Below are positions 1 through 64,000 of a DNA stretch of 64,000 nucleotides, piece after piece (within the stretch, counting starts at the first letter, position 1; the number at the start of each line of letters is the position of its first letter). The DNA lies in the NCBI GenBank assembly GCA_020057295.1, contig JAGVGF010000001.1, positions 64,001 through 128,000 of the forward strand, read 5' to 3'. The stretch is from an archaeon. Its GTDB lineage: Archaea > Nanobdellota > Nanobdellia > Woesearchaeales > UBA9642. Under the pieces are notes generated by a model that saw only the letters and a list, made by a program, of their open reading frames with translations, was not told where the DNA came from and searched no databases. Made by a program: the position numbers and the translations under genes.

Positions 1-313
1 AAAGTTCTGGCCTCGTAAGTATTGATATTTCAATAACAATATCCTTTAATTCATCTTTACTTAATGGAGGAAATCTTGGATCATCAAAAGCTGCAGCTTT
101 ACTAGCAGCAATAATTTGCTCATATAAAGGCATTACAGGTCTAGGAAACCCTATACAGCCACGAAGTTGATTATGTTTATGTAATGTCACAAAACATCCT
201 CTAAGTTGTGTTAAATGCCCTATATTAGAAGTATCTGGATCAGTATCATTAAATGATGCTTCTAAAGTATTACGTGCTAACTTAAGAAGTAATGCTTGAT
301 CTTTTTTGTTCAT
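1..313 (-). CDS. AMMECR1-domain protein (AmmeMemoRadiSam protein A), runs off window start
   Basis: Not in ORF track; manual translation MNKKDQALLLKLARNTLE...RGCFVTLHKHNQLRGCIG...AAAFDDPRFPPL...IEISILT carries the LRGCIG and DPRF motifs. Confidence 0.9.
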   Translation of the reverse strand, partial: MNKKDQALLLKLARNTLEASFNDTDPDTSNIGHLTQLRGCFVTLHKHNQLRGCIGFPRPVMPLYEQIIAASKAAAFDDPRFPPLSKDELKDIVIEISILTRPEL

Positions 314-382
314 AAAACTATAAATATCATGTAGTTTTTATAGGTTATGAATCATGCTAAAGTAAGCACAAAAAACTAGAAT

Positions 383-658
383 TTATAATCTTATCTTCTT
401 AAAATCTTCCAAGAAAGACTCATTCTTCTTCTCTAATCTTTTAACAGCATCAAGTAAAGCCTTTTCAGGATCCTTATCATCAGTCTCGACAATAAATCTT
501 GGCACACCAATTAATGGATGTTCAACATTGTATGCTGAAACTTTTACAGCCTTATCGTTCCATAATTCCTTCTTTAAAGCTCCAGAAAATGTATGATCTG
601 CACCAACTATATCAAATATTATCTTCTTTTTACCTTTCTCAATAACCTTTAATTCCAT
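383..658 (-). CDS. rpoL: DNA-directed RNA polymerase subunit L (Rpo11)
   Basis: DHTF..L..EL, AY.VEHPL motifs; start moved to ATG 658, TATA-like tttataaa at 681-688. Confidence 0.92.
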   Translation of the reverse strand: MELKVIEKGKKKIIFDIVGADHTFSGALKKELWNDKAVKVSAYNVEHPLIGVPRFIVETDDKDPEKALLDAVKRLEKKNESFLEDFKKIRL

Positions 659-691
659 AATTATGAGGAAATAGGGTTTATTTATAAATGT

Positions 692-783
692 TTTGAAACT
701 CCGTCGACAGAGTTTCAAAGCCCAAAAATGCATGCATTTTTTATGTTTTCTTGAAGAAAACAGTTTCGAACAAAGTGAGAAAA
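692..783. repeat. Multi-hairpin intergenic element; REP-like, partial second copy at 9211-9250
   Basis: tttgaaactc-c-gtcgac-a-gagtttcaaa (692-719), aaaaatgcatgcattttt, tgttttc/gaaaaca hairpin then aaacagtttcgaacaaagtgagaaaa. Confidence 0.55.
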
Positions 784-853
784 TCTTACTATGAATGATT
801 TTAAATGATAATCTTTAAAAAGAATATTAAAATCCTATTATTTGGGGGATTAA

Positions 854-1372
854 ATGTTCGACGATAAAAAATTGCGTGAAGCATTTGAAAAAATTAAAGA
901 AGAACGTGATGAACATTTAGAGAGTATTAACGAATTAACAACAGAGTTACAATCAGCATTTGAATACATTTCTGGCCTCGAAAATAAGTACGAAAAGATT
1001 AAAGAAATTACTGATGAACTACAAATGTTCAAAAATAGTCTTCTATTAAACGACAAGTCTCACTTTTCAAATATTATATTAAGCTTGGATGAGCAGAAAT
1101 TGTTCTTAACACTATATGTTTTTGGGGAAAAAGAACCATTACAATATAAGTTTTTAACAAAGAAACTAGCTTTAGAAACAGATACAATAAAGATGTTATT
1201 ATCCTCTTTATTAGATAAAAAGATACCTATAACTAGAGAGAAGATAGGTTCAGAATGGCATTTTAATATAGATCCACGTTTCAGGGAGTTACAAACCAAA
1301 GAAAACCTTATAAAAATTCATGAATCTGTATCCAAAGGCATATATGAGAAGAGTTTGAAAAATTTCTTTTAA
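854..1372 (+). CDS. Hypothetical protein: N-terminal coiled coil, winged-helix-like C-terminal half, PIP-box-like tail
   Basis: RBS gggggat upstream; heptad N-terminus; LSLDEQKLFLTLY...L..K.IPI.R wHTH-like pattern; ends EKSLKNFF. Confidence 0.7.
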   Translation: MFDDKKLREAFEKIKEERDEHLESINELTTELQSAFEYISGLENKYEKIKEITDELQMFKNSLLLNDKSHFSNIILSLDEQKLFLTLYVFGEKEPLQYKFLTKKLALETDTIKMLLSSLLDKKIPITREKIGSEWHFNIDPRFRELQTKENLIKIHESVSKGIYEKSLKNFF

Positions 1373-1632
1373 ACACACTATTTTATGATGTCTCTATTTT
1401 TTTGTTTATATTCTCTTAATACTTTATAAAAAATAACTTATTATTTCTGATTAAAAGTTTTAGCTACTATCACTCACTTTATGTTTTATGTTTGTGCTTA
1501 ACAGTATAATTTTATTATATTTTATGCTCTATATTCGAAAAATATTATTTATTAGATTTTACTAAATTTTTCATGAATTTTTTTATAAAATTTTGTTTGA
1601 AATTTTTTCCTTAATTTAGTATATTGGATTAT

Positions 1633-1760
1633 CAATATATAGTATAAACAATATATTGTATTAGCAATAAATACAAAAAATTGAAAATAATTTACTTATT
1701 TATTTTATCGTCGATAAAAATCTTAAATAACAAAATATATAAATATGTCAATATATTGTA
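1633..1760. promoter_or_regulatory. Candidate operator sites upstream of PadR gene
   Basis: caatatattgta at 1649-1660 and 1749-1760, variant caatatatagta at 1633-1644; 17-bp palindrome ttttatcg-t-cgataaaa at 1703-1719. Confidence 0.45.
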
Positions 1761-1764
1761 AATT

Positions 1765-2100
1765 GTGAAAAAACAAAAAAATAACTCAAAAAAGTTAATA
1801 CCAAAATATATTGAATTAAAGGGTTTTCTAAGTTTTTTTATACTTCATGAACTCGACGATAGGCCTTCTTCTGGCGATGAACTTGCATTAGCTATCGGTG
1901 AGCGTAGAAACACTGTTTTAACACCTGGAACAATCTATCCAGCTTTGAAGCGTTTACGTCGACAAAAACTGATATTTTATCGTAGAAATGGCAGAAAAAA
2001 AGTATATGTTTTAACTGATCTTGGTAAAAAAGAGCTTAAAGCGCTATATGTTGTTTTTGCTGATTTTTTTAGTGGATTAAAAACAAAAATAAAGCGATAA
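1765..2100 (+). CDS. PadR-family transcriptional regulator
   Basis: KGFL...IL..L, PGTIYPALKRL, Y.LT..G...L motifs. Confidence 0.9.
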   Translation: MKKQKNNSKKLIPKYIELKGFLSFFILHELDDRPSSGDELALAIGERRNTVLTPGTIYPALKRLRRQKLIFYRRNGRKKVYVLTDLGKKELKALYVVFADFFSGLKTKIKR

Positions 2101-2309
2101 ATTTTAGTTATTGATTAAATCCTTTAGTTTTTTGTTTTATTTATATTTGATTATATGTTTTAATCGAAAATTAAATATTTTGTGTTTAATTTTATGTTTT
2201 TTGATTAAATATTTTAATTAAAGATTAATATCTTTAGAATTAATTTTGTTATATTTGTGCTATTATATTTTAATCAAAAATTAAAAAATATAAGAAAAGT
2301 TATATTTAT

Positions 2310-2798
2310 TTATCTATGTTGTCTTAAATGACGTGGTGTTCCATATACTTGAGATTGTCTCATATAAGGATTAAAGTTATTATGTCTGTGTTGTCTAAAA
2401 CCTGCATTTCCTATGTTTATTCCTGCTGAAACATTGCCAAATCCGTCAGCATAAAAATATCCGCCGTCTCTGTGAATTAATCCTCTGCCTTGATAGAATG
2501 GACTTCCGCTAATGAATTCAACGTCGATCATTGGTACAGGAACGTATCTTACTATTGTTTCCTGGACTGGTTTGTCTATTGATTCTGTAGTTACTTTTGG
2601 TTGTGGTGCTGGTGTTGCTTGTATTTGTTTTGGATTACTTACATAATTGTTAATTGTAATATTAATAGGTTGAGTTACTGGTTGATTATGCGGTATAGAA
2701 TGATAATGTGGTCTACAACTAAATAGTGCAAATGCTAATAAACCTGCTCCACAAACTGCAGCTCCTGCAAAACCGTATTTTATAGCTTGATCATCCAT
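2310..2798 (-). CDS. Hypothetical N-terminally anchored Pro/Gln-rich protein
   Basis: Hydrophobic N-terminus ending in FSC, Pro-rich linker; start set at MDDQAIK. Confidence 0.55.
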   Translation of the reverse strand: MDDQAIKYGFAGAAVCGAGLLAFALFSCRPHYHSIPHNQPVTQPINITINNYVSNPKQIQATPAPQPKVTTESIDKPVQETIVRYVPVPMIDVEFISGSPFYQGRGLIHRDGGYFYADGFGNVSAGINIGNAGFRQHRHNNFNPYMRQSQVYGTPRHLRQHR

Positions 2799-3023
2799 AA
2801 TTATTCCCTCTATAAGTATATAAAGCATAACTAGTATTTAAATTTTACGATTTTATAGTGACAACACTATTTTTATTGTTTAATATGTTGTGATTAAATT
2901 ATTTAATCAAATCTAGAAATATTTATCTTGCTTTGTTAATATTTATCTGCTTAAATTATTTAGTTTTTTATTAAATTATTTATTCTTATTTTTTGTTGTT
3001 TTAACTGTTATTTTGCTATTATT

Positions 3024-3056
3024 CGAAAAATTTATATACTTAGGGTTCCCTAAGTA
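3024..3056 (+). promoter_or_regulatory. BRE/TATA promoter of recombinase overlapped by perfect 9-2-9 inverted repeat
   Basis: cgaaaaa-tttatata (3024-3038); tacttaggg-tt-ccctaagta (3037-3056); RBS aaggtga before ATG 3094. Confidence 0.7.
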
Positions 3057-3093
3057 AACAAAATACTTGTTTTATCAGTAGCAAAGGTGAGTT

Positions 3094-4323
3094 ATGGCAC
3101 GAAAATCTGTTGTAATTTCTCAAGGTATGGGCCGAAAACCAAAAGCTGCGATTTATATTAGAGTTAGTACTGCCGAACAAGCTAAAGAAGGATATAGTTT
3201 GGGGGCTCAAGAAGAATCATTAACAGGATATGTTAAAAATATGAATTATGATATTTACAAGATCTATAAAGATGAAGGAAAATCTGCTAAAGATATGAAA
3301 CATAGGCCAGCATTGCAACAATTGCTTAAAGATGCTGAAAATAAACAGTTTAATGCAGTAATAGTATATAAGCTTGATAGATTTAGTAGAAGCTTAAAAG
3401 ATTTAATCTTAACTATTGAGAAACTTAAAGACATTGGAATAGATTTTATTTCATTACAAGACAAGATAGAAACGGCAAGTGCGGCTGGTAAATTAATGTT
3501 TCACATAATTTCATCATTCGCAGAATTCGAGCGAGACATAATCAGTGAAAGAACAAAATTTGGAATGTCAGAAAAAGCACGTGAAGGCGGCACAGTAACT
3601 AAAGCAGCATATGGCTATAAAATTGTTGATGGCAATATCATATCAGATCCTGAAAAGTGTGATAAACTGAGAGAAATATTCGAGACATACCTAAATAATA
3701 ATATAAGTCTAAGTAAATTGGCAATAAAATACGATTTAACAACAAAAGGATTAATCAGTATATTAAAAAATCGTACATACATTGGAGAATTACGTTTTAA
3801 CGACATATATTCTAAAGGACAACATGATTCAATACTATCAAAAGAGTTATTCGATAGTGTACAATTGAAGCTAGATTCAACACTTTATCATAGAGAGAAT
3901 ATTAAATATAGCAATTTACTACAAAAACTTTCCAAAAAAACGTTACAAAAGGAATATATGGAAAAATTTACCTCTTTATTATCAAAAAAGATTATAAGCA
4001 TGAACGTAGTTGACATATCCGTAGATTCTGATGAAGATTTATCCAAGTTTTCAGAACCAAAAAAATTAAAATGCGCTGGACAAAAATATTTATTAGATCA
4101 AGGATTTAATAGTAAAGATATATCATTTGATAGAGTTTTTATCAATGCTGATAAAGCAGATATATGCGGTATAAACGGCAATCATAAGACTTATTTATAT
4201 CACAATACGGAAAGTTTAAATGATTTTTTAAGGTATATTTCCGAACATATCATTGTAGGTTTTTTACAAGAAAGTGAGGATAAGATAATGCTTTACACTT
4301 TTAGAAAAGAACTAGAATTCTAA
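3094..4323 (+). CDS. Large serine recombinase (resolvase + recombinase domains, C-terminal extension)
   Basis: YIRVST catalytic Ser, RPALQ, KLDRFSR, AEFERDIISERT, YGY, IL.NRTYIG, H..I.S.ELF..VQ motifs. Confidence 0.93.
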   Translation: MARKSVVISQGMGRKPKAAIYIRVSTAEQAKEGYSLGAQEESLTGYVKNMNYDIYKIYKDEGKSAKDMKHRPALQQLLKDAENKQFNAVIVYKLDRFSRSLKDLILTIEKLKDIGIDFISLQDKIETASAAGKLMFHIISSFAEFERDIISERTKFGMSEKAREGGTVTKAAYGYKIVDGNIISDPEKCDKLREIFETYLNNNISLSKLAIKYDLTTKGLISILKNRTYIGELRFNDIYSKGQHDSILSKELFDSVQLKLDSTLYHRENIKYSNLLQKLSKKTLQKEYMEKFTSLLSKKIISMNVVDISVDSDEDLSKFSEPKKLKCAGQKYLLDQGFNSKDISFDRVFINADKADICGINGNHKTYLYHNTESLNDFLRYISEHIIVGFLQESEDKIMLYTFRKELEF

Positions 4324-4991
4324 CCTTGTGGCAATAATAAGCCTAATTTGTTAAAAATAGCTTTAGGTGTTCTTTTGTTTGTACCGGACATTTTACCAAT
4401 CCATGTTTCGAGTGCATCCCTATTTTTTAAGAATTGTTGAGACATCGCCGCGCGATCTTTACATCCTTCAAGCGTCATTAACAATTCGTAATAATACTCA
4501 TATTTTATACCTAATTGTGATATATCTTCACCCACACCCTTAATTTTACGATCTTTATCATTAAGTAGTTTACCTGCTTCATCAATAACTTTTAATCCAT
4601 TAATTTGATTAGCAGTAACCAGTTTAACTATGTTATTAAGTATAGTATTTTTAGGATGTTTTTGCATATATTTTACAGTTTCTAAACGTAATTTTTCACC
4701 AGAAGACTTAAACTCTTTAACTATAGTACCAAGTACATTTTGTAGTTCATTATCAGAACCTACACTAGGAGTAACATATATCAATTCTGGTAATTCCTTA
4801 ATTTTTTCAATACCCTTATTCTTTAATTCATCCATTAAAACTGAAAATCTACCTTTAAACTTTTCATCTTTAGTTTTTGATAATGATAATTCTACATTCT
4901 TTAACATCTTAATCTTACATTCTTCTAATGTCTTAGTGCGTAAGTTATTAATATCTTTCAAAGTTTCTTTTATAGTTTTTGTGTTAGCCAT
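4320..4991 (-). CDS. Hypothetical alpha-helical protein, last gene of 4-gene operon
   Basis: ATG 4 nt after previous stop; Lys/Leu/Glu-rich, no TM. Confidence 0.65.
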   Translation of the reverse strand: MANTKTIKETLKDINNLRTKTLEECKIKMLKNVELSLSKTKDEKFKGRFSVLMDELKNKGIEKIKELPELIYVTPSVGSDNELQNVLGTIVKEFKSSGEKLRLETVKYMQKHPKNTILNNIVKLVTANQINGLKVIDEAGKLLNDKDRKIKGVGEDISQLGIKYEYYYELLMTLEGCKDRAAMSQQFLKNRDALETWIGKMSGTNKRTPKAIFNKLGLLLPQG

Positions 4992-4995
4992 TTTA

Positions 4996-6408
4996 TTATT
5001 GCCTGAACGGATTGTTTGGTAGTGGAGCATTGTTATTATTATATGCTGCTCCAAATTGTTGATAATATATCATGAATGCATTACACATAAATGCAAATCT
5101 TTGGAATGCTATATAAATTACTTCTAAGTCTTGAGCTGTCAGGTTAGGATATGTTGGATCATTAAACAAATTATTCATACCTTGATTAAAATCTGCAATA
5201 CCATTAATTAATCTATCATGCAAGTCATGTAAAGCAGTCCACATTTGAGGATCTTCAACCCTGTTTTGTACTTGTCCACGATGTAATTGTACTAATAATC
5301 TAGATAAATCAGCATATTCTGAAGCCCTGGCTTGTAAAATTGTTAATAATCTGTTTAATGCTTCAATTCTATTATTAGCAGCTTGAGGTGCATCAATAAA
5401 AAATAGTAAGTTGGCACGGACTAAAACAGTGTCAGTATTTGGTTGATAAGCAGTTATTTCTATCATGTAACCACCAGTATTGACAAGATTATTGAACGGT
5501 GCGTAATTAATTGTTTGTCCATTAACATTTCTAACTCTACCGCTATGATCTTGATTATTTAATCTAACATTATAATCAAAATTTGCGGCAAATCCTTGAC
5601 CAGCAACATTAAAACTTACAGGAATATTAGTTCTAGGAAGATGATGTGAATAAGCTTGAGGACTAGTAATAGTTAATGTGTTATTATTATTTGTACCAAC
5701 TCCTGTACCACCAAGATTTCCTTGTGGTCCAACAGGTCCAAGATTGCCTGCAGGTCCTACTTGTCCTGCCGCTCCCTGAGGTCCTTGTGGTCCGGTAGGG
5801 CCAGTTGTTGATCCAGTTCCAGCACCACCAAATAATTTAAACATTTGAATAAGTAAATATATGAATGCAGTTATAGCGGCTAAAGCTAATACTCCGGATA
5901 ATAAAGGAACATTTTGGTCTATCCATTGATATAATCTACCAAAAGGTACAACCATTAAACCGTAAATTATGAGATATGTTAACGATGCACTAACATTCTT
6001 AGCATTATCGCCAGTAAATAACCCGAGCAATAAATTATATAGTAACATGGCCAGTATTAATAAAAATACTATTAAAGCTATAGGTTCAAGTTTTCCTAGA
6101 TAGAAACTAGTATATGTTTCAAGCATAACCATTGAAAATGTTAATGCTAAAGCTACAGCAACGGCAATAGTTTTTGCCTCTTTTTTATTATTTGCAAAAG
6201 CCTTTAAGAATGCAATTTGTCCTATACTTAAGAATAGTAAGAAATATATTATTGCATCAATAAATTCATAAAATCGCATGTAAAATCCTGCTATATCTAA
6301 TCCACTAAATGGATGAAGAATAGAAATTAGATCAAAAGTTAAAGCGTACGCAGAACTACTTAAGATCAAAATCGAAAATATATATAATGATAACTTGCGA
6401 ATATTCAT
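4996..6408 (-). CDS. Signal peptide + 5-TM membrane protein with collagen-like repeat, Ig-like and helical domains
   Basis: SSSAYA cleavage motif, five hydrophobic segments, 12 Gly-X-Y triplets, LTITSP...YMIEITAY Ig-like strand pattern. Confidence 0.75.
   Translation of the reverse strand: MNIRKLSLYIFSILILSSSAYALTFDLISILHPFSGLDIAGFYMRFYEFIDAIIYFLLFLSIGQIAFLKAFANNKKEAKTIAVAVALALTFSMVMLETYTSFYLGKLEPIALIVFLLILAMLLYNLLLGLFTGDNAKNVSASLTYLIIYGLMVVPFGRLYQWIDQNVPLLSGVLALAAITAFIYLLIQMFKLFGGAGTGSTTGPTGPQGPQGAAGQVGPAGNLGPVGPQGNLGGTGVGTNNNNTLTITSPQAYSHHLPRTNIPVSFNVAGQGFAANFDYNVRLNNQDHSGRVRNVNGQTINYAPFNNLVNTGGYMIEITAYQPNTDTVLVRANLLFFIDAPQAANNRIEALNRLLTILQARASEYADLSRLLVQLHRGQVQNRVEDPQMWTALHDLHDRLINGIADFNQGMNNLFNDPTYPNLTAQDLEVIYIAFQRFAFMCNAFMIYYQQFGAAYNNNNAPLPNNPFRQ
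5695..5802 (-). repeat. Collagen-like (Gly-X-Y)12 coding repeat
   Basis: GPT GPQ GPQ GAA GQV GPA GNL GPV GPQ GNL GGT GVG; locally GC-rich. Confidence 0.85.
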
Positions 6409-6417
6409 ATTACTTGT

Positions 6418-8373
6418 TTATGGTTTCTTTTTACGAGCGTTTTTTATGACTAATTCTTGACGTTTCTGTATAGCATTAACTAAATCACTAGCAAATTTAG
6501 TTAATAGTTTTTGGTTGTTTTGATTGATTTTAGTAATCTTAGTTTTTCTATCAACTGTGCTAAAATTCTTGATAAATTTATTAGCAGCTTTTATGAATTC
6601 CAATAATTCAATTCTTGTCTTATTAGTTTTCTTTGGTATTTGTGTAATAATTATACTTTCTTCCGCACCTACTGCAGCAACAAATGGATTAAGATTTATC
6701 GTTGCAGGATCAATGTTAGGATCCATAATAAGCTTTTTAGCTACATTGTTCATTAAATTATTAGCTACTTCGTCAAACAATTTATCTTCAGCAGCATACA
6801 ATTTGAATATTTCATCTTCTATTTTATCTATGAATGCTGGATACTTCTTAACTAAATCTGTTTCCGTTGTTAATAACTCTTTAACTCTTTCGCGTTTTCT
6901 AGTTAGCATTATAGCATTACTAGTTTCGATAGCTACTATCTCTTGAGTTCTACCTCTAATTTTTTTCAGATATTTTTCCACTTCGGATAATGTCTGATCT
7001 CTAATAAGAGAGAATTTTATAGGATTTATAGTTTTTTTTGCGACATCAACCATACTGATGTTTGTTAATGGATCAGTAGTTAGTAGATTTACAATTTTAT
7101 TGATGTCTTTAAGATTTTCATTATCAACATCTTGCATACGTTTAGTTTGGTCTATTATAGTTTTCTCGCTATCCTTTACAATAATATCTTCCTGTAATTC
7201 TAAGTTAACTTCTTTATTTAAATTGTTAAAATCTGCTAGCAATGTAGGATATATTGGTGTACCCTTAAGTTCATCTATATCCTCTTGAATATCTTTTATT
7301 ATTGCGTTATTTTCATTGAATAATTTTTCAACATCTTCTTTGAATTCTTTATCTATTGTAGATAGCGTAGTATCGGTATCTTTTTTACATTTCTCAATAG
7401 ATTTTTGTAAATTTAGAACTGTATCTTTTAATTTAGTTGTATAATTTCGTAATGTGTCAGAATAAGTTTGTAATTGTGACTGATATTGTGCATATGCTGG
7501 ATTAGATGTGTTATTATGTATTTGTTGAATTGCCTTCTGTAACTTCCAAGCGTTTTGCAATGAAATTTCTAGTTGTTGTAATAGTTTAACTTGTTCATCT
7601 CGGCTTAATTTATCATTACTCTCAAATCTTTCTTCTAAATTTTCCAAGTTCTGAATTTTACCTTCTAGCTGTTGCACATCATAATCTAAACTGTTAACTT
7701 TGTTTGCAAACTTTTGTTCTTTCTCTAATTGTTTTCTTCTACGTTTCTCTTCGCTACGTTCATTATTTTCTGCTCTTCCTAATTGTGTACTTCCGCTCCT
7801 GAAACCTTTGAATATTGCGCCTATGCCTATTATTAGTCCGATTAGCGCGATGATGAAACATGCATTCCATATTCCAGAAAGGAGTGATTGACTTTCAATG
7901 TATTCTTTTAATTTTGGAGCCATCCAAGTCACAAGTATATACATTGTAATAAATCCTACTGAGAATGCTGCAAGTTTACTTCCACCAAGATTTTTAGTCC
8001 ACGTATATACGCCAATACCGAATATTAAGAAGAATATTAATGCTGCAAATGGTGCTAACATTCCAAGATTGAATCCTGATTGTCTCTCAAATATTGCCAT
8101 TCCAATACCGAGTATTACTCCGATGATTATAGGTATGGTCTTATGTTCTTTGAATTTTTCACCAAGTGCACTATTGGCTACACCGATAAATAGTATAAAA
8201 TATAATACTGCATCAATGAATGGTGCATATCTAAAATATGTTTGAGCAATATCTACATTTTTAGCTATAGGTTCGAGAATTTTATCTAATAAATTTGTTG
8301 CACCGAAAACGAGAGGTATAGAGAATAATACTATTAGTGCCATTATTGGCAGTACACGAAAATTTTTACGCAT
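6418..8373 (-). CDS. Signal peptide + 5-TM membrane protein with long coiled-coil C-terminus; paralog of 4996-6408
   Basis: DIAQTYFRYAPFIDAVLYFILF vs DIAGFYMRFYEFIDAIIYFLLF; FNLGMLAP vs FYLGKLEP; LLSG in both; RBS gaggtgga. Confidence 0.78.
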   Translation of the reverse strand: MRKNFRVLPIMALIVLFSIPLVFGATNLLDKILEPIAKNVDIAQTYFRYAPFIDAVLYFILFIGVANSALGEKFKEHKTIPIIIGVILGIGMAIFERQSGFNLGMLAPFAALIFFLIFGIGVYTWTKNLGGSKLAAFSVGFITMYILVTWMAPKLKEYIESQSLLSGIWNACFIIALIGLIIGIGAIFKGFRSGSTQLGRAENNERSEEKRRRKQLEKEQKFANKVNSLDYDVQQLEGKIQNLENLEERFESNDKLSRDEQVKLLQQLEISLQNAWKLQKAIQQIHNNTSNPAYAQYQSQLQTYSDTLRNYTTKLKDTVLNLQKSIEKCKKDTDTTLSTIDKEFKEDVEKLFNENNAIIKDIQEDIDELKGTPIYPTLLADFNNLNKEVNLELQEDIIVKDSEKTIIDQTKRMQDVDNENLKDINKIVNLLTTDPLTNISMVDVAKKTINPIKFSLIRDQTLSEVEKYLKKIRGRTQEIVAIETSNAIMLTRKRERVKELLTTETDLVKKYPAFIDKIEDEIFKLYAAEDKLFDEVANNLMNNVAKKLIMDPNIDPATINLNPFVAAVGAEESIIITQIPKKTNKTRIELLEFIKAANKFIKNFSTVDRKTKITKINQNNQKLLTKFASDLVNAIQKRQELVIKNARKKKP

Positions 8374-8419
8374 TCAACTCCACCTCGACATTTCAATCTA
8401 TTTTTAAAACTTAAAAAAA

Positions 8420-8839
8420 TTATTTAACAATTGCTGGACATCCATTCATTGGTAATGTTTTAATAAATGGTATTGAACATAATGCCATCTCCCAAGCGAA
8501 TGGTGCAATCATTATTAGTACTGCGATAGTTAATGTATGTGGTAACTTTTCGCCAACTCTGCCTGCTACAGCTGCAGCTGCACTAATTTTAATGGCAGCG
8601 ATTATACCAATTAATACTCTTATTCCTATAGTAATCCAAATACTCGGAGTCCACTTGAATAAGCTAGTGACGTAACCGATGTTCATACTGATAAAAATAA
8701 ATACAAACATGATAGGAATTGCGTGTAGTGCATGTCCTAACGGATGCATTCCAGCTTCATCTTGATGAACAAATATTATTTCAAGAATTGCTAGTATTAA
8801 GCCTATAATTATAACTGGTATTATAACAATATCTGCCAT
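8420..8839 (-). CDS. Small 4-TM membrane protein with His/acidic motif
   Basis: LEIIFVHQDE...GHALHA...KLPH; RBS ggtga; TATA upstream. Confidence 0.75.
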   Translation of the reverse strand: MADIVIIPVIIIGLILAILEIIFVHQDEAGMHPLGHALHAIPIMFVFIFISMNIGYVTSLFKWTPSIWITIGIRVLIGIIAAIKISAAAAVAGRVGEKLPHTLTIAVLIMIAPFAWEMALCSIPFIKTLPMNGCPAIVK

Positions 8840-8925
8840 ACGTAATCACCCATTAGTTTTTTAATAAAATCTAGAGTGAGATATATATAAAGCTTTCTAT
8901 TTTTGTGCGAGAAATGTTATATAAT

Positions 8926-9180
8926 TTATTCTATTTTTACTTTCTGACCGATAGATTGTCCAGGCATTGCTTGAGTAAAGACTGCTCTTAACGCTCCACT
9001 ATTACCGTGTATAGCATTAATTTTACCAACAATATCTTTTTTACCTGTATTGAATATTACTTTCTTACCAACAAGTTTACTTGCCTTATCCTTAGAATCT
9101 ATTTCAGCTACTTTAACAACTAAATGATTATTAGTCTGACCAGTGCTGTTTCGACGATAGTTAACGATTGTTCCTTCCAT
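8926..9180 (-). CDS. rpl35ae: 50S ribosomal protein L35Ae (eL33)
   Basis: G.IVNYRR, L.GKKV, GKI...HGNSG..RA.F, PGQ.IG motifs. Confidence 0.93.
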   Translation of the reverse strand: MEGTIVNYRRNSTGQTNNHLVVKVAEIDSKDKASKLVGKKVIFNTGKKDIVGKINAIHGNSGALRAVFTQAMPGQSIGQKVKIE

Positions 9181-9337
9181 ACCTTAAAGGAGAAAAGGTT
9201 AATTTAAAAATGTTTCGTATGACGAAACAGTTTTGAACAACGCGAAAAAAGGTTATGATTGAAAAGAAAATAATACATCGTCACTTTCAAGTAGTATAAA
9301 ACCAAAAATTTATAAACGCACTATTCTTCGTAAAATT

Positions 9338-10240
9338 ATGATTAATATATTAATCACATCTGAAAAGAAAGGTTCAAATCCTGGTGGAAGATGTAAAGTA
9401 CCCTTTAGAGGACAAACTTTAGATTTTTATTTAAAGTATTGCAATGGTTCTCAACTTCCAAAATATCATCCGTTTAAGCCTTACAATCAGCCAGTATATG
9501 AGGCAATTACATTAGCTATAGCAAAATATTTCGGACTTGAAGTGCCAAGATATTTTTTATTAATTAACAATAATCATAGTTCTGTATCATTCACATATGC
9601 TGATACATCGCTAAAAAAGAAACCTCTAGATCCAACAAAAAAATCTTATTTACTCTCAGAATTAGCTCAGTTACCAAAATGTGTAGATACTGGTCTAATG
9701 CTTAAAGAGATGGCTCAAGAAAAAGTTTATAGAGACTTGCTAATGATTGGTGATGTATCGAACAAGAACCAAAATTATACACTTCTAGATCCTGATAATT
9801 ATCAATTTACACATTCTTCCACTACACCATACATATATTATATTGATTTAGGATGTAGTTTTGTAGATGCCCATGAAGGATTCATCGGTCAACGTCACGC
9901 AGTTTCTAGATTGATAAGTATTGATGAATTTGGATTAACATCGTCTGCAAGAAAAGAAATTAATCACGCCAGTGATTATCTAGATAAATATTATCTACGG
10001 ACAACACATAAAGATTCAAATAAAGTACATACATTAAAATTATCTGCTATTCCAAAAATGATTGGTGATTTACCCTTGCCGCTGTTTCAAAACGGTATTG
10101 CCACCCCAAATGTATTATTATCACCTCTTGAATTAAAACTTATAGAAGGACTTTTAACTTTAAATATGGCAGAAGTTGTACATGATTATGTAAAAAATCA
10201 CAAAACAGACGCAATATCTCTTGTTTCTCCACATAGTTAA
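9338..10240 (+). CDS. HipA/PI3-4K-like atypical kinase
   Basis: KKGSNPGG loop, YLK, YE....IA..FGL.VP, D..N..NY, YIDLG; BRE/TATA at about 9304-9316. Confidence 0.6.
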   Translation: MINILITSEKKGSNPGGRCKVPFRGQTLDFYLKYCNGSQLPKYHPFKPYNQPVYEAITLAIAKYFGLEVPRYFLLINNNHSSVSFTYADTSLKKKPLDPTKKSYLLSELAQLPKCVDTGLMLKEMAQEKVYRDLLMIGDVSNKNQNYTLLDPDNYQFTHSSTTPYIYYIDLGCSFVDAHEGFIGQRHAVSRLISIDEFGLTSSARKEINHASDYLDKYYLRTTHKDSNKVHTLKLSAIPKMIGDLPLPLFQNGIATPNVLLSPLELKLIEGLLTLNMAEVVHDYVKNHKTDAISLVSPHS

Positions 10241-11446
10241 TTATAGCAAATATATTATTACAGGAACTATTAGACACGCCATTGATTGTGTTCTCTGTAC
10301 CTTTACAATTCCTGGTATAAGTCCTATTGCAGTTGATGTTATTAATACTAACAACCCAGTCCATGACGTTAATACCAAAACGAGTGTTGTGACGAACGCA
10401 ATTATACTTATAACTAATATTTTATAATTTACTTTTGAAATAATTCTAGAAAATATTTTTCCAAACCATAATGCTAAATATACTGATACTGCTCCTGCTA
10501 TTAGTGCTGATACTAAAAATATTATTACAACATTCAAGGTGATTTCTGGAATTAATTTCGATATTACTATTACTGCACCGTTTCTTGCTTTATTTACTGT
10601 ATATAATGCTACAAGACTTAGTACAAAACTTGATGTTCCTATACATCCCATTAATATCATAAAACCTTTATCGCCTAAATCTTTAAAAAATTGTACACTA
10701 ATAACTGCTGCAATGCTACTACTAAGTCCGGGAAATGTTGAGACTATAAATGCTGAGATGTTTCCTGCAATCAAACTTAAAAAAGTTTTTTTAACCTCTA
10801 ATTTAGTATATGTTTCATGATTTTGTTTTGGAATATGATTATTATCATTGATGCTTATTATTAATGTGGAAATTCCGAACAATCCAGACAATAACGGGAA
10901 TAATGGATCTTTCATATTAACACTAAATACTGCAAGTCCAAGAACTCCGCTTAATGTAAATACTGTGATTGCCCATAATTTTTTATTATCGCGCCATAAC
11001 ATAAATATAACACTAGCTATTAATATTATAACAAAATATTTTTCTAAACCTTCATAAGAATATTTAGTTATAAGATATAATATCGGAAAAAGTATTATTC
11101 CCATTACTAGTCCAAAAAACGATCCTATGGTAAATAATTTAACAGCCATTAATCCATTTCCGTGAAGTAAATATCTATGTCCTGGAAGTACTCCTAATAT
11201 AGTATTTTCATCTGGAGCACCTAAGAATATTGATGGAAGAGCATCAAGGAAAGTATGAGTAACACCAACAACAATGATATATACTCCTATAATTATTATG
11301 TTTAATTGAAATTGTTCGATTATAACCTTACTAATGCTTAATACAATTAATGAGATCATATTAATATGAATGCCTGGTGTGATGCCAGAGATTATTCCTG
11401 TAAGTATTCCGAAAATTATGGCCATAATTATTTCAATAAGTATCAT
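10241..11446 (-). CDS. TctA/DUF112-family membrane transporter
   Basis: G..PGIH.N, PSIFLGAPD, LPGH...G.G motifs; multi-TM. Confidence 0.85.
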   Translation of the reverse strand: MILIEIIMAIIFGILTGIISGITPGIHINMISLIVLSISKVIIEQFQLNIIIIGVYIIVVGVTHTFLDALPSIFLGAPDENTILGVLPGHRYLLHGNGLMAVKLFTIGSFFGLVMGIILFPILYLITKYSYEGLEKYFVIILIASVIFMLWRDNKKLWAITVFTLSGVLGLAVFSVNMKDPLFPLLSGLFGISTLIISINDNNHIPKQNHETYTKLEVKKTFLSLIAGNISAFIVSTFPGLSSSIAAVISVQFFKDLGDKGFMILMGCIGTSSFVLSLVALYTVNKARNGAVIVISKLIPEITLNVVIIFLVSALIAGAVSVYLALWFGKIFSRIISKVNYKILVISIIAFVTTLVLVLTSWTGLLVLITSTAIGLIPGIVKVQRTQSMACLIVPVIIYLL

Positions 11447-11447
11447 T

Positions 11448-11792
11448 TTATTTCTCTATAGTTACTTTGTCAGCAATTAATTCTAATTTACCGTTATATT
11501 CGTCGATTTTGCCTTCGAATATGGCATTTTTTTCTTTAGAAAGGTTTGTAATGTTACTGAATATCCAAATATCTATATTACATTTCTGTTCTAATCTTAT
11601 AGATGTGCCGCTATCATAATATTTCAAACTTTTAATTATTCCTTGCATCTTAACTTTTTGACCAACATCTTTTGATGTTAAATCGCTAAAAACTTTTTCT
11701 GGAATAAACTCGTAATATGACATTATAATTAGAATAAGTATTCCTATGATTGCCGTGACTAATGCAATATCTAATAATTTTTTATCATCCAT
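11448..11792 (-). CDS. Membrane-anchored OB-fold protein
   Basis: N-terminal TM; V...G.I, G...EYNG.LEL..D.V OB pattern. Confidence 0.7.
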   Translation of the reverse strand: MDDKKLLDIALVTAIIGILILIIMSYYEFIPEKVFSDLTSKDVGQKVKMQGIIKSLKYYDSGTSIRLEQKCNIDIWIFSNITNLSKEKNAIFEGKIDEYNGKLELIADKVTIEK

Positions 11793-11944
11793 AGAATTAT
11801 GCTTATTTTCACGTTAATAAATTCTAACTCACGAATATCGGAATTATAACATTATTCTCATAAAATTTTCGTTAATCACATAACAAAATATATAAATCGA
11901 TATGTTTTACTACTATATAGTATATACTTGTTAGGGGTATTTTT

Positions 11945-13243
11945 ATGCGTTATAACGAAGATATGCAGAGATTACGGTCTGATTCTAGGTATGTTGCTGC
12001 AAGCAAAGTATATCGGAGTATAGTTGAATTGTCTCCACCCGATATGGAATTGCTACATTTTTTATATACAACTAATGCTAATGATATGAGAGAGCATATT
12101 AATTCGTTTATTAGTAGTGTTAATTTTAATTCTAAAAATTTACGTTCGCATAATCCACAAGCTCCAACAATATTATCTGATATGCGTGTTCTTATAGATA
12201 ACGATCCAGATTTTAAGGCGTTAGACAAATATTTTACTCCAAAAATTAATTGCAGTGAAAGTATTGATTCATTAGTAAATGATATTGAATCAAATGTTGG
12301 TGTGAATATTCGCAACAAATTTGGCCAATACTCGCAATATATTGTTAAAGCTGCAGCATTAGCAATGCATCATCAACTAACACGTAAATGTGGTATTTCA
12401 ATATTAGGACATTGGGTTGGCACTGCAGGAATAATATACTTCTTACAAGAAAAAGGACATATACCTAAAAATCATAACGAATTTTTTAGAGTGGCTGTAG
12501 CATTCTTACACGATTTCAAAGAAGATCTATCCGGAATAGTAATTAATTCATCAACAGGAAAACCTTACGGACTGTATAACACAGAAGGTTTAGGCAATGA
12601 TTTCTTACCACAAGATAATACGTTAACTAAAAGTGTTAACACATTAACAAATCTATATAGTGAAATAGCAAAATATGCTTATACTGTTGTTGATAAACAA
12701 GGCAAAGCATTCACCAAATCAGTATTTAATGAATTTTTAATAGCTTATATGAAAGAAGATCCAAACAAAGATTCTCCTATGTATAAAATACATAAAAATC
12801 TACATCAATTAATAAATTCTAAAAATTATGGTAATTTGACCGGTGAAAAATTACTTAATGCAATAACATGGGATTCATATGATTATTACGTTAATAGCAT
12901 ATGGCGTAAAAGCATTAAGAGTAAAGATGATACGCCTATAATTGTAAAATTTGGTGATCAAAGTTATAATTTCATGGGTAAAGAAACTTTAGGAGATAAG
13001 GATATAGAACAAAATTTATTAAAGTTATGGATGTGGGCATCTAGCGTTTATGCAAGTGCAATTAACCTTCCACACACAAATAATTTTGTTGAAGAATTAT
13101 TAGAGGATGCGTTATGCTATACAGAGCATTATATTACGAAAGATTTCATGAAAACAGAAGCTAGCATACCGTTTTATACCGCAGGATTCATGAAAATTAA
13201 AAAACTAGCGCCAATAATATATTCCGATAGACAGATTCAGTAA
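11945..13243 (+). CDS. HD-domain protein resembling RelA/SpoT (Mesh1) hydrolase
   Basis: HHQLTRKCG....H, FLHDFKED, IVKFGDQSYN match HD_4 motif order. Confidence 0.55.
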   Translation: MRYNEDMQRLRSDSRYVAASKVYRSIVELSPPDMELLHFLYTTNANDMREHINSFISSVNFNSKNLRSHNPQAPTILSDMRVLIDNDPDFKALDKYFTPKINCSESIDSLVNDIESNVGVNIRNKFGQYSQYIVKAAALAMHHQLTRKCGISILGHWVGTAGIIYFLQEKGHIPKNHNEFFRVAVAFLHDFKEDLSGIVINSSTGKPYGLYNTEGLGNDFLPQDNTLTKSVNTLTNLYSEIAKYAYTVVDKQGKAFTKSVFNEFLIAYMKEDPNKDSPMYKIHKNLHQLINSKNYGNLTGEKLLNAITWDSYDYYVNSIWRKSIKSKDDTPIIVKFGDQSYNFMGKETLGDKDIEQNLLKLWMWASSVYASAINLPHTNNFVEELLEDALCYTEHYITKDFMKTEASIPFYTAGFMKIKKLAPIIYSDRQIQ

Positions 13244-13244
13244 A

Positions 13245-13901
13245 TTAGTAAAATTCAATACTATTATCTAAATAAATGCCTTTCTTTAATTGTACAGGTC
13301 TCCAATCATCTAATATTAAATCCGCATCAAGCCATTCTGCAAGTTCCGACGGATTACCTATAGTTGCACTTAAACCAATGATTTGCAAGTTTTTTAATAC
13401 TCTACGTAATATTGTTATTAATATTTCGAGTGTCGGTCCTCTGCTAGAATCGTTTAGTAAGTGTATTTCATCAATAATTACGACCTTGATTTTTTTTAAC
13501 CACGGAGTTTTATGTCTAATTAATGAATCAAATTTTTCACTTGTAGTAATTATAAGGTCATACTTGTCGAGATATGAATCGTCACTATCGATATCTCCTG
13601 AGGTTATTGCGGTTTTGAACGCGTGTGTTCTCTTGAAATGTTCATATTTTTCTGATGCCAAAGCTTTTAATGGAACGACATATACACATTTTCCCTTATC
13701 ATGAAATATTGCATTCATTATAGCAAGTTCAGCAACAAGTGTTTTACCTGATGCTGTGGGAGTGCATATTAGTAAATTTTTATCCTGAAATATTCCTGCA
13801 TCTATCGCTTTAAACTGTGCAGGCCTAAATGTCTTTATACGAGGTTCTAGCTTCGCGTAAATGTTTGCAGGAATTTTATTTTTATATTTTGAAATTTCCA
13901 T
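13245..13901 (-). CDS. Ski2/Hel308-like helicase, N-terminal RecA domain only
   Basis: Q motif, PTASGKT, PLKALA, DEIH, LSAT, WRPV.L then stop. Confidence 0.85.
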   Translation of the reverse strand: MEISKYKNKIPANIYAKLEPRIKTFRPAQFKAIDAGIFQDKNLLICTPTASGKTLVAELAIMNAIFHDKGKCVYVVPLKALASEKYEHFKRTHAFKTAITSGDIDSDDSYLDKYDLIITTSEKFDSLIRHKTPWLKKIKVVIIDEIHLLNDSSRGPTLEILITILRRVLKNLQIIGLSATIGNPSELAEWLDADLILDDWRPVQLKKGIYLDNSIEFY

Positions 13902-13950
13902 ATTGAATAAAAAACACCATATATTGTTTTTATGTATTATCTAAATATAT

Positions 13951-15702
13951 TTACATTTCCTCAATTTCTTGGATATTTAATAAATTTAATCCGATTTTTA
14001 GAACAATCTGAACATTATATATTAGATAAAGTCTGGATTTCATAATATTTTTTTCAGATGTTAGTATAGGATTCGCATGATAAAATTCGTTGAATTTCTG
14101 TGATAATTCTAGTAAATAATGTGCAACACTTGAAGGTTTAAAATTTTTGGCAGCGTCATCAACACTATTTGAAAATTTATCTAATATTTTAACTAATTCG
14201 AATTCATTACTCTCTTTTAATAAAGATATATCTACATTTTTAAAATATTCGTCTAAGTTGTTTATTGATTCTTTTTCAGTAAATTTTTTGAATACACTAT
14301 TTATACGAGCATAACTATATTCTATATAAGGTCCCGTCTCTCCATCAAAACTTAAAGATTCTTTAGGATTATATACAAAATTTTTTAATGGATCAAACTT
14401 TAAGAAGAAAAATCTTACGGCAGCTAAAGCAATTATATCAGACCTAAGATGTAATTCCTCATCAGATAAATTATCATATCTTTTACGTAATTCTTCAATA
14501 CACATATTTTTAACTTCTAATAATAAATTATCGGTATCGATTACATTGCCTTCTCTTGATTTCATCTTACCTTCGGGAAGTTCAACCATTCCATAGGAGA
14601 AGTGATAACATTTATCTCCAAAATTCCAGTTCAATTTTTTAAAAATTTCAAACAATACTTTGAAATGATGTTCTTGCTCATTACCAACAACATACACCAT
14701 TTCATCAAACTTGTAATCTTCATAACGCTTCTTAGCCATATAAATATCTTGAGTGATGTATACTGAAGTACCGTTAGCTCTCAATAAGACTTTCTTTCCT
14801 AGATTTTTTGATTCCAAATTAGCAATTATTGAACCAGTATCATCTCTCTCGAATAATTCTTTGTTTAAACCATCGACTATTATATCTTTGCCATGAAGAT
14901 ATGTTTCACTTTCGAAATATTCTTTATCAATATTGAATCCTAAACTGCTGTATGTTTCTCTAAAACCTTTTAATGCCCAACTATTCATTTTAGCCCATAA
15001 CGCTCTAACTTCAGAATCATTATTTTCCCACTTGACTAACATATCTTGAACTTCATGCTCGATTGCTGGATTGTCTTTTTCTAATTGGTTATATTTAACA
15101 TAATAATCTCCAACAAAATGATCAGATTTTGTATGTGTAATCTCTGGAGTGTCATTTAAACCAAATTTTTGATATGCAAGCATTGACTTGCATATGTGTA
15201 CTCCACGATCATTAATTACATTAACGATGTATGGACTTTTGCCAACAAATTTTAATATGTTGTATATACTTTGACCTAGAAGCATATTTCTTAAATGACC
15301 AAGATGCAATGGTTTATTAGTATTAGGACCTGGCGATTCTATCAATACAATACTTTTATCATATTTTCCTGCACAATAAGTGTATTTTTCCGTACTAATT
15401 TTATGTAAAATATTTTTAATATATACTTCTTTATTGACATAAAAATTTAAATAAGGTCCTACGTTGTTTATCAATTCAAAATGTTTATGATCTTCTTTAA
15501 TATTTATTTGGGTTAATTTATCTTTTAATTCTAAAGCAATATTATGTGGACTTTTCTTTAATTCTTTAGCAATAATAAAACAAGGTAGCGCATAATCTCC
15601 TAGTTTAGAATCTGGAGGAATTTCTATAACGCTAAGAATTTTATCCTTTGACACACCAGTTTCTTTATGTACTAATTCAATTATCAAATTTTTGAAATTC
15701 AT
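13951..15702 (-). CDS. argS: Arginyl-tRNA synthetase
   Basis: PNTNKPLHLGH, KMKSREG, GETGPY..Y.YARI, C-terminal EEM. Confidence 0.97.
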   Translation of the reverse strand: MNFKNLIIELVHKETGVSKDKILSVIEIPPDSKLGDYALPCFIIAKELKKSPHNIALELKDKLTQINIKEDHKHFELINNVGPYLNFYVNKEVYIKNILHKISTEKYTYCAGKYDKSIVLIESPGPNTNKPLHLGHLRNMLLGQSIYNILKFVGKSPYIVNVINDRGVHICKSMLAYQKFGLNDTPEITHTKSDHFVGDYYVKYNQLEKDNPAIEHEVQDMLVKWENNDSEVRALWAKMNSWALKGFRETYSSLGFNIDKEYFESETYLHGKDIIVDGLNKELFERDDTGSIIANLESKNLGKKVLLRANGTSVYITQDIYMAKKRYEDYKFDEMVYVVGNEQEHHFKVLFEIFKKLNWNFGDKCYHFSYGMVELPEGKMKSREGNVIDTDNLLLEVKNMCIEELRKRYDNLSDEELHLRSDIIALAAVRFFFLKFDPLKNFVYNPKESLSFDGETGPYIEYSYARINSVFKKFTEKESINNLDEYFKNVDISLLKESNEFELVKILDKFSNSVDDAAKNFKPSSVAHYLLELSQKFNEFYHANPILTSEKNIMKSRLYLIYNVQIVLKIGLNLLNIQEIEEM

Positions 15703-15783
15703 ACTCTACATATTAATACTTCGTATATAAATTTTGTCCTTGAACCAAAAATTTTAAATACTATCACTTAATCCAAAACCCTA

Positions 15784-16194
15784 ATGAATTATAAACACTA
15801 CAAACAACATATACATCACTGGATTAGTTTTCCATTCATATGGATGATGATTGTTCCTGTATTAATATTGGATGTTACAATTGAGATATATCATAGAATA
15901 TGTTTTGTGTTATACGATTTGCCTTATGTTAATAGAAGTGCTTACATAAAATTAGATAGATACAAATTACCTTATTTATCATGGGGTGATAAACTTAACT
16001 GTTTATATTGTGAATACGTTAACGGATTCTTTCATTATTCCGTAGCTATTGCTGGAGAAACAGAAAAATATTGGTGTGGTATAAAACATCAGAATGTTGA
16101 AGGTTTTAATCATCCGGAACACCATAAAGAATTCTTAGAATATAATGATAAAGAATCATTTGAAAAACATTGTAAAATGCAGAAAAAGAAATAG
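15784..16194 (+). CDS. Conserved hypothetical membrane protein with Cys motifs
   Basis: TM segment, KLNCLYCEY.NG, EKYWC.IKH. Confidence 0.7.
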   Translation: MNYKHYKQHIHHWISFPFIWMMIVPVLILDVTIEIYHRICFVLYDLPYVNRSAYIKLDRYKLPYLSWGDKLNCLYCEYVNGFFHYSVAIAGETEKYWCGIKHQNVEGFNHPEHHKEFLEYNDKESFEKHCKMQKKK

Positions 16195-16255
16195 ATATAT
16201 AGACAAAATTATTTAGAAAAATAAAAACTCTAAAAAATAAAATATTTTAGAAACC

Positions 16256-16642
16256 TTATTCTTTCTTTTCTTCAGTTGCTTCCTTAATTAATGATTCAGC
16301 ACCATACTTTAGAACTTTAAGGTTTAATTGCGTTGTTTTATTGTATATAGTATTTCCAGCGACTGTTCTTCTAAGTCTCATACCTTTACGATTATAATTA
16401 TTTCCTATGCCTCTAGTTGTTAATATAGCCTTTCTCATTATACCATTAACATCTTTTCTCATTGGAAATCCACAATAATCTGAACCGCCAGCTATTTCAA
16501 ATTCGTAACCGTTCATTTCTAATAATTCTCCATGAATCTTTTCACCAAGCTTCTTACCGTAAAATGCTGATGCTTGATCTTCTTTTAATTCTTTCTTTAT
16601 ACTTTTTCCAGACTTATCTGCAATATTTATTTTCAAATCCAT
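16256..16642 (-). CDS. rps6e: 30S ribosomal protein S6e
   Basis: GGSD..GFPMR.DV, G.R.R.TV.GN; RBS ggagg. Confidence 0.95.
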   Translation of the reverse strand: MDLKINIADKSGKSIKKELKEDQASAFYGKKLGEKIHGELLEMNGYEFEIAGGSDYCGFPMRKDVNGIMRKAILTTRGIGNNYNRKGMRLRRTVAGNTIYNKTTQLNLKVLKYGAESLIKEATEEKKE

Positions 16643-16812
16643 TTTATCCTCCCAGAGTAATGTATATCAAGAAAGTGTATTAGAATAATACTAATAACTT
16701 CCAGAGGCATACATCCTCAGTTGTTATGATTGTAGGAACAAAAGTGTATTTATAAAGATTGTGCTTAACAAAACAAAGTAGTTTTGTGCGAATGGAAGAA
16801 TATCATTGTATC

Positions 16813-17139
16813 TTATTTACTATTCTGTTTTATTAACTCGTTTAAATCATCAACTATCTTCGTTATCTCTTCATCTTCCATACCGTGTCCCATAAATCCT
16901 TCTTCTAATGTTTCAAACATTGCAGCACCGCAACCCACACAATGAACTCCATAATCCATTATTGCAGGAACTAAATCAGGATGTTCATCAACAACATCAG
17001 CTATAAGCATACCTTTACTTATAAGTTTACTAGAAGGTTTTCTATCACGATCTTGTGTGGAAGTATTATCTATATTTACAGACTCAAAATCGTTACTAGC
17101 ATTTTCATCGTTTAATTCAATATTATATCCTTTATCCAT
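16813..17139 (-). CDS. DUF1858 (hybrid-cluster-associated disulfide) protein
   Basis: M.I..VV..HP, G.HCVGC.AA.FETLEE....HG. Confidence 0.85.
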   Translation of the reverse strand: MDKGYNIELNDENASNDFESVNIDNTSTQDRDRKPSSKLISKGMLIADVVDEHPDLVPAIMDYGVHCVGCGAAMFETLEEGFMGHGMEDEEITKIVDDLNELIKQNSK

Positions 17140-17177
17140 ATTATCAGTTTATATCAAGGTATTATATATTTTATGTA

Positions 17178-18266
17178 TTATTTAGAAATTTTATTCTTAA
17201 AAATGTCAAATCCTAACTTCCATAATTTTGCTTCTTTCATTAATAATTGTACAATAAATTTGCTAGGAAAATCTCTATCATGCTCGCTTAATACTTTACT
17301 ATTGGTTTTTTTCTCAAATATTTCTATTAATTCATTTGCCTGTTTCTCATTCATATGATTCATTAATTCACGCATTTTAAGACTGATCCATAAATCCTTA
17401 CCAAGTTTTTCATTAAACTTTTTAGTATACATATCTTTATTTTCAGCAAGATAATTTCCAGATAATAATCCGTAAATTATTCCTCCATATGTTGTGGCCT
17501 TAACTTGTGTTGCTGCATCTCCAATTACGAATATATCTTCTTTGTTTTTTCTTAATTGTTGTTTAGGATTATACAATGGAATAATTCCTGATTGGTCCTG
17601 CAAAATTTTACTTCCACCCAAAATTTTTTTATAATCATTAAGCAATTTTTGATTTCTTATACCAATAACTCCTACTCGTGCAATTTTATCATCTTCTGGC
17701 ACTATCCATGAGAATTCTCCAAGATTCAATCTAATTTCAGTAACACCTGGTTCAAGATTTGGAAATTTGCATCTTGCTTGCCATCCCCAAATAAATTTTC
17801 TATCTCCATAAATGCCTGCACTTCTAGCAACTGGACTTCTAGGACCATCAGCTCCAACAATCATATCCGTATTATACTTCGATTTATTTGTTTTAATAAC
17901 ATATTTGTCATCTTGTTTTTTATATCCTAAAAATTTTTCATCAAGATGAATATTAGCTCCAGAATCCACAGCCTTACTGTATAGATATTGATCAAACCCT
18001 GCTCTATCAAGAACCATATTAACTTTTTTTAAGTCGATATATATAGCTTTTTTGTTTGGTGCAACAATTTTAAATCTCTCTATTTTGCTAATGATTAAAT
18101 CTTTCGGAATTTTTATGATGCTCTTAACGCTATCGGTCAGTATTCCTGTACAAGCAACAGGTTTTCCTATGACTTTATGTTCTTCAAATAAGTGTACATC
18201 ATTCTTTTTGGCGGCAAGACTAGAATAGAATGATCCTGCCGGTCCTGCTCCAATAACACTTATCAT
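17178..18266 (-). CDS. Geranylgeranyl reductase-family FAD oxidoreductase
   Basis: IGAGPAG, R..FD, GADG..S.VA, WIVP, GDAA..VK.TT.GGI. Confidence 0.85.
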   Translation of the reverse strand: MISVIGAGPAGSFYSSLAAKKNDVHLFEEHKVIGKPVACTGILTDSVKSIIKIPKDLIISKIERFKIVAPNKKAIYIDLKKVNMVLDRAGFDQYLYSKAVDSGANIHLDEKFLGYKKQDDKYVIKTNKSKYNTDMIVGADGPRSPVARSAGIYGDRKFIWGWQARCKFPNLEPGVTEIRLNLGEFSWIVPEDDKIARVGVIGIRNQKLLNDYKKILGGSKILQDQSGIIPLYNPKQQLRKNKEDIFVIGDAATQVKATTYGGIIYGLLSGNYLAENKDMYTKKFNEKLGKDLWISLKMRELMNHMNEKQANELIEIFEKKTNSKVLSEHDRDFPSKFIVQLLMKEAKLWKLGFDIFKNKISK

Positions 18267-18352
18267 TTTATAGTCAAGTTTTATAGTATTATAAATTTTA
18301 TTAAAGACAAAATACTACAAACCTTTATAAAAACATTTACCATTCTTAATGT

Positions 18353-19324
18353 ATGAATTTTCAAGATTTACAAAGTGTAGAGAAATCATCATTTTACTTA
18401 GATCAAGCATTCAAAAAATCTAAGAAACAAGGTGAAATTGTATTCCCTAGAACTTCTGGAGATCAACTTAGTAGAATGATTAGAACTGAATCAGAAAAAC
18501 TCAGAATATTCAATGATACATTAACATCATACATGGACAATATTGTTAAAAAATTTCCTAATATTGACAGTCTTCCAGAATTCTATAACGAATTATTAAG
18601 ATTAACAATTGATTATGATATGCTTAAAAAATCATTAGGAGCATTATCATGGATTAGCAACAAGATTGATCAATTATCTAAAATATATTCCAAGAATTTA
18701 AAGAGTTGTATTAACAAACCTGATGTTAACAAGTTAATGAATGAATATTATGGTAGAACTAGCTCTTTAATGAAACAGATTGATAAAAATTTACGTTATA
18801 TAGAAGAATCTCGTAAGATAATGAAAAATTATCCTACATTAAAGACAGATTTGTTTACTGTAGCAATTACAGGATTTCCAAACATTGGTAAAAGCACATT
18901 ATTATCTAAACTTACTCCTGCAAAACCTGAAATAAGAGATTATGCATTTACAACAAAACAGTTGAATCAAGGATATGCAAATTATGGTTTACGAAAGGTA
19001 CAATTCGTTGACACACCAGGAGTCCTAGATAGGTCTAAAATGAACAATATAGAGTTACAGGCTCATCTAGTACTAAAGTATCAAGTTCATCTAATAATCT
19101 ACGTTATAGACCTAACAGAGCCCTATCCGATAAAGGTTCAGGAAGAATTATTGAAAAAATTAAAAGAATTAGACAAGCCTATGATAATCTATTTAAGCAA
19201 GACAGACATAATTGATTCTAAAATATATATGAAGGCTAAAAGAAAATATAAAGCAGTAATTAGCATAGAAGAAGTAAATAAGAAAATAGAAAAAGCCATT
19301 AAAGAACACTATTTTGAAAGTTAA
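18353..19324 (+). CDS. NOG1-family GTPase
   Basis: FP....LPEFY.EL, G.PN.GKS, YAFTT, DTPG.LDR..N.IE. Confidence 0.92.
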   Translation: MNFQDLQSVEKSSFYLDQAFKKSKKQGEIVFPRTSGDQLSRMIRTESEKLRIFNDTLTSYMDNIVKKFPNIDSLPEFYNELLRLTIDYDMLKKSLGALSWISNKIDQLSKIYSKNLKSCINKPDVNKLMNEYYGRTSSLMKQIDKNLRYIEESRKIMKNYPTLKTDLFTVAITGFPNIGKSTLLSKLTPAKPEIRDYAFTTKQLNQGYANYGLRKVQFVDTPGVLDRSKMNNIELQAHLVLKYQVHLIIYVIDLTEPYPIKVQEELLKKLKELDKPMIIYLSKTDIIDSKIYMKAKRKYKAVISIEEVNKKIEKAIKEHYFES

Positions 19325-19333
19325 AAAATAAAA

Positions 19334-19858
19334 TTAATTTTTTGTCTCGATTATTTGACACTTGCAAGGCAACTTATTTTTGCATCTAATTAATGCTTCC
19401 TTTGCAATTGGTAAATTCTTTTTATCAACATTTACAACAAATAATACATCGTTCTTCTTAACCTGAGCTGCAAGTCCAACAACTTTACCATAAGAACCAG
19501 CCATACCAGTACTCATACGGTCTGCTCCTGCACCAGATGCTAAAACGTTTTCTCGAAGCATGTGATGTGGATGCTTTCTTAATTGTAAAAAGTATTCAGT
19601 CTTACCAGCTTTAGTTTCTAAAACTTTATTTCCTGATTGTCTTGAAGATTCTAAAGCATTATGTCTTATCTGTAATTCTTTCTTAGAAATAAGTGTTAAA
19701 GTATATTCAAATTTCTTATTAGGATTACCCATAATATATCTTACAACCTTACTATGTGGTGCTGCTCTAATAAAATTTTTAGCACGATACTTAGACTTTC
19801 TAGTATACGGTCTCTTTAAAACTTGATTATATGCTGAACCCTTTCTTAACTTTGCCAT
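19334..19858 (-). CDS. rpl10e: 50S ribosomal protein L10e (uL16)
   Basis: QIRHNALES.R, P.H..REN, GAGADR...GM...YGK. Confidence 0.95.
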   Translation of the reverse strand: MAKLRKGSAYNQVLKRPYTRKSKYRAKNFIRAAPHSKVVRYIMGNPNKKFEYTLTLISKKELQIRHNALESSRQSGNKVLETKAGKTEYFLQLRKHPHHMLRENVLASGAGADRMSTGMAGSYGKVVGLAAQVKKNDVLFVVNVDKKNLPIAKEALIRCKNKLPCKCQIIETKN

Positions 19859-19943
19859 TGTAAATACCTCAAAATATTAGACGATTTATATGATACTAGA
19901 AAAAACGATTTATTTATAAAGCTTGCTTTTTTTCTAACATTAT

Positions 19944-20059
19944 AGCCCCGTAGTGTAGCGGTCAATCATACAGCCCTCTGAATAGCAGAAATTTCCATTT
20001 CTGGAATTTCTTCTGCTGGAAGAAAGGCTGGGACCCCAGTTCGAATCTGGGCGGGGCTA
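19944..20059 (+). tRNA. tRNA-Gln(CTG) with 43-nt intron at 37/38 (19982-20024)
   Basis: Acceptor AGCCCCG/CGGGGCT, anticodon stem CAGCC/GGCTG, T arm TTCGAAT, hairpin intron forming a BHB-like motif. Confidence 0.85.
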
Positions 20060-21270
20060 CTATAATTTTAATTCAAAGATTTGGAACAACAATATTATTT
20101 CTTTTGTGCTATTATTAGGAGTGCTATTTGACTTCAATCTCAAAAACTTGGGAAAGTAGAACTGAGCTTTTGAGTAAATATATAAACACTAATATTAAGT
20201 TAGATGTTATGAAAAAAAAATTCATAGTTTTAATTCTGATTCTCGTATTTGTTATTGGCATCTTTTATACCGTGAATCCGAGTAAAATTTTTGGAAAAAT
20301 ATTCAATAAAAATTCAGACACGGATTTCAACACAAGATCAAATGCAGATTCTGATATATTAGCTACTTCTCCTTTAAAACCAATTTCAGTACCAAATACA
20401 AGCGCATCCGCGATTACATCACCGCCACCAAGTATGAAAGGTATCAATACTCATACAGAAGTATACGGCACAGGTGCTGACCCTAATATAATCACGCTCG
20501 GCCCAAAACTTGGTGCTCATCCAGATTGGCCTACCTACTCGGCTAAGTGTGGGATGGAATTTGAGCTTAAGCATGGAACACCATTGCTTGCGCCCGTTGA
20601 TATGGTATTCGTGGGCTTTTCTAATCGAAACGCTAAATATCGCATACAAAACGGAAAAGAAAACACACCTGTTAATAACACGCCTTATAATGATTTGCAA
20701 TTATGGTTCGAGTCCGCCAGTCCTGATTGGCCGGGGATGATTGTAACTGTCTATCATTTATACAGCTCGCCATTGTTACTAGGACATTATCAAAATCCGG
20801 ATTGTGCTGAACGTGAAGAGTGGGGAAGTACTAAAGAAGACCAAGCCGAAGGACACCTTTTTGGTGCATTTGGAGATAATATCATTCCGAAACAGGGTAA
20901 TGCAAGTGCATGTGAGGCCCTAATTGGACGCACAGTAAAGCGTGGGGAACTATTTGGATTCGCAGGTAGTGTAGGTACTCACTCTATGGCTGCTTTTTGT
21001 GCTGAAGTGCCGAATACGTCAGAAAATCCTAATATTAAAAAAGGAAATCACTATCTTCATTTGGTGCAACCTAGCATATTTTTTTATTGGAAATGTTATA
21101 GTCCTGATGCTGATTTTCCTAGTGGTGTACTTGCTTATCCATTCGAGTGTGATGAGTATCAACTTCCTGATGAACAGCGTGATATAAATTTCAAGTACAC
21201 ATCAACGAAATAGGATCGATCATAAACTACTTGTCTTTTTCTCGTCGATAAAATATGTCTGACGGGGCTA
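20060..21270. mobile_element. Small tRNA-anchored islet bounded by degenerate repeat of tRNA 3' end
   Basis: tctgggcggggcta (tRNA end) vs tctgacggggcta (21258-21270); single visibly GC-richer gene; no integrase. Confidence 0.55.
20209..21213 (+). CDS. Membrane-anchored M23 peptidase-like protein
   Basis: N-terminal TM; GMEF....GTPLLAP.D, TVYHL, G..VKRGE..G.AGS.G; metal ligands atypical. Confidence 0.55.
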   Translation: MKKKFIVLILILVFVIGIFYTVNPSKIFGKIFNKNSDTDFNTRSNADSDILATSPLKPISVPNTSASAITSPPPSMKGINTHTEVYGTGADPNIITLGPKLGAHPDWPTYSAKCGMEFELKHGTPLLAPVDMVFVGFSNRNAKYRIQNGKENTPVNNTPYNDLQLWFESASPDWPGMIVTVYHLYSSPLLLGHYQNPDCAEREEWGSTKEDQAEGHLFGAFGDNIIPKQGNASACEALIGRTVKRGELFGFAGSVGTHSMAAFCAEVPNTSENPNIKKGNHYLHLVQPSIFFYWKCYSPDADFPSGVLAYPFECDEYQLPDEQRDINFKYTSTK

Positions 21271-21318
21271 TCAATAAATTTATATATAAAATGTTCTAAT
21301 TCAATTTCAGGTGATATT

Positions 21319-21537
21319 ATGGCTAAAAAATCTAAAGAAAATATTTGTGAATGTGGAACACATTGTAATAAATTTAATGGATGCACTCAAGCAGTATATG
21401 GCTTAGGATTTATTGGAGCAGCAATATATTATATCTCTACTGCTACAGGATTTTGGATGGGTGTATTAGGTGTATTGAAAGCATTAGTCTGGCCCGTGTT
21501 TGTTGTCTTTGGCTTATTGAAATTTTTAGGGATGTAA
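21319..21537 (+). CDS. Small 2-TM conserved hypothetical protein
   Basis: YGLGFIGA.IYYI..ATGFW.GVLG.LKA..WP; RBS aggtga. Confidence 0.8.
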   Translation: MAKKSKENICECGTHCNKFNGCTQAVYGLGFIGAAIYYISTATGFWMGVLGVLKALVWPVFVVFGLLKFLGM

Positions 21538-21585
21538 TGTTTTTCATTAACATACCTTTATAATGCCTTCTTAATCTCTAAATCT

Positions 21586-22125
21586 ATGGTTACATTGAAC
21601 ATTAAAGGGCATGAAGTACAAGATATACATATCAAAGACTCTTATGATAGACGTGCATTACAGTTAATGAATAATATTATTAAACTTTTAGGAACAATCG
21701 GAGTAAGTGAAGATGATATGGATATTTCTATGAAATCTGTTGCAATGAAAAAAGCTCCAGCATCTGTATCATGGTATTTTGATGACTATCATCTCCATTA
21801 TAGTTATAGTGCAGCAAATAAATTTGTTGAAAACCTTGCTATGGTATATAAAATTCTTGGGTTAGAAATTGCGGCATTACTTGAAGAAAGAAAATCTGTA
21901 GAAGCATTCGTTTTAGAATTTAGAGAAGAGCATGATGTTGCAGATCAGAGAAAACATGCAAGAACAGTATTAGGACTCGAACATGATATTATTGATATGA
22001 GTGTTATTGATAAAGCGTATAAGACACTTGCAAAAGAACATCATCCAGATAAAGAAGGCGGAGATATATCTAAATTTAAAGAAATAAATCGTGCACATAA
22101 AATATTAAAAAGAGAATTACAGTAA
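21586..22125 (+). CDS. C-terminal J-domain (DnaJ-like) protein
   Basis: LG...YK.LAK.HHPD..GGD..KFKEIN.AH.IL. Confidence 0.85.
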   Translation: MVTLNIKGHEVQDIHIKDSYDRRALQLMNNIIKLLGTIGVSEDDMDISMKSVAMKKAPASVSWYFDDYHLHYSYSAANKFVENLAMVYKILGLEIAALLEERKSVEAFVLEFREEHDVADQRKHARTVLGLEHDIIDMSVIDKAYKTLAKEHHPDKEGGDISKFKEINRAHKILKRELQ

Positions 22126-22140
22126 ATTTGAGTTTTTTTT

Positions 22141-22578
22141 CTAGGTTTTGTAAACAATCTTATAACCCATTGCTTTAAATTCTGAAAGATACGAATATAA
22201 TTTATTTTCTTTTACGGCAGGACATTCATCAGTAACTAATACTGTTTTATTTTTCCAAATAAACAAAGGAAATTCTTTACATGCTTTTGGTCTAGAAAGA
22301 TTTGTGTGGATTGTACATTTATAATCTGTTAAATTAGGGCATCCGTTAATTCCGGATCCTAAATTAAAAATATACCTTTTTTTATCGCTTTCAGTTCTGA
22401 TAGGCATTATTTTTAAATCTTCTTTAAGCGTATCTTTCATAAGACTTACTTCTTTTGCTGATAATATAAGATATCCTCTTCTACAACAATATGCTTTACA
22501 TTCTGTATAGCAGTAACTGCTTAATGATTCTCTAGCATTTATAGCTAATGTTTCAGCGACAGTGTCTTTAATAATCAT
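22141..22578 (-). CDS. YkgJ-family cysteine-cluster protein
   Basis: C...C.A.CC, CP.L...C.IH...RP.AC.EFP. Confidence 0.85.
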   Translation of the reverse strand: MIIKDTVAETLAINARESLSSYCYTECKAYCCRRGYLILSAKEVSLMKDTLKEDLKIMPIRTESDKKRYIFNLGSGINGCPNLTDYKCTIHTNLSRPKACKEFPLFIWKNKTVLVTDECPAVKENKLYSYLSEFKAMGYKIVYKT

Positions 22579-22637
22579 AAAATAATTAACTCCATAATAA
22601 ATTATATATATTTAAATTATTTCCACAAGAACAGTTT

Positions 22638-22964
22638 TTATATCTCCTTCTTATGAGGACAATCTACAGTATTTTTGTAAGGATATTTTTCACATAATTC
22701 TGGTCTGCCTTTGTCATAAATTTCACAGTAATATCCTTTTTCATTAATTTTTAGATGTTTACAAGGAATTTTGAATTCTATCCAATATCCTGTTTTATCT
22801 TCATGAACTTGAATTAAATTTGTATCTAATAATTTGAATCTTTCAACTTCTGACAATACATCTTTATCACTTTCTTTAGAATATCCTATCTGAAAAGATT
22901 TACAACATAAACCACAACTTGCGCACTTAGTTGGATCAATATACTCGGATGTATTCACAAACAA
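22638..22964 (-). CDS. YkgJ-family cysteine-cluster protein (start uncertain)
   Basis: CASCGLCC, C..L, C.IY..RP..C..YP. Confidence 0.8.
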   Translation of the reverse strand: MFVNTSEYIDPTKCASCGLCCKSFQIGYSKESDKDVLSEVERFKLLDTNLIQVHEDKTGYWIEFKIPCKHLKINEKGYYCEIYDKGRPELCEKYPYKNTVDCPHKKEI

Positions 22965-23017
22965 TGTAATATAGTCGGGCTTATAAAGATATGTTTAAAA
23001 AATATTTTGCGTCTTTA

Positions 23018-23182
23018 TTATATTTGTCCGCCCTGATCTATATATTTCTTCATTAATCTTTCTAAAACCACGGTAGGAGTAAAACCTTTTTTACTGCACA
23101 TTCTGACAAAGTCATCATATGTTGGCTTGTCAATATTATATTCTGCTCTAACTTTTTGCGGTCCCTTAGGGGTTGCTGCCAT
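23018..23182 (-). CDS. 54-aa ribbon-helix-helix-like protein (not in ORF track)
   Basis: MAATPKGPQKVRAEYNIDKPTYDDFVRMCSKKGFTPTVVLERLMKKYIDQGGQI; RBS aggtga. Confidence 0.7.
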   Translation of the reverse strand: MAATPKGPQKVRAEYNIDKPTYDDFVRMCSKKGFTPTVVLERLMKKYIDQGGQI

Positions 23183-23331
23183 AATTATCACCTTTAATTA
23201 ACGTAATCACATATTATTTATAAGTTAGATTATTACATTATAAAAAATAAACTTATACATTGATTATAGAACAAACCATTTGGTAATAAACTTTTTATAC
23301 TACTTCTATATTAAGAGCCCGGGGTGTTAAT

Positions 23332-24384
23332 TTGAGAATAGAAAATGATGTTAAACTTGACTTTAAAGATGTTTTAATTAGACCAAAACGTTCAAAACTT
23401 GCTAGTAGAAGTGTTGTAGATTTACAGAGAACATTTACTTTTAAAAATACTAAACGTGAATGGACCGGTATTCCTATTATTGCGGCAAATATGGATACTA
23501 CAGGAACATTTGAGATGGCTGAAGTATTTATGAAGCATAAAATGATTGTAGCATTGCATAAACATTATCCTGCAGAGCAGCTTATTAATTTCTTTAATAA
23601 ACATACTGTGGAAGAATTATCGTATGTATTTTACAGTATTGGAATGATTGAACAAGATAAAGAAAAACTTAAAACAGTTCTAGCAAAAATTGATCATAAT
23701 AAGTTACAGCATATATGTATCGATGTTGCAAATGGTTATAGTGAAACATTTGCAGACTTTGTAAGAAGTATAAGACATGATTTTCCTGATAAAACAATTA
23801 TGGCAGGAAATGTTGTGACTGGTGAAATGGTCGAGGCACTTGTTCTTGCTGGTGCAGATATAGTAAAGGTAGGAATAGGTCCAGGTTCAGTGTGTACAAC
23901 AAGAAAAATGACTGGCGTGGGATATCCTCAATTATCTGCAATAATAGAATGTGCCGATGCAGCACATGGTATGGGAGCACAAATTTGTGGTGACAGTGGT
24001 CTAACAATGCCTGGAGATTTTGGAAAAGCATTTGGTGCAGGAGCTGATTTTGTTATGTCCGGAACAATGTTTGCAGGACATGATGAAGCATTTGGAGAAA
24101 TTATAGAACACGATAATAAGAAATTTAAGCCATATTATGGGATGAGTAGTGATACTGCGATGAATAAATATTCTGGAGGAGTTGCAGAATATCGTGCCAG
24201 CGAGGGTAAAACTGTAGAAGTTCCATACAAAGGTGCTGTAGATAAGACAATCCAACAAATTTTAGGAGGATTAAGATCTACTTGTACATATGTTGGTGCA
24301 GAAAGACTTAAAGATTTAAGTAAATGTACAACATTTATATGTGTAAATAATCATCACAACACTTTACATGGTGATGCATCTTAA
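23332..24384 (+). CDS. guaC: GMP reductase (type 1)
   Basis: [54 protein letters not shown]; TTG start with ggggtg RBS. Confidence 0.95.
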
Positions 24385-24620
24385 ATCTTGACAATATATT
24401 TTTTTTCTTCATACTCTACAACATCACTTTCTTGAAGTTTCTTCTTGTTACGAGTTTCTAAAGTTCCATTAACTTTTATTGCTCCAGATCTTATAAGAAT
24501 TTTAGCTTGTCCGCCTGTAGCCGCTAAACCTTGCAGTTTGATGAATGTATTTAACTCAATGTATTCTTCAGGAATTTTATTTTCTTCAATTTTTTTATCT
24601 AATAATTCGTTAGTTGACAT
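24381..24620 (-). CDS. S4-domain RNA-binding protein (YbcJ/YaaA-like)
   Basis: I.L..F.K..G...TGGQAK..I..G...VNG..ETR..KKL. Confidence 0.88.
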
Positions 24621-24621
24621 T

Positions 24622-25371
24622 TTAGAATTCTCCTAATCTTTTTTGTTTTTTATCATAACGTGCTAAATATTTTGGTGGATTGACACTTACATGTTTATAT
24701 CCTAACTCTTCAAGCATTACCTTAGCATTGCTGCTAATTTTTGGTGATGCAATTATACCTCTAACATTTTCTTCTTTAATACCTTTACTCTTACAAATTT
24801 TATGAATATATCTATGTAATTGCTGTACTGCTTTAAAATCAGCATTATCTCTCTTACATTCAATCACAACTACCTTGCCCTTCTTATCTGTACCGAAGAC
24901 ATCAATAAATCCTACTTTAGTATGTTCCTCACGGCTAAATGGTTTGAAACCAGGTTCTATTAACAGAGGATTTTCATAAATCATATCACTCATATCAGCT
25001 TCACTTCCAACAACCTCGATTTTTCCGCCATCCTCTAATTTATGTGTATTAACAAAGTGTATAAGATGAATTTTCGCATCCAGAAAATCTTTCAAAAATA
25101 AATGTTTGGCTTTAAGTATTACTTGACCTTTATCAACAACAAGTTTTACTTCAGTGCCTTCTTTCATATAATTAATAGGATTTACCCCTGTTGGCTGGTG
25201 TACAAGTAAGGTTTTATCGCTTTTAATTAATATTATTCTGTCGCCAGATGGTAAAAAACTTTCAACTTTACCATAATAATTTACTTCACAATTAGCAGCA
25301 ATAATTACAGTCTCATTATTTTCTAAAGCTGTGTTAATTTTTCCGATATATTCTAAAACATCTTTGTCCAA
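24622..25371 (-). CDS. nucS: Endonuclease NucS/EndoMS
   Basis: K.D.TLLVH, P.NY, G.IDV...D..G...VIECKR, AV.QL.RY; PIP box QKRLGEF. Confidence 0.93.
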   Translation of the reverse strand: MDKDVLEYIGKINTALENNETVIIAANCEVNYYGKVESFLPSGDRIILIKSDKTLLVHQPTGVNPINYMKEGTEVKLVVDKGQVILKAKHLFLKDFLDAKIHLIHFVNTHKLEDGGKIEVVGSEADMSDMIYENPLLIEPGFKPFSREEHTKVGFIDVFGTDKKGKVVVIECKRDNADFKAVQQLHRYIHKICKSKGIKEENVRGIIASPKISSNAKVMLEELGYKHVSVNPPKYLARYDKKQKRLGEF

Positions 25372-25434
25372 TTCAAATCCCCTAAATAAAGCAGTATAAT
25401 ATCATATATAAAGTTATTTATGTTACTAATACAA

Positions 25435-25869
25435 TTAGAAATGTTTAATTAACATATAAATACTTATACCAAATAGTCCTATAGAGATAATATCAACAAT
25501 TACACAAAATAAGCAGTACGCATGTATTAAGAATGCTTGAGCATATAAAAACCATAAAGCCATTAATCCAGAAGCTATACATCCAGTAATAAGTAAATTG
25601 TGTATTATCCAATTCTTTTTCTTAAGAAGCATTGCAGAAAATATTATTAGCAATGAGAATCCTAACATCCCATAATATGTATTACTAATTCCAAAAGTTC
25701 TACTATACGTGCTTGATTGTACAGTTTCACAACCATTAGTTCCAGTTATTGCTGAACAAATATTATTATAATTTAATTTAAACTGTGTTTTCTCAACCTC
25801 AATAACTACAGCTAACAATAAACATATTATGGATAAAATCATAATAGTCTTATATAATTTTGTGTGCAT
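25435..25869 (-). CDS. Vitamin K epoxide reductase (VKOR)-family protein
   Basis: C.......GC..V..S.YS..FGI, YCLFC redox motif, TMs. Confidence 0.88.
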   Translation of the reverse strand: MHTKLYKTIMILSIICLLLAVVIEVEKTQFKLNYNNICSAITGTNGCETVQSSTYSRTFGISNTYYGMLGFSLLIIFSAMLLKKKNWIIHNLLITGCIASGLMALWFLYAQAFLIHAYCLFCVIVDIISIGLFGISIYMLIKHF

Positions 25870-25995
25870 AATATAAGGCCTTGATAGTTGTTTATAAAAT
25901 TTATGGATATAATTAATAATATCTTGATTGTACATGCCATAATATAATTCATTTTAAAACATAAAGTATTTAAACAATTATATTGTTACAATATT

Positions 25996-26334
25996 ATGAA
26001 AACTATAACTAATCCAAAAGAAAGCGAATTACACGTAAAAACTACGTGCGCAATAGTTAGTAGAAAACCTGCACGCAATAATAACGAATTCAAAACAGCA
26101 GTTATAGCATTATATGATGTAAACAATCCTCATATGATAGATAAATTTCCAACAACAACATACGAGTTTACAAATATAGAAAAAGTTAGAATTAAAGGAT
26201 TAAATTTGTCATATTATCTAGAGGGTAATGATACTGTAATAAATGATTTAGAGGAATTAATGATTATCAAAGAAGAACATGTTCTAATATTAAAAGGGTA
26301 TCAATTTGAAGTTGAAAGAAGAAAGAAAAAATAA
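25996..26334 (+). CDS. Hypothetical protein
   Basis: Clean ORF with upstream TATA; no family recognised. Confidence 0.6.
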   Translation: MKTITNPKESELHVKTTCAIVSRKPARNNNEFKTAVIALYDVNNPHMIDKFPTTTYEFTNIEKVRIKGLNLSYYLEGNDTVINDLEELMIIKEEHVLILKGYQFEVERRKKK

Positions 26335-26386
26335 ATTTTTTTTAATTCTAATACAAATTTAAAAAATAAAATAAAAATATTGTTGT

Positions 26387-26605
26387 TTATTGTGGTAATG
26401 AATCCGATACTGGACTATCATCTAACATTCCAACATCAGGATTAGGCGTTGTAGTTTGATCAATGCCTAAATCATCAACTGTTGCATTAGCAGTATTTTG
26501 AATACCACCAGATAATGCTCCAGTGTCTGATGTAATATTTTTAGTACATCCAGTCACAACAATTCCTAATGTTAGGACTAATAAAAATATAGTTGTTGCT
26601 TTCAT
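26387..26605 (-). CDS. Small lipoprotein-like protein
   Basis: Signal peptide with lipobox VTGC; low-complexity acidic tail. Confidence 0.6.
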   Translation of the reverse strand: MKATTIFLLVLTLGIVVTGCTKNITSDTGALSGGIQNTANATVDDLGIDQTTTPNPDVGMLDDSPVSDSLPQ

Positions 26606-26606
26606 T

Positions 26607-27590
26607 TTACTCTCCTTTACTACTGTTTATCTTACCAGCTTTTTTATCTTCTTTTTGCTCTTGTTTTTCTCTAGATTGTTCTTTTAGAACATCTTTAGAT
26701 ATTTCTTTCATATCCTTGCTAGCATTCTTTATATGATCCCATACATTCTGAAATTCTCCTTCTTTATACTTATAACCTTTTTGTGCATACTTGTTTGCTT
26801 CACCGATCTTTGAATTAATGTCATCGATTTTTCCTGAAAGATTATATTTTTTAGCCATAGGATTCAATTTTTCTTTGTATGTCTTTAGCTTAGCAATTTC
26901 AAATTGTGCAGCATAAAGCAACTGATCTTGTCTGTAATCGTTCATATATTTTCTTAATTCTGAAACGTTACCAGAAGCCACTATTGCTTGTAATTCTGCA
27001 TTCTTTAATGCTAATTCAGTCTTTAATGCTTCCATTTCTGTAACATTAATTCCTTTTTGTGATAATCTTTCAATAACCTTGTCCCAATTCTTATTCCAGT
27101 TATCAATATGTTTCTGCAAAACTTGACCCATCTTTAATTCCTTATCACTAATACAATCAGAATATACATCTCTTGAAGTCTTTAATTCATTAATGAATGC
27201 TGTTTTAGAATCGTTGGAAACATTGTATTTCCTAAAATTCTTCTTCACATCATTAAGTACATCTGTTGCAGCATTAAAGTCTTGCCTAAATGTCGAAGCA
27301 ACATACTCATCAAATCCTGTCTTATTATTACTATCCACAAATACCTTAAGAGTATTCATGTCATTAGATAATTTTTCCTTGTAGCTACTTACATTAGCTG
27401 TAGGAACATACTTGTTCAATGAATCAATCTGAGTAGTTGTAAAATTTACTTTACAAATCAGATGATCATATCTCACAATTAATGCTTGCTTTAGTGTTGC
27501 ACCAGTATCCGTGTCATCAGTTTCCGCGATTACCATTCCTGTTAGTGCAAGCATCACAACAAGCATTGCAAACCATTTGTTTATATTCAT
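26607..27590 (-). CDS. Secreted alpha-helical/coiled-coil protein
   Basis: Signal peptide ending VIA; RBS gagg before ATG 27590; helical K/E-rich body. Confidence 0.7.
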   Translation of the reverse strand: MNINKWFAMLVVMLALTGMVIAETDDTDTGATLKQALIVRYDHLICKVNFTTTQIDSLNKYVPTANVSSYKEKLSNDMNTLKVFVDSNNKTGFDEYVASTFRQDFNAATDVLNDVKKNFRKYNVSNDSKTAFINELKTSRDVYSDCISDKELKMGQVLQKHIDNWNKNWDKVIERLSQKGINVTEMEALKTELALKNAELQAIVASGNVSELRKYMNDYRQDQLLYAAQFEIAKLKTYKEKLNPMAKKYNLSGKIDDINSKIGEANKYAQKGYKYKEGEFQNVWDHIKNASKDMKEISKDVLKEQSREKQEQKEDKKAGKINSSKGE

Positions 27591-27829
27591 TTTATACCTC
27601 ACAAAATTTATTATTCAAATTTGACAAACATTTAATTTGTCATAACATAAGTATAGTTAAACATGTTTATAAACATACTTGCTAAAGCGATAATTTAAAG
27701 GTTTATAAAACCTTATTATTCTTTATAATTCCTAATAAAGACGTTTAAAACTTTATACTGGTTTTAAATGATTTTTTTTATTCACGTCTATTGGTAAACT
27801 ATTTAAACAATGCTCTTGTCCTTGATTAT

Positions 27830-28552
27830 ATGAAGAATCATGCTTACGCAGCACTATTGATTAGCATTATACTAGGCATTCTATGCGTAAACATATCTTA
27901 CGCTGCAATAATTACTGGATCAATATATGATTTGTCCTTGCAAAAAGAATCTGATGTAATAATAGAGATTAATACAATTCCTAAACAAGTATCCGTATCT
28001 AAAGATGGAGAATATACATTTAATGTTAATAATGGAAATTATACACTTCATGCATACACAGAGTTATCTGAGGCTAATGAATCAATAATTATTGATCAAG
28101 AAGGAAATTTTACTCTAGATATAATACTTGAAGACAAGATATTGTATCTGCAAAAAGATATTAAATTAACAGATTATGACTTAAATATTAGCACAAATAA
28201 CCCTTCGGATAATAATAATAATAATAATACAAAAAATAGCATGTTTACATGGGTTGGCGGTATAATACTATTAATAGCCTTACTGTTAATAATATTAATA
28301 TTATTTTTACGCAACAAAGATGCAAGAGAATCAAGTAAAAAAAATGTTGTTGAAGAACAATTAGATGAGTTTGAGCACAAACTCTTGAGTATTATCAAAA
28401 AAAATAAGCGTATAACACAGAAGGACTTACGCAGAGAGATTCCTTTAAGTGAAGCTAAGATAAGCTTAATAATTAGTGATCTTGAAAGCAAAGGTAAAAT
28501 TAGAAAAATAAAGAAAGGCAGAGGAAATATAATTATATTTATGAAAGGATAA
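27830..28552 (+). CDS. Membrane-spanning protein with extracellular beta domain and cytoplasmic winged-HTH (COG2512-like)
   Basis: Signal peptide, TM, ITQKDLR...LSEAKISL....LE..G.I.KIKKGRGN. Confidence 0.85.
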   Translation: MKNHAYAALLISIILGILCVNISYAAIITGSIYDLSLQKESDVIIEINTIPKQVSVSKDGEYTFNVNNGNYTLHAYTELSEANESIIIDQEGNFTLDIILEDKILYLQKDIKLTDYDLNISTNNPSDNNNNNNTKNSMFTWVGGIILLIALLLIILILFLRNKDARESSKKNVVEEQLDEFEHKLLSIIKKNKRITQKDLRREIPLSEAKISLIISDLESKGKIRKIKKGRGNIIIFMKG

Positions 28553-28574
28553 GTAAACAAATTCTAAGAACAAT

Positions 28575-29192
28575 ATGTTAACAAATAAAAAACTCAAGGA
28601 ACATCACAAAAAAAGACAGCATGAGATAAAGTCTAGATTAAAAGAGTTTCAAAATAACGGCACAAAATTAAATACTAAGGAATTGTTTACAGAATTATGT
28701 TTTTGTATATGCACACCACAAAGCAAAGCTGTAAAAGTTGCTCAAGTGATTAACAGTTCGAACACGAATAAGTTAATGTGCTTAGAACATGCTAAACTTG
28801 CTGAAATGTTGCGTAGCAACACAAGATTTCATAACAATAAAGCTAAACACATAATAGCTGCAAGAAAGTTTATTCCTAATCTAAAAAATCTAAGTAAAGA
28901 TAGCATACTTGCTAGAGAATTCTTGGTAAGAAATATTAAAGGACTAGGATATAAGGAAGCAAGCCATTATTTAAGAAATATTGGTTACAGAAACTTATGT
29001 ATAGTTGATAGACATGTTATTAATTTAATGCATGAACTTAAAGTGTTTAAGAACAATATTCCACCAAGTACTCCTAAAAAATATGTAGAAATGGAGCAAC
29101 AAATCAAAGATTATGCTAAACTAATAAATATTGATGTTGATGAATTAGATTTAACTTTATGGTCTATAAAAACAGGACATGTGTTCAAATAG
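28575..29192 (+). CDS. ogg: 8-oxoguanine DNA glycosylase/AP lyase (Ogg2 type)
   Basis: ELCFCI.TP, RFHN.KA, KGLGYKEASH.LRN.G, DRH, C-terminal Lys. Confidence 0.92.
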   Translation: MLTNKKLKEHHKKRQHEIKSRLKEFQNNGTKLNTKELFTELCFCICTPQSKAVKVAQVINSSNTNKLMCLEHAKLAEMLRSNTRFHNNKAKHIIAARKFIPNLKNLSKDSILAREFLVRNIKGLGYKEASHYLRNIGYRNLCIVDRHVINLMHELKVFKNNIPPSTPKKYVEMEQQIKDYAKLINIDVDELDLTLWSIKTGHVFK

Positions 29193-29261
29193 TACAAATT
29201 TTGCATAAATATTTTAAAGACAAGCACAAAACATGAAAATAGTAAATTTTGGGGTGAATGA

Positions 29262-29990
29262 TTGAAAAATCCGTTATATCTATTAAATTGCTATTTGAAA
29301 GAATTTGATAGCACAGTTACACACGTTAGTGATGATGGTTCAGAAATTACTTTAGAAGATACAGCATTCTATCCAACCAGTGGTGGTCAGCCACACGATA
29401 ATGGTATAATAACCACAACAGATGGTAGATTGTTTAATGTTATAGATATAATAAAAAAGGATGGTGTAATAGTTCATAAAGTTGATAAAATAGGATTACA
29501 AGTCGGCAATATAATTCACGGAGTTATAGATTGGGAATACCGTTACAAACTTATGAGATATCATACAGCATCACATATATTATCAACATTAATTAATCAG
29601 GAAACAGGTGCTGAAATAACAGGTAATCAATTATATCATGACAAGGCACGTGTAGATTTTAGCTTAGAAAATTTTGATAGAAGCCTGATGCAAGGATTTC
29701 AAAATAAAACTAACGACATTATACGTAAAGGCTTACCCGTAAATTTTAGAATACTTGAACGCGAAGAAGCATTTAAAATACCATCACTAGTAAAATTAAG
29801 AAAACAATTATCAGAAACAATCAAAGAAATACGAATAGTAGATATAGCAGATAATAACTTTGACTTTGATCATCAAGCATGCGGAGGAACACATTTAAAA
29901 AATACTACAGAAATTGGTGAGATAGAAATATACGAACTAGAAAATAAGGGCAAAGAACGTAGAAGAATATATTTCAGAATTAAGGAGTGA
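29262..29990 (+). CDS. alaXM: Alanyl-tRNA editing protein AlaX (medium)
   Basis: FYP..GGQP.D.G, MR.HTA.H, CGGTH. Confidence 0.92.
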   Translation: MKNPLYLLNCYLKEFDSTVTHVSDDGSEITLEDTAFYPTSGGQPHDNGIITTTDGRLFNVIDIIKKDGVIVHKVDKIGLQVGNIIHGVIDWEYRYKLMRYHTASHILSTLINQETGAEITGNQLYHDKARVDFSLENFDRSLMQGFQNKTNDIIRKGLPVNFRILEREEAFKIPSLVKLRKQLSETIKEIRIVDIADNNFDFDHQACGGTHLKNTTEIGEIEIYELENKGKERRRIYFRIKE

Positions 29991-31081
29991 ATATAATGGA
30001 TGAACGTATAGGGATGGCAATATTCTTAACAATATTTTTATCAATTTATGGATTATTAAATTTTTTCATATTATCAATGTATGCACGCTTATTTAAAATC
30101 GATAAGGGATACATATTTTATATCATACTAGTACTATCAGCATTATCTTATCTTATAGCAAACATGATTATAGCAAATCATAGCGATGCAATAAGCAGAG
30201 GAGTATATTATATCGCAGGATTATGGATGGGTTTCATGTTTTATTCGTTCTGTGTATTACTGATATATTTTGTGATTGATTTAGCTACTCCAATCACAAG
30301 TAAATTGTTAGGAATAATAATCTTGTTAGGTGTTTTAAGCATACTCATTTATGGAGTTTTTAATGCTGAAAAGTTGACTGTTAAGGAAATAAATATACAA
30401 ACTAGTAAGAACGCTGATTTGCGTGTAGTGCAGTTTAGTGATATACATCTTGGAGCAGTATATGGCAAGGATAGGCTTAATGATGTTGTTGTTAAAATCA
30501 ATGAGCTCAAGCCAGATGTTGTAGTAATAACAGGAGATTTGATTGATGGAAAATATAATTATGATAAATCTATTTTTCAATTATTAAACAATATCACTGC
30601 AGATATTTATCTTGTTTCTGGTAATCATGAACAATATGCTGGTTTCGCACTTGTTGAAGATTTGCTTAATGGAACAAAGGTTAAATGGTTGCGTGATGAA
30701 GTTATAGAATATCATGGAATACAAATTATTGGATTAAGCGATAGTGGTGATAAATTAAAAGTCAATATGATGCTTGAATCAATGAATGTAAGTACAAAAT
30801 TAGATTCTGATAAATATAAAATATTATTATATCATAGACCAACAGGATGGAAAGATGCGTCAAAATATGTTGATTTAATGTTATCTGGACATACGCATGC
30901 TGGACAAATATGGCCTTTTAAGTATTTATCATGGATTGAGGCACATGCAGCACACGGAGTGTATAGGATTGATGGTGGAGAATTTATGCTGTATGTTAGT
31001 CCAGGCACAGGAGGATGGGGTCCTCCGATGAGAGTAGGCTCACATCCTGAAATAACAGTATTTAATATACAGAAACAATAG
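29987..31081 (+). CDS. Membrane-bound metallophosphoesterase (YkuE/YaeI-like)
   Basis: 4 TM then SDIH, TGD..D, GNHE, H.P, SGHTHAGQ, WGPPMR.G. Confidence 0.9.
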   Translation: MNIMDERIGMAIFLTIFLSIYGLLNFFILSMYARLFKIDKGYIFYIILVLSALSYLIANMIIANHSDAISRGVYYIAGLWMGFMFYSFCVLLIYFVIDLATPITSKLLGIIILLGVLSILIYGVFNAEKLTVKEINIQTSKNADLRVVQFSDIHLGAVYGKDRLNDVVVKINELKPDVVVITGDLIDGKYNYDKSIFQLLNNITADIYLVSGNHEQYAGFALVEDLLNGTKVKWLRDEVIEYHGIQIIGLSDSGDKLKVNMMLESMNVSTKLDSDKYKILLYHRPTGWKDASKYVDLMLSGHTHAGQIWPFKYLSWIEAHAAHGVYRIDGGEFMLYVSPGTGGWGPPMRVGSHPEITVFNIQKQ

Positions 31082-31295
31082 TTTATATCGTGAAGAATAT
31101 GATTTGATATTAATAAAATTCTGTTGATTAAAAAGAGTCATATTTTATCATATAAAGACTTATTTTGTGCGTATTTTAATCATTTTTTCTATTCTAATGT
31201 AGTATAAAAACATAACTTTTATAAATAAGCGTGCTCAAGATATGTATGTAATTGTGCTTAGGATAAGTATGTTAGAGGCTGACAGGTGATTTGCA

Positions 31296-31847
31296 ATGGA
31301 TTCTATTGAGCGAATGCGAAGAATAAATGATTTAACCAAAGAGTTAAAACAGAGAGGATTTGCAGAATCATCGTTTGAGGCTATAAAACAAGCTAATCAA
31401 ATATATGGTAGTGATGATTTGGATGATCATGTTAAGCATGGGATAATACAAAATAGTCCGCATGAACGTATGACAAAGGAGGATACAATGGGTGATGATA
31501 GCATACCTTTTAGTGATCGTAAGACAGCGAAACTCAGTGAGAACGTTGATGTACTAACTAATAAGATGAATGAAATTATTAGAGCAATAAATGATTTGGA
31601 TGGCAGACTTGCAGATATAAAATCAAAGCAAGATAAAATGTTAATTACATTAAACGCTAGACCTGAACCAAGATTAGAACCAAAAATGGAATCTAAAGTT
31701 GAACATGTTGAAGCTAAGCAGGAACAACCTCATGAATCATCTCCAGCTGCGGTAAAAGATGAATATAGTATAAATCAAAGAACAGGTAATTTTCAAAGTC
31801 AAGATGTCGCCATAGATAAAATGTTTTATTATGGTAATAAAAAATAG
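31296..31847 (+). CDS. Hypothetical protein with central coiled coil
   Basis: RBS aggtga; C-terminal GNF.S.DV.I.K.FY.G motif. Confidence 0.7.
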   Translation: MDSIERMRRINDLTKELKQRGFAESSFEAIKQANQIYGSDDLDDHVKHGIIQNSPHERMTKEDTMGDDSIPFSDRKTAKLSENVDVLTNKMNEIIRAINDLDGRLADIKSKQDKMLITLNARPEPRLEPKMESKVEHVEAKQEQPHESSPAAVKDEYSINQRTGNFQSQDVAIDKMFYYGNKK

Positions 31848-31859
31848 GAAGGTGAAAAA

Positions 31860-32009
31860 ATGGCAGAAGGATATTGTGTAAAATGTAAGGCAAAGGCTGA
31901 AATGATTGATTCGAAAGAAACAACGATGAAGAATGGTAGAAAAGCATTAAAGGGTAAGTGCAAGAAGTGCGGTACAGGAATGTATAAAATATTAGGAATG
32001 AGTAAGTAA
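31860..32009 (+). CDS. DUF5679 zinc-ribbon protein, Cren7-like (not in ORF track)
   Basis: MAEGYCVKCKAKAEMIDSKETTMKNGRKALKGKCKKCGTGMYKILGMSK; RBS aaggtga. Confidence 0.85.
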   Translation: MAEGYCVKCKAKAEMIDSKETTMKNGRKALKGKCKKCGTGMYKILGMSK

Positions 32010-32039
32010 GCTCATTCAATACTTTTTTTATAATTTACC

Positions 32040-32249
32040 ATGGCAGATGAAGAAGAACTAGTTGATTGTGTAATGGCAGTCGATGAGACACTGTCGGAAG
32101 TTGAGGAAGCTCTCGAAGAAAAAAATTATTCTACAGCGTTAAGAAAATTGCGCGAAGCTCGTGAAGCAATAAATGAATTAAGAAGTGATGATGAATCTGA
32201 AGAGGATCATCAAGAAGCAGACATGAATGTTGCTAAAAAACTTACGTAA
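32040..32249 (+). CDS. Small acidic helical protein
   Basis: Paralog of 32399-32602 (DC...D..L.E.E.A....N...A..KLR..RE.I..LR). Confidence 0.7.
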   Translation: MADEEELVDCVMAVDETLSEVEEALEEKNYSTALRKLREAREAINELRSDDESEEDHQEADMNVAKKLT

Positions 32250-32398
32250 GAAGTGAATTCTTAGGCACATGTTCATAACATTTATAAATATAATATACTT
32301 TTCTTTATATTAATATACATAAACGTATACTAATATATTTTTATTGTATTTAATTTAGTTATATAAAAATAGAATATTTACAACAGATTGTGAAATAC

Positions 32399-32602
32399 AT
32401 GAATAAAGAGAATATAATTGATTGCATACTAGAAATAGATGTAGCTCTAGCGGAAATTGAATCGGCGATATTACACCAAAATCATATTTTAGCAATACAC
32501 AAATTAAGAAACGTTCGTGAAGTGATAGATGATCTGCGCCAAGAAGATTGTGCAATGGATGATAGAGAAATAGATATGCATATTATGCAAATAATAAGAT
32601 AA
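32399..32602 (+). CDS. Small helical protein, tandem paralog
   Basis: Aligns with 32040-32249; own TATA at about 32359. Confidence 0.65.
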   Translation: MNKENIIDCILEIDVALAEIESAILHQNHILAIHKLRNVREVIDDLRQEDCAMDDREIDMHIMQIIR

Positions 32603-32689
32603 TCAATAAACAAGATTAAATATATAAAAAAAGCGTTATTCAATAATTAAAATAATAATATTTTTAAACTCGTATTCTCATAAAGGGTT

Positions 32690-32842
32690 ATGCCTAGCGA
32701 TGATGATGATATGGGTATAGCATTAGATGACGATTCAGTAGATGACGAACCGATACCTGCAAGACGCGATACAAGGATATTTCATCGAAAAAAAGAAAAA
32801 AACGACAAAGATGATGATTTTGACGAAGATATATTTGTATAA
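32690..32842 (+). CDS. 50-aa Asp-rich protein (not in ORF track)
   Basis: MPSDDDDMGIALDDDSVDDEPIPARRDTRIFHRKKEKNDKDDDFDEDIFV; TATA-like tttttaaa at about 32661. Confidence 0.55.
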   Translation: MPSDDDDMGIALDDDSVDDEPIPARRDTRIFHRKKEKNDKDDDFDEDIFV

Positions 32843-33017
32843 GTTCTATTTATAGTATTATAAGGTAATTTTATCTTTATGTGTGAATATTTTCTCGCTT
32901 TATTATCACTTCTTCACAAATTATATAAAGAAGTGTGTTATAACAATCACTAGTGTATGTTAATGCACAACTATTTTGTTATTATACTATTAAAAAGAAT
33001 ATTTTGGAGGGATTTAT

Positions 33018-33353
33018 ATGTTAATGATAGATGATAAAAATTTTAAGAGTGATGTACTAAACAGTAAGACACCTGTACTTGTAGATTTCTATGCAGACTG
33101 GTGTGGACCGTGTAGAATGTTAGGACCGGTATTAGAGGAACTATCTGAGGATAAAGATTTTAATGGTAAATTAAAATTTGCCAAATTAAATACTGAAGAA
33201 CATCCTGAATTAGCAGAACAGTTCAATGTTCAAGGAATACCTTGTTTAATATTTATACAAAATGGTAAAGAAGCTACTAGAGTAGTAGGATTTGCCCCGA
33301 AACCTGTAATGAAAGCTAAAATACAGTCAGCGTTGGACAGTATTAGTAAGTGA
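33018..33353 (+). CDS. trxA: Thioredoxin
   Basis: DFYADWCGPC, cis-Pro GIP; RBS ggagg. Confidence 0.96.
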   Translation: MLMIDDKNFKSDVLNSKTPVLVDFYADWCGPCRMLGPVLEELSEDKDFNGKLKFAKLNTEEHPELAEQFNVQGIPCLIFIQNGKEATRVVGFAPKPVMKAKIQSALDSISK

Positions 33354-33357
33354 AAAG

Positions 33358-33696
33358 ATGGAATTTGCATGTAAAAACATCGATGTACAAGATATTATAG
33401 CTTGTAGCTTGGGATTGAAAAAATCTGAATATAAAGTATTTGAATTATTGCTAGCAAGTAATCATGTAACAATTAAGGAATTATCAAAAAAATTAGGTCT
33501 TGATAGGACTACATTGCAAAAAGTTCTGAAGAATTTTGTATCTAATGATCTTGTGGATAGATATCAAGAAAATCTTGATAATGGCGGATATATATTTGTT
33601 TATAAAATTAGAGATAAAAGCATTCTTAAAAAAAGAATAAATTCTGCAATTGATAAATGGCATACAACAGCAAGACATGCAGTAGATAAATGGTAA
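33358..33696 (+). CDS. TrmB-like HTH regulator (COG3355-like)
   Basis: C..GL...E..V...L, DR.T.Q..L..., NL..GGY...Y. Confidence 0.8.
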   Translation: MEFACKNIDVQDIIACSLGLKKSEYKVFELLLASNHVTIKELSKKLGLDRTTLQKVLKNFVSNDLVDRYQENLDNGGYIFVYKIRDKSILKKRINSAIDKWHTTARHAVDKW

Positions 33697-33749
33697 TAAA
33701 ATAGATTTATTAGAAATTTATGATTTGAAATGTATACTTTTTCGAAAAA

Positions 33750-34373
33750 TCAAATTTTCTTTTTTAACATTTTTCTTTGTTTATGTTCAACAAGATATTC
33801 TTTTTTAGACAATATCCATATCATCGCCACACTAGAACCTAAAAAATTAAAAACTAAATCAAAAGCATTATTCAAATAATCTCCTACACGATCTCCAGCA
33901 TTAAAAAACAATACTGCGCCTAGTTCCATTATCTCATTTATTGCGCCTATTCCTAAAACAATAAAGACCATCAATAAATATAAGACTATCTTATTATAAT
34001 GCATTTTTTCATGTAAATAATTCTTTACCATATCATAAACTGCTAATACTAATATAAAACTGGTTACAAAATGAACAAAATTATCATATTTTACTATATT
34101 TTCTATGAGCCAAGTGTCATAAAGTCTTATTCCATGAATGTATAGATTACCACCTAAGACATGTATCAATTGTGCGAAGCTTAAACCAACAAGGCTTGAG
34201 AATGATAATTGTAGAGTTTTATGATATCTTACTAAAAGTACAAATATAACTAGAACTATAATTCCGTAGTATACAAATTCTTTATTACCTTTAAATAAAC
34301 CATACAAAGCAAAGAATAATAAATATGCTCCGGTGAATATCAAAACAATGTTTAAGCTTTTATCTTTATTCAT
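33750..34373 (-). CDS. DUF2238-like membrane protein
   Basis: H..GG...LY, YD..VH, G.GA.NE..E, Y.N...DL..N..G. Confidence 0.7.
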   Translation of the reverse strand: MNKDKSLNIVLIFTGAYLLFFALYGLFKGNKEFVYYGIIVLVIFVLLVRYHKTLQLSFSSLVGLSFAQLIHVLGGNLYIHGIRLYDTWLIENIVKYDNFVHFVTSFILVLAVYDMVKNYLHEKMHYNKIVLYLLMVFIVLGIGAINEIMELGAVLFFNAGDRVGDYLNNAFDLVFNFLGSSVAMIWILSKKEYLVEHKQRKMLKKKI

Positions 34374-34458
34374 AATATATAATTTGATAAAGTATTTATA
34401 TAGTTAATTCTTTAAGAAAAAATATAAAATATATTTTTAAAATCATTTCAAAATAAAA

Positions 34459-37400
34459 TTATTTTTCTAAGAATTCTTGCGGCAATTCTTTCAAATCTAT
34501 TAGCCTCTGAAATAAGTACAAACGTAATTCTGGAGGCCAACTCTCATCAATTTCTTTCTTATAAGTTTTTAATGCCGCAATAAAATCTTCACGAACGTGT
34601 TTTTTTCCATCAATAATCTCTACAATATGTTCTCTTATCGGAAAAGGTACTCTCTTAAGATTCCAAGCCATAACTTTAAGATCTTCAGATTCTTGATTTT
34701 TTGATTCTTCACGATCCTTTTCTTGTTTTTTCCAAAAAGTATCATAAGTAAATACTGAATCATCTATTTTGGAACGTTCTTCCTTAGTGAACTTTTTACC
34801 TTGCTTTAATGAAATTTTTGCTTTAACCATATCATGCATTCTTCGTAAAAATGCTAATTTATCTTCCATTTTCATTATATCGGTATATCCCATAGTGATT
34901 ATATTAAATGCAAAAGGACTGGGCATGTCTGTATATGTTTCCGTAATGGCTATGCGTTTATGTTCTATAGCTTCTATGACTTTTTCAGAATTTTTGATAT
35001 CCATTAAATCCTCTAATATTTCTCTGCGTGCTTCCTTTAATATCGGAAAATCTTCACTAATCCTCCTAACACTACTAATTAATAATCTTGATGACAATTG
35101 TTGTCTACCAACACTTTTACGCTTACCCATATATGTTCTAAGAATCATCATAGCACGGGTTGCACAATGTCTAAATCTTCTACCTAAAACTTCAGATTTG
35201 TCTAATGACATTTCTGCTACACTACGCAAATCCTTAGCTTTAATAAGGTTAAATGCTCTGGCTGCTTGAATACTATCTTCAGTTAATATGTAAAATCCGT
35301 TATCATTAATATTTATTTCAACATCCTTATGTTGTACTCTAGAAATTACTAATCCTAAAACTCTTGATAATACATCGTTAACCCTTCGACCATATAATGT
35401 ATGAAATATTATATATTTCTTTTTATCTTCTGTAAAATATTCTATAGTAATTCTTTTGTCGTGTGGAATAATTGAATATTCATATTGTTGATGAAAATAT
35501 TCATATATTGCATTAGCACCATATTCATCTACATATAAATATTTATGAATAAAATCCATTAATTCCTCTTTACCAGAATTCTTCTCAAAATGTTCATTCA
35601 TTAATCTTCTAAACTTTTGTATCTCAAGTGATAAATCAAAGGATAATGGTAAAGTTTCTGAAGCCCAACTAGGAACAGTAGGAGGTCTATTAACACTAGT
35701 TTTAACAAACGCAGTCATACCTTGAGCATACATAAATTCATATGTATTTCCTCCTAATACAAACACATCTCCTCTTTTTAATCTTTCTAGAAAATTTTCA
35801 TCAATCTTTCCAATGAATTGTTCATCATCTTTAATACTTGCACCATGAAGTTTTACTTTAATGAATGATTCATCAGGAATTGTTCCTATATTAGTCATGT
35901 ACAGGACTCGAGCCATTTTTCCTTTCTTACCAATCATTCCATTACTTTCATCATACCAAATCTTTGCATAAACATTTCTATCTTCTAAAGAAACATATTG
36001 TCCTGTCAAATATCTTATTACTTCAATAAAATCTTTTCTTGGAAGTGTACGATAACAATAACTTCCTTTAACAATGCCATAAACTTCATCTAGACTTCTA
36101 GATTCTTCAACGGCCATCCCAAATATCTCTTGCGCAAGTACATCTAATGGATTTTCCGGAATATCTACCTTGTCAATCTTATGCTCTATAGCAGCTTTTA
36201 GTAATACTGAACATTCAACTAAATCATCTCTATCTAAAACTATTATTCTGCCTTTAGATATATCATGTAATTTATGTCCACTCCTGCCAATTCTTTGTAG
36301 GGCTCGAGCAACACTTTTGGGACTGCCGAGCAAGATCACTAAATCTATATAACCTATATCTATGCCTAATTCTAGACTTGTTGATGACACTACACATTTT
36401 AATTTTCCTTGTTTTAATCTATTTTCAATGTTTAATCTATGATCTTTGCTTAAACTTGAATGATGAGCACCAATAAATGATCGTGCATCAACGTCAAATT
36501 TTGCACCATCTAAATCTTCATTGCTGCTGCCTTCATCTAGTTTAACATAATTTTTAGGAAATCTATCCTTCAAATGATGTACTACACGTTCTGTAGCACT
36601 TCTAGTATTGGTAAATATTAATGTGGTCTTATGATCCTGAATAAGTTTATCTAATAACTCATACATTTTATCATGCGTAGTCTTAAAATCTGATTCTATA
36701 AGATTTGGCACAGGACTCAAAACTTTGAGATCCATTTTCTTAATATTTTGTACATCAATAATTTTACACGGCCGAAATTTTTCCAATTCAGCATTTTCCA
36801 TTCCAACAAGAAACTGTGCAATTTTTTCTAATGGAGAAACCGTTGCACTTAATCCTATTCGCGTGAACTCACTATTAGGATTTGCTTTTTTAACAAGAGC
36901 ATTTAATCTTTCCATACATACTGATAATTGTGTTCCACGCTTACTACTTGCAATAGCATGTATTTCATCTACTATGACCCATTCTACATTATTTAATTTT
37001 TCTCTGAATTTTGGACTAGTAAGCATTATTCCAAGACTTTCTGGAGTCGTAATAATAATATGAGGAGATTTTTTAAGCATTGAAGATTTTTCCGAAGCCG
37101 TAGTATCACCCGTTCTAATAGCTACCCTTATAGCATCTAATTTATCTGAAGCTCCCTTAACACTTTTTTCAGCAATTTCTCTTAATTCCTTTAACGGCAG
37201 ATTAAGATTCTTTTCAATATCATTAGCCAAAGCCTTTAATGGACTAATATATATACAATAAACTTTATTTTCAATCAAACCTTTACCAGCTAATTGAATT
37301 AATTCATTAAGTATGGCTGTAAACGCAGATAGTGTTTTTCCAGAACCAGTAGGACTACTAATAAGAGTGTTTTCTCTCCTATGAATATTCATTATAGAAA

Positions 37401-37515
37401 ATTTTTGTGGAGGACTAAATTCCTTAAATTTATCTTTAAACCAAGTTCTAACCAATGGACAGAGTACGTTAAATGTTTCATCATCCGAATACGGTTTTGA
37501 CATAAATTCAATCAT
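34459..37515 (-). CDS. lhr: Lhr-family ATP-dependent helicase
   Basis: PTGSGKT, SPLKALAND, TTPESL, DEIH, HHSSL, SLELGIDIG, QRIGRSGH, PSPFA. Confidence 0.93.
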   Translation of the reverse strand: MIEFMSKPYSDDETFNVLCPLVRTWFKDKFKEFSPPQKFSIMNIHRRENTLISSPTGSGKTLSAFTAILNELIQLAGKGLIENKVYCIYISPLKALANDIEKNLNLPLKELREIAEKSVKGASDKLDAIRVAIRTGDTTASEKSSMLKKSPHIIITTPESLGIMLTSPKFREKLNNVEWVIVDEIHAIASSKRGTQLSVCMERLNALVKKANPNSEFTRIGLSATVSPLEKIAQFLVGMENAELEKFRPCKIIDVQNIKKMDLKVLSPVPNLIESDFKTTHDKMYELLDKLIQDHKTTLIFTNTRSATERVVHHLKDRFPKNYVKLDEGSSNEDLDGAKFDVDARSFIGAHHSSLSKDHRLNIENRLKQGKLKCVVSSTSLELGIDIGYIDLVILLGSPKSVARALQRIGRSGHKLHDISKGRIIVLDRDDLVECSVLLKAAIEHKIDKVDIPENPLDVLAQEIFGMAVEESRSLDEVYGIVKGSYCYRTLPRKDFIEVIRYLTGQYVSLEDRNVYAKIWYDESNGMIGKKGKMARVLYMTNIGTIPDESFIKVKLHGASIKDDEQFIGKIDENFLERLKRGDVFVLGGNTYEFMYAQGMTAFVKTSVNRPPTVPSWASETLPLSFDLSLEIQKFRRLMNEHFEKNSGKEELMDFIHKYLYVDEYGANAIYEYFHQQYEYSIIPHDKRITIEYFTEDKKKYIIFHTLYGRRVNDVLSRVLGLVISRVQHKDVEININDNGFYILTEDSIQAARAFNLIKAKDLRSVAEMSLDKSEVLGRRFRHCATRAMMILRTYMGKRKSVGRQQLSSRLLISSVRRISEDFPILKEARREILEDLMDIKNSEKVIEAIEHKRIAITETYTDMPSPFAFNIITMGYTDIMKMEDKLAFLRRMHDMVKAKISLKQGKKFTKEERSKIDDSVFTYDTFWKKQEKDREESKNQESEDLKVMAWNLKRVPFPIREHIVEIIDGKKHVREDFIAALKTYKKEIDESWPPELRLYLFQRLIDLKELPQEFLEK

Positions 37516-37600
37516 AGAATCACGACGTGAAAGATATCCTTCTGAGTATATCAAATTAATTTAAAAGTGTTATGCAAGAATGTCTAGTGCTCAATCTATT

Positions 37601-38350
37601 TTATTTGTAAGATGCGTTTGTATGGATTTGGTTATTTTGCGTATATGCACTTTTTGTTGTTTGATCTACATCTAATTTTTCAAGAGGTGGTGGAGCAAGA
37701 TACCATAAAGTTATAGCTGTAGCCGCACATACGGTTATGAATCCATACGCCATTCTTTTTTTGTATGTTATAGATTTGTTGCTTAACCAATTCTCGAATT
37801 TTTCAAGTTTAGGTCTTAAACGCCTTTTTACTTCTATGTTTAGATATGGAATTTTCATATGTGTTTCTAAATTATTTCTCTTTCTTGATTCTTTGATGGA
37901 TTTTTTTCCAAAAACGTCTTTGAACACATCAACGACATAGAATCCTAACGGCGCGGCTACTAAACTTATGCCGCTGCTCCATAATACTGCAGTCCATATC
38001 TTGTCCGGATCATGCTCGCCTGAAGATAAATAAATACCTATCTTCATCAAAGGTCCAACTATAGCTCCATAAACCATATCAATTGGTATTTTGACATATG
38101 CGGGGCTAGTTGGTTTTTCTCCTAACGCTTTTCCAAAGTATTGCCTTCCTTCAGCTACGAAAGGTAATGTTAGATACAAAAATGCTGCATTTCTAAATCT
38201 AGAATTAAAGTATACTGTATCATTCATTCTTGCCAAATATTTTTCGACGTATGTTGCTGGAGCTATGAAAGAAGAGGTTATAGCTGTCGATTCTGGAATA
38301 TAATCTATTATTTCATCACAGATATATTTAGCTTTACTAAAAAAAGACAT
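37601..38350 (-). CDS. Membrane protein, possibly AlaE-like
   Basis: ESTA......E...A.M......SR pattern weakly resembles AlaE; several TMs. Confidence 0.4.
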   Translation of the reverse strand: MSFFSKAKYICDEIIDYIPESTAITSSFIAPATYVEKYLARMNDTVYFNSRFRNAAFLYLTLPFVAEGRQYFGKALGEKPTSPAYVKIPIDMVYGAIVGPLMKIGIYLSSGEHDPDKIWTAVLWSSGISLVAAPLGFYVVDVFKDVFGKKSIKESRKRNNLETHMKIPYLNIEVKRRLRPKLEKFENWLSNKSITYKKRMAYGFITVCAATAITLWYLAPPPLEKLDVDQTTKSAYTQNNQIHTNASYK

Positions 38351-38455
38351 AACTATAGAGTAGTCAAAATATTTATAAAGTTATTGCCATTTGAGCCGCG
38401 AGAACAAATAGACATCATCACCACCTTTTTATATTGCATCAGATTTTTACATTCA

Positions 38456-39208
38456 ATGATAACTTTCTGGGGCATGGTAAATAGAGTAATTAATGATGCA
38501 GATATATTATTATTAGTTCTTGATTCTAGAATGGCTCAAGAAACTAGAAATTTAGAAATTGAAAATAAAGTCAAAGCTTCAGGCAAACCATTAATATATG
38601 TTTTAAACAAATGTGACTTGGTGGACAAACACGTTGTTGAACAGTATAAAAGAACTATTCCTAATTCAATATTTATTTCAGCAACTAAACATTTAGGAAC
38701 TGTAAAATTACGTGAAAAAATTCAAATTGCTGCGAGCAGATTAAAGCTTGACTCAAACGTGAAAGTAGGAGTATTAGGATATCCTAACGTTGGTAAATCC
38801 TCACTGATAAATTCTTTAAAAGGAAGAAGTGCGACAAAAACTAGCAGTATAAGTGGATACACTAAAGGAATACAAAAAGTTAGAACAAGCGGAATAATAT
38901 TATTAGACACTCCTGGAGTCATACCATATCTAGAAAAAGATCAGTTAAAACACAATATTATTGGAACAATAGATCACAATAAAGAAAAAGATCCAGATAT
39001 TGTAGCAATGAAGTTAATGACAGCATTTCCTGGAATTATAGAACAATACTATAATGTATATGTAACTGATGATTTAGAAAAAACACTAGAAAATATTGCA
39101 TTAAAAAGAAAAATGATTATTAAAGGTTCAAAACCAGACATTGAACGAGTATCCAAGATGATATTAAAAGATTGGCAAAGCGGAGATATAACAAGTAAAA
39201 AATATTAG
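38456..39208 (+). CDS. Circularly permuted ribosome-biogenesis GTPase (YlqF/RbgA family)
   Basis: VLDSR, NKCDL, G.PNVGKSS, DTPG in permuted order. Confidence 0.92.
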   Translation: MITFWGMVNRVINDADILLLVLDSRMAQETRNLEIENKVKASGKPLIYVLNKCDLVDKHVVEQYKRTIPNSIFISATKHLGTVKLREKIQIAASRLKLDSNVKVGVLGYPNVGKSSLINSLKGRSATKTSSISGYTKGIQKVRTSGIILLDTPGVIPYLEKDQLKHNIIGTIDHNKEKDPDIVAMKLMTAFPGIIEQYYNVYVTDDLEKTLENIALKRKMIIKGSKPDIERVSKMILKDWQSGDITSKKY

Positions 39209-39255
39209 CCAAATTATAATTAATATAGTATAATAGAAGTTAATGGAAATAAATT

Positions 39256-40815
39256 TTATAATTCTAAACTTTCTATTATGATTTTTGAGTCAAATTCTTT
39301 GAGATCATCATAAGTTTGACCTGTTCCTAAATATAGTATTGGCCTTTTTAATATATAAGATACAGATATTGCTGCACCGCCTTTATCATCAACATCGGCT
39401 TTAGCAAGTATTATAGCGTCAATTCCAACTGCTTTATCAAACTCTTTAGCTTGTTCTACACAATCATTGCCTGTAATACTCTCTCCTACAAATATTTTAA
39501 TATCAGGTTTACATACTCTAATAACTTTCTCTAATTCTCTCATTAAATTAGTATTAGAATGTAATCTTCCTGCAGTATCTATCATTACAACATCAATATT
39601 TTTAGCTTCAGCATATTTTATCGCGTCAAATGCAACAGCTGCAGGATCAGAATTATAATCATGTTTAATCATCTTCACATTTAATTTGTTGGCATGCTCT
39701 TCTAATTGCTGTATGGCAGCAGCTCTAAAAGTATCCGAAGCAGCCCATACAACAGTCAATCCTTCTTTCTGGAATTTATGTGTTAATTTAGCAATACTGG
39801 TTGTTTTTCCTGCACCATTAACACCTATAATTGTAATTATATAAGGTTGCTTTGATTTACGTTTATCCTTAATTCTACTTATTAAATCAATTTTTTCAAC
39901 ATCAAATAATTCTATAACAGATTGTTTTAATGTAGATAATATTAATTCTTCAACACCTTTTCTAGAAACTTTACCATTCATTAATTCTTTTTTTAAATCT
40001 CTCTTAATTTTTTCAATAACTTCTACAGCAACATTATTTTCTAACATCACAACTTCTAAATCCCAAAATAATTCTTCAAACTTCTCTTCAGTAATATTTA
40101 TTTTAGTGAATGTTTCAGTGATTTTTGTAAAGAACCCTCTCTTTTCTTCTTCTGCAGGTTTGTCTACAGTTTTCTTTGAACGTTCCTCTTCAAGTATTTT
40201 ATATCTAGGAACAGCAACAACCGGTTCGATCTTTGGTTCTTTTTTAGTGATTTCTTGTGGTTTGACTTTACTTTCTAAAACATTTTCTTTAACTATGTGC
40301 AATTCCTCGCGTGGATGTTCATGAACGTGTTCTTCATGATGATGTTTGTGTAAATCATTATGCGTATGAGAATGCAAATTATCGTGACTGTGTTCATGAT
40401 CATTTATGTGAGAATGTTCATGACCTTGTGTGTGAGTGTGCGGTTCTGGTTTATACTCGGGAACTTCAATAACTTTATTTAATACGATTTTCTTAGAACT
40501 TTCAACAGGTTTAATTTTAGGTTTATGTTCAGATAGTTTAATAGTGTGTTCTGCACGGTCTAATAATTCCTCTTTATCCTCAATAATATCTTCTGTTTCT
40601 TTTTTGCCAAAAATTTTAGAAAAAAATCCTCTCTTTTCTTCTTTCTTATCTACAACCGGTATCTGTTCTTTTTTAATCTCTTTTCTCTTTTCCGAAATTA
40701 ATTCTGATTTCTTTTCTATTAAAACTTCTTTTTTTTCTATAACTGCATCTTTCTCAACTTCTTTAGTTAATTTTCCTAGTGCACCTTTTAATTTATCTTT
40801 TAGAAATCCGAACAT
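39256..40815 (-). CDS. ftsY: SRP receptor FtsY with His-rich N-terminal insertion
   Basis: GVNGAGKTT, DTFRAAA, DTAGR, K.D...KGG, G.GQ.YDDL. Confidence 0.95.
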   Translation of the reverse strand: MFGFLKDKLKGALGKLTKEVEKDAVIEKKEVLIEKKSELISEKRKEIKKEQIPVVDKKEEKRGFFSKIFGKKETEDIIEDKEELLDRAEHTIKLSEHKPKIKPVESSKKIVLNKVIEVPEYKPEPHTHTQGHEHSHINDHEHSHDNLHSHTHNDLHKHHHEEHVHEHPREELHIVKENVLESKVKPQEITKKEPKIEPVVAVPRYKILEEERSKKTVDKPAEEEKRGFFTKITETFTKINITEEKFEELFWDLEVVMLENNVAVEVIEKIKRDLKKELMNGKVSRKGVEELILSTLKQSVIELFDVEKIDLISRIKDKRKSKQPYIITIIGVNGAGKTTSIAKLTHKFQKEGLTVVWAASDTFRAAAIQQLEEHANKLNVKMIKHDYNSDPAAVAFDAIKYAEAKNIDVVMIDTAGRLHSNTNLMRELEKVIRVCKPDIKIFVGESITGNDCVEQAKEFDKAVGIDAIILAKADVDDKGGAAISVSYILKRPILYLGTGQTYDDLKEFDSKIIIESLEL

Positions 40816-40827
40816 TTTAACTCATAC

Positions 40828-41199
40828 TTACTCCTGCAATCCTTGCGCTTTTTCAATGAATTTTTGTAATTGTGAAAGTACTTCTTCTTTATATTTCTCA
40901 ATATCTTTAGCTTGTACTTCCATCATAGTAATAGTATCTTTAATATTCTTTTCTACAGCCACATTGCTTCCAATATTTATTTTTAACGACTTATTATCAA
41001 CTAATTTGGCTTTAGCAAATATTCCACTAGCAATTGGAAATAATATTTCATCATTAGCTTTTAATTTGTCAAAATCTTTTAATGCGTCCACAGTATTATT
41101 TATCTCTAATAATTGATTATCTATACTTTCTATAACCTTCTGCAATTGTTTAATCTGATAATCTATCATTTGCATCTGTTGATATTTTTCTTGATCCAT
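40828..41199 (-). CDS. pfdA: Prefoldin subunit alpha
   Basis: Coiled coils flanking P...GIF.KA..., V.IGS...VEK; upstream of ftsY. Confidence 0.9.
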   Translation of the reverse strand: MDQEKYQQMQMIDYQIKQLQKVIESIDNQLLEINNTVDALKDFDKLKANDEILFPIASGIFAKAKLVDNKSLKINIGSNVAVEKNIKDTITMMEVQAKDIEKYKEEVLSQLQKFIEKAQGLQE

Positions 41200-41239
41200 A
41201 TTATCCTCCTAAAATATATTAAAATTAATTATAAATATA

Positions 41240-42163
41240 TTAATTAAATAGTGCGCTTACTGAACGATTATTATGAACATTATTTATTACATCTGATAAA
41301 AATCTTGCCATATTAATAACTTTAATTTTACTCAATGAACCCTTATAAGGAATCGTGTTACTTACAATTACCTCTTTAGCCATACTATTCTGTAATCTTT
41401 CGTCACATCCATTGCTAAATACGGGATGTGTAGCGCAAATATAAACTTCCTTAGCTGTTTTAGCTATAACATCAGCAGCATTGGCTATACTATTGCCTGT
41501 ATCTATAATATCATCAACAATTATTGCAGTTTTTCCATCTATGTCTCCAACAACATTAACAACTTCAGCTTCATTATGTCCTGTTCTTCTTTTATCAATA
41601 ATTGCTATAGGCATGTTTAATCTCTTAGCTAAAATTCTTGCACGTTTTACACCACCAGTATCTGGACTAACAACAACACCATCAACAATATTTTTGTTTT
41701 TAAAATATTCTGAAAATAATGGTATAGCACTTACTTCATCAACAGGAATATTAAAAAATCCTTGTATCTGCGGTGCATGTAAATCTATTGTTAATACCCT
41801 ATTTGCTCCGGCAATTGTTAACATATCAGCAACTAATTTAGAAGTGATTGGTTCTCTTGCTTCTGTTTTTCTGTCTTGTCTAGCATATCCATAATAAGTA
41901 ACTACAGCAGTAATTCTTCCAGCACTGGATCTTTTTAAGGCGTCAATCAATATTAATAATTCCATTAATGAATCATTAACACTGTGGCAAATGCTTTGAA
42001 TTACAAAAATATCGTCTCCTCTAACATTTTCTGAAACCTGAATATATATTTCTCCATCTTTAAATCTGGTAATTGTTCTCTTTGTTAATGGAATACCCAA
42101 ATGTTTAGAAATATCCTCCGCCAACGGAGTATTACTTGTACCTGATATCAATCGTAGCTTCAT
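41240..42163 (-). CDS. prs: Ribose-phosphate pyrophosphokinase
   Basis: F.DGE, YYGYARQDRK, DLHAPQIQGFF, SPD.GG, VDDIIDTG. Confidence 0.96.
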   Translation of the reverse strand: MKLRLISGTSNTPLAEDISKHLGIPLTKRTITRFKDGEIYIQVSENVRGDDIFVIQSICHSVNDSLMELLILIDALKRSSAGRITAVVTYYGYARQDRKTEAREPITSKLVADMLTIAGANRVLTIDLHAPQIQGFFNIPVDEVSAIPLFSEYFKNKNIVDGVVVSPDTGGVKRARILAKRLNMPIAIIDKRRTGHNEAEVVNVVGDIDGKTAIIVDDIIDTGNSIANAADVIAKTAKEVYICATHPVFSNGCDERLQNSMAKEVIVSNTIPYKGSLSKIKVINMARFLSDVINNVHNNRSVSALFN

Positions 42164-42212
42164 CGTTAAACCCCCGAATAATTGTTTCGATAAACTAATA
42201 TTAGTCTTATAA

Positions 42213-42908
42213 CTAATTGCCTATGAATCCTAAAGCTTCATCAGCATTAACTATTTCTGGACCACCACTTGCATCACCGATAATAAAACCTTTATTATTA
42301 CAGACTATTCCTGAACCAATAAAAGGAACACCCATGTTAACTGTTCCTGTAAATATTTCAACTTTTAATACTTTCTTTAATAATTCGGCTTCGTGTTCTA
42401 AAATTTCATGATGACATAATAATCCTTTTTTAGTATGGACAGCGAGACTTCCAAGAGTACTTAACTCGGCAATTTTTGCTCTTACAACATTTACTTTTAA
42501 CGAGTCTTTGAACATTTTTAATTCTCTTTCACCATAATCATCACTAACAACACAGCCCTTGTCGTTACAAATAATATTATTACCTAAACATGTTAGTTTT
42601 GTGTCAATGACTTTATATTTTATTTTGTGTTTATCTAACACTGCTAATTCTGTACTGAAAGCAATTTTTGGAATAAGCAAACAATTTTTATTACCACTTA
42701 AGAACACACCAAGCAGTGAAGTTCCAGCAACACTCATCGGAATTAATGGAACATCCAATACTTCTTCAATCTCCTTCAAAAGTTTTTCAGGAACATCATT
42801 ACCAAACAAACAATACTTATCATTAGCATAAATGTATAGTCCGACATTAGGATTGCTATTAAAATTAGTTACTAATACATGTTTTCTCTTACTTTTAGCT
42901 CGAACCAT
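42213..42908 (-). CDS. eif6: Translation initiation factor 6 (aIF6)
   Basis: N.G.Y, GN.I..ND.G, GTVN.G....GSG...N..G. Confidence 0.92.
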   Translation of the reverse strand: MVRAKSKRKHVLVTNFNSNPNVGLYIYANDKYCLFGNDVPEKLLKEIEEVLDVPLIPMSVAGTSLLGVFLSGNKNCLLIPKIAFSTELAVLDKHKIKYKVIDTKLTCLGNNIICNDKGCVVSDDYGERELKMFKDSLKVNVVRAKIAELSTLGSLAVHTKKGLLCHHEILEHEAELLKKVLKVEIFTGTVNMGVPFIGSGIVCNNKGFIIGDASGGPEIVNADEALGFIGN

Positions 42909-42940
42909 ATCATATAAGAAAAAAGGATTGTTTATAAAGT

Positions 42941-43750
42941 TTATTGACTATTATCTTGCTCTGTTTTTCGCACAGCTAGTTTTACAGATATTTGATCAAA
43001 ATGCTTATCCTGTTCTAAATCTACTTTACGTAAAGTATCAAGATGTAATAATGGCACAAATGTTAAAACTTTATCTTGTTTAGAAGTACTCATGACTAAA
43101 TCTTCAAAAGTTAATATCTTATCTTTATTTTTTTTGCTTTTATAATGTGATTCTACTTTACCATACACCAATTCCATGCTTTTTCCTAAATCAAATTTTC
43201 TCTCAGGAAGTTTTATAGTAATCTTTTTCATGTTTGGCTTAAATTTATTTCTTCTATTCTCAACCTCTAATGCCTTCTCCAAGGCCTTTACAAGGTCAAA
43301 TACTGAAACTTTTCTCTTACGAGGTTGTGGAGTCCTAGGATAAAGTTGTGGCCTGCCACTAGAATCGTAAATAGGCCTACCTTGATCATCTAAGGGTAGA
43401 TTTTCTTCAATACCATTGATTGTATTATCAAAATTCGGAATATCTTCATCAATAAGTATATCTGATTTCATTTTTAGAAGTACAGCACTTGCTAAAACCA
43501 TTTTGCCTGAAATTCTAAAATCTAACTCTTTTAATTTTCTTAACATCTCTAGAAATTTTTGCGATAATTGAGTTATATCAATATCCCACGGATCCATATG
43601 TTCTTGATCTATAAGAGCATAAATCATATCTTTCCAAGATAATTCATCTTCAACAAATAATAAATTAAAAACACGTTCAGAAGTCTCTTTAACCTGTGCT
43701 ACTTTCTTTTCTTTTTCTAACTTATCCTCTTTGCTTAACTTACGAACCAT
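42941..43750 (-). CDS. scpA: Segregation/condensation protein A (kleisin)
   Basis: MDPWDIDI, SG...L.S..LL..KS, L..AL..AL, F.PLLHL. Confidence 0.9.
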   Translation of the reverse strand: MVRKLSKEDKLEKEKKVAQVKETSERVFNLLFVEDELSWKDMIYALIDQEHMDPWDIDITQLSQKFLEMLRKLKELDFRISGKMVLASAVLLKMKSDILIDEDIPNFDNTINGIEENLPLDDQGRPIYDSSGRPQLYPRTPQPRKRKVSVFDLVKALEKALEVENRRNKFKPNMKKITIKLPERKFDLGKSMELVYGKVESHYKSKKNKDKILTFEDLVMSTSKQDKVLTFVPLLHLDTLRKVDLEQDKHFDQISVKLAVRKTEQDNSQ

Positions 43751-43812
43751 CTGTGTAATTACAGAAATAGAGTATATATAAAGATTATGGTAAAATAAAA
43801 AAATTAATTATT

Positions 43813-43917
43813 TTACTTTCTAGCGTTTCTCTTACGCTTCTCTTTCTTTATTCTCTTTCTCTGCCATTTCCAACGCATTTGGCCTTTCTTTTTCCATCGT
43901 CTTGAACTTCTCTTCAA
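43813..43917 (-). CDS. rpl41e: Ribosomal protein L41e (eS32), TTG start (not in ORF track)
   Basis: MKRSSRRWKKKGQMRWKWQRKRIKKEKRKRNARK. Confidence 0.85.
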   Translation of the reverse strand: MKRSSRRWKKKGQMRWKWQRKRIKKEKRKRNARK

Positions 43918-43977
43918 TTTATTCTTCACGCAACATTTGTTGTGTTACATTAACCTCCAAATATTTTAATAATATTA

Positions 43978-44015
43978 TTAGATGAATGTAAAAATCTAAT
44001 TTTACACTCATCTAA
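43978..44015. other. 16-bp stem-loop 3' of tRNA-Glu (processing or terminator structure)
   Basis: ttagatgaatgtaaaa / ttttacactcatctaa, one mismatch. Confidence 0.5.
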
Positions 44016-44024
44016 ATTTTTTAA

Positions 44025-44099
44025 TGCTCTGGCCGGGATTCGAACCCGGGTCACAGGATCGAAAATCCCGCATGATTGACCGGACTACACTACCAGAGC
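44025..44099 (-). tRNA. tRNA-Glu(TTC)
   Basis: GCTCTGG/CCAGAGC acceptor, CGGGA-TT-TTC-GA-TCCTG, TTCGAAT. Confidence 0.92.
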
Positions 44100-44221
44100 A
44101 AATAAGCTTTATGTTTTCAAGTTTTAACTTGACGTTTTTTGATGCAACTTTTTTAAAAAGTTGCCCGTTGGCTCCACTACCAGAGCGATTTTAATTTTTT
44201 TATATACTTACGAACTTAATA

Positions 44222-44328
44222 TGAGCCCGCCGAGATTTGAACTCGGGACCACTGGTGCACTTAGATATTGACAACTGCGTCAATAGGTCTTATAAGACCA
44301 GCGCTCCACCAGACTAAGCTACGGGCTC
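44222..44328 (-). tRNA. tRNA-Ile(TAT) with 33-nt intron (44258-44290)
   Basis: GAGCCCG/CGGGCTC, CTGGT-CT-TAT-A[intron]C-ACCAG; BHB central helix CUUA/UAAG. Confidence 0.88.
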
Positions 44329-44331
44329 GTA

Positions 44332-44402
44332 TGCGATCTGCGGGAATCGAACCCGCGACACAGCCTTGGCAAGGCCGAATTATACCATTTAACTAAGATC
44401 GC
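44332..44402 (-). tRNA. tRNA-Gly(GCC)
   Basis: GCGATCT/AGATCGC, CGGCC-TT-GCC-AA-GGCTG. Confidence 0.92.
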
Positions 44403-44471
44403 AAGATTTTTACAAAAAATCTTGTAAAAAGTGATGAACATCACGAACTGCGTGAGTTCACCGATTACGAC

Positions 44472-44544
44472 TGGGCCCGGCCGGATTCGAACCGGCGACC
44501 TTCTCCGTGTAAGGGAGACGTCATAACCACTAAACCACGAGCCC
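44472..44544 (-). tRNA. tRNA-Val(TAC)
   Basis: GGGCTCG/CGGGCCC, TCTCC-CT-TAC-AC-GGAGA. Confidence 0.94.
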
Positions 44545-44603
44545 ATAGGTATGACTGTTACTTTTAAACGAAACTTTAAACCATTTAAATATGTTATTGT
44601 TTT

Positions 44604-45074
44604 TTAAATAGAAATTTTATTTAAAGAACCATACGGTGGCTTTGCAATATGTTTACCAATTTTTTTGCTAGTATAGTCTATAACATTGAAATGCGTCACT
44701 ATCAATACACCATTAATTTTCATCTTGAGTAAATCTTTCAAAAAGGAATCTAAACGTTCTTTCTGTTTTTTAACCGATTCTCTGATAAGATGTTCTTGGC
44801 CGTATCCGGTCAATATATCCTCAACTTCACGTAACCTTTTATCATAAATTATAGATATATTTTTTGTGTTGTATTTCACTAAATAAGGTGCAATTGTTTG
44901 TTGAGTTCTTAATGCATCACTACATAAAATTAAATTAAAAGATTTGTTATTAAGTTTTTTTGCAAGAGATTTTGCATGCTCTTGACCTCTTATTGTTAAA
45001 GGGATATTTAGAAAATGCCCTTGATTATCTTTTTTATAGTCTGCTTCGCAATGTCTTAAAAAATATACATTCAT
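44604..45074 (-). CDS. Histidine phosphatase family protein
   Basis: FLRHCE, PLT..G...A, S...R..QT, LRE, VTH. Confidence 0.88.
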   Translation of the reverse strand: MNVYFLRHCEADYKKDNQGHFLNIPLTIRGQEHAKSLAKKLNNKSFNLILCSDALRTQQTIAPYLVKYNTKNISIIYDKRLREVEDILTGYGQEHLIRESVKKQKERLDSFLKDLLKMKINGVLIVTHFNVIDYTSKKIGKHIAKPPYGSLNKISI

Positions 45075-45090
45075 AAGAACTACCCAGAAT

Positions 45091-45363
45091 TTATAACGCA
45101 TTATTTATGGCATCAACATGTTTAGCTATTTCTTCGCCTTTCTTTGTTAATTTTAAATATTTCAATCTACCAGTTTTTTCAAAACTTACAAGGCCAGCAT
45201 CTTCCATTTCTTGAAGAATTTTTACGACATGACTGTAAGTGCAGTCAACAGATTTTGCTAATGTAGAAGCGTAAACTTCAGTTGTAGAATTTAATAAAGT
45301 GACGAGCATCATGGCTGGTTTCTCTCTTATGAAAACATCAAAAATTTTTTTATTCTTAGCCAT
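45091..45363 (-). CDS. Winged-helix (MarR-like) regulator
   Basis: YAS.LAK.VDCTYSH.VKIL......GLV.F...GR.K...LT.KG. Confidence 0.85.
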   Translation of the reverse strand: MAKNKKIFDVFIREKPAMMLVTLLNSTTEVYASTLAKSVDCTYSHVVKILQEMEDAGLVSFEKTGRLKYLKLTKKGEEIAKHVDAINNAL

Positions 45364-45653
45364 TTTATCACTCAAAAATATATTTTATAAAGGTTATATT
45401 CCAAAAAATATTATTTAATATGTATTTTGGATATGTTGTTTCTTTATAAATTTTGTTTTTTACAAAATATATTTTCTAATTCACCCTCAAATCATATTAC
45501 CGTGTCTTTTATTTAAATAGTTTCTCAATTCTCGTTTTCAGAATACAAACAAAAAAACACTTTAGAAATAATGACGAGAAAAAGATTTAACAAAAAAAGC
45601 AAAAAAATAAAAATTAAAGCAAAACTAGCAAAGCAAATATTATAAAAAATAAC

Positions 45654-45771
45654 CGCCCCTTCCGAGGATCGAACTCGGATCTCAGGTTGTTTGCAAAGCA
45701 ATTGAAAATTTCGAAAATTTTTCAACTCTTTTTGCCGCAAACCCGTATTCTATCCATTATACTAAAGGGGC
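45654..45771 (-). tRNA. tRNA-Arg(GCG) with 46-nt intron (45689-45734)
   Basis: GCCCCTT/AAGGGGC, CGGGT-TT-GCG-G[intron]A-ACCTG; BHB helix UUGC/GCAA. Confidence 0.88.
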
Positions 45772-45807
45772 GTGTTAGTAAAAATCTGACATCGTTTTTA
45801 AATATTC

Positions 45808-46320
45808 CTAAACTAGGAATTCGAACACTATAAAGAATATGATTCCGACAATTAAATAGTATGAATATTTTGTCAATAAAATTTTTGCTATATTGATATA
45901 ATCTTTAAATTTTATATTTTCAGTATGTTTATATTTTTTAGTGTTATAGTAAGAATAACTCGTGGTTGTTCCTAAAGATATTCCTAGAATAAACAACAAT
46001 GTTGTTATTACGAATAAATTATTAAGTATTGATGATGCATAAAATATGCCGCCCATACTAGCATAAATTATATAATTATGAATTTTATCTATAAAAAAGA
46101 ATAATAACACTAATAATAATACTGAAGATATTGCAGCATAAACAGTTGATAAAGGATATATCGTCAAAAACACTATTAATGAGACAATTAACATATTAAA
46201 ATATGTAATATACTTAATAACATCTGATAACTCTTCAATAGCTATGTGACTGAGAATTAAGCCTATAATCAATCCTAAAAAACTCGATATTAACAATGCT
46301 ATGTAAATAAATAAATCCAT
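45808..46320 (-). CDS. Hypothetical multi-TM membrane protein
   Basis: Highly hydrophobic; G..L..IA.EEL motif. Confidence 0.6.
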   Translation of the reverse strand: MDLFIYIALLISSFLGLIIGLILSHIAIEELSDVIKYITYFNMLIVSLIVFLTIYPLSTVYAAISSVLLLVLLFFFIDKIHNYIIYASMGGIFYASSILNNLFVITTLLFILGISLGTTTSYSYYNTKKYKHTENIKFKDYINIAKILLTKYSYYLIVGIIFFIVFEFLV

Positions 46321-46382
46321 TTTATTAAAAGAATGTTCTAATATAAATACTTTTAGAATGTGATTTCTTATGCTTAATATTA

Positions 46383-46805
46383 TTAAGAAATTACGCTACC
46401 ACATGGTTTTCCATTGATAGAAAAGTTACCATCACCAAAACCTGTTCTCTGACCACCAGGAGTATCGACGCTAATAATATTACCATATTGATCGATAATG
46501 TATATACAAAAATCTCCGCGTATACCAAATTGTTGCTTAATAGATTTATAATCAGCATTGTATAACGTCTTAGCAGCAATCGGATCTACAGTTCCCTTGT
46601 TTATTATAGTTAATGTACTATTGACACCGTTGGCCGCGTCTAAATTGCTCACAACAGTATTTGATTCTAGAGTAACATCTCTGCCTTTATCTTTTGCATT
46701 GTTACCGAGCATTGCATAAAATATTCCTATTATTAATACAAATACCACGAATGCTAGAATAATATCCAATGACCATGATTGGCCTTGACCCCTCTTTTTG
46801 AACAT
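46383..46805 (-). CDS. Class III signal peptide (archaeal pilin-like) protein
   Basis: KKRGQ...SLD followed by hydrophobic helix. Confidence 0.75.
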   Translation of the reverse strand: MFKKRGQGQSWSLDIILAFVVFVLIIGIFYAMLGNNAKDKGRDVTLESNTVVSNLDAANGVNSTLTIINKGTVDPIAAKTLYNADYKSIKQQFGIRGDFCIYIIDQYGNIISVDTPGGQRTGFGDGNFSINGKPCGSVIS

Positions 46806-47032
46806 ATCAACAAACTAAGTAAACTTATATAAATAGTTTACTAAAATATTAGAATAAAGCGCTTTATGAAAAATATTATAAAATTTTAAAATTTAACTGA
46901 AAAATACACAAACTTTATAAATAATGAAAGCATTTTTTTATAAATCTAACTGAAATGCGGGGGTATTTTTAGTTGATTAAAACATTTAATCTGTAATCAT
47001 ACTTTAGCTTACGCTTTACGGGGGTCATTAGA

Positions 47033-47956
47033 ATGCAAGTCAAAAAATGTCCAGAATGTGGTGGAACTAATCTAGCATGGAACAAAGAAAAAGGAGAAGT
47101 CAGTTGCAGAGATTGCGGATTAGTTGTTGAAGAAAAATTAGTAGATTTCGATCAAGAATGGAGAGAGACAGATAGTGAAGCAGCAGCTCGTAAGAGAAGA
47201 ACTGGTGCTCCAATGTCATATACTCAATTCGACCAAGGATTAGGAACAGATGTTGGTAGAAAGGCTGATTTATACCAATTAGATGAAGCTGGCAAAAACA
47301 AATTCTTCAGATTAAGAAAATGGCAGAACAGGATAAGCACTGCTATTGAAAGAAATCTAAAATTAGCATTAGCAGAATTGAAAAGAGTAAGTTCATTTTT
47401 AAAACTTCCACAGTCAGTAGAAGAGGAAGGTTCAAGAATTTATACTTTAGCAGTTCGTAAGGGACTTGTTAGAGGTAGAAGCATGGAATCAGTAGTTGCA
47501 GGCGCGCTATATGCAGCATGTAGACGACATGATGTTCCAAGAACACTAGATGAATTATCAGAAGCATCAAATATTGAAAAGAAAGAAATCGGCAGAACAT
47601 ATAGATTTATAACAAGAGAACTTGGAATAACGATATTACCAAGTAATCCGTCGGATTATATCGCACGATTTGCATCAACATTAAAGCTTGGCCCAGAAAC
47701 ACAGAGCAAGGCTGTAGAAATCATAGAGTCAGCGCAAGGCATAGAATTAACATCGGGCAGAGGACCAACAGGAATAGCTGCCGCAGCATTGTATGTTGCA
47801 GCGTTAATGAACGGTGAAAAAAGAACACAGCGTGAAGTTGCAGATGTTGCAGGAGTTACAGAAGTAACCATAAGAAACAGATATAAGGAATTACTTGAAG
47901 AACTCGACTTAGAAAAAGAAATTAAGAAGAGTAAAAAGAAGAGAAAAGAGCTCTAA
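47033..47956 (+). CDS. tfb: Transcription initiation factor IIB
   Basis: CPECG..C..CG ribbon, EWR, RTGAP, ERNL, two cyclin repeats, TEVTIRNRYKEL. Confidence 0.98.
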   Translation: MQVKKCPECGGTNLAWNKEKGEVSCRDCGLVVEEKLVDFDQEWRETDSEAAARKRRTGAPMSYTQFDQGLGTDVGRKADLYQLDEAGKNKFFRLRKWQNRISTAIERNLKLALAELKRVSSFLKLPQSVEEEGSRIYTLAVRKGLVRGRSMESVVAGALYAACRRHDVPRTLDELSEASNIEKKEIGRTYRFITRELGITILPSNPSDYIARFASTLKLGPETQSKAVEIIESAQGIELTSGRGPTGIAAAALYVAALMNGEKRTQREVADVAGVTEVTIRNRYKELLEELDLEKEIKKSKKKRKEL

Positions 47957-48133
47957 AAACACCCATTTATTTTTTGTTATCTCTTTTCAGTGGTTATGAT
48001 TCTTTAAAAATCATAAACTTTATAAAGTCTTCTCCCCAGGATTACATAGAACAGATTAATGTTGGGGCTTAAGAACTTCAGTTCTTAATTAGGATTTTGT
48101 GCGGTATAATTCGCGTGTAATACTATTCAGGAC

Positions 48134-48775
48134 ATGGCATATTTATCTCGTACAATGGCAAAAAAGGTTCAAAAAAAAACAGAGAAGAAGGTTAAAGTAG
48201 ATAAAGCTGTAAAAAACGATTCTAAAACAAAACCTGAATCCAAAATTAAATTTCAGAAGATTTCTAATGATCGCAAACAAGCTATTGAAGATGTAGTAAA
48301 GGAACTGGTTAATGAAGAAGCGATACCAATAGTGTTATACCTTATTGGAAGAACCAAAGTCTCAGAATTCGTTATTGCAGCAGATCTTAATTTAGAAATT
48401 CATAAAGCAAGAAATCTATTATACAAATTATTAGAACACAATATTCTATACTTTCATCGTAAAAAAGACAAGATTAAAGGATGGTATATATGCTATTGGG
48501 ACTTTAATGAAAAAATTATCCCATTCCAATTAGAAAAAATCAAGACACAGAAATTAATTAAATTAAAAGAAAGACTAGAAAAAGAATCATCATCAACATT
48601 CTATATGTGCAAAAACGCTTGTACTAGAATGGATTTCGAAAAATCAATGGAATTTAACTTCAAGTGCCCGGAATGTGGAGAATTAATGGACGAACAAAAC
48701 AACGTTAGAACGGTAGAATTCCTAAAAGAAAGAATAGCTGAATTGGATAGAGACTTAAAAGCTTACGGAAAATAA
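48134..48775 (+). CDS. tfe: Transcription factor E alpha (start may be 48155)
   Basis: wHTH with R..LY.L, GWY...W; F.C...C.R..F......F.CPECG. Confidence 0.9.
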   Translation: MAYLSRTMAKKVQKKTEKKVKVDKAVKNDSKTKPESKIKFQKISNDRKQAIEDVVKELVNEEAIPIVLYLIGRTKVSEFVIAADLNLEIHKARNLLYKLLEHNILYFHRKKDKIKGWYICYWDFNEKIIPFQLEKIKTQKLIKLKERLEKESSSTFYMCKNACTRMDFEKSMEFNFKCPECGELMDEQNNVRTVEFLKERIAELDRDLKAYGK

Positions 48776-48826
48776 TTAAGAAAAATAAATAATAATACAT
48801 ATAAAGCTGTAATAATTCTATATCTC

Positions 48827-49549
48827 ATGGAGCTTTTAAAAAACATAATTGCTGAAGATTTATTCTTATATTTGTTAGAACATAAAACATTCATAGTTTC
48901 TGATATTCATATAGGATATGAAGAATCGTTAAATAGACGCGGAATATTAATACCTCGATATAATTATAATGACTTAATATTAAGAATGGAACGAGCCATA
49001 GAAAAAATTCGAAAGAAATATGTCATAGAAAAGATAATAATAAACGGAGATATAATTCACGAATTCGGAAAAATTAGTAAGAAAGAAAAAGATTTAACAA
49101 ACAAATTCATAAATTTCCTAAGTGAATACGGTCAGATTTTTATTATTGAAGGAAATCATGATAAAATATTAAAATATGTCATAAATAAAAACACCGAGAT
49201 AGTTAATAATATAGTTTTAGGAAAAATTTTAGTAATTCACGGAGATAAAATCATAAGCAAAGATTTGCTTAAAAAAGTAGAAACTATAATTATAGGTCAT
49301 GAACATCCAGCAGTCAGCATTCAATCAGGATCAAGAATTGAAAAATATAAATGTTTCTTAAAAGGTAAATATGAACATAAAAATTTAATTGTGACACCAT
49401 CATGTAACATACTTGTTGAGGGTACAGATATTCTTAGAGAAAGATTGTTAAGTCCATTATTAAAGAAAGTTAATTTAAAAAATTTTGAAGCATATATTGT
49501 AGAAGATAAAGTATATGATTTCGGTAAAATAAAAAATTTACCGCAATAA
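48827..49549 (+). CDS. Metallophosphoesterase (MJ0037/ICC-like)
   Basis: SDIHIGYE, NGD..H, GNHD, HG, GHEHP. Confidence 0.9.
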   Translation: MELLKNIIAEDLFLYLLEHKTFIVSDIHIGYEESLNRRGILIPRYNYNDLILRMERAIEKIRKKYVIEKIIINGDIIHEFGKISKKEKDLTNKFINFLSEYGQIFIIEGNHDKILKYVINKNTEIVNNIVLGKILVIHGDKIISKDLLKKVETIIIGHEHPAVSIQSGSRIEKYKCFLKGKYEHKNLIVTPSCNILVEGTDILRERLLSPLLKKVNLKNFEAYIVEDKVYDFGKIKNLPQ

Positions 49550-49586
49550 AAATAAATTTCTAAATATAGAATTTCTAAAAAATATT

Positions 49587-50156
49587 TTATTCTTCTATCT
49601 TTTTTGTAACTTTTAGTTTCTCTTTTATAGCCTTATCAGAGATTATTGCTGAATTACCTGTCGGATCTTCGATTATTAATTTTTGTTTTTCTTGACCCCA
49701 AATAACTTTATGAAGTTTCTTAATCATATTTTTAGCTTTCTTTCTTGATTCTTCCTCTTCTTCTGCGTTATCTCGAATTATTTCTAATTGCTTTACCATC
49801 CTATTTAATACACCCTCAACATTTGTTACATATCCGTTACTTGATGGTCCAGGAGTTATATCTCCTACATGAGGTATCTTGACTGTTGCAAAACTTGATT
49901 TTACTACACGTATCTTCATATCTTCTTCAGATGATAATTCTATAGTATATTTTGATGGTTCTCCTTGTTTTTCTGCTTCTATATCTGCTTTATGATATCC
50001 GCATCCTGAACAATCCATCGAGAATATAAATAATGCTCCAAAAAACGGAATCTCTTTTTTCATATCCATTAGTACTAATTTTTTTTCGTGACAGAATGGA
50101 CACATCTCTCCAGCCAATATTTCACTTTCCTCTTGTTGTTGTTTTTTCGTCGACAT
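49587..50156 (-). CDS. ZPR1 zinc-finger protein
   Basis: CPFC, IP.FG, C..CGY, RVVKS, TNVEG, EDPTGNS. Confidence 0.93.
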   Translation of the reverse strand: MSTKKQQQEESEILAGEMCPFCHEKKLVLMDMKKEIPFFGALFIFSMDCSGCGYHKADIEAEKQGEPSKYTIELSSEEDMKIRVVKSSFATVKIPHVGDITPGPSSNGYVTNVEGVLNRMVKQLEIIRDNAEEEEESRKKAKNMIKKLHKVIWGQEKQKLIIEDPTGNSAIISDKAIKEKLKVTKKIEE

Positions 50157-50369
50157 TTTAATTGAAAACTCCTTATTTATTATTTACTGCATCTTGGCAT
50201 TTATATATATTATGGTTGTAGAAAATATATCTTAACCAATCAAAATATTATTGTAATCAAGAATTAAAGATTTTAATCAAAAGAATTTTTTATCCAATAA
50301 AAAATCAACTAAGTGAAAATGTATAATCACATCTAAGAAAAAAGTTATAAAAAAATAAAAATAATTTTA

Positions 50370-50792
50370 TTACTCTTCTTCTTCAGCTTCTGCAGTTTTT
50401 ATCTCTGCTGTTGTTCCTTTAGACCTATAAATCTCTGCAAAGCTTGGAGTTATAACAATATAATCATCACTAAAGCCAGCTACATCGCCTTCAATTGCAT
50501 CTGTAGTTTTCTTTAACTTGTTTATTGCACGTTTCAATTCTATTAAATCCTTTTCTTTTAAGGGTCTAATATTAACTAAACATATTGTGTTTCCTTCTCT
50601 CAATGCATCTAAGATAGGTTTTATGTCTGTGAAATCTTCTAGAACGAATGGTTTAACAATAATTTTTTGGCCACCCTCTGAACTTCTTGAAGTATCTAAC
50701 TCAACATATTCTTCTGTCTGATCTACTGCTTCGTCATCTTCAAAATCTTTGTTTTTGAATTGATTTTTTATCTTGGAAAAAAATCCGGCCAT
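50370..50792 (-). CDS. sepF: Cell division protein SepF (DUF552)
   Basis: L.EGN.I..VNI.PL, GD.AG....Y...TP; adjacent to ZPR1 gene. Confidence 0.85.
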   Translation of the reverse strand: MAGFFSKIKNQFKNKDFEDDEAVDQTEEYVELDTSRSSEGGQKIIVKPFVLEDFTDIKPILDALREGNTICLVNIRPLKEKDLIELKRAINKLKKTTDAIEGDVAGFSDDYIVITPSFAEIYRSKGTTAEIKTAEAEEEE

Positions 50793-50905
50793 TTCAATCT
50801 CCTCCCTACACCATGAATATCTTTTTTTTAACTCTAAAAGTTATTTTTCTTATAATATATAAATATTTCTATTTTCTAAGAATACATCTATATAAACTTT
50901 ACGTT

Positions 50906-51913
50906 TTATACACTATAATTCAAAGCATTTAATGCACCGTATAGACTGGTGTCTGTTTCTATAAGCACTATAACTGTTACCCTTTCAAGTATCTTACGCA
51001 TGCTTTCGATGTTGTGTTGTACAAATTCTTCAACAAACACATCTTGTAATACTGATAAAATTTTTGGAGCTATACCGCCAGCTAGCACTAATTCTGTGCT
51101 TAAAGTAGTTAATACGAGATTTCTGGATGCTCGCGCATAATACTTTATGAATAATTCAATAACTCTTAAACATAAAGTGTCCTTATCTTCTAAAGCGTAT
51201 TTAGTAATTAATGCAGGCTTATCTTCAAATCTTGCTTTTGATATTATCTTTTTTACATTAAGATTATGTTTAACCTTCTGTGTCTTTAGGAAATCGTAAA
51301 TATTTACTATTCCTCTACCAGATATAACATCTTCTGCATCCCTGTAAAGTTTCTTTTTTAGCATAAACGTTTGAAATTTTATATCTATAGGATCATTAGT
51401 TATAATTGATAAATCTACATGTCCGCCTTCTGAAGCTAATGGAATGTGTCTATCTGAAGAATAGGGTAGTATACTTACACCAAGTCCTGTACCTGCACCA
51501 ATAATTACTATATTACCATTCATATTACTACCATTATTTGTTAATTCAACATATTGAGTGTTTTTTAGTATATCAATACTAAAGCCTATAGCTTCAAAAT
51601 CGTTTAGTAATGTGATATATTTTATTTTAGTATGTTTAATTATTTCGTGTGCATCAACTGCCCATTCAAGATTTGTTAACTTAACAAATGTTCTATCAGA
51701 ATTTGGTGTACCAGCTACAGCTATTGATGCAGTATTAATATGGTATTGCTTACATTCACTTAGAAAATTTTTTATTATGTCTGTAAAATTTGTAATTTCA
51801 GAACTCGGATAAATTTTTTTTAATAATATATTATATTTGTCATCTATAACTGCTAATGCACTCTTAGTGCCTCCAACATCCGCAACAAGATAATGCTTAC
51901 TCTTAAAAAACAT
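50906..51913 (-). CDS. glk: Glucokinase (bacterial Glk type)
   Basis: ADVGGT, LTNL.W, LLNDF.A, GAGTGLG, SEGGH, SGRG, GGIAPKI. Confidence 0.9.
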   Translation of the reverse strand: MFFKSKHYLVADVGGTKSALAVIDDKYNILLKKIYPSSEITNFTDIIKNFLSECKQYHINTASIAVAGTPNSDRTFVKLTNLEWAVDAHEIIKHTKIKYITLLNDFEAIGFSIDILKNTQYVELTNNGSNMNGNIVIIGAGTGLGVSILPYSSDRHIPLASEGGHVDLSIITNDPIDIKFQTFMLKKKLYRDAEDVISGRGIVNIYDFLKTQKVKHNLNVKKIISKARFEDKPALITKYALEDKDTLCLRVIELFIKYYARASRNLVLTTLSTELVLAGGIAPKILSVLQDVFVEEFVQHNIESMRKILERVTVIVLIETDTSLYGALNALNYSV

Positions 51914-51948
51914 CTACTCACCTCAAAATATGTAATATTTGTATAACT

Positions 51949-52971
51949 TTAGATAAAAGGGCCCATCTCTTTCTTAAACTTTTCTATAACATCCACAGGC
52001 GTTGGATCTGTAGAATAATTTATTGCCAGATGATAAGATACTAAATCGCCAATATATATTGTGGTGAACATTTTAGTTAATATGCTATCTCCACGAATAG
52101 TAATCTCGGTAAATTTTACTGCATCATTAGTCATTTCCTTAACCAACTTTCTAGTAATTTCCATCCTTTTTATTACACGCCTATGATCATCTTCATTTTG
52201 TAATATTATTACGTGTATTGGAATGTTCAATTTGTTAAGGTTTAAGTATCCATTTAGCTCATTATGATTCAATTCTGGAAATTTATGACAAAACGCTGGA
52301 ATTTTAGTATTTTCGTTAATTTCACATTTCCATCTATAAGCTATAGCATAAAATGTATTTGATGAGTATATAATTGGTAGTTTACCATATAATTTTAATG
52401 CAATATCATATCCTATCCTGTCAAAGCTTGACTGATTTTTTTTAAGATTATCAATCAAATTCTTTACATCCTCACCATTATTACTTACTATGCCTGCGTT
52501 TTCTAAAACTCTTAACATCGGAAAGAATAAGTATGCAACAGCATTTCTAGGTTGATAACCTTTAGGAATGATAACGCAAGGCAATCTATTAATTCTAGAA
52601 TATTCTTCCAGCTTACCGCCAGTAGTTATTATTAATATATTTAAATTTTTCTTTAGAGCTTCTCTATAACAGGATATGCTTTCTTCAGTATTACCTGAGT
52701 ATGAAACAATAAATATTAATGAATTTTTATCAGCATATTCCGGTAAAGTATATCCTTGAACATTAAATATAGGTATCTTAATCTTCAACATTGCAAAGTA
52801 TGACTCTAATAATTGTCCGCTAATACTTGAACCACCCATACCACAAACAAATATTTTATCAGGTGTGCCTTTAAGATTAACATTTCTACCAAGATTATAT
52901 CCTTCTTTGATTTGTTCTGGTAGGCTGTTGATGACGCCTAACATGTTCTCTTTATCGTATATTCCCGGCAT
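51949..52971 (-). CDS. Bifunctional phosphoglucose/phosphomannose isomerase
   Basis: GMGGS, SYSGNTEE, QPR, RWK..NEN.K, PE.NHNE, DPTPV. Confidence 0.93.
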   Translation of the reverse strand: MPGIYDKENMLGVINSLPEQIKEGYNLGRNVNLKGTPDKIFVCGMGGSSISGQLLESYFAMLKIKIPIFNVQGYTLPEYADKNSLIFIVSYSGNTEESISCYREALKKNLNILIITTGGKLEEYSRINRLPCVIIPKGYQPRNAVAYLFFPMLRVLENAGIVSNNGEDVKNLIDNLKKNQSSFDRIGYDIALKLYGKLPIIYSSNTFYAIAYRWKCEINENTKIPAFCHKFPELNHNELNGYLNLNKLNIPIHVIILQNEDDHRRVIKRMEITRKLVKEMTNDAVKFTEITIRGDSILTKMFTTIYIGDLVSYHLAINYSTDPTPVDVIEKFKKEMGPFI

Positions 52972-53054
52972 AAATTATTACCGGAATTACGGATATTTAA
53001 ATGTTATTGATTGTTAATCATTAAATTTATAAGAATATATTTTTTCACAAGTTT

Positions 53055-54443
53055 ATGAGCAATAAATCAGTATTAATTAATAAAGTGTTATCTAAAAAAT
53101 CAAGTAAGACATTAGTTTGTATTAAGACATTTGGATGTTCTATTAATCATTCAGACTCTGAAGTTATGGCAGGATTATTACAAGAAGCAGGATATGATGT
53201 TATTAATTCTTATAGTGGAGAAGTTGAGAATAATGACACAATTTCTGATACTGCTGATGCAATTATAATTAATACATGTTCTGTTAAGAATTTGGCTGAA
53301 TCAAAATTTTTTCGTGAATTGCGTAAATGGCAAGATAAAGATGTTAAGATAATAGTTGCTGGATGTATACCTCAAGCCGAGCCAGAGTTATTGAACACGA
53401 AATTGAAAGATGTATCGGTGATTGGTACAAGACAATTAGTACATGTAGTGGATATATTAAAAGAGACTCTCAATGGAGAAATCATACATAATATTAATAA
53501 TGATAAAAATGATCGTTTAAACCTTCCTAAAATTCGAAAAACAGGAATAATAGAAATATTGCCTATATCTGAGGGTTGTCTTAGTAGCTGTACATATTGT
53601 AAAACCAAATTAGCTAGGGGAAACTTGTTATCTTATCCTAAAGAAAAGATAATTAAACAATTTAAAGCAGCATTAGCTGATGGTTGTAAAGAGTTCTGGA
53701 TAACAAGTCAAGATAATGGTTGTTACGGGTTTGATATTTATAGGAAAGAAAAATATTTCTTACCACAATTATTAAATGATTTGCTAAGCATTGATGGAGA
53801 ATTTCGTATAAGACTGGGGATGAGCAATCCTGATCATGTTGATAGAATAAAAAACGAGTTAGTTGAAACATTCAAACACGCTAAAATGTACAAATTCTTA
53901 CATATACCGATACAATCTGGCAACGACAGGGTTCTAAAGAGCATGAAAAGATGTTATACTGTGAAAGAATTCAATGGAATAATAGATTTATTTCGCAGGG
54001 AAATACCTGAAATAACTATAAGTACAGATATAATTGTTGGATTTCCAGATGAGGCAGACAGAGAGTTTGAAGATACTGTAAAATTAGTAAAACATGTTAA
54101 TTTTGATGTATTAAATCTTAGCAGATTTTGGTTAAGAAAGGGAACAGAAGCAGAAAGCATGAAACAACTATACAGTGCAGTCATAAAGAAACGAGCGGAA
54201 TATCTAAAAAAATTATTTGATGGATTGTCAGAAAATAATAATAAAAAATTTTTAAATAAAGAATTCACCGTATTAATTGATGAATTAGGAAGACATGATT
54301 CATTGATTGCTAGAGATGAATATTATAAACATATTGTTATAAAAAATTCAACACAAAATTATAAGATAGGTGATTTTGTTAAAGTAAAAATCTCGTCTAT
54401 CACGCGTTATGATTTAGTCGGAGAAGTAATAGAAAAAGTATGA
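53055..54443 (+). CDS. tRNA t6A37 methylthiotransferase (archaeal MiaB-like/e-MtaB)
   Basis: TFGC..N, NTC.V, AGC, C...CTYC radical SAM motif, TRAM domain. Confidence 0.9.
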   Translation: MSNKSVLINKVLSKKSSKTLVCIKTFGCSINHSDSEVMAGLLQEAGYDVINSYSGEVENNDTISDTADAIIINTCSVKNLAESKFFRELRKWQDKDVKIIVAGCIPQAEPELLNTKLKDVSVIGTRQLVHVVDILKETLNGEIIHNINNDKNDRLNLPKIRKTGIIEILPISEGCLSSCTYCKTKLARGNLLSYPKEKIIKQFKAALADGCKEFWITSQDNGCYGFDIYRKEKYFLPQLLNDLLSIDGEFRIRLGMSNPDHVDRIKNELVETFKHAKMYKFLHIPIQSGNDRVLKSMKRCYTVKEFNGIIDLFRREIPEITISTDIIVGFPDEADREFEDTVKLVKHVNFDVLNLSRFWLRKGTEAESMKQLYSAVIKKRAEYLKKLFDGLSENNNKKFLNKEFTVLIDELGRHDSLIARDEYYKHIVIKNSTQNYKIGDFVKVKISSITRYDLVGEVIEKV

Positions 54444-54501
54444 TAATGTATGAAAAATAGTAATATTTAAATAGTAATCGCATAAAATTATTCTAGGGGT
54501 T

Positions 54502-55323
54502 GTGATGAAAGAGCGTATAACATTAACAATAGAAAGAGATATATTAGAGAAAATAGATAATAAAGTCGATGGCTCTATGGTGAAGAATAGAAGTCATGCT
54601 GTAGAGTTGTTATTATTGAAAGCGATGTCTTCTAACAGATTAAGAAAAGCCATATTATTAGCTGGCGGCGAAGGAGATAAACATAAAAAAGTTTCAGTGT
54701 TAGATAATGTTCATGAAAAAACGTTGCTTGAATGGAATATTAAATTATTAAAGAGATATGGTGTTAAAGAATTATTAATATGTATACCAAAAGGATATGA
54801 AAACATTAAAGAAAAATTTAATATGCACAGCATGGGAATGGATATTAAATATTTTGATGAGGAATATCTTATGGGAACTGCAGGTTCCTTAAAGGCTGTT
54901 AAAGATTTTATTACAGAAACGACTGCAGTATGTTACTCTGATGATTTAAAAAAAGTCGATCTAGATGACATGTATGAGTTTCATAAAAACAACAACAAAT
55001 TATGTACTATAGCATTAACAACAGTTGATGATCCATCAAATTTTGGTGTGGCATTAATGAATGGTAATAGAATAATAACATTTATAGAAAAACCGCCTAA
55101 AGAATCTGCACCATCAAAACTTATCAATGCAGGAGTCTTTATTATAGAACCAGAAATATTGAAATTTATACCTGAAGGTTTCTCAATGATCGAACAAGAT
55201 GTTTTTCCTAAATTAGCAAAACACGATAATCTAATAGGATATGTATTCAGCGGTCAATGGCTAAAAATTAAAACTGTAGAGGATTTGGAAAAAGCTAAAA
55301 AAGAATGGAAAGGAATAAAATAG
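54502..55323 (+). CDS. RHH-fused sugar-phosphate nucleotidyltransferase-like protein with degenerate active-site loop
   Basis: ERITLTI..D....ID...NRSHA.E RHH; LAGG, GTAG, FG, F.EKP, INAG motifs; TRL.PLT...PKP absent. Confidence 0.8.
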   Translation: MMKERITLTIERDILEKIDNKVDGSMVKNRSHAVELLLLKAMSSNRLRKAILLAGGEGDKHKKVSVLDNVHEKTLLEWNIKLLKRYGVKELLICIPKGYENIKEKFNMHSMGMDIKYFDEEYLMGTAGSLKAVKDFITETTAVCYSDDLKKVDLDDMYEFHKNNNKLCTIALTTVDDPSNFGVALMNGNRIITFIEKPPKESAPSKLINAGVFIIEPEILKFIPEGFSMIEQDVFPKLAKHDNLIGYVFSGQWLKIKTVEDLEKAKKEWKGIK

Positions 55324-55327
55324 GTGT

Positions 55328-56713
55328 ATGATGGGATTATTCCACGAATATGATATACGCGGAATTTACGGTACAGAGTTAACTGAAGAATTTGCATATA
55401 AGCTAGGATATGCAGCAATAAATTATACACACGCTAAAAAAGTTGTTATAGGCTATGATTCTCGTAAGGGCAATATTAAACTTTTTTCTGCGTTAGCAAA
55501 ATCTTTAACCGAACAAGGAATAAATATTGTACATGCAGGACTAATTTCTAGGCCAATGCTTAATTGGATTGCATGGCATTATAAGTTTGATTTAGGAATA
55601 ATTATTACAGCATCACATAATCCTAAAGAGTACAACGGATTTAAATTTATACACAAAGGAAGATTATTAAATTATGACAATGGTTTAAATAAAGTTGAAG
55701 AAATTTTATCAAATAAAAAATTTAAATCAAAAAAATCTTCAAAGAAAGGAAAAATAATTTCTAAAGATTATATCGATGAGTATGTTAAATTTCTTTCAAA
55801 CCATTTATCTCCAGATTTTAAAAAATATAATAATAAAAAACATATAAGGATTGTTGCCGATGCATCTAACGGCGCAGCTGGAGAGATAATAAAAAGATTT
55901 ATGTTGTACAACGATATAAACTTTGATTTAATATTTTCTGATCCTGACGGAACATTCTATTGTCATAATCCGAATCCCTTAGATGATAATGCACTTGTTG
56001 TCTTATCAAAAAAGGTTGTTGAAACTAAAGCAAATCTTGGATTTGTTGTTGATCCTGATGCAGATAGAATACGTTTTGTAGATGAAAAAGGCATTATCGT
56101 CGAAAATAATTATTTGGATTGTATAATTGTTAAAGATTTATTGAAGAAATATAAGAAAGGGGTAATAGTTCATGATATCGTGTCTAGAAAAATATTGTCA
56201 GAAACAATTAGAAAACATAAAGGTATAAATATTGTTTCACAAGTTGGCACATCACATATCGTACAACACATGGTCAATAACAACGCAATCTTTGCTTGTG
56301 AAATGTCAGGACACAGATATTTTAGGGTAATGAATAATTTAGATTCTGGAATGATGATGTTTGTTTATACATTAAATAGTCTATATAATAAAGAGCATCG
56401 TGATAAAAAGTTTTCTAAATTATGGACTAAGTATAATAAATATTTGGATGTTGGTGAATTAAATTATCATTTAGATAATAATGATGTCAAAGATAAAGTT
56501 TTAAATAAAATTTATGAACATTATAAAAATTTCAAAAAGCAACACAAAGTAAAACACGAATATTTAATTGATGGAATTAGTGTTGTAACTAAAACTTATT
56601 GGTTCACAATAAGAAAAAGCAATACCGAGCCAACTTTACGTCTAAGAATTGAAGGTAAAAATAAGAAGGAATTATTAAAAGTTCAAAAACATTTAGAAAA
56701 ATTTATCAAATAA
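55328..56713 (+). CDS. Phosphomannomutase/phosphoglucomutase
   Basis: YDIRG, TASHNP, DPDADR, E.SGH, R.SNTEP. Confidence 0.95.
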   Translation: MMGLFHEYDIRGIYGTELTEEFAYKLGYAAINYTHAKKVVIGYDSRKGNIKLFSALAKSLTEQGINIVHAGLISRPMLNWIAWHYKFDLGIIITASHNPKEYNGFKFIHKGRLLNYDNGLNKVEEILSNKKFKSKKSSKKGKIISKDYIDEYVKFLSNHLSPDFKKYNNKKHIRIVADASNGAAGEIIKRFMLYNDINFDLIFSDPDGTFYCHNPNPLDDNALVVLSKKVVETKANLGFVVDPDADRIRFVDEKGIIVENNYLDCIIVKDLLKKYKKGVIVHDIVSRKILSETIRKHKGINIVSQVGTSHIVQHMVNNNAIFACEMSGHRYFRVMNNLDSGMMMFVYTLNSLYNKEHRDKKFSKLWTKYNKYLDVGELNYHLDNNDVKDKVLNKIYEHYKNFKKQHKVKHEYLIDGISVVTKTYWFTIRKSNTEPTLRLRIEGKNKKELLKVQKHLEKFIK

Positions 56714-56717
56714 TAAT

Positions 56718-57275
56718 TTATTCTTCCCAAACCAATTCGCTATCTCGATATTTTAAATTTGCAAATTTCGAATGTATCATTTGATGATGATTAGGACATA
56801 ACAAAACATAATCATGCATATTCTTTTTATTGTATGCTTTTAATATTTTTGAATTCGACTCTTTCTTATTGTCTAAACAATGTATTTCAGTGATTGCATT
56901 GAATTCGCAAATAAAACATTTATTGTCTAGGATTTCTTTGATTTTCTTTTCTATATTCTTCGTATATTTTGTCGATTTTTTTAAATAATACTTTCTTAAA
57001 CATTCATCACTACAAAACTTTTGTGTCTTCATTTTTTTGACTATAATTTTTCCGCAATGTAAACATTTTCTTTTTGATAAATCAAAATTTGCGAAAAGAT
57101 TAACTGCATTTTGCCAACTTCCAAAACGGTCCGCATAGGATTTAACGCTTGGATAACCTTCCTTTTTAGAAATATCTTCTTCTCTTGGAACCCTATTTAA
57201 TTCATCCATTAACTTCTTGAAATAGAATTCTAATTGTTCCCTAGTATATTTACGCTTGTGCATCAAACCCCACAA
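56718..57275 (-). CDS. HNH-associated repeat + zinc finger + HNH-like domain protein
   Basis: RVP...PS...Y..RFGSW..A, C..CG...KFCS..C, C.IC...EIH...LCPNHH..IH. Confidence 0.75.
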   Translation of the reverse strand: MWGLMHKRKYTREQLEFYFKKLMDELNRVPREEDISKKEGYPSVKSYADRFGSWQNAVNLFANFDLSKRKCLHCGKIIVKKMKTQKFCSDECLRKYYLKKSTKYTKNIEKKIKEILDNKCFICEFNAITEIHCLDNKKESNSKILKAYNKKNMHDYVLLCPNHHQMIHSKFANLKYRDSELVWEE

Positions 57276-57305
57276 ACAGACTATATGTATAGAACTATAT
57301 AAATT

Positions 57306-58334
57306 TTATTCTTTCCAATTAACTTTAATATCGTCAGTTCTCTCGTATGGATTAATATGTGATGTTTCTATCTTTGTAATATTTCCTGCATTATACATTT
57401 TTATTCCTAATACTGCAATCATTCCAGCATTATCAACTAAGTATTGATTTTCGGGAATTATACATTTCGCGTTTCTATCCTTGCACATTTGCTGTGCCAT
57501 CTCTTTGAGTCTAGAATTACACGCGACTCCTCCGCCTAGGACTAATTCATTTTTTTCACAATGTGCCATTGCACGTTCAGAAACTTCTAATAACATTGCA
57601 AATACTGTTTCTTCTACTGAATAACATATATCTTCAATCTGTTCTTGTGTTTTTAATTCATTGTTACGAATCTTGTTTCTAAGTATTGTTTGTAATCCTG
57701 AAAATGATACGTCCATTCCTTTAACATTATATGGTAACTCGATATATTTAGCATTTCTTTCCTTTGCTTTTTGTGCCATTAAATCAATTTTTGGTCCTGC
57801 TGGAAATCCTAGTCCTAAATCTCTACCGAATGAATCTAGAAAATTTCCTATGCCCACATCTAATGTTTCTCCAAAAACTCTGTACTTTCCACCATCGTAT
57901 GCAATAATTTGAGTGTTTGCTCCTGATGCATATAATAATACAGGATCTGAACTATCATAAATAGTAGCAATTTCTAAATGTGCAACACAATGATTCACAC
58001 CGATTAATGGAATTTTTAATTGTAAAGAAAGAGATCTTGCAACTGCACTTCCTATTCTTAACGCATGTCCTATTCCTGGACCTTGAGAAAATGATATTAA
58101 TTGAATATCATCAAGAGATTTTTTTGAGATATTTAATGCTTCTTTTATTACTCGGTCAAAACATTCTACATGATGTTCTGATAACATAACAGGAACAAGT
58201 CCTCCTTTTTCTGTCTTATACATATCTCTAACATTAGATAAAACATTAAACTTATCTTTCTCATATAATACAACACTTGCACCAAACGTGTGTGCAGTTG
58301 TCTCTATCCCTAAACATAATAAAGATTTCTTCAT
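57306..58334 (-). CDS. kae1: tRNA N6-threonylcarbamoyltransferase Kae1
   Basis: LGIETTAHT, SQGPG, VNHC.AHLE, SGANT, GETLD, DNAGMIA. Confidence 0.95.
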   Translation of the reverse strand: MKKSLLCLGIETTAHTFGASVVLYEKDKFNVLSNVRDMYKTEKGGLVPVMLSEHHVECFDRVIKEALNISKKSLDDIQLISFSQGPGIGHALRIGSAVARSLSLQLKIPLIGVNHCVAHLEIATIYDSSDPVLLYASGANTQIIAYDGGKYRVFGETLDVGIGNFLDSFGRDLGLGFPAGPKIDLMAQKAKERNAKYIELPYNVKGMDVSFSGLQTILRNKIRNNELKTQEQIEDICYSVEETVFAMLLEVSERAMAHCEKNELVLGGGVACNSRLKEMAQQMCKDRNAKCIIPENQYLVDNAGMIAVLGIKMYNAGNITKIETSHINPYERTDDIKVNWKE

Positions 58335-58374
58335 AGAATATAGAATAAATGTTATGTTTAAAAGGATTATGCTT

Positions 58375-58851
58375 CTAAAATTTTGTTTGTAGATATTCTG
58401 CAAATTTTTTTATTTCTGCTAGAGATTTTTGATTTTCTGGATTCTTATTATATGCAAATATTTTGCTGCCACGATGCTCTTTGGGAAAGTTATGAGGAAT
58501 AGGCACTATATGATAATGCAAATGATTAAAATTTTCTGCTTCTCCATAGAATAGATTGTATAATCTCTCGCATTTTAATTCCTGATATAATACTCTGCAT
58601 GTTTTTTCTAGTACTGCACCAAATTCTGCAAACTCTTCAGATGTTAATTCATGTGGTGAAATTATGTGTCTTTTTGCAGCAATAACGCTCCATCCATAAA
58701 TACTTGCAGGAACACTATGTTCAACTAGCCAATGTTCTGTTTGAAACATCGGCTCGTCTGTAGGACTGATTCTTCCGTTCTCTGTTCCAGGAAATCTACC
58801 TACATTAGATAGGCACGTATTACACGTTTCATCGATATGAACTTTATCCAT
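58375..58851 (-). CDS. HIT-family hydrolase
   Basis: C..C, KRH, HLHYHIVP triad. Confidence 0.88.
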   Translation of the reverse strand: MDKVHIDETCNTCLSNVGRFPGTENGRISPTDEPMFQTEHWLVEHSVPASIYGWSVIAAKRHIISPHELTSEEFAEFGAVLEKTCRVLYQELKCERLYNLFYGEAENFNHLHYHIVPIPHNFPKEHRGSKIFAYNKNPENQKSLAEIKKFAEYLQTKF

Positions 58852-58951
58852 ACGATTAGTATATCGTGTAAATATATAAACGTTTTTATTTAATCACTAT
58901 TAAGTGACAAACAACCGTAAACTTTTTAAATACTTATTTATGCTAAAAATC

Positions 58952-59803
58952 ATGAGTGATTTCCCTTATGTTGAAACAATGTTCGGCTTAATGGCCGTAT
59001 ATGGAGCATATAAAATTCTTAGTTCTAAAAGTAAGACTACAAGACAATCTATTGAAACTACAACAAGTACATCAAGTGAAATAACATACAGAAAAAACAA
59101 ATCTCTTGAAGCACGTCTAGAATCTGAACCATTAAAAAATGGAACACATGATGACTTTGCCGTATTAATCAGTGGAATGACCGAAGAAAGACATGAAGAA
59201 AATATTAATTTAGCATATAATACATTAATTGGTTCTGGATACAAACCTGAAAATATTTACATACTTGATGATGATGGCAGATCTGATAGGAATTATCCTG
59301 TAGATGCTTCTGCAGAAAAATCCACTATAAAATTATTATTTGATCATCTAAAAAAAAGAGTCGATAATAAAGATTCATTATTTGTATACGTTACTAATCA
59401 TGGTGAAAAAGAAGATGATCAATCTTCAATATTATTATATGGTGAAGATGTTTATGAGAAAGATTTTGAAAAATATTTAACAGGAATTGAAGCAAAAATA
59501 GGAATATTAGTATTTGATCAATGTTATAGTGGAGGATTTGCCAAAAGATTAGGGAAAGGTAAATATGTTGCAATAGCAGCATGTCAACCTGATGAAAGTA
59601 GCAAGGAAAACACATTCCCACAAGCATTCTTCAAAGCATTCAAAGACACAATTGCAGATATTAATAAAGATGGCAGATTAAGTGTTGAAGAAGCATTCAT
59701 ATATGCTGCAAGTCACGATCGAAATGCCACACATGGTAATCAAAAACCAATGCTTATATCAGAATTAAATCCTAAAAAGATAATATTAGGATTATTTGAG
59801 TGA
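58952..59803 (+). CDS. Clan CD (C13/caspase-like) cysteine peptidase, N-terminal anchor
   Basis: YVTNHG and DQCYSGGF dyad; EF-hand-like DINKDGRLSVEE. Confidence 0.82.
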   Translation: MSDFPYVETMFGLMAVYGAYKILSSKSKTTRQSIETTTSTSSEITYRKNKSLEARLESEPLKNGTHDDFAVLISGMTEERHEENINLAYNTLIGSGYKPENIYILDDDGRSDRNYPVDASAEKSTIKLLFDHLKKRVDNKDSLFVYVTNHGEKEDDQSSILLYGEDVYEKDFEKYLTGIEAKIGILVFDQCYSGGFAKRLGKGKYVAIAACQPDESSKENTFPQAFFKAFKDTIADINKDGRLSVEEAFIYAASHDRNATHGNQKPMLISELNPKKIILGLFE

Positions 59804-59809
59804 TAAAAT

Positions 59810-60559
59810 ATGATTAGAAAATTATGGTATAACATAACACAACCATTAGTTACACCTCCAGAGACAGTAACTGAAAGTATAACTATGAGATCAGTATATA
59901 CAGTTCCTAAAGAATTAAAAGATGCTATAAGACATATTGATAAAAGTTGTGATGATATTAAAGCATATGGATGGATGCCTGTAAGTATTAACTTATGGAA
60001 TTATATACGAAATGAAGAACATAATAGATTAATGATTCCAGGACAGAAAGTTCTTGAATTAGGATCAGGAAGTGGATGTGGACTATTAACATGGTCATAC
60101 AAAGGATATCCTGTAACAGGAATTGAATTAATCGCAGATTTAGAACAAAAATCACGCTCATTATTAGCAGAATATCCAGAACTAACAAAAGCACCAATAA
60201 CAATCTTACAAGGAAGTTATTATCCTAAAAGATATATTCTTGACAGAAACAAAGGATTACATAAAAAAGTTATACAATTAGAACAACAAGAAGTAAGAAA
60301 TTGGAGCGAAAGATATGTTAAGGAAACATTCCATCCAACATGTGGTGTTGACATTTATGAAAAGAACGGAATTTCAATAAAAGATTTCGATGTAATATAT
60401 GCATACTTATGGCAGTACCAATTCCCATCAGTTCTAGACATGTTCAAAAAACATGCACGAAAAGACTCCGTGTTTCTAGCCATCGGACCAAACCACAGAG
60501 AAATAGCACAATCATTAGGACTTCGAACGTACAAACATAGTCATGTAATAACGAAATAA
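59810..60559 (+). CDS. Class I SAM-dependent methyltransferase
   Basis: VLELGSGSG, TGIE, FDVIYAY.W. Confidence 0.8.
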   Translation: MIRKLWYNITQPLVTPPETVTESITMRSVYTVPKELKDAIRHIDKSCDDIKAYGWMPVSINLWNYIRNEEHNRLMIPGQKVLELGSGSGCGLLTWSYKGYPVTGIELIADLEQKSRSLLAEYPELTKAPITILQGSYYPKRYILDRNKGLHKKVIQLEQQEVRNWSERYVKETFHPTCGVDIYEKNGISIKDFDVIYAYLWQYQFPSVLDMFKKHARKDSVFLAIGPNHREIAQSLGLRTYKHSHVITK

Positions 60560-60688
60560 ATAATTCTACAGAAAAATAATATAATAATATTTCTAAAATA
60601 TAGCTCTCGCTATTCCTTAATTATTTTTATGAATTTCATAGCTAAAGCTATGTTCTATTAATACATTTTCTAGAAGAAAATGATGAAT

Positions 60689-63668
60689 AGACCGTGTATA
60701 GTTGTGGACCTGAATTAGATATAACGGAATTGTTGGGTACTGCTGGCTGAATACCTCGTTACCTTGGTACTTACACCACAGTTCCATTAAACTCATCTTC
60801 TATGAGTATTCCTCACGTCTCTTTTCAAGGGGGGTTTCCGGCTTAGATGCTTTCAGCCGTTATCCCGTAACGCGTAGCTGCTCTGCATACCTTGTTAGAT
60901 AACAGATCGACCAGAGGCGTCGACCCATCGTTCCTCTCGTACTAAATGGATCTTCCTTTCAGACGTTATACATTCCCAGTAGTTATTAAACCAACTGCCT
61001 CACAGCGTTGTGAACCCAGCTAACATCCCTTTTAATGGGTGAACACCCCCACCCTTGGCCGCTTCTGCACGGCCAGGATAGGAAGAGCCGACAACGATGT
61101 AGCAAGCCGCGCCGTCGATGTGAACTCTCGGGCGCGACAACCCTGTTATCCCCGGAGTAACTTTTCGGTCAGCACTAGACCCCATCAAGGAGTCATAGTG
61201 GTTCGCTAGGCCCAAATTTCTTTACTGAGATCTATCTTATTAAGATATCAGTTAGGCTGGCTTTTGCCCTTGCACTCTACACCGGATTTCTGACCCGGTT
61301 GAGCCAACCATTGGGCACTCATGATATCCTTTCATGAGTATGCCGCCCCAGCTAAACTATCCACCTGCTACTGTTTCGATAAATCGATCAGCGGCGTAAA
61401 TCTCAAAGAGTGGTATTTCATCTTTCGCCTAAACACTACCTTGCAGCAGTGCCTCAAACAGCTTCCACCTATTCTACACATCAAGACTCGCGTCGCAATA
61501 ACAGGCTATAGTAAAGTTTCACGGGGTCTTCACGACCCACTGGAAATCTTCGGCCTTCACACCGAACAGAGTGTTCGGAAGGTTCTAGATAGGGACAGTG
61601 GACAACTCGTTACGCCATTCATGCACGTCGTCAATCAAACGACAAGGTATTTCGCTACCTTAAGAGAGTTATAGTTACCCCCGCTGTTTATCAGTCCTTA
61701 GCTCGATTGAAATCGAGTTTTAGATACTGACACTGAGCAGACGTCACCTACTATACAAGCCCTTACGGGTTAGCAGTAAGTTGTGTTTTTGTTAAACAGT
61801 CGGTCGTCCTTGATCTTTGCACCCTGTAATCGCACAAATACATGTACGAAAGCAGGGACCCCTTATCCCGAAGTTACGGGGCCATTTTGCCGAGTTCCCT
61901 TACCTAGATTATCCTTTCACACTTTAGGCTTCTCACCTAGGGGCACCAGTGCTGGTTCTTGGTACGAGTTATCAAGATTTATTCTAATTCTATTTTCATG
62001 GGCTCCAGGCATCAACCAGATACAACTTAAGTTATACTCATCAAAGCTTTAACCTGGTTCTCAATATAATATTACTCCCCAGGCTTATGCTTCTTAACAA
62101 TTATTCATTGCTGATCTAGCCCAAAACGTCTAAAATTAGACTTGCGTCACCGCACATACTTGACAAGTACAGGAATATTAACCTGTTTCCCTTTCCCGAA
62201 TATACTCGTTCTCCGAGCTCGGTTAGGATCGACTAACCCTTGGCTGATCTACATTGCCAAGGAACCCTTGCCCTTTCAGTGGCAGAGATTCTCACTCTGC
62301 TATGATCCTACTACCACCAGGATTTTTATTACAGGCAGATCCACAAATGCGTGTGCACTTGCTTCTGCTCTACCCATACACCGACCTACCACATTCATTA
62401 CTGAAGTCCATGGTATCGGTAGCTAATTTAGCCCCGTCCATTTTAGATGCTTACAATCTTGACGAGTAAGCTGTTACGCACTTTTTAAAGGGTTGCTGCT
62501 TCTAAGCAAACCTCCTCGCTGTCTATGATTGTAAACGATCTTCAACCCATAACACTTAAATAGCATTTAGGGACCTTAACCATGGTCTGGGTTGTTTCCC
62601 TCGAGGAGAACGAGTTTACCCCGCTCCCCCGTCTCCACACATCTACGACGTATTAGCATTCGGAGTTGGACAAGAAACCGAGTCCTTTCGAACCCTAAAT
62701 CTCTAATCCGTCTCTCTACCTCTAATACTATCTCCGTGCAGGTTTGACTGCGGCCAATTTCGATCGGAACCAGCTATCACCGGGTTCGATGGGCTTATCA
62801 CCCCTAATGTCATGTTACACAAACGCTTGCACACAGAACTGCTTCGGTCCTCCACCCCTTTTTACGGGGGCTTCAACCTACACAACATTAGATCACCCGG
62901 TTTCGGGTCGTATTCATGTGACTACATGGCACTTTAATACCATCCGCCTCATTGCTTGCGCGGAAATCGGTTTCCCTTCGCTTTCCTCCTTAACAGAGTT
63001 AAGCTTGCCACACAAATATACTCCCTGGCACGTTATTCAAAACGGACGATAGGCCTCCTAAGAGGACTATCATACTGTAACTATTAGGTTTCAAGGTCTT
63101 TGAACTCCCTGTTAGGGGTTCTTTTCAGCTTTCCCTCGCGGTACTTCTACGCTATCGGTCTCGAAACGTATTTAAGGTTAGAAGTTGATGACTCCCAGTT
63201 TCACGCCCCGTATCCAGGGAGCGCTACTCAGGATACACTCAAAATCCATTCATCTACTCTTACGGGACTATCACCCTTTACCGTCTGGCATTCCAGCCAA
63301 GTTCAGATCGAAGAATTAGGATAAAAGAATGTCCTACAACACCACATCTCTATTATATTACTATAACAGATTCAGTTTGCCTTATACTGCGTTCTCTCGC
63401 TGATACTAGCAGCATCTCTTTTGATTTCTTTTCCTGCGGGTACTAAGATGTTTCCATCCCCCGCGTTCGCCGTCCTTTAGGACTTATTGTGAAGTCACAT
63501 TCGGAAATCCTGGGTTCAAAGGTTACATGCACCTCGCCCAGGCTTATTGCAGCTTGTCGCATCCTTCATCACCGTATCGAGCCAAGCTATCCACCTAATA
63601 GTGTAATAGAATCTTATAAATTATTTTACGGATTCTTATCTAAGACAGATCTTTTCTATACACGGTCT
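60689..63668. repeat. Inverted repeats forming the pre-23S processing stem
   Basis: agaccgtgtatag (60689-60701) / ctatacacggtct (63656-63668), with further pairing inward. Confidence 0.85.
60713..63645 (-). rRNA. rrl: 23S rRNA (ends approximate)
   Basis: Reverse complements of conserved LSU motifs: sarcin-ricin gttcctctcgtact, gagccgaca..gatgtagcaa, ccctgttatccc, tttcgctaccttaag, cttttcagctttccctcgcggtact; about 2.9 kb. Confidence 0.97.
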
Positions 63669-63915
63669 CATCGAATATAATTTATGATAACTAGTCTTGT
63701 GTTATTCACGCGAATGAATAATTAGACTGAATATATTCTACACCAACCACCCGTTACATGTTATGTAACGAGTTTCTTTGCAAGAAACTTAACAAGCTTC
63801 CTGCATCCTAAAAATTTTTTCAAATCTTAGGGTCTCATGAAATAAATGAGTGTGAGTTATGATACTTTGTAAATTTTGTAATAAAAATAAAAATTTGGAA
63901 TGTGTGGAAACAAAA

Positions 63916-63989
63916 TGGACTGGTCGGGATTTGAACCCGAAGCCTCTCCCGTGCAAGGGGAGCGTTATACCAGGTTTAACTACCAGCCC
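63916..63989 (-). tRNA. tRNA-Ala(TGC), upstream of 23S (probable 16S-23S spacer)
   Basis: GGGCTGG/CCAGTCC with G3-U70, CTCCC-CT-TGC-AC-GGGAG. Confidence 0.95.
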
Positions 63990-64000
63990 CCATGAATATA

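What the first reader, a model, noticed from the sequence alone, without database searches (positions are those of the whole stretch)
3037..4323. Stand-alone large serine recombinase with a 9-2-9 crossover-like site on its own promoter
Seen: perfect tacttaggg-TT-ccctaagta directly overlapping the TATA box. The recombinase has an intact catalytic YxRVS and a recombinase domain, but no Cys4 zinc ribbon and no phage or transposon genes nearby. Established: serine recombinases cut with a 2-nt stagger at the centre of an inverted repeat, resolvase sites often overlap their own promoter, and an asymmetric TT core imposes directionality. Inference: a domesticated single-site system, e.g. chromosome-dimer resolution without XerA/dif, or an inversion switch for the convergent membrane-protein operon. 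I saw no second copy of the site in the window.
Basis: partly seen in the sequence, partly recalled or inferred. Interest (0 to 1): 0.75.

Follow-up and report, generated by a model that had tools for sequence, protein, structure and literature searches.

The report
Serine recombinase in the XerA/dif slot
A small archaeon that has lost the usual enzyme and site for untangling joined sister chromosomes carries, at exactly the same place in its genome, an unrelated serine recombinase with its own unique palindromic site, which probably does that job instead.

Summary
A perfect 9-2-9 palindrome (3037-3056, centre TT) abuts a TTTATATA box, 38 nt upstream of a 409-aa serine recombinase (SR) gene. 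It is the only copy in the 1.2 Mb genome.

The site is strongly conserved. ACTTAGGG-NN-CCCTAAGT follows the same TATA box upstream of relatives in 40 unique loci with otherwise diverged flanks. The spacer is always 2 bp and the centre is never palindromic.

The gene is not a stray mobile element. SR relatives lie within 3 kb of a conserved wHTH gene ("g172a") in 15 of 17 genomes from at least 7 families. In SR-less genomes of the same order, that slot holds xerA (37 of 57), with a dif-like 11-6-11 site 25-55 nt upstream. A congener has dif-xerA exactly where this genome has palindrome-SR. This genome has no XerA and no dif-like site.

Best reading (about 0.55): an autoregulated gene-plus-site module that replaced XerA/dif for chromosome-dimer resolution. 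This is not proven. Eleven published genomes have both systems, 38 have neither, and GC skew is uninformative.

The zinc ribbon is replaced by a weakly nuclease-like alpha/beta domain. The inversion-switch idea is rejected.

The parts
3031..3038 (+). TTTATATA, archaeal TATA-box-like element. Its last two bases are the first two of the palindrome.
   Evidence: Read directly. TTTATAT precedes ACTTAGGG in 38 of 40 unique related loci. Promoter function is inferred.
3037..3056 (.). Perfect 9-2-9 palindrome TACTTAGGG-TT-CCCTAAGTA. Proposed crossover site and autoregulatory operator of the recombinase.
   Evidence: Unique in the genome. The core ACTTAGGG-NN-CCCTAAGT is conserved in 40 unique loci. 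Symmetric arm variants occur in more distant relatives.
3046..3047 (.). Central TT dinucleotide, the proposed staggered-cut position.
   Evidence: The spacer is 2 bp in 40 of 40 sites. Centres are CA 18, TG 8, TT 5, CT 4, AA 3, AG 2, and none is palindromic. Cleavage here is inferred from serine-recombinase chemistry (passages of PMC5357621).
3086..3090 (+). GGTGA, a Shine-Dalgarno-like element 3 nt before the ATG.
   Evidence: Read directly.
3094..4323 (+). Serine recombinase gene, 409 aa. Catalytic domain aa 18-166 (nt 3145-3591), recombinase domain aa 192-261 (nt 3667-3876), long helix aa 250-279, C-terminal alpha/beta domain aa 286-409 (nt 3949-4320).
   Evidence: It is the only PF00239 match in the genome.
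854..1372 (+). 'g172a': conserved 172-aa coiled-coil plus winged-HTH-like protein. It marks the slot in which either xerA or the serine recombinase sits.
   Evidence: Found in 314 of 401 genomes of the order. Atlas neighbours carry HTH_11/HTH_24. Adjacent to SR or XerA.
1765..2100 (+). PadR-family regulator, syntenic between g172a and the recombinase within the genus.
   Evidence: Pfam PadR E 8.2e-12. Synteny.
2110..2975 (.). Cluster of 6-7-6 palindromes of the type TG(C/A)TTA-N7-TAA(G/T)CA. Candidate accessory or regulatory sites of unknown binder.
   Evidence: Five of the 20 genome-wide matches of AA..ATTTAA[GT]CA lie here, and this is the only cluster of at least 3 within 400 nt in the genome. 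The same motif is repeated around xerA in G003.

Best explanation
The recombinase and its palindrome form a self-contained gene-plus-site module that has taken the place of the XerA/dif module of related archaea. It most likely resolves chromosome dimers. In the proposed mechanism, a recombinase dimer binds the 20-28 bp palindrome through its recombinase domains. Because the site lies between the TATA box and the transcription start, binding also represses the gene's own promoter. When sister chromosomes are fused into a dimer, the two identical sites synapse. Ser25 of each subunit cuts at the central TT with a 2-nt stagger, the subunits rotate, and religation yields two monomers. The non-palindromic centre allows only the parallel alignment to religate. 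What is shown: the site, its uniqueness, its conservation, the domain make-up, the shared locus with xerA-dif, and the lack of XerA and dif in this genome. What is inferred: promoter overlap as autoregulation, cleavage at TT, dimer resolution, and any role of the C-terminal domain or of g172a in controlling direction.
For: 1. One site per genome. This holds in the own genome and in 5 of 5 other genomes checked at up to 2 mismatches.
2. The site always accompanies the gene. In genome contigs, 14 of 15 hits have the SR beside them, and the 15th is cut by the locus edge. In the metagenome scan, 27 of 115 loose-pattern hits have the SR. Every hit in a TTTATAT context has it except one without an SR hit in the ~430 nt left on its contig (L218). 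Viral contigs gave 0 hits.
3. The core is invariant in 40 unique sites whose upstream flanks are only about 45-68% alike. The spacer is always 2 bp and 0 of 40 centres are palindromic. Distant relatives carry symmetric variants, ACTAAGGG-CA-CCCTTAGT and AATAAGGG-TT-CCCTTATT.
4. The slot is shared with xerA. SR relatives of 37-67% identity lie within 3 kb of g172a in 15 of 17 published genomes where both places are known, from at least 7 families. XerA lies within 5 kb of g172a in 37 of 57 published genomes where both places were listed.
5. Congener G003 has g172a-PadR-[dif]-xerA. Its XerA scores 264.9 bits against a cut-off of 220.
6. A dif-like 11-6-11 site lies 25-55 nt upstream of xerA in G003, G399 and G098, and next to xerA in 7 further loci. 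This is the same gene-plus-site layout as the SR module.
7. The own genome, 100% complete by marker genes, has no XerA. Its best dif-profile score is 16.2, against 22.7-38.1 for the ten sites that built the profile.
8. SR-bearing published genomes lack any XerA match in 11 of 30 cases, against 38 of 358 for the others. The odds ratio is 4.9 and Fisher p is 4e-4, which is descriptive only because relatives are not independent.
9. The catalytic domain is extremely conserved. Long invariant runs are shared by all 31 aligned homologs.
10. In relatives the promoter drives operons whose extra genes are repair-type enzymes: pyrimidine-dimer glycosylase, LigT, HAD phosphatases and a nucleotidyltransferase.
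Against: 1. Eleven published SR-bearing genomes also have a strong XerA match. One of them, G011, has a dif-like site next to that xerA, so the two systems are not mutually exclusive.
2. Thirty-eight SR-less published genomes have no XerA match either. Absence of XerA therefore does not by itself call for a substitute. Some of these may reflect assembly gaps.
3. GC skew gives no general support. The own contig has its cumulative G-C maximum at C4:68,381, 60 nt past the gene's end, and congeners switch within 4-20 kb of the SR. In G042, G043 and G118, however, the site lies inside monotonic skew. A bona fide dif-xerA in the closed genome G098 is also not at a skew extremum, so the criterion is uninformative rather than negative.
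4. The own clade shows no accessory subsite that would give a topological filter against the reverse (fusion) reaction.
5. The own assembly has 6 contigs, so xerA/dif could lie in a gap.
6. There is no experimental or read-level evidence of recombination.
Confidence: 0.55

Rival explanations
1. The gene is the fixed remnant of an integrative element's integrase that landed at or next to dif, a known hot spot for mobile elements. In this reading the palindrome is its un-recombined attP-like site and operator. The enzyme still serves mobile DNA by integrating or excising episomes that carry a partner site, rather than serving the chromosome.
For: The N-terminal 270 aa are closest to phage and SCC-type large serine integrases: PHROG 95 integrase E 2.4e-80, CcrB/CcrC/XisF models and TP901-1 integrase. 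The distribution in the order is patchy, 41 of 401 genomes. Two SR types of about 41% identity occupy the same slot within one genus, which suggests replacement by transfer. Gene content just beside the SR varies.
Against: No partner site was found. There is no second half-site in the genome, no hit in viral contigs, and no DPANN-like metagenome contig with a TATA-context site lacking the gene. Both arms of the site are conserved, so it is not a hybrid attL or attR. No element genes flank it. The position next to g172a is stable across at least 7 families. The zinc-ribbon/coiled-coil domain that governs attP x attB choice is missing.
Confidence: 0.2
2. The palindrome is only an operator. The recombinase, or another dimeric regulator, represses the promoter there, and the enzyme's real substrates are other, dissimilar sites that sequence search cannot recognise. 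Alternatively, the protein has become a pure DNA-binding regulator.
For: The site lies between the TATA box and the expected start, the classic place for an archaeal repressor (inference). A variable centre is also what an uncontacted operator spacer would show. A single site cannot be rearranged within a monomeric chromosome.
Against: The catalytic serine motif and the whole active-site domain are invariant in 31 of 31 homologs, which argues for retained catalysis. The spacing is exactly 2 bp in 40 of 40 sites, the geometry of a crossover site, and no centre is palindromic. The layout and the locus match the xerA-dif module, whose site is a crossover site. This rival does not exclude the best explanation, because in known resolvase systems one site does both jobs.
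Confidence: 0.17
3. It is an inversion switch, a phase-variation invertase that flips the convergent membrane-protein operon or the promoter.
For: The enzyme is annotated 'DNA invertase Pin-like' by one source for relatives. Variable surface-type membrane proteins lie downstream.
Against: No inverted partner site exists in the window or the genome, even at the half-site level. Laid contigs showed no joints (contigs only). The gene order SR to membrane operon is the same in all congeners.
Confidence: 0.03

Closest known systems
XerS/difSL and XerH/difH single-recombinase chromosome-dimer resolution modules of bacteria
   Same: One recombinase gene with its unique chromosomal site right next to it, acting as one genetic module (passages of PMC5357621). 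One site per genome.
   Different: Those are tyrosine recombinases with 6-11 bp central regions and FtsK control. This is a serine recombinase with a 2-bp centre, in an archaeon.
Archaeal XerA/dif
   Same: It occupies the same slot beside g172a in sister genomes, with the site 25-55 nt upstream of the gene behind a TATA-like box. The review notes that some archaea have a xerA/dif module and that dif is usually not at 180 degrees from oriC.
   Different: The protein family and chemistry are unrelated. The site is 11-6-11 rather than 9-2-9.
Serine resolvases of transposons and plasmids (Tn3/gamma-delta res, Sin, beta, ParA)
   Same: The same catalytic domain; gamma-delta and Tn3 resolvase chains match at E 2.5e-9 to 5e-6. 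From recall: their crossover site overlaps the enzyme's own promoter, they autoregulate, and they resolve multimers or cointegrates.
   Different: Those carry a small C-terminal HTH and a three-subsite res. Here there is a recombinase domain plus a nuclease-like domain, a single palindrome in the own clade, and a chromosomal slot shared with xerA.
Large serine recombinases (TP901-1, phiC31, CcrB/C, XisF)
   Same: The closest sequence relatives. The catalytic and recombinase domains are shared.
   Different: No zinc ribbon or coiled coil. No attP/attB pair and no phage or cassette context. The site is a near-perfect palindrome.
XisF with XisH/XisI (fdxN element excision)
   Same: A serine recombinase that works with an endonuclease-fold accessory protein. 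The C-terminal domain gives a weak match to an fdxN excision-controlling factor (2okf, Z 3.4). Relatives encode this domain, or a PDDEXK_1 protein, as a separate downstream gene.
   Different: The structural match is weak. Here the domain is fused, and its nuclease-type acidic residues are not conserved.

Membership tests
Serine recombinase superfamily | Resolvase-type catalytic domain with the serine nucleophile in a YxRVS-type motif | tested here: met
   PF00239 E 3.5e-43. Y21, R23, V24 and S25 are invariant in 31 of 31 sequences.
Large serine recombinases | Recombinase domain (PF07508) after the long alpha-E helix | tested here: met
   25.5 bits against a cut-off of 21.1, aa 192-261. The model shows a helix at 130-163 followed by a mixed domain at 175-241.
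Large serine recombinases | C-terminal zinc-ribbon domain with an embedded coiled coil | tested here: not met
   No zinc-ribbon family in Pfam. Only two Cys in aa 262-409. The confidently predicted alpha/beta domain at aa 286-409 has a different topology.
Large serine recombinases | A pair of distinct attP and attB sites, with directionality set by an RDF | tested here: not met
   One palindromic site and no second half-site in the genome. An RDF cannot be recognised with these tools.
Small resolvase/invertase family (Tn3, gamma-delta, Hin, Gin) | Short C-terminal helix-turn-helix DNA-binding domain; protein of about 180-200 aa | tested here: not met
   The protein is 409 aa, and Pfam finds Recombinase rather than an HTH domain.
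Small resolvase/invertase family | Multi-subsite res, or paired inverted hix/gix sites with an enhancer | tested here: not met
   The own clade has a single palindrome. Short-form relatives have one extra half-site at +32 in 31 of 40 loci. There is no inverted partner.
Xer/dif-type chromosome-dimer resolution systems (functional class) | Tyrosine recombinase of the Xer family | tested here: not met
   It is a serine recombinase. The NF040815 XerA model finds only a 66.7-bit ORF elsewhere in the genome.
Xer/dif-type chromosome-dimer resolution systems (functional class) | A single conserved recombination site per chromosome | tested here: met
Xer/dif-type chromosome-dimer resolution systems (functional class) | Site placed in the replication terminus region | tested here: inconclusive
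   The site is at the skew switch in the own genus but not in G042, G043 or G118. A true dif-xerA in G098 is also not at a skew extremum.
Xer/dif-type chromosome-dimer resolution systems (functional class) | Resolves chromosome dimers in vivo | not testable with these tools
   This needs recombination assays or genetics.
PD-(D/E)xK (restriction-endonuclease-like) fold, for aa 286-409 | alpha-beta-beta-beta-alpha-beta core | tested here: inconclusive
   In VIA-align, ranks 1-19 and most of the 50 rows are nuclease-fold chains (tRNA splicing endonuclease Z 5.3, FAN1 VRR_NUC 4.6, Hjc 4.5). All have Z of 5.3 or less, which the tool rates as weak. Foldseek found nothing at E of 0.001 or better.
PD-(D/E)xK (restriction-endonuclease-like) fold, for aa 286-409 | Conserved catalytic D...(D/E)xK residues | tested here: not met
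   The third-strand position reads IDC, VDC, IEC, VEY, MAL or VML among homologs and YLYH in this protein. No lysine follows in any of the 31 sequences.

The most novel reading that the evidence does not exclude
In several lineages of DPANN (Woesearchaeota-type) archaea, a serine recombinase with a 2-bp-centred palindromic site has displaced XerA/dif in situ as the chromosome-dimer resolution system. I know of no chromosomal dimer resolvase outside the tyrosine family (from recall; my literature searches found none). The wHTH/coiled-coil gene g172a stays next to whichever recombinase is present. It may be the shared control factor that these FtsK-less cells use to time or direct resolution.
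Probability: 0.45. Interest if true: 0.88.

Novelty: new variant of a known kind. Interest (0 to 1): 0.8.

Why it matters
From recall, every chromosome-dimer resolution system described so far (XerCD, XerS, XerH, XerA, and the Legionellales system whose title appears in the listing) uses a tyrosine recombinase. A review of archaeal recombinases says that archaeal serine recombinases "were never fully investigated" (PMC8371274, passage).

A serine enzyme sitting in the xerA slot of genomes that lack XerA and dif would be a clean case of non-orthologous displacement of a core genome-maintenance function. The displacing enzyme makes double-strand breaks and needs a different way to impose direction.

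It also defines three further things. First, a compact 250-410 aa recombinase family with a fully defined 20-28 bp palindromic site, which is attractive for biochemistry and as a tool. Second, a new domain architecture: catalytic domain, recombinase domain and a nuclease-like fold. Third, a candidate accessory gene for archaeal dimer resolution. All of these can be tested directly with purified protein and two-site plasmids.

Tried and rejected
- **Second site or inversion partner.** None was found in the window or genome at up to 3 mismatches, and no extra 9-mer half-site exists. The only two other 8-mers lack any partner context.
- **Viral contigs.** 0 hits for the site.
- **Metagenome scan with a looser pattern.** 88 of 115 loci have no SR, but nearly all are unrelated sequence: high-GC contigs and a recurring 44-nt palindrome in gut samples. 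Only a few AT-rich orphans (L231, L144, L195) were left unexamined.
- **GC skew as evidence for a terminus site.** It fits the own genus but not other lineages, nor a true dif. I dropped it as a criterion.
- **Sequencing runs.** One DNA holder, kept as contigs, with a 0.23 share of words. No RNA holder was listed. Laying it showed fragments of a 90-96% relative, one of which spans the site, and no joints. Contigs cannot show rare rearrangements.
- **Central TG/CA flips as a mechanistic event.** The flanks of such pairs are only 58-68% alike, so ordinary divergence suffices.
- **The dif pattern in G007, G009 and G010.** Only 3-mismatch hits at or below the level of the reversed control. The pattern also missed the divergent dif of G011, so this is inconclusive.
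- **Foldseek on the C-terminal domain.** Nothing significant. The ESM Atlas on aa 300-409 gave no usable hit.
- **Earlier notes of this scan.** None fit.
- **dif consensus from the literature.** Passages of PMC2958812 were read. The dif sequences are in figures and supplements that are not held, so no published archaeal dif consensus could be compared. Supplements were closed.
Full report
**The feature itself**

Window 3037-3056 reads TACTTAGGG-TT-CCCTAAGTA, a perfect 9-2-9 palindrome. A TTTATATA box at 3031-3038 overlaps it by 2 nt. A GGTGA lies at 3086-3090 and the ATG at 3094.

The ORF 3094-4323(+) encodes 409 aa. Pfam finds Resolvase at aa 18-166 (E 3.5e-43) and Recombinase at aa 192-261 (25.5 bits, cut-off 21.1). 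It finds no zinc-ribbon family.

The window lies on contig 4 of a 1.2 Mb, 31% G+C genome in 6 contigs, rated 100% complete. The site is unique in that genome, and its 9-mer half-site occurs nowhere else. This is also the only PF00239 gene in the genome.

As a bare palindrome the site is not remarkable. The window holds 16 perfect inverted repeats with arms of at least 9 nt.

**Conservation of the site**

More than 3,000 homologs exist, named Woesearchaeota, Pacearchaeota or Nanoarchaeota where a source gives a name. They fall into two length classes: about 255 aa (60-65% identical over the first 250 aa) and 380-450 aa.

Upstream of relatives that are only 52-65% identical, the string AAAATTTATATACTTAGGGTTCCCTAAGTATA recurs almost unchanged.

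A scan of one genome per species found the site in 15 loci. In 14 of them the recombinase is adjacent, and the 15th is cut by the locus edge. Five of 5 further genomes hold exactly one copy. Viral contigs hold none.

A looser scan of metagenomes gave 115 loci, of which 27 have the gene. Every locus with the TATA context has it, except one without an SR hit in the ~430 nt left on its contig. The rest are unrelated sequence.

Pooling these gave 40 unique sites:
- The arms ACTTAGGG/CCCTAAGT are essentially invariant, although the upstream flanks are only about 45-68% alike.
- The spacer is always 2 bp.
- The centres are CA 18, TG 8, TT 5, CT 4, AA 3 and AG 2. None is palindromic.

By base composition 29% of centres should be palindromic. 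Because the sites are related, this is suggestive only; taking just the six centre types, p is about 0.13.

More distant relatives carry symmetric variants. G118 has ACTAAGGG-CA-CCCTTAGT, and G009 has AATAAGGG-TT-CCCTTATT. The site therefore co-evolves with the protein.

Short-form loci have an extra half-site, CCCTAAGT(TCAC), 32 nt from the centre in 31 of 40 cases. The own long-form clade lacks it.

**The protein**

The catalytic domain is extraordinarily conserved, with long invariant runs across all 31 aligned homologs, including Y21, R23, V24 and S25.

The nearest solved relative by sequence is the TP901-1 integrase catalytic domain (E 4.7e-30). PHROG 95 'integrase' and the CcrB/CcrC/XisF models also match the first 270 aa.

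The C-terminal 125 aa have no family. AlphaFold models them confidently (pLDDT 85-95 in the full-length model, 80.7 alone) as an alpha-beta-beta-beta-alpha-beta-beta domain.

Foldseek found nothing significant. An exhaustive structural search listed almost only restriction-endonuclease-fold proteins: tRNA splicing endonuclease, FAN1 VRR_NUC, Hjc and an fdxN excision factor. All scored Z 5.3 or lower, which is weak. The nuclease-type acidic position is not conserved, and no lysine follows it. I read the domain as a non-catalytic nuclease-like module standing where large serine recombinases have their zinc ribbon.

In one relative this domain is a separate downstream ORF. In others a PDDEXK_1 protein follows the recombinase.

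**Genomic context: the decisive part**

Within the genus, the order AMMECR1-rpoL-g172a-PadR-[variable]-SR-[variable]-membrane operon-L35Ae is conserved in 9 further genomes.

In congener G003 there is no SR. A 268-aa tyrosine recombinase sits in its place and passes the curated XerA model (264.9 bits, cut-off 220).

Beyond the genus, SR relatives of only 37-55% identity again lie 0.8-1.6 kb from g172a in G118 and G167.

I then read the place tables of three order-wide searches against each other. Each search covered 401 genomes of at least 85% completeness, and only the best 150 rows of each table were visible.
- SR lies within 3 kb of g172a in 15 of 17 published genomes where both places are known, from at least 7 families. 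The two exceptions sit on different contigs.
- XerA lies within 5 kb of g172a in 37 of 57 published genomes. Seventeen of the 20 exceptions are on different contigs.

So the slot beside g172a is the home of xerA in this order, and the serine recombinase occupies that same slot.

**The xerA module has the same layout**

An 11-6-11 inverted repeat, AGTTCGTATAA-TATACA-TTATGCGAAGT in G003, lies 25-55 nt upstream of xerA in G003, G399 and G098. Related versions lie next to xerA in 7 further loci.

The 11-6-11 form is the one described for archaeal dif (passages of PMC2958812). In G003 and G098 it directly follows a TTTAAATA-type box, just as the palindrome follows TTTATATA here.

**What the own genome lacks**

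Its only tyrosine recombinase is a 422-aa ORF on contig 6 that scores 66.7 bits on the XerA model. A profile built from ten dif-like sites scores at most 16.2 in the genome, against 22.7-38.1 for the sites that built it. The best hit has a left arm only.

**Association with XerA across the order**

Of 30 published genomes with a full-length SR relative:
- 11 have no XerA match at all
- 5 have only weak matches
- 3 have intermediate matches
- 11 have strong matches

Of 358 published genomes without an SR, 38 have no XerA match. The odds ratio is 4.9. This is descriptive only, because relatives are not independent. The association is real in this sample but far from exclusive.

**Evidence that does not help**

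On the own contig, cumulative G-C skew peaks at 68,381, which is 60 nt past the gene's end. orc1/cdc6 lies at the start of contig 1. Congeners switch skew within 4-20 kb of the SR.

In G042, G043 and G118, however, the site lies inside monotonic skew. The true dif-xerA of the closed genome G098 is about 90 kb from the nearest skew extremum. Position relative to skew is therefore not a usable criterion here. This fits the review's remark that archaeal dif is usually not opposite oriC.

Laid contigs of the one public run show a close relative with the site intact and no joints.

**Interpretation**

The best-supported reading is a gene-plus-site module, autoregulated through promoter overlap, that replaced XerA/dif in situ and resolves chromosome dimers.

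Three rivals remain:
- A domesticated integrase that still serves unknown episomes.
- A mere operator, with the true substrates elsewhere.
- An inversion switch, which is essentially excluded.

The reverse (fusion) reaction needs some control. Candidates are the extra half-site in short-form loci, the C-terminal domain, the clustered 6-7-6 palindromes upstream, and g172a. None has been tested.

**Literature**

- A search for 'serine recombinase' plus DPANN gave 1 paper, which mentions the term only in its methods.
- 'Chromosome dimer resolution' plus 'serine recombinase' plus archaea gave 6 papers. By title and abstract, none describes such a system.
- 'Woesearchaeota' plus 'XerA' gave 0 papers.
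- 'Resolvase' plus 'chromosome dimer' gave 99 papers, of which I saw 12 listed. None is on point by title.
- I read passages only of PMC8371274, PMC2958812 and PMC5357621.
- Supplements were closed. The dif alignments of PMC2958812 could bear on how the dif-like sites here compare with published ones.

**Unpublished genomes**

Rows of five genomes flagged as unpublished (G316, G279, G396, G140, G202) were seen.

Noticed in passing
L063 2245-2272 (G003); L258 5254-5281 (G399); L259 2655-2682 (G098); also L038, L040, L041, L043, L044, L048, L049: In this archaeal order a dif-like 11-6-11 site lies immediately upstream of xerA (25-55 nt in three genomes read closely). xerA and dif therefore form one module, unlike Thermococcales, where dif is not next to xerA (PMC2958812 passage).
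   Followed up: partly
window 854-1372 (+): The 172-aa coiled-coil plus wHTH-like protein 'g172a' is found in 314 of 401 genomes of the order. It stays next to whichever site-specific recombinase is present: XerA in 37 of 57 genomes, SR in 15 of 17. It is a candidate accessory or control factor for dimer resolution. It has no Pfam or NCBIfam family.
   Followed up: partly
window 2110-2975; L063 2270-3190: 6-7-6 palindromes of the type TG(C/A)TTA-N7-TAA(G/T)CA are clustered between PadR and the recombinase, with 5 of the 20 genome-wide motif matches here. They recur around xerA in G003. The binder is unknown (PadR, g172a or the recombinase).
   Followed up: partly
L234, L226, L028, L131, L162, L212, L153, L035, L190, L129 (loci of relatives): In about 10 of 40 loci, one or two extra genes sit between the site-bearing promoter and the recombinase. 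Most overlap the next gene by 4 nt. They include HAD hydrolases, LigT-type 2'-5' RNA ligases, a P-loop kinase, a pyrimidine-dimer DNA glycosylase and a nucleotidyltransferase. Some loci have a PDDEXK_1 nuclease-family gene downstream, or a split C-terminal domain ORF.
   Followed up: partly
window 4381 (= contig C4:68,381): The global maximum of cumulative G-C skew on the 188-kb contig falls 60 nt after the recombinase stop codon, at the point where gene orientation converges. orc1/cdc6 lies at the start of contig 1.
   Followed up: yes
window 4996-6408 (-) and 6418-8373 (-): Two large membrane proteins lie here. One has a Gly-X-Y collagen-like stretch that draws weak phage tail-fibre PHROG hits. 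The other has a long coiled coil. Their N-terminal membrane parts resemble each other and are syntenic but fast-evolving in congeners (29-57% identity).
   Followed up: no
own genome contig C6:97,349-98,617 (L003 901-2169): The only tyrosine recombinase-like ORF of the genome (422 aa, 66.7 bits on the XerA model) lies between an SMC/Rad50-like ATPase fragment and a long uncharacterised ORF. It may be the integrase of an island.
   Followed up: no
L011-L015, L020-L022 (G002, G005, G009, G010): Within the same genus, a second type of serine recombinase (about 41% identical, 259-313 aa) occupies the same slot. It is followed by a small ORF resembling only the recombinase-domain part (aa ~90-260). 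Three of the four have no GGG-NN-CCC palindrome in the 220 nt upstream.
   Followed up: partly
metagenome loci L123, L124, L126, L127, L132, L140, L142 and about 20 more: An unrelated 44-nt palindrome of the type CAGATGCTTTGTCCACTTTGGGATCCCAAAGTGGACAAAGCATC recurs on many ~40% G+C contigs of gut-type samples.
   Followed up: no

Follow-up and report, generated by a model that had tools for sequence, protein, structure and literature searches.

Do four neighbouring genes for unnamed proteins form one membrane complex, and if not, which part of the locus is constant and on which side of the membrane do its variable parts lie? In the small genomes of DPANN archaea most membrane proteins lack an annotation and, to our knowledge, little has been established on how these cells make their envelope or interact with hosts. 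The names of relatives indicate that the DNA studied here comes from such an archaeon, of Woesearchaeota type. In the window (the whole stretch of 64,000 nucleotides that was analysed), our reading of the open reading frames places all four genes on the minus strand: A139 (8420-8839), a 139-aa four-helix membrane protein with an invariant His/Asp/Glu cluster; B651 (6418-8373; 651 aa), the first of two module proteins; C470 (4996-6408; 470 aa), the second module protein and a paralog of B651; and, downstream of this pair, D223 (4320-4991), a K/L/E-rich protein of 223 aa from its ATG, for which a longer alternative frame with a TTG start extends to 5054. The co-orientation and the gaps of 46, 9 and 4 nt (A139/B651, B651/C470 and C470/D223) given in an earlier note on this DNA were confirmed, and so was its statement that no family could be named, since Pfam, NCBIfam, PHROGs and PADLOC returned nothing above cut-off for any of the four proteins. 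What is constant at this locus is the B651/C470 paralog pair rather than the four genes.

The pair is defined by an N-terminal module. Over roughly the first 195 residues, B651 and C470 are paralogous: BLASTP aligns them with 29% identity at 63.5 bits (E 6e-15), and each opens with a signal-like segment followed by five hydrophobic helices, much as the earlier note had proposed. In B651, the signal-like N-terminal hydrophobic segment covers aa 1-24, and the module, delimited by BLASTP against C470, hydrophobicity and alignment, extends to about aa 195 (7789-8373, minus strand). In C470, it occupies aa 1-195 (5824-6408, minus strand) and is modelled with a pLDDT of about 90; the public gene call for this protein (P0006, 427 aa) begins 43 codons later and thereby omits the signal segment and a conserved motif before TM1. 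The motifs first picked out by eye, FIDA..Y and F.LG.L.P, are among the conserved columns of a 27-sequence alignment of the module. An Asp in TM1 (D54) is invariant, no Arg proved to be so, and acidic and aromatic residues are conserved at the predicted outer face.

Module proteins are numerous. Grouped at 50% identity, they make up 1302 clusters at E<=1e-3, 860 at 1e-10 and 292 at 1e-30; among the matches listed, the module starts within 30 residues of the N-terminus in 150 of 150, and the proteins are 169-1416 aa long. Within the genus, 9 of 12 further genomes have the module. It was found in 59 of 201 genomes at the level of the order and in 76 of 301 in a sample of the phylum, where all matches listed belong to the same order or class; as far as searched, the family is confined to one archaeal class. 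Tandem copies are usual: 23 of 38 loci have two or three copies in the same orientation, and in 16 of these 23 the copies overlap or lie no more than 72 nt apart. Family f1 has one old clade of first genes and another of second genes; elsewhere the copies pair by genome. We found no consistent Pfam match among the 27, 63 and 91 members scanned and no PDB sequence or profile match within the module, which supports the idea of an undescribed family, and the sequence match to a characterised family that would have spoken against that idea turned up in neither Pfam, NCBIfam nor the PDB. MntP manganese efflux proteins (PF02659) were considered for C470 and rejected at 17.9 bits against a threshold of 24.4, with 1 of 27 members matching at E<=0.1. 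For the 470-aa C470 model, Ig-like and helical-bundle domains filled the Foldseek and VIA lists, so the module, and with it any resemblance to the five-helix fold with a hydrophilic groove of YidC-type insertases, was barely probed. Sequence comparison sets these proteins apart as a large, unnamed family with an N-terminal anchor and a variable tail, whose apparent newness is a failure of membership tests and not a demonstrated new function.

The tails that follow the module are highly variable, which bears out the description of swappable C-terminal payloads. They measure 3 to 1028 aa, diverge very fast and are mostly coiled coil, although collagen with an Ig-like domain and a three-helix bundle, a papain protease and beta-sandwich domains also occur. 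At least 38% of residues are E/K/R/D/Q in 75 of 139 database tails, and beyond position 190 the family profile matches coiled-coil proteins only. The charged B651 tail (6418-7788, minus strand; 456 aa) is rich in K, E, L and N and contains 11 Pro and 5 Gly, and in heptad periodicity 8.8% of its windows of 35 residues lie above the 99th percentile of shuffled sequences; composition, periodicity and family-profile matches together predict a coiled-coil-like structure, consistent with the ~450 aa of coiled coil or helix read earlier. Within the genus, homology extends to the B-type tails (E 1e-10 to 1e-109). The C470 tail begins with 12 consecutive collagen-like GXY triplets found by regular expression (5695..5802, minus strand, aa 203-238), uninterrupted as a collagen triple helix requires. 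Because this run is short it scores 14.1 bits against Pfam Collagen (PF01391), below the cut-off of 27.2; it contains NCBIfam Scl/Lcl stretches and a 27/36-nt DNA periodicity (repeat family D2), and its pLDDT is low when modelled as a monomer. The structure model then places an Ig-like beta-sandwich (5395..5700, aa 237-338) and a three-helix bundle (5038..5385, aa 342-457) on the same strand, with Ig-like/fn3 and syntaxin-Habc/spectrin-like matches in Foldseek and VIA, so that repeats, model and structural matches favour the earlier assignment of collagen, Ig-like domain and helical bundle. Sequence reading and hydrophobicity revealed no C-terminal hydrophobic anchor in C470, and Pfam, NCBIfam and PADLOC no recognised toxin domain in B651 or C470. 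Of the 9 second-gene proteins of family f1, 8 have collagen after TM5. Relatives have tails with fn3 (E 1.8e-15), CarboxypepD_reg (4 of 91), PEGA, SpaA and papain domains; papain is the sole enzyme seen (1 of 63 and 1 of 91 members), and some papain proteins have Pro/Thr-rich linkers.

These architectures invite comparison with known systems. A GXY stalk bearing a globular head recalls the collagen-like surface proteins of bacteria (Scl1/Scl2, Lcl and BclA), and Scl/Lcl models touch the GXY run of C470. However, NF038330, NF038329 and NF046116 score 15.6-19.1 bits against cut-offs of 325-500 with only the GXY run aligning, and the C470 anchor is an N-terminal 5-TM module rather than a C-terminal LPXTG, with a stalk predicted to be cytoplasmic. 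Polymorphic toxin and modular effector loci (LXG-T7SS, Rhs, CDI) likewise combine a conserved N-terminal module, a variable C-terminus and small variable genes downstream, but the tails here are mostly structural coiled coils with the rare papain domain as the only enzyme, no known trafficking domain or secretion genes were detected at the locus, where PADLOC found nothing, and the downstream genes carry no immunity-gene evidence.

The gene upstream of the pair is a different matter. A139 has four hydrophobic segments and an AlphaFold model with four long helices (pLDDT 82.9), and H25, D27, E28, H36 and H39 are invariant in 10 of 10 aligned relatives, as are E20, R74, K84, E97, K98 and H101, which agrees with its description as a His-motif 4-TM protein. 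A single obligate complex made from the products of all four genes, the reading of the earlier note, would fit their common strand and short gaps, the position of A139, which immediately precedes the first module gene in each of the 10 family-f1 loci extending that far, and its place beside the pair, divergently oriented, in a second family. Across the order, however, the suggested co-occurrence check gave a chance-level result: among 201 genomes, 32 have the A139 family and 59 the module family, and 10 have both against 9.4 expected. The two are adjacent in 5 of these 10 genomes, and 17 of 27 A139 loci are module-free in an automatic gene pick, in which A139 genes at two module loci (L028, L052) were masked as well. 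Motifs read from the DNA point the same way. A BRE/TATA-like box AAAGCTTTATATATATC (8880..8896, minus strand), with a GGTGAT Shine-Dalgarno-like site closer to the A139 start and an equivalent in 10 of 10 family loci compared, is probably A139's own conserved promoter. On the same strand, the A139-B651 spacer (8374..8419) contains a T7 tract immediately after the A139 stop (8413-8419), the TATA-like TTTTAAAAATAG (8398-8409) and the sequence GAGGTGGAG (8378-8386). Among 10 loci of the family, 5 have a spacer of 81-207 nt upstream of the first module gene that contains T-tracts and a TTTATATA box; there, a T-tract and a probable second promoter precede that gene. In 3 of the 10 the spacer measures 6-11 nt. 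With D223 an orphan in a slot whose content varies per genome, we regard a single obligate four-gene complex as very unlikely. A139 belongs to a separate family, widely but independently distributed, and is a conserved neighbour with a probably metal- or ion-related role, not a constant subunit. DUF7942, itself without known function, matches the A139 family weakly over ~75 residues in 6 of 10 members (best E 0.015), and the protein of the window scores 13.8 bits against a gathering threshold of 26.7. Small multidrug resistance (EmrE-like) proteins also have four TM helices, with a Glu in TM1; the SMR model was not matched and this identity was discarded.

Downstream, it is the slot rather than its content that recurs. 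No hydrophobic segment was found in D223, which accords with its earlier description as soluble. It has no homolog in related loci or the database searched, so that only position and the 4-nt gap link it to C470, and it was rejected as a T7SS substrate, with no match to WXG100/LXG models at E<=0.1 in Pfam or NCBIfam. The slot differs in content in every genome, a 4-nt start/stop overlap couples it to the second module gene in three loci, and of 24 proteins examined that are encoded downstream of or between module genes, 20 lack a hydrophobic start. One same-genus slot protein shares 46% identity over 240 aa (E 7e-68) with the module-fused papain tail of another genome, the protease thus being a separate slot gene in one relative and a module fusion elsewhere, and a second slot protein has Ig-like stretches in common with tails (E 1e-6 to 1e-8). 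Signal-less neighbours of module genes carry papain, Ig-like and CarboxypepD_reg domains, and partner proteins with the same domains as tails have neither signal peptide nor TM.

Beyond the slot lies a large serine recombinase (3094..4323, plus strand; Pfam Resolvase 3.5e-43, Recombinase 1.6e-5), convergent with D223 with a 4-nt overlap and found in the corresponding place in 5 loci of the genus; we treat it as context, with no demonstrated membership in the system. Its proximity, the variability of the adjoining slot and PHROG tail-fibre matches for C470 could be taken to mean that the locus is mobile-element or provirus cargo and the collagen/Ig tail a virus fibre. We judge this most improbable: the PHROG matches are limited to the GXY run, BFVD gave generic Ig-like matches only, no genes of viral type, such as capsid or terminase, were seen, flanking repeats did not exceed the chance level, and the order TctA - L35Ae - A139 - B - C is kept genus-wide. 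L35Ae (13 of 38 loci), TctA, PAC2 and XerA-like genes recur beside module genes, and no conserved ATPase or other machinery was found near them across the loci compared.

The location of the tails bears most on function. Over 63 members, K+R per residue is 0.251 in the N-terminus plus loops 1-2 and 3-4 and 0.069 in the pre-TM1 stretch plus loops 2-3 and 4-5, a 3.6-fold bias between alternate loops; over the 30 residues after TM5 it is a moderate 0.145, with about 10 of the 63 net acidic there. The positive-inside rule applied to these members predicts an outside N-terminus and a cytoplasmic tail. Cytoplasmic tails argue against host contact through the payloads, and the earlier idea of host contact or injection by this route is disfavoured both by this rule and by the partners without signal peptides; a cell-shape or membrane scaffold role is possible. 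The reading that we tentatively prefer, giving it nearly an even chance, is that the module proteins are oligomeric membrane anchors tethering rods and partner proteins under the membrane. The tandem pair would be the core, each member a signal-like segment and 5-TM anchor followed by a variable tail. Long coiled coils are the usual tails; one clade combines a collagen stalk with a three-helix bundle and, in some members, an Ig-like domain, and an enzyme or beta-sandwich domains occur now and then. Collagen in the second-gene tail implies trimers, and tandem paralogs suggest mixed assemblies. We infer that such anchors would hold rods and heads below the membrane and would tether soluble proteins from the downstream slot, D223 here and a papain-like protease in a relative.

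Two known designs come close to such anchors. If the predicted topology is right, EzrA and the N-terminus of RNase Y similarly join an N-terminal anchor to a long cytoplasmic coiled coil, but these have a single TM helix and known partners, whereas the 5-TM module has its own invariant residues and no detectable homology to them. The predicted layout, with a cleaved signal, a short amphipathic stretch outside, five TM in N-out/C-in orientation and a helical C-tail in the cytoplasm, also resembles that of the YidC/Oxa1/Alb3 insertases, among them Gram-positive YidC and Oxa1 with its C-terminal helical tail. However, the 60KD_IMP/YidC models are unmatched in B651, C470 and the 27, 63 and 91 members, the tails here reach 1000 aa and the genes are tandem paralogs. 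In YidC/Oxa1 proteins a cytoplasmic coiled-coil hairpin joins TM1 to TM2, and TM1 has a conserved Arg; in the module, loop 1-2 is about 8-11 aa (mean 10.6 over 63 members) and TM1 has the invariant Asp D54.

Collagen, fn3, CarboxypepD_reg, PEGA, SpaA, Ig-like and Pro/Thr-linked papain domains are typically extracellular, and their presence in some tails and slot proteins fits badly with a cytoplasmic location. These domains, the Pro/Thr-rich linkers, the very fast divergence and the acidic stretch directly after TM5 in some members would suit tails outside the cell, in which case the proteins would be fibrils or adhesins of the cell surface, held by a polytopic anchor, and would serve to build the envelope or to contact a host. 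So would the low Cys content (0.32% in tails, 0.96% in all locus ORFs), which is compatible with exported proteins and coiled coils alike. We nevertheless find this rather unlikely in view of the odd number of TM helices after the signal-like segment and the charge bias of the loops. Most tails are highly charged coiled coils starting with K/R, a further hydrophobic segment occurs in the tails of only 5 of 190 pooled proteins, and the partners with the same domains lack signal peptides and TM. Moreover, in a subgroup with an 80-230-aa insert after TM4, RRKK-type clusters follow the last TM and precede a helical tail.

The modules might instead form an oligomeric channel or export device, with tails or signal-less slot proteins as regulators or cargo. 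The invariant TM1 Asp, the conserved residues of the predicted outer face, trimer-forming collagen beside TM5 and the signal-less neighbours with papain, Ig-like and CarboxypepD_reg domains agree with this, but the module resembles none of the transporter, secretion or pore families searched, no conserved ATPase or machinery lies nearby, and cargo fused to its own channel is hard to square with export, so we hold such a device to be distinctly unlikely. There is a similarly slim chance that the 5-TM modules are a DPANN-specific oligomeric gate carrying signal-less proteins and tails built from such typically extracellular parts to the surface or into contact with a host cell; this would explain outside-type domains on the predicted inner side and, if true, would represent a novel archaeal machinery for export or host contact.

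Under the anchor reading and its alternatives alike, an unnamed family of 1302 clusters, found in between roughly one quarter and one third of the sampled genomes of the order and class, now has an N-terminal module model as an annotation handle, and the module proteins become a concrete target. Either collagen, Ig-like and papain modules work under an archaeal membrane, or signal-less proteins reach the surface by an unknown route, and either would be new.

The central finding of this analysis is that the two large membrane proteins of the locus, B651 (6418-8373, minus strand) and C470 (4996-6408, minus strand), share an N-terminal five-helix module that recurs across a large family with very different tails. 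The first ~195 residues of the two align with an E value of 6e-15 at 29% identity, and both open with basic residues, then a signal-like hydrophobic stretch that terminates in small residues, and then five hydrophobic helices. AlphaFold models the C470 module (residues 47-194) at a pLDDT of ~90, with helices spanning residues 47-70, 75-100, 110-130, 136-153 and 168-194. An alignment of 27 sequences shows complete conservation of D54 and F62 and near-complete conservation of Y46 and L88; across 91 database members, the same Asp as D54 is likewise invariant. Public annotation of C470 (P0006, 427 aa) begins 43 codons after the ATG used here (window 6280-6408) and omits both the signal-like segment and the conserved motif preceding TM1 that is common to the paralogs. 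Both genes lie in an AT-rich region (28-35% G+C) and come, with two others, after a gene for ribosomal protein L35Ae (8926-9180), which marks the organism as an archaeon; the database entries closest to the large proteins carry the source label "Candidatus Woesearchaeota archaeon". The series runs A139 (8420-8839), B651, C470 and D223 (4320-4991), all on the minus strand, with gaps of 46, 9 and 4 nt.

None of the four proteins has an above-cut-off match among Pfam, NCBIfam, PHROG and PADLOC models, and the single weak PADLOC match was to B651 (E 0.0075). Matches to PHROG tail-fibre and spanin models were dismissed as reflecting collagen or coiled-coil composition, and a Pfam assignment of the module was rejected as noise, the scan of 27 module segments having returned 13 different families with one member each. 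PDB profile searches gave no match inside the module, and the ESM Atlas returned only unnamed archaeal clusters for it and for A139, for which a Foldseek search of the PDB found nothing (best E 4.2). The VIA wide structure list for C470 is filled by its helical bundle and Ig-like domains, with the module barely represented, and BFVD returned Ig-like matches only. We found no literature on DPANN collagen-like proteins and, judging by titles and abstracts, none on Woesearchaeota coiled-coil transmembrane proteins that treats the module family. The neighbouring genes for a 300-aa soluble protein (9338-10240) and a 172-aa N-terminally anchored protein (2310-2828) are likewise without a Pfam, NCBIfam, PHROG or PADLOC match.

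Among 1.84 billion cluster representatives, the module profile finds 1302 at E<=1e-3, 860 at E<=1e-10 and 292 at E<=1e-30; in the 150 matches listed, the module always starts within the first 30 residues (150/150) and the proteins measure 169-1416 aa. The only module copies in the organism's own genome are B651 and C470. A single-protein query found the module in 9 of 12 further genomes from the genus, and profile searches found it in 59 of 201 genomes of the order (one match falling in a genome flagged unpublished) and in 76 of 301 genomes of a phylum sample, where every listed match belongs to the same order or class. In a divergent subgroup (loci L066, L067, L068, L069 and L076, from genomes G120, G203, G113, G210 and G083), the profile match stops at TM4; in two of these loci (L068 and L069) the match is succeeded by 80-230 inserted residues and then one further, last TM helix, and one insert gives a sub-threshold OmpA-like match (26.6 bits against a cut-off of 27.2). 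One or two in-frame TAA codons occur in A139 or module homologs of three relatives (G181:C2:45707-46096; G106:C37:5092-5520; G074:C22 and C87), which could be pseudogenes, sequencing errors or recoding.

What follows TM5 is extremely diverse, ranging from 3 to 1028 aa among 63 locus proteins. Charged, coiled-coil-like tails prevail: of the 139 database tails exceeding 60 aa, 75 consist to at least 38% of E, K, R, D and Q; when the profile takes in the tail, it matches coiled-coil proteins only (e.g., NDC80, dynactin, vimentin and SMC); and the B651 tail has several stretches whose heptad periodicity exceeds that of shuffled sequences. C470 carries 12 GXY triplets; collagen directly behind TM5, found in 10 of 151 database members, marks the clade of second genes in f1, the family of loci that includes this one. 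Rare tails include a papain-family protease with its Cys, His and Asn motifs in place, as well as fn3, CarboxypepD_reg (4 of 91 scanned members, chosen among 152 for the low charge of their tails and within a limit on residues), PEGA, SpaA and others. The "swappable C-terminal payloads" of the earlier note thus hold at the level of the family, but within the genus the B and C tails are each orthologous; the C470-type three-helix bundle is kept in all four genus orthologs aligned and the Ig-like sandwich in three of them. Comparing the B651 tail with the C470 bundle, hhalign gave a probability of 0.15%. A recombinase-driven shufflon or inversion of payloads was rejected, as the inverted repeats within 1500-9400, which are short and 70-95% matched, are of the kind usual in AT-rich DNA, and none brackets a tail.

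The distribution of charge bears on which side of the membrane these tails lie. Across 63 members, K and R make up 0.251 of residues in the N-terminus and loops 1-2 and 3-4, against 0.069 in the segment before TM1 and loops 2-3 and 4-5, a pattern that fits a signal, cleaved or uncleaved, plus five spans with the tail inside. In the divergent subgroup, where the 80-230-aa insert lies past TM4, RRKK-type clusters and then a helical tail come after the last TM, as would be expected if loop 4-5 were outside and the tail again inside. The alternative is that the tails form surface fibrils outside the cell: several tail and slot domains are of types that are usually extracellular, and the charge bias immediately after TM5 is moderate, which counts against a cytoplasmic tail. 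Of 24 downstream or intervening proteins examined, 20 have no hydrophobic start. On balance, we regard the tails as probably cytoplasmic. The proteins without a hydrophobic start also suit an unlikely rival reading of the module as a gate for signal-less proteins.

The slot, i.e., the position downstream of the second module gene, varies by genome: it holds a 567-aa papain protein, a 480-aa protein, a 934-aa Ig-like protein or a 1086-aa CarboxypepD_reg protein, or is empty. Here it is occupied by D223, for which no homolog was found in any locus examined or in a 5.8-billion-protein collection (whose word index limits sensitivity), and phmmer and jackhmmer comparisons with 14 other downstream or intervening proteins of 180-360 aa and with all locus ORFs gave no match. 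Over 240 aa, the papain slot protein, from the same genus, shares 46% identity (E 7e-68) with the papain tail fused to a module in another genome, a second slot protein has Ig-like stretches in common with tails, and in three loci the slot gene and second module gene overlap by 4 nt, which together point to a functional link between slot proteins and tails. In the sister genus, a ~205-aa soluble, family-less gene separates the first module gene from the second (L026 6529-7155 and L027 7872-8486).

Of 38 module loci, 23 carry two or three co-oriented copies (some single-copy loci stop at a contig edge), with tight gaps or overlaps between copies in 16 of those 23. In a module tree excluding rows with <140 match columns, first and second genes split early in f1 and genome-specific pairs appear elsewhere, a topology indicating that the multi-copy state arose repeatedly. 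The plus-strand gene for a large serine recombinase (3094-4323) is convergent with D223, with a 4-nt overlap, and occupies the same convergent place downstream of the module pair in five genus genomes (also L022 10824-12204, L023 2902-4523, L024 10254-11542 and L028 10845-11978), so positioned that the variable slot sits between it and the second module gene; in three of the five it is split into two ORFs of ~260 and 173 aa. This association would suit a very unlikely rival reading of the module genes as mobile-element cargo; against it may be set the gene order TctA - L35Ae - A139 - B - C, which is conserved in f1. Eight of the 38 module loci (L029 13652-14365 and seven others) have a PAC2-family gene (E 8.6e-43) close to the module genes, and six (L026 3120-3944 and five others) an XerA-like tyrosine recombinase (E 6.4e-43); both are probably, as are L35Ae and TctA, part of a conserved chromosomal neighbourhood. 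Just upstream of the serine recombinase gene, three sites of a 21-nt palindromic motif of the TTGATTAAAT-A-TTTTAATCAA type (2147-2167, 2201-2221 and 2890-2910; another lies at 46973-46993) flank the orphan gene for the 172-aa anchored protein. The motif, with five strand matches against 0.13 expected, could mark crossover sites where a recombinase inverts the segment between them, or serve as the operator of a regulator.

A139 belongs to a highly conserved family of its own (71% mean column identity), present in 32 of 201 genomes of the order. The earlier note had treated the four genes as one unit, and an unlikely rival reading makes their products an obligate four-protein complex. Co-occurrence does not bear out the unit: A139 and module families are found together in 10 genomes against 9.4 expected if independent, an expectation whose arithmetic assumes that both searches drew on the same genomes and whose counts ignore kinship, and the slot differs per genome. 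A139 adjoins the module in five of these 10 (three in f1 and two, with a divergent A139, in a second family), lies 67 kb from it in one and is on a different contig in four. Elsewhere, A139 loci often retain L35Ae or TctA without a module gene. An uncontrolled complex prediction for the B module, C module and A139 scored 0.00 (mark 0.32), which speaks neither for nor against such a complex. A conserved BRE/TATA-like box lies upstream of A139. Between A139 and the first module gene, five of 10 f1 loci have 81-207 nt containing T-tracts and a second TTTATATA box, three have 6-11 nt, and the 46 nt here include a T7 tract as well as a TATA-like box. Such boxes may be promoters and the T-tracts terminators.

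Taken together, we propose that the module is an oligomerising membrane anchor. Collagen would imply trimers, and the tandem paralogs suggest mixed assemblies. On the cytoplasmic side of the membrane, rods of coiled coil or collagen, together with their heads, would be held in place by this anchor, which may also dock soluble partners (D223 or the papain protease, for example); the three-helix bundle of C470 is a candidate docking site.
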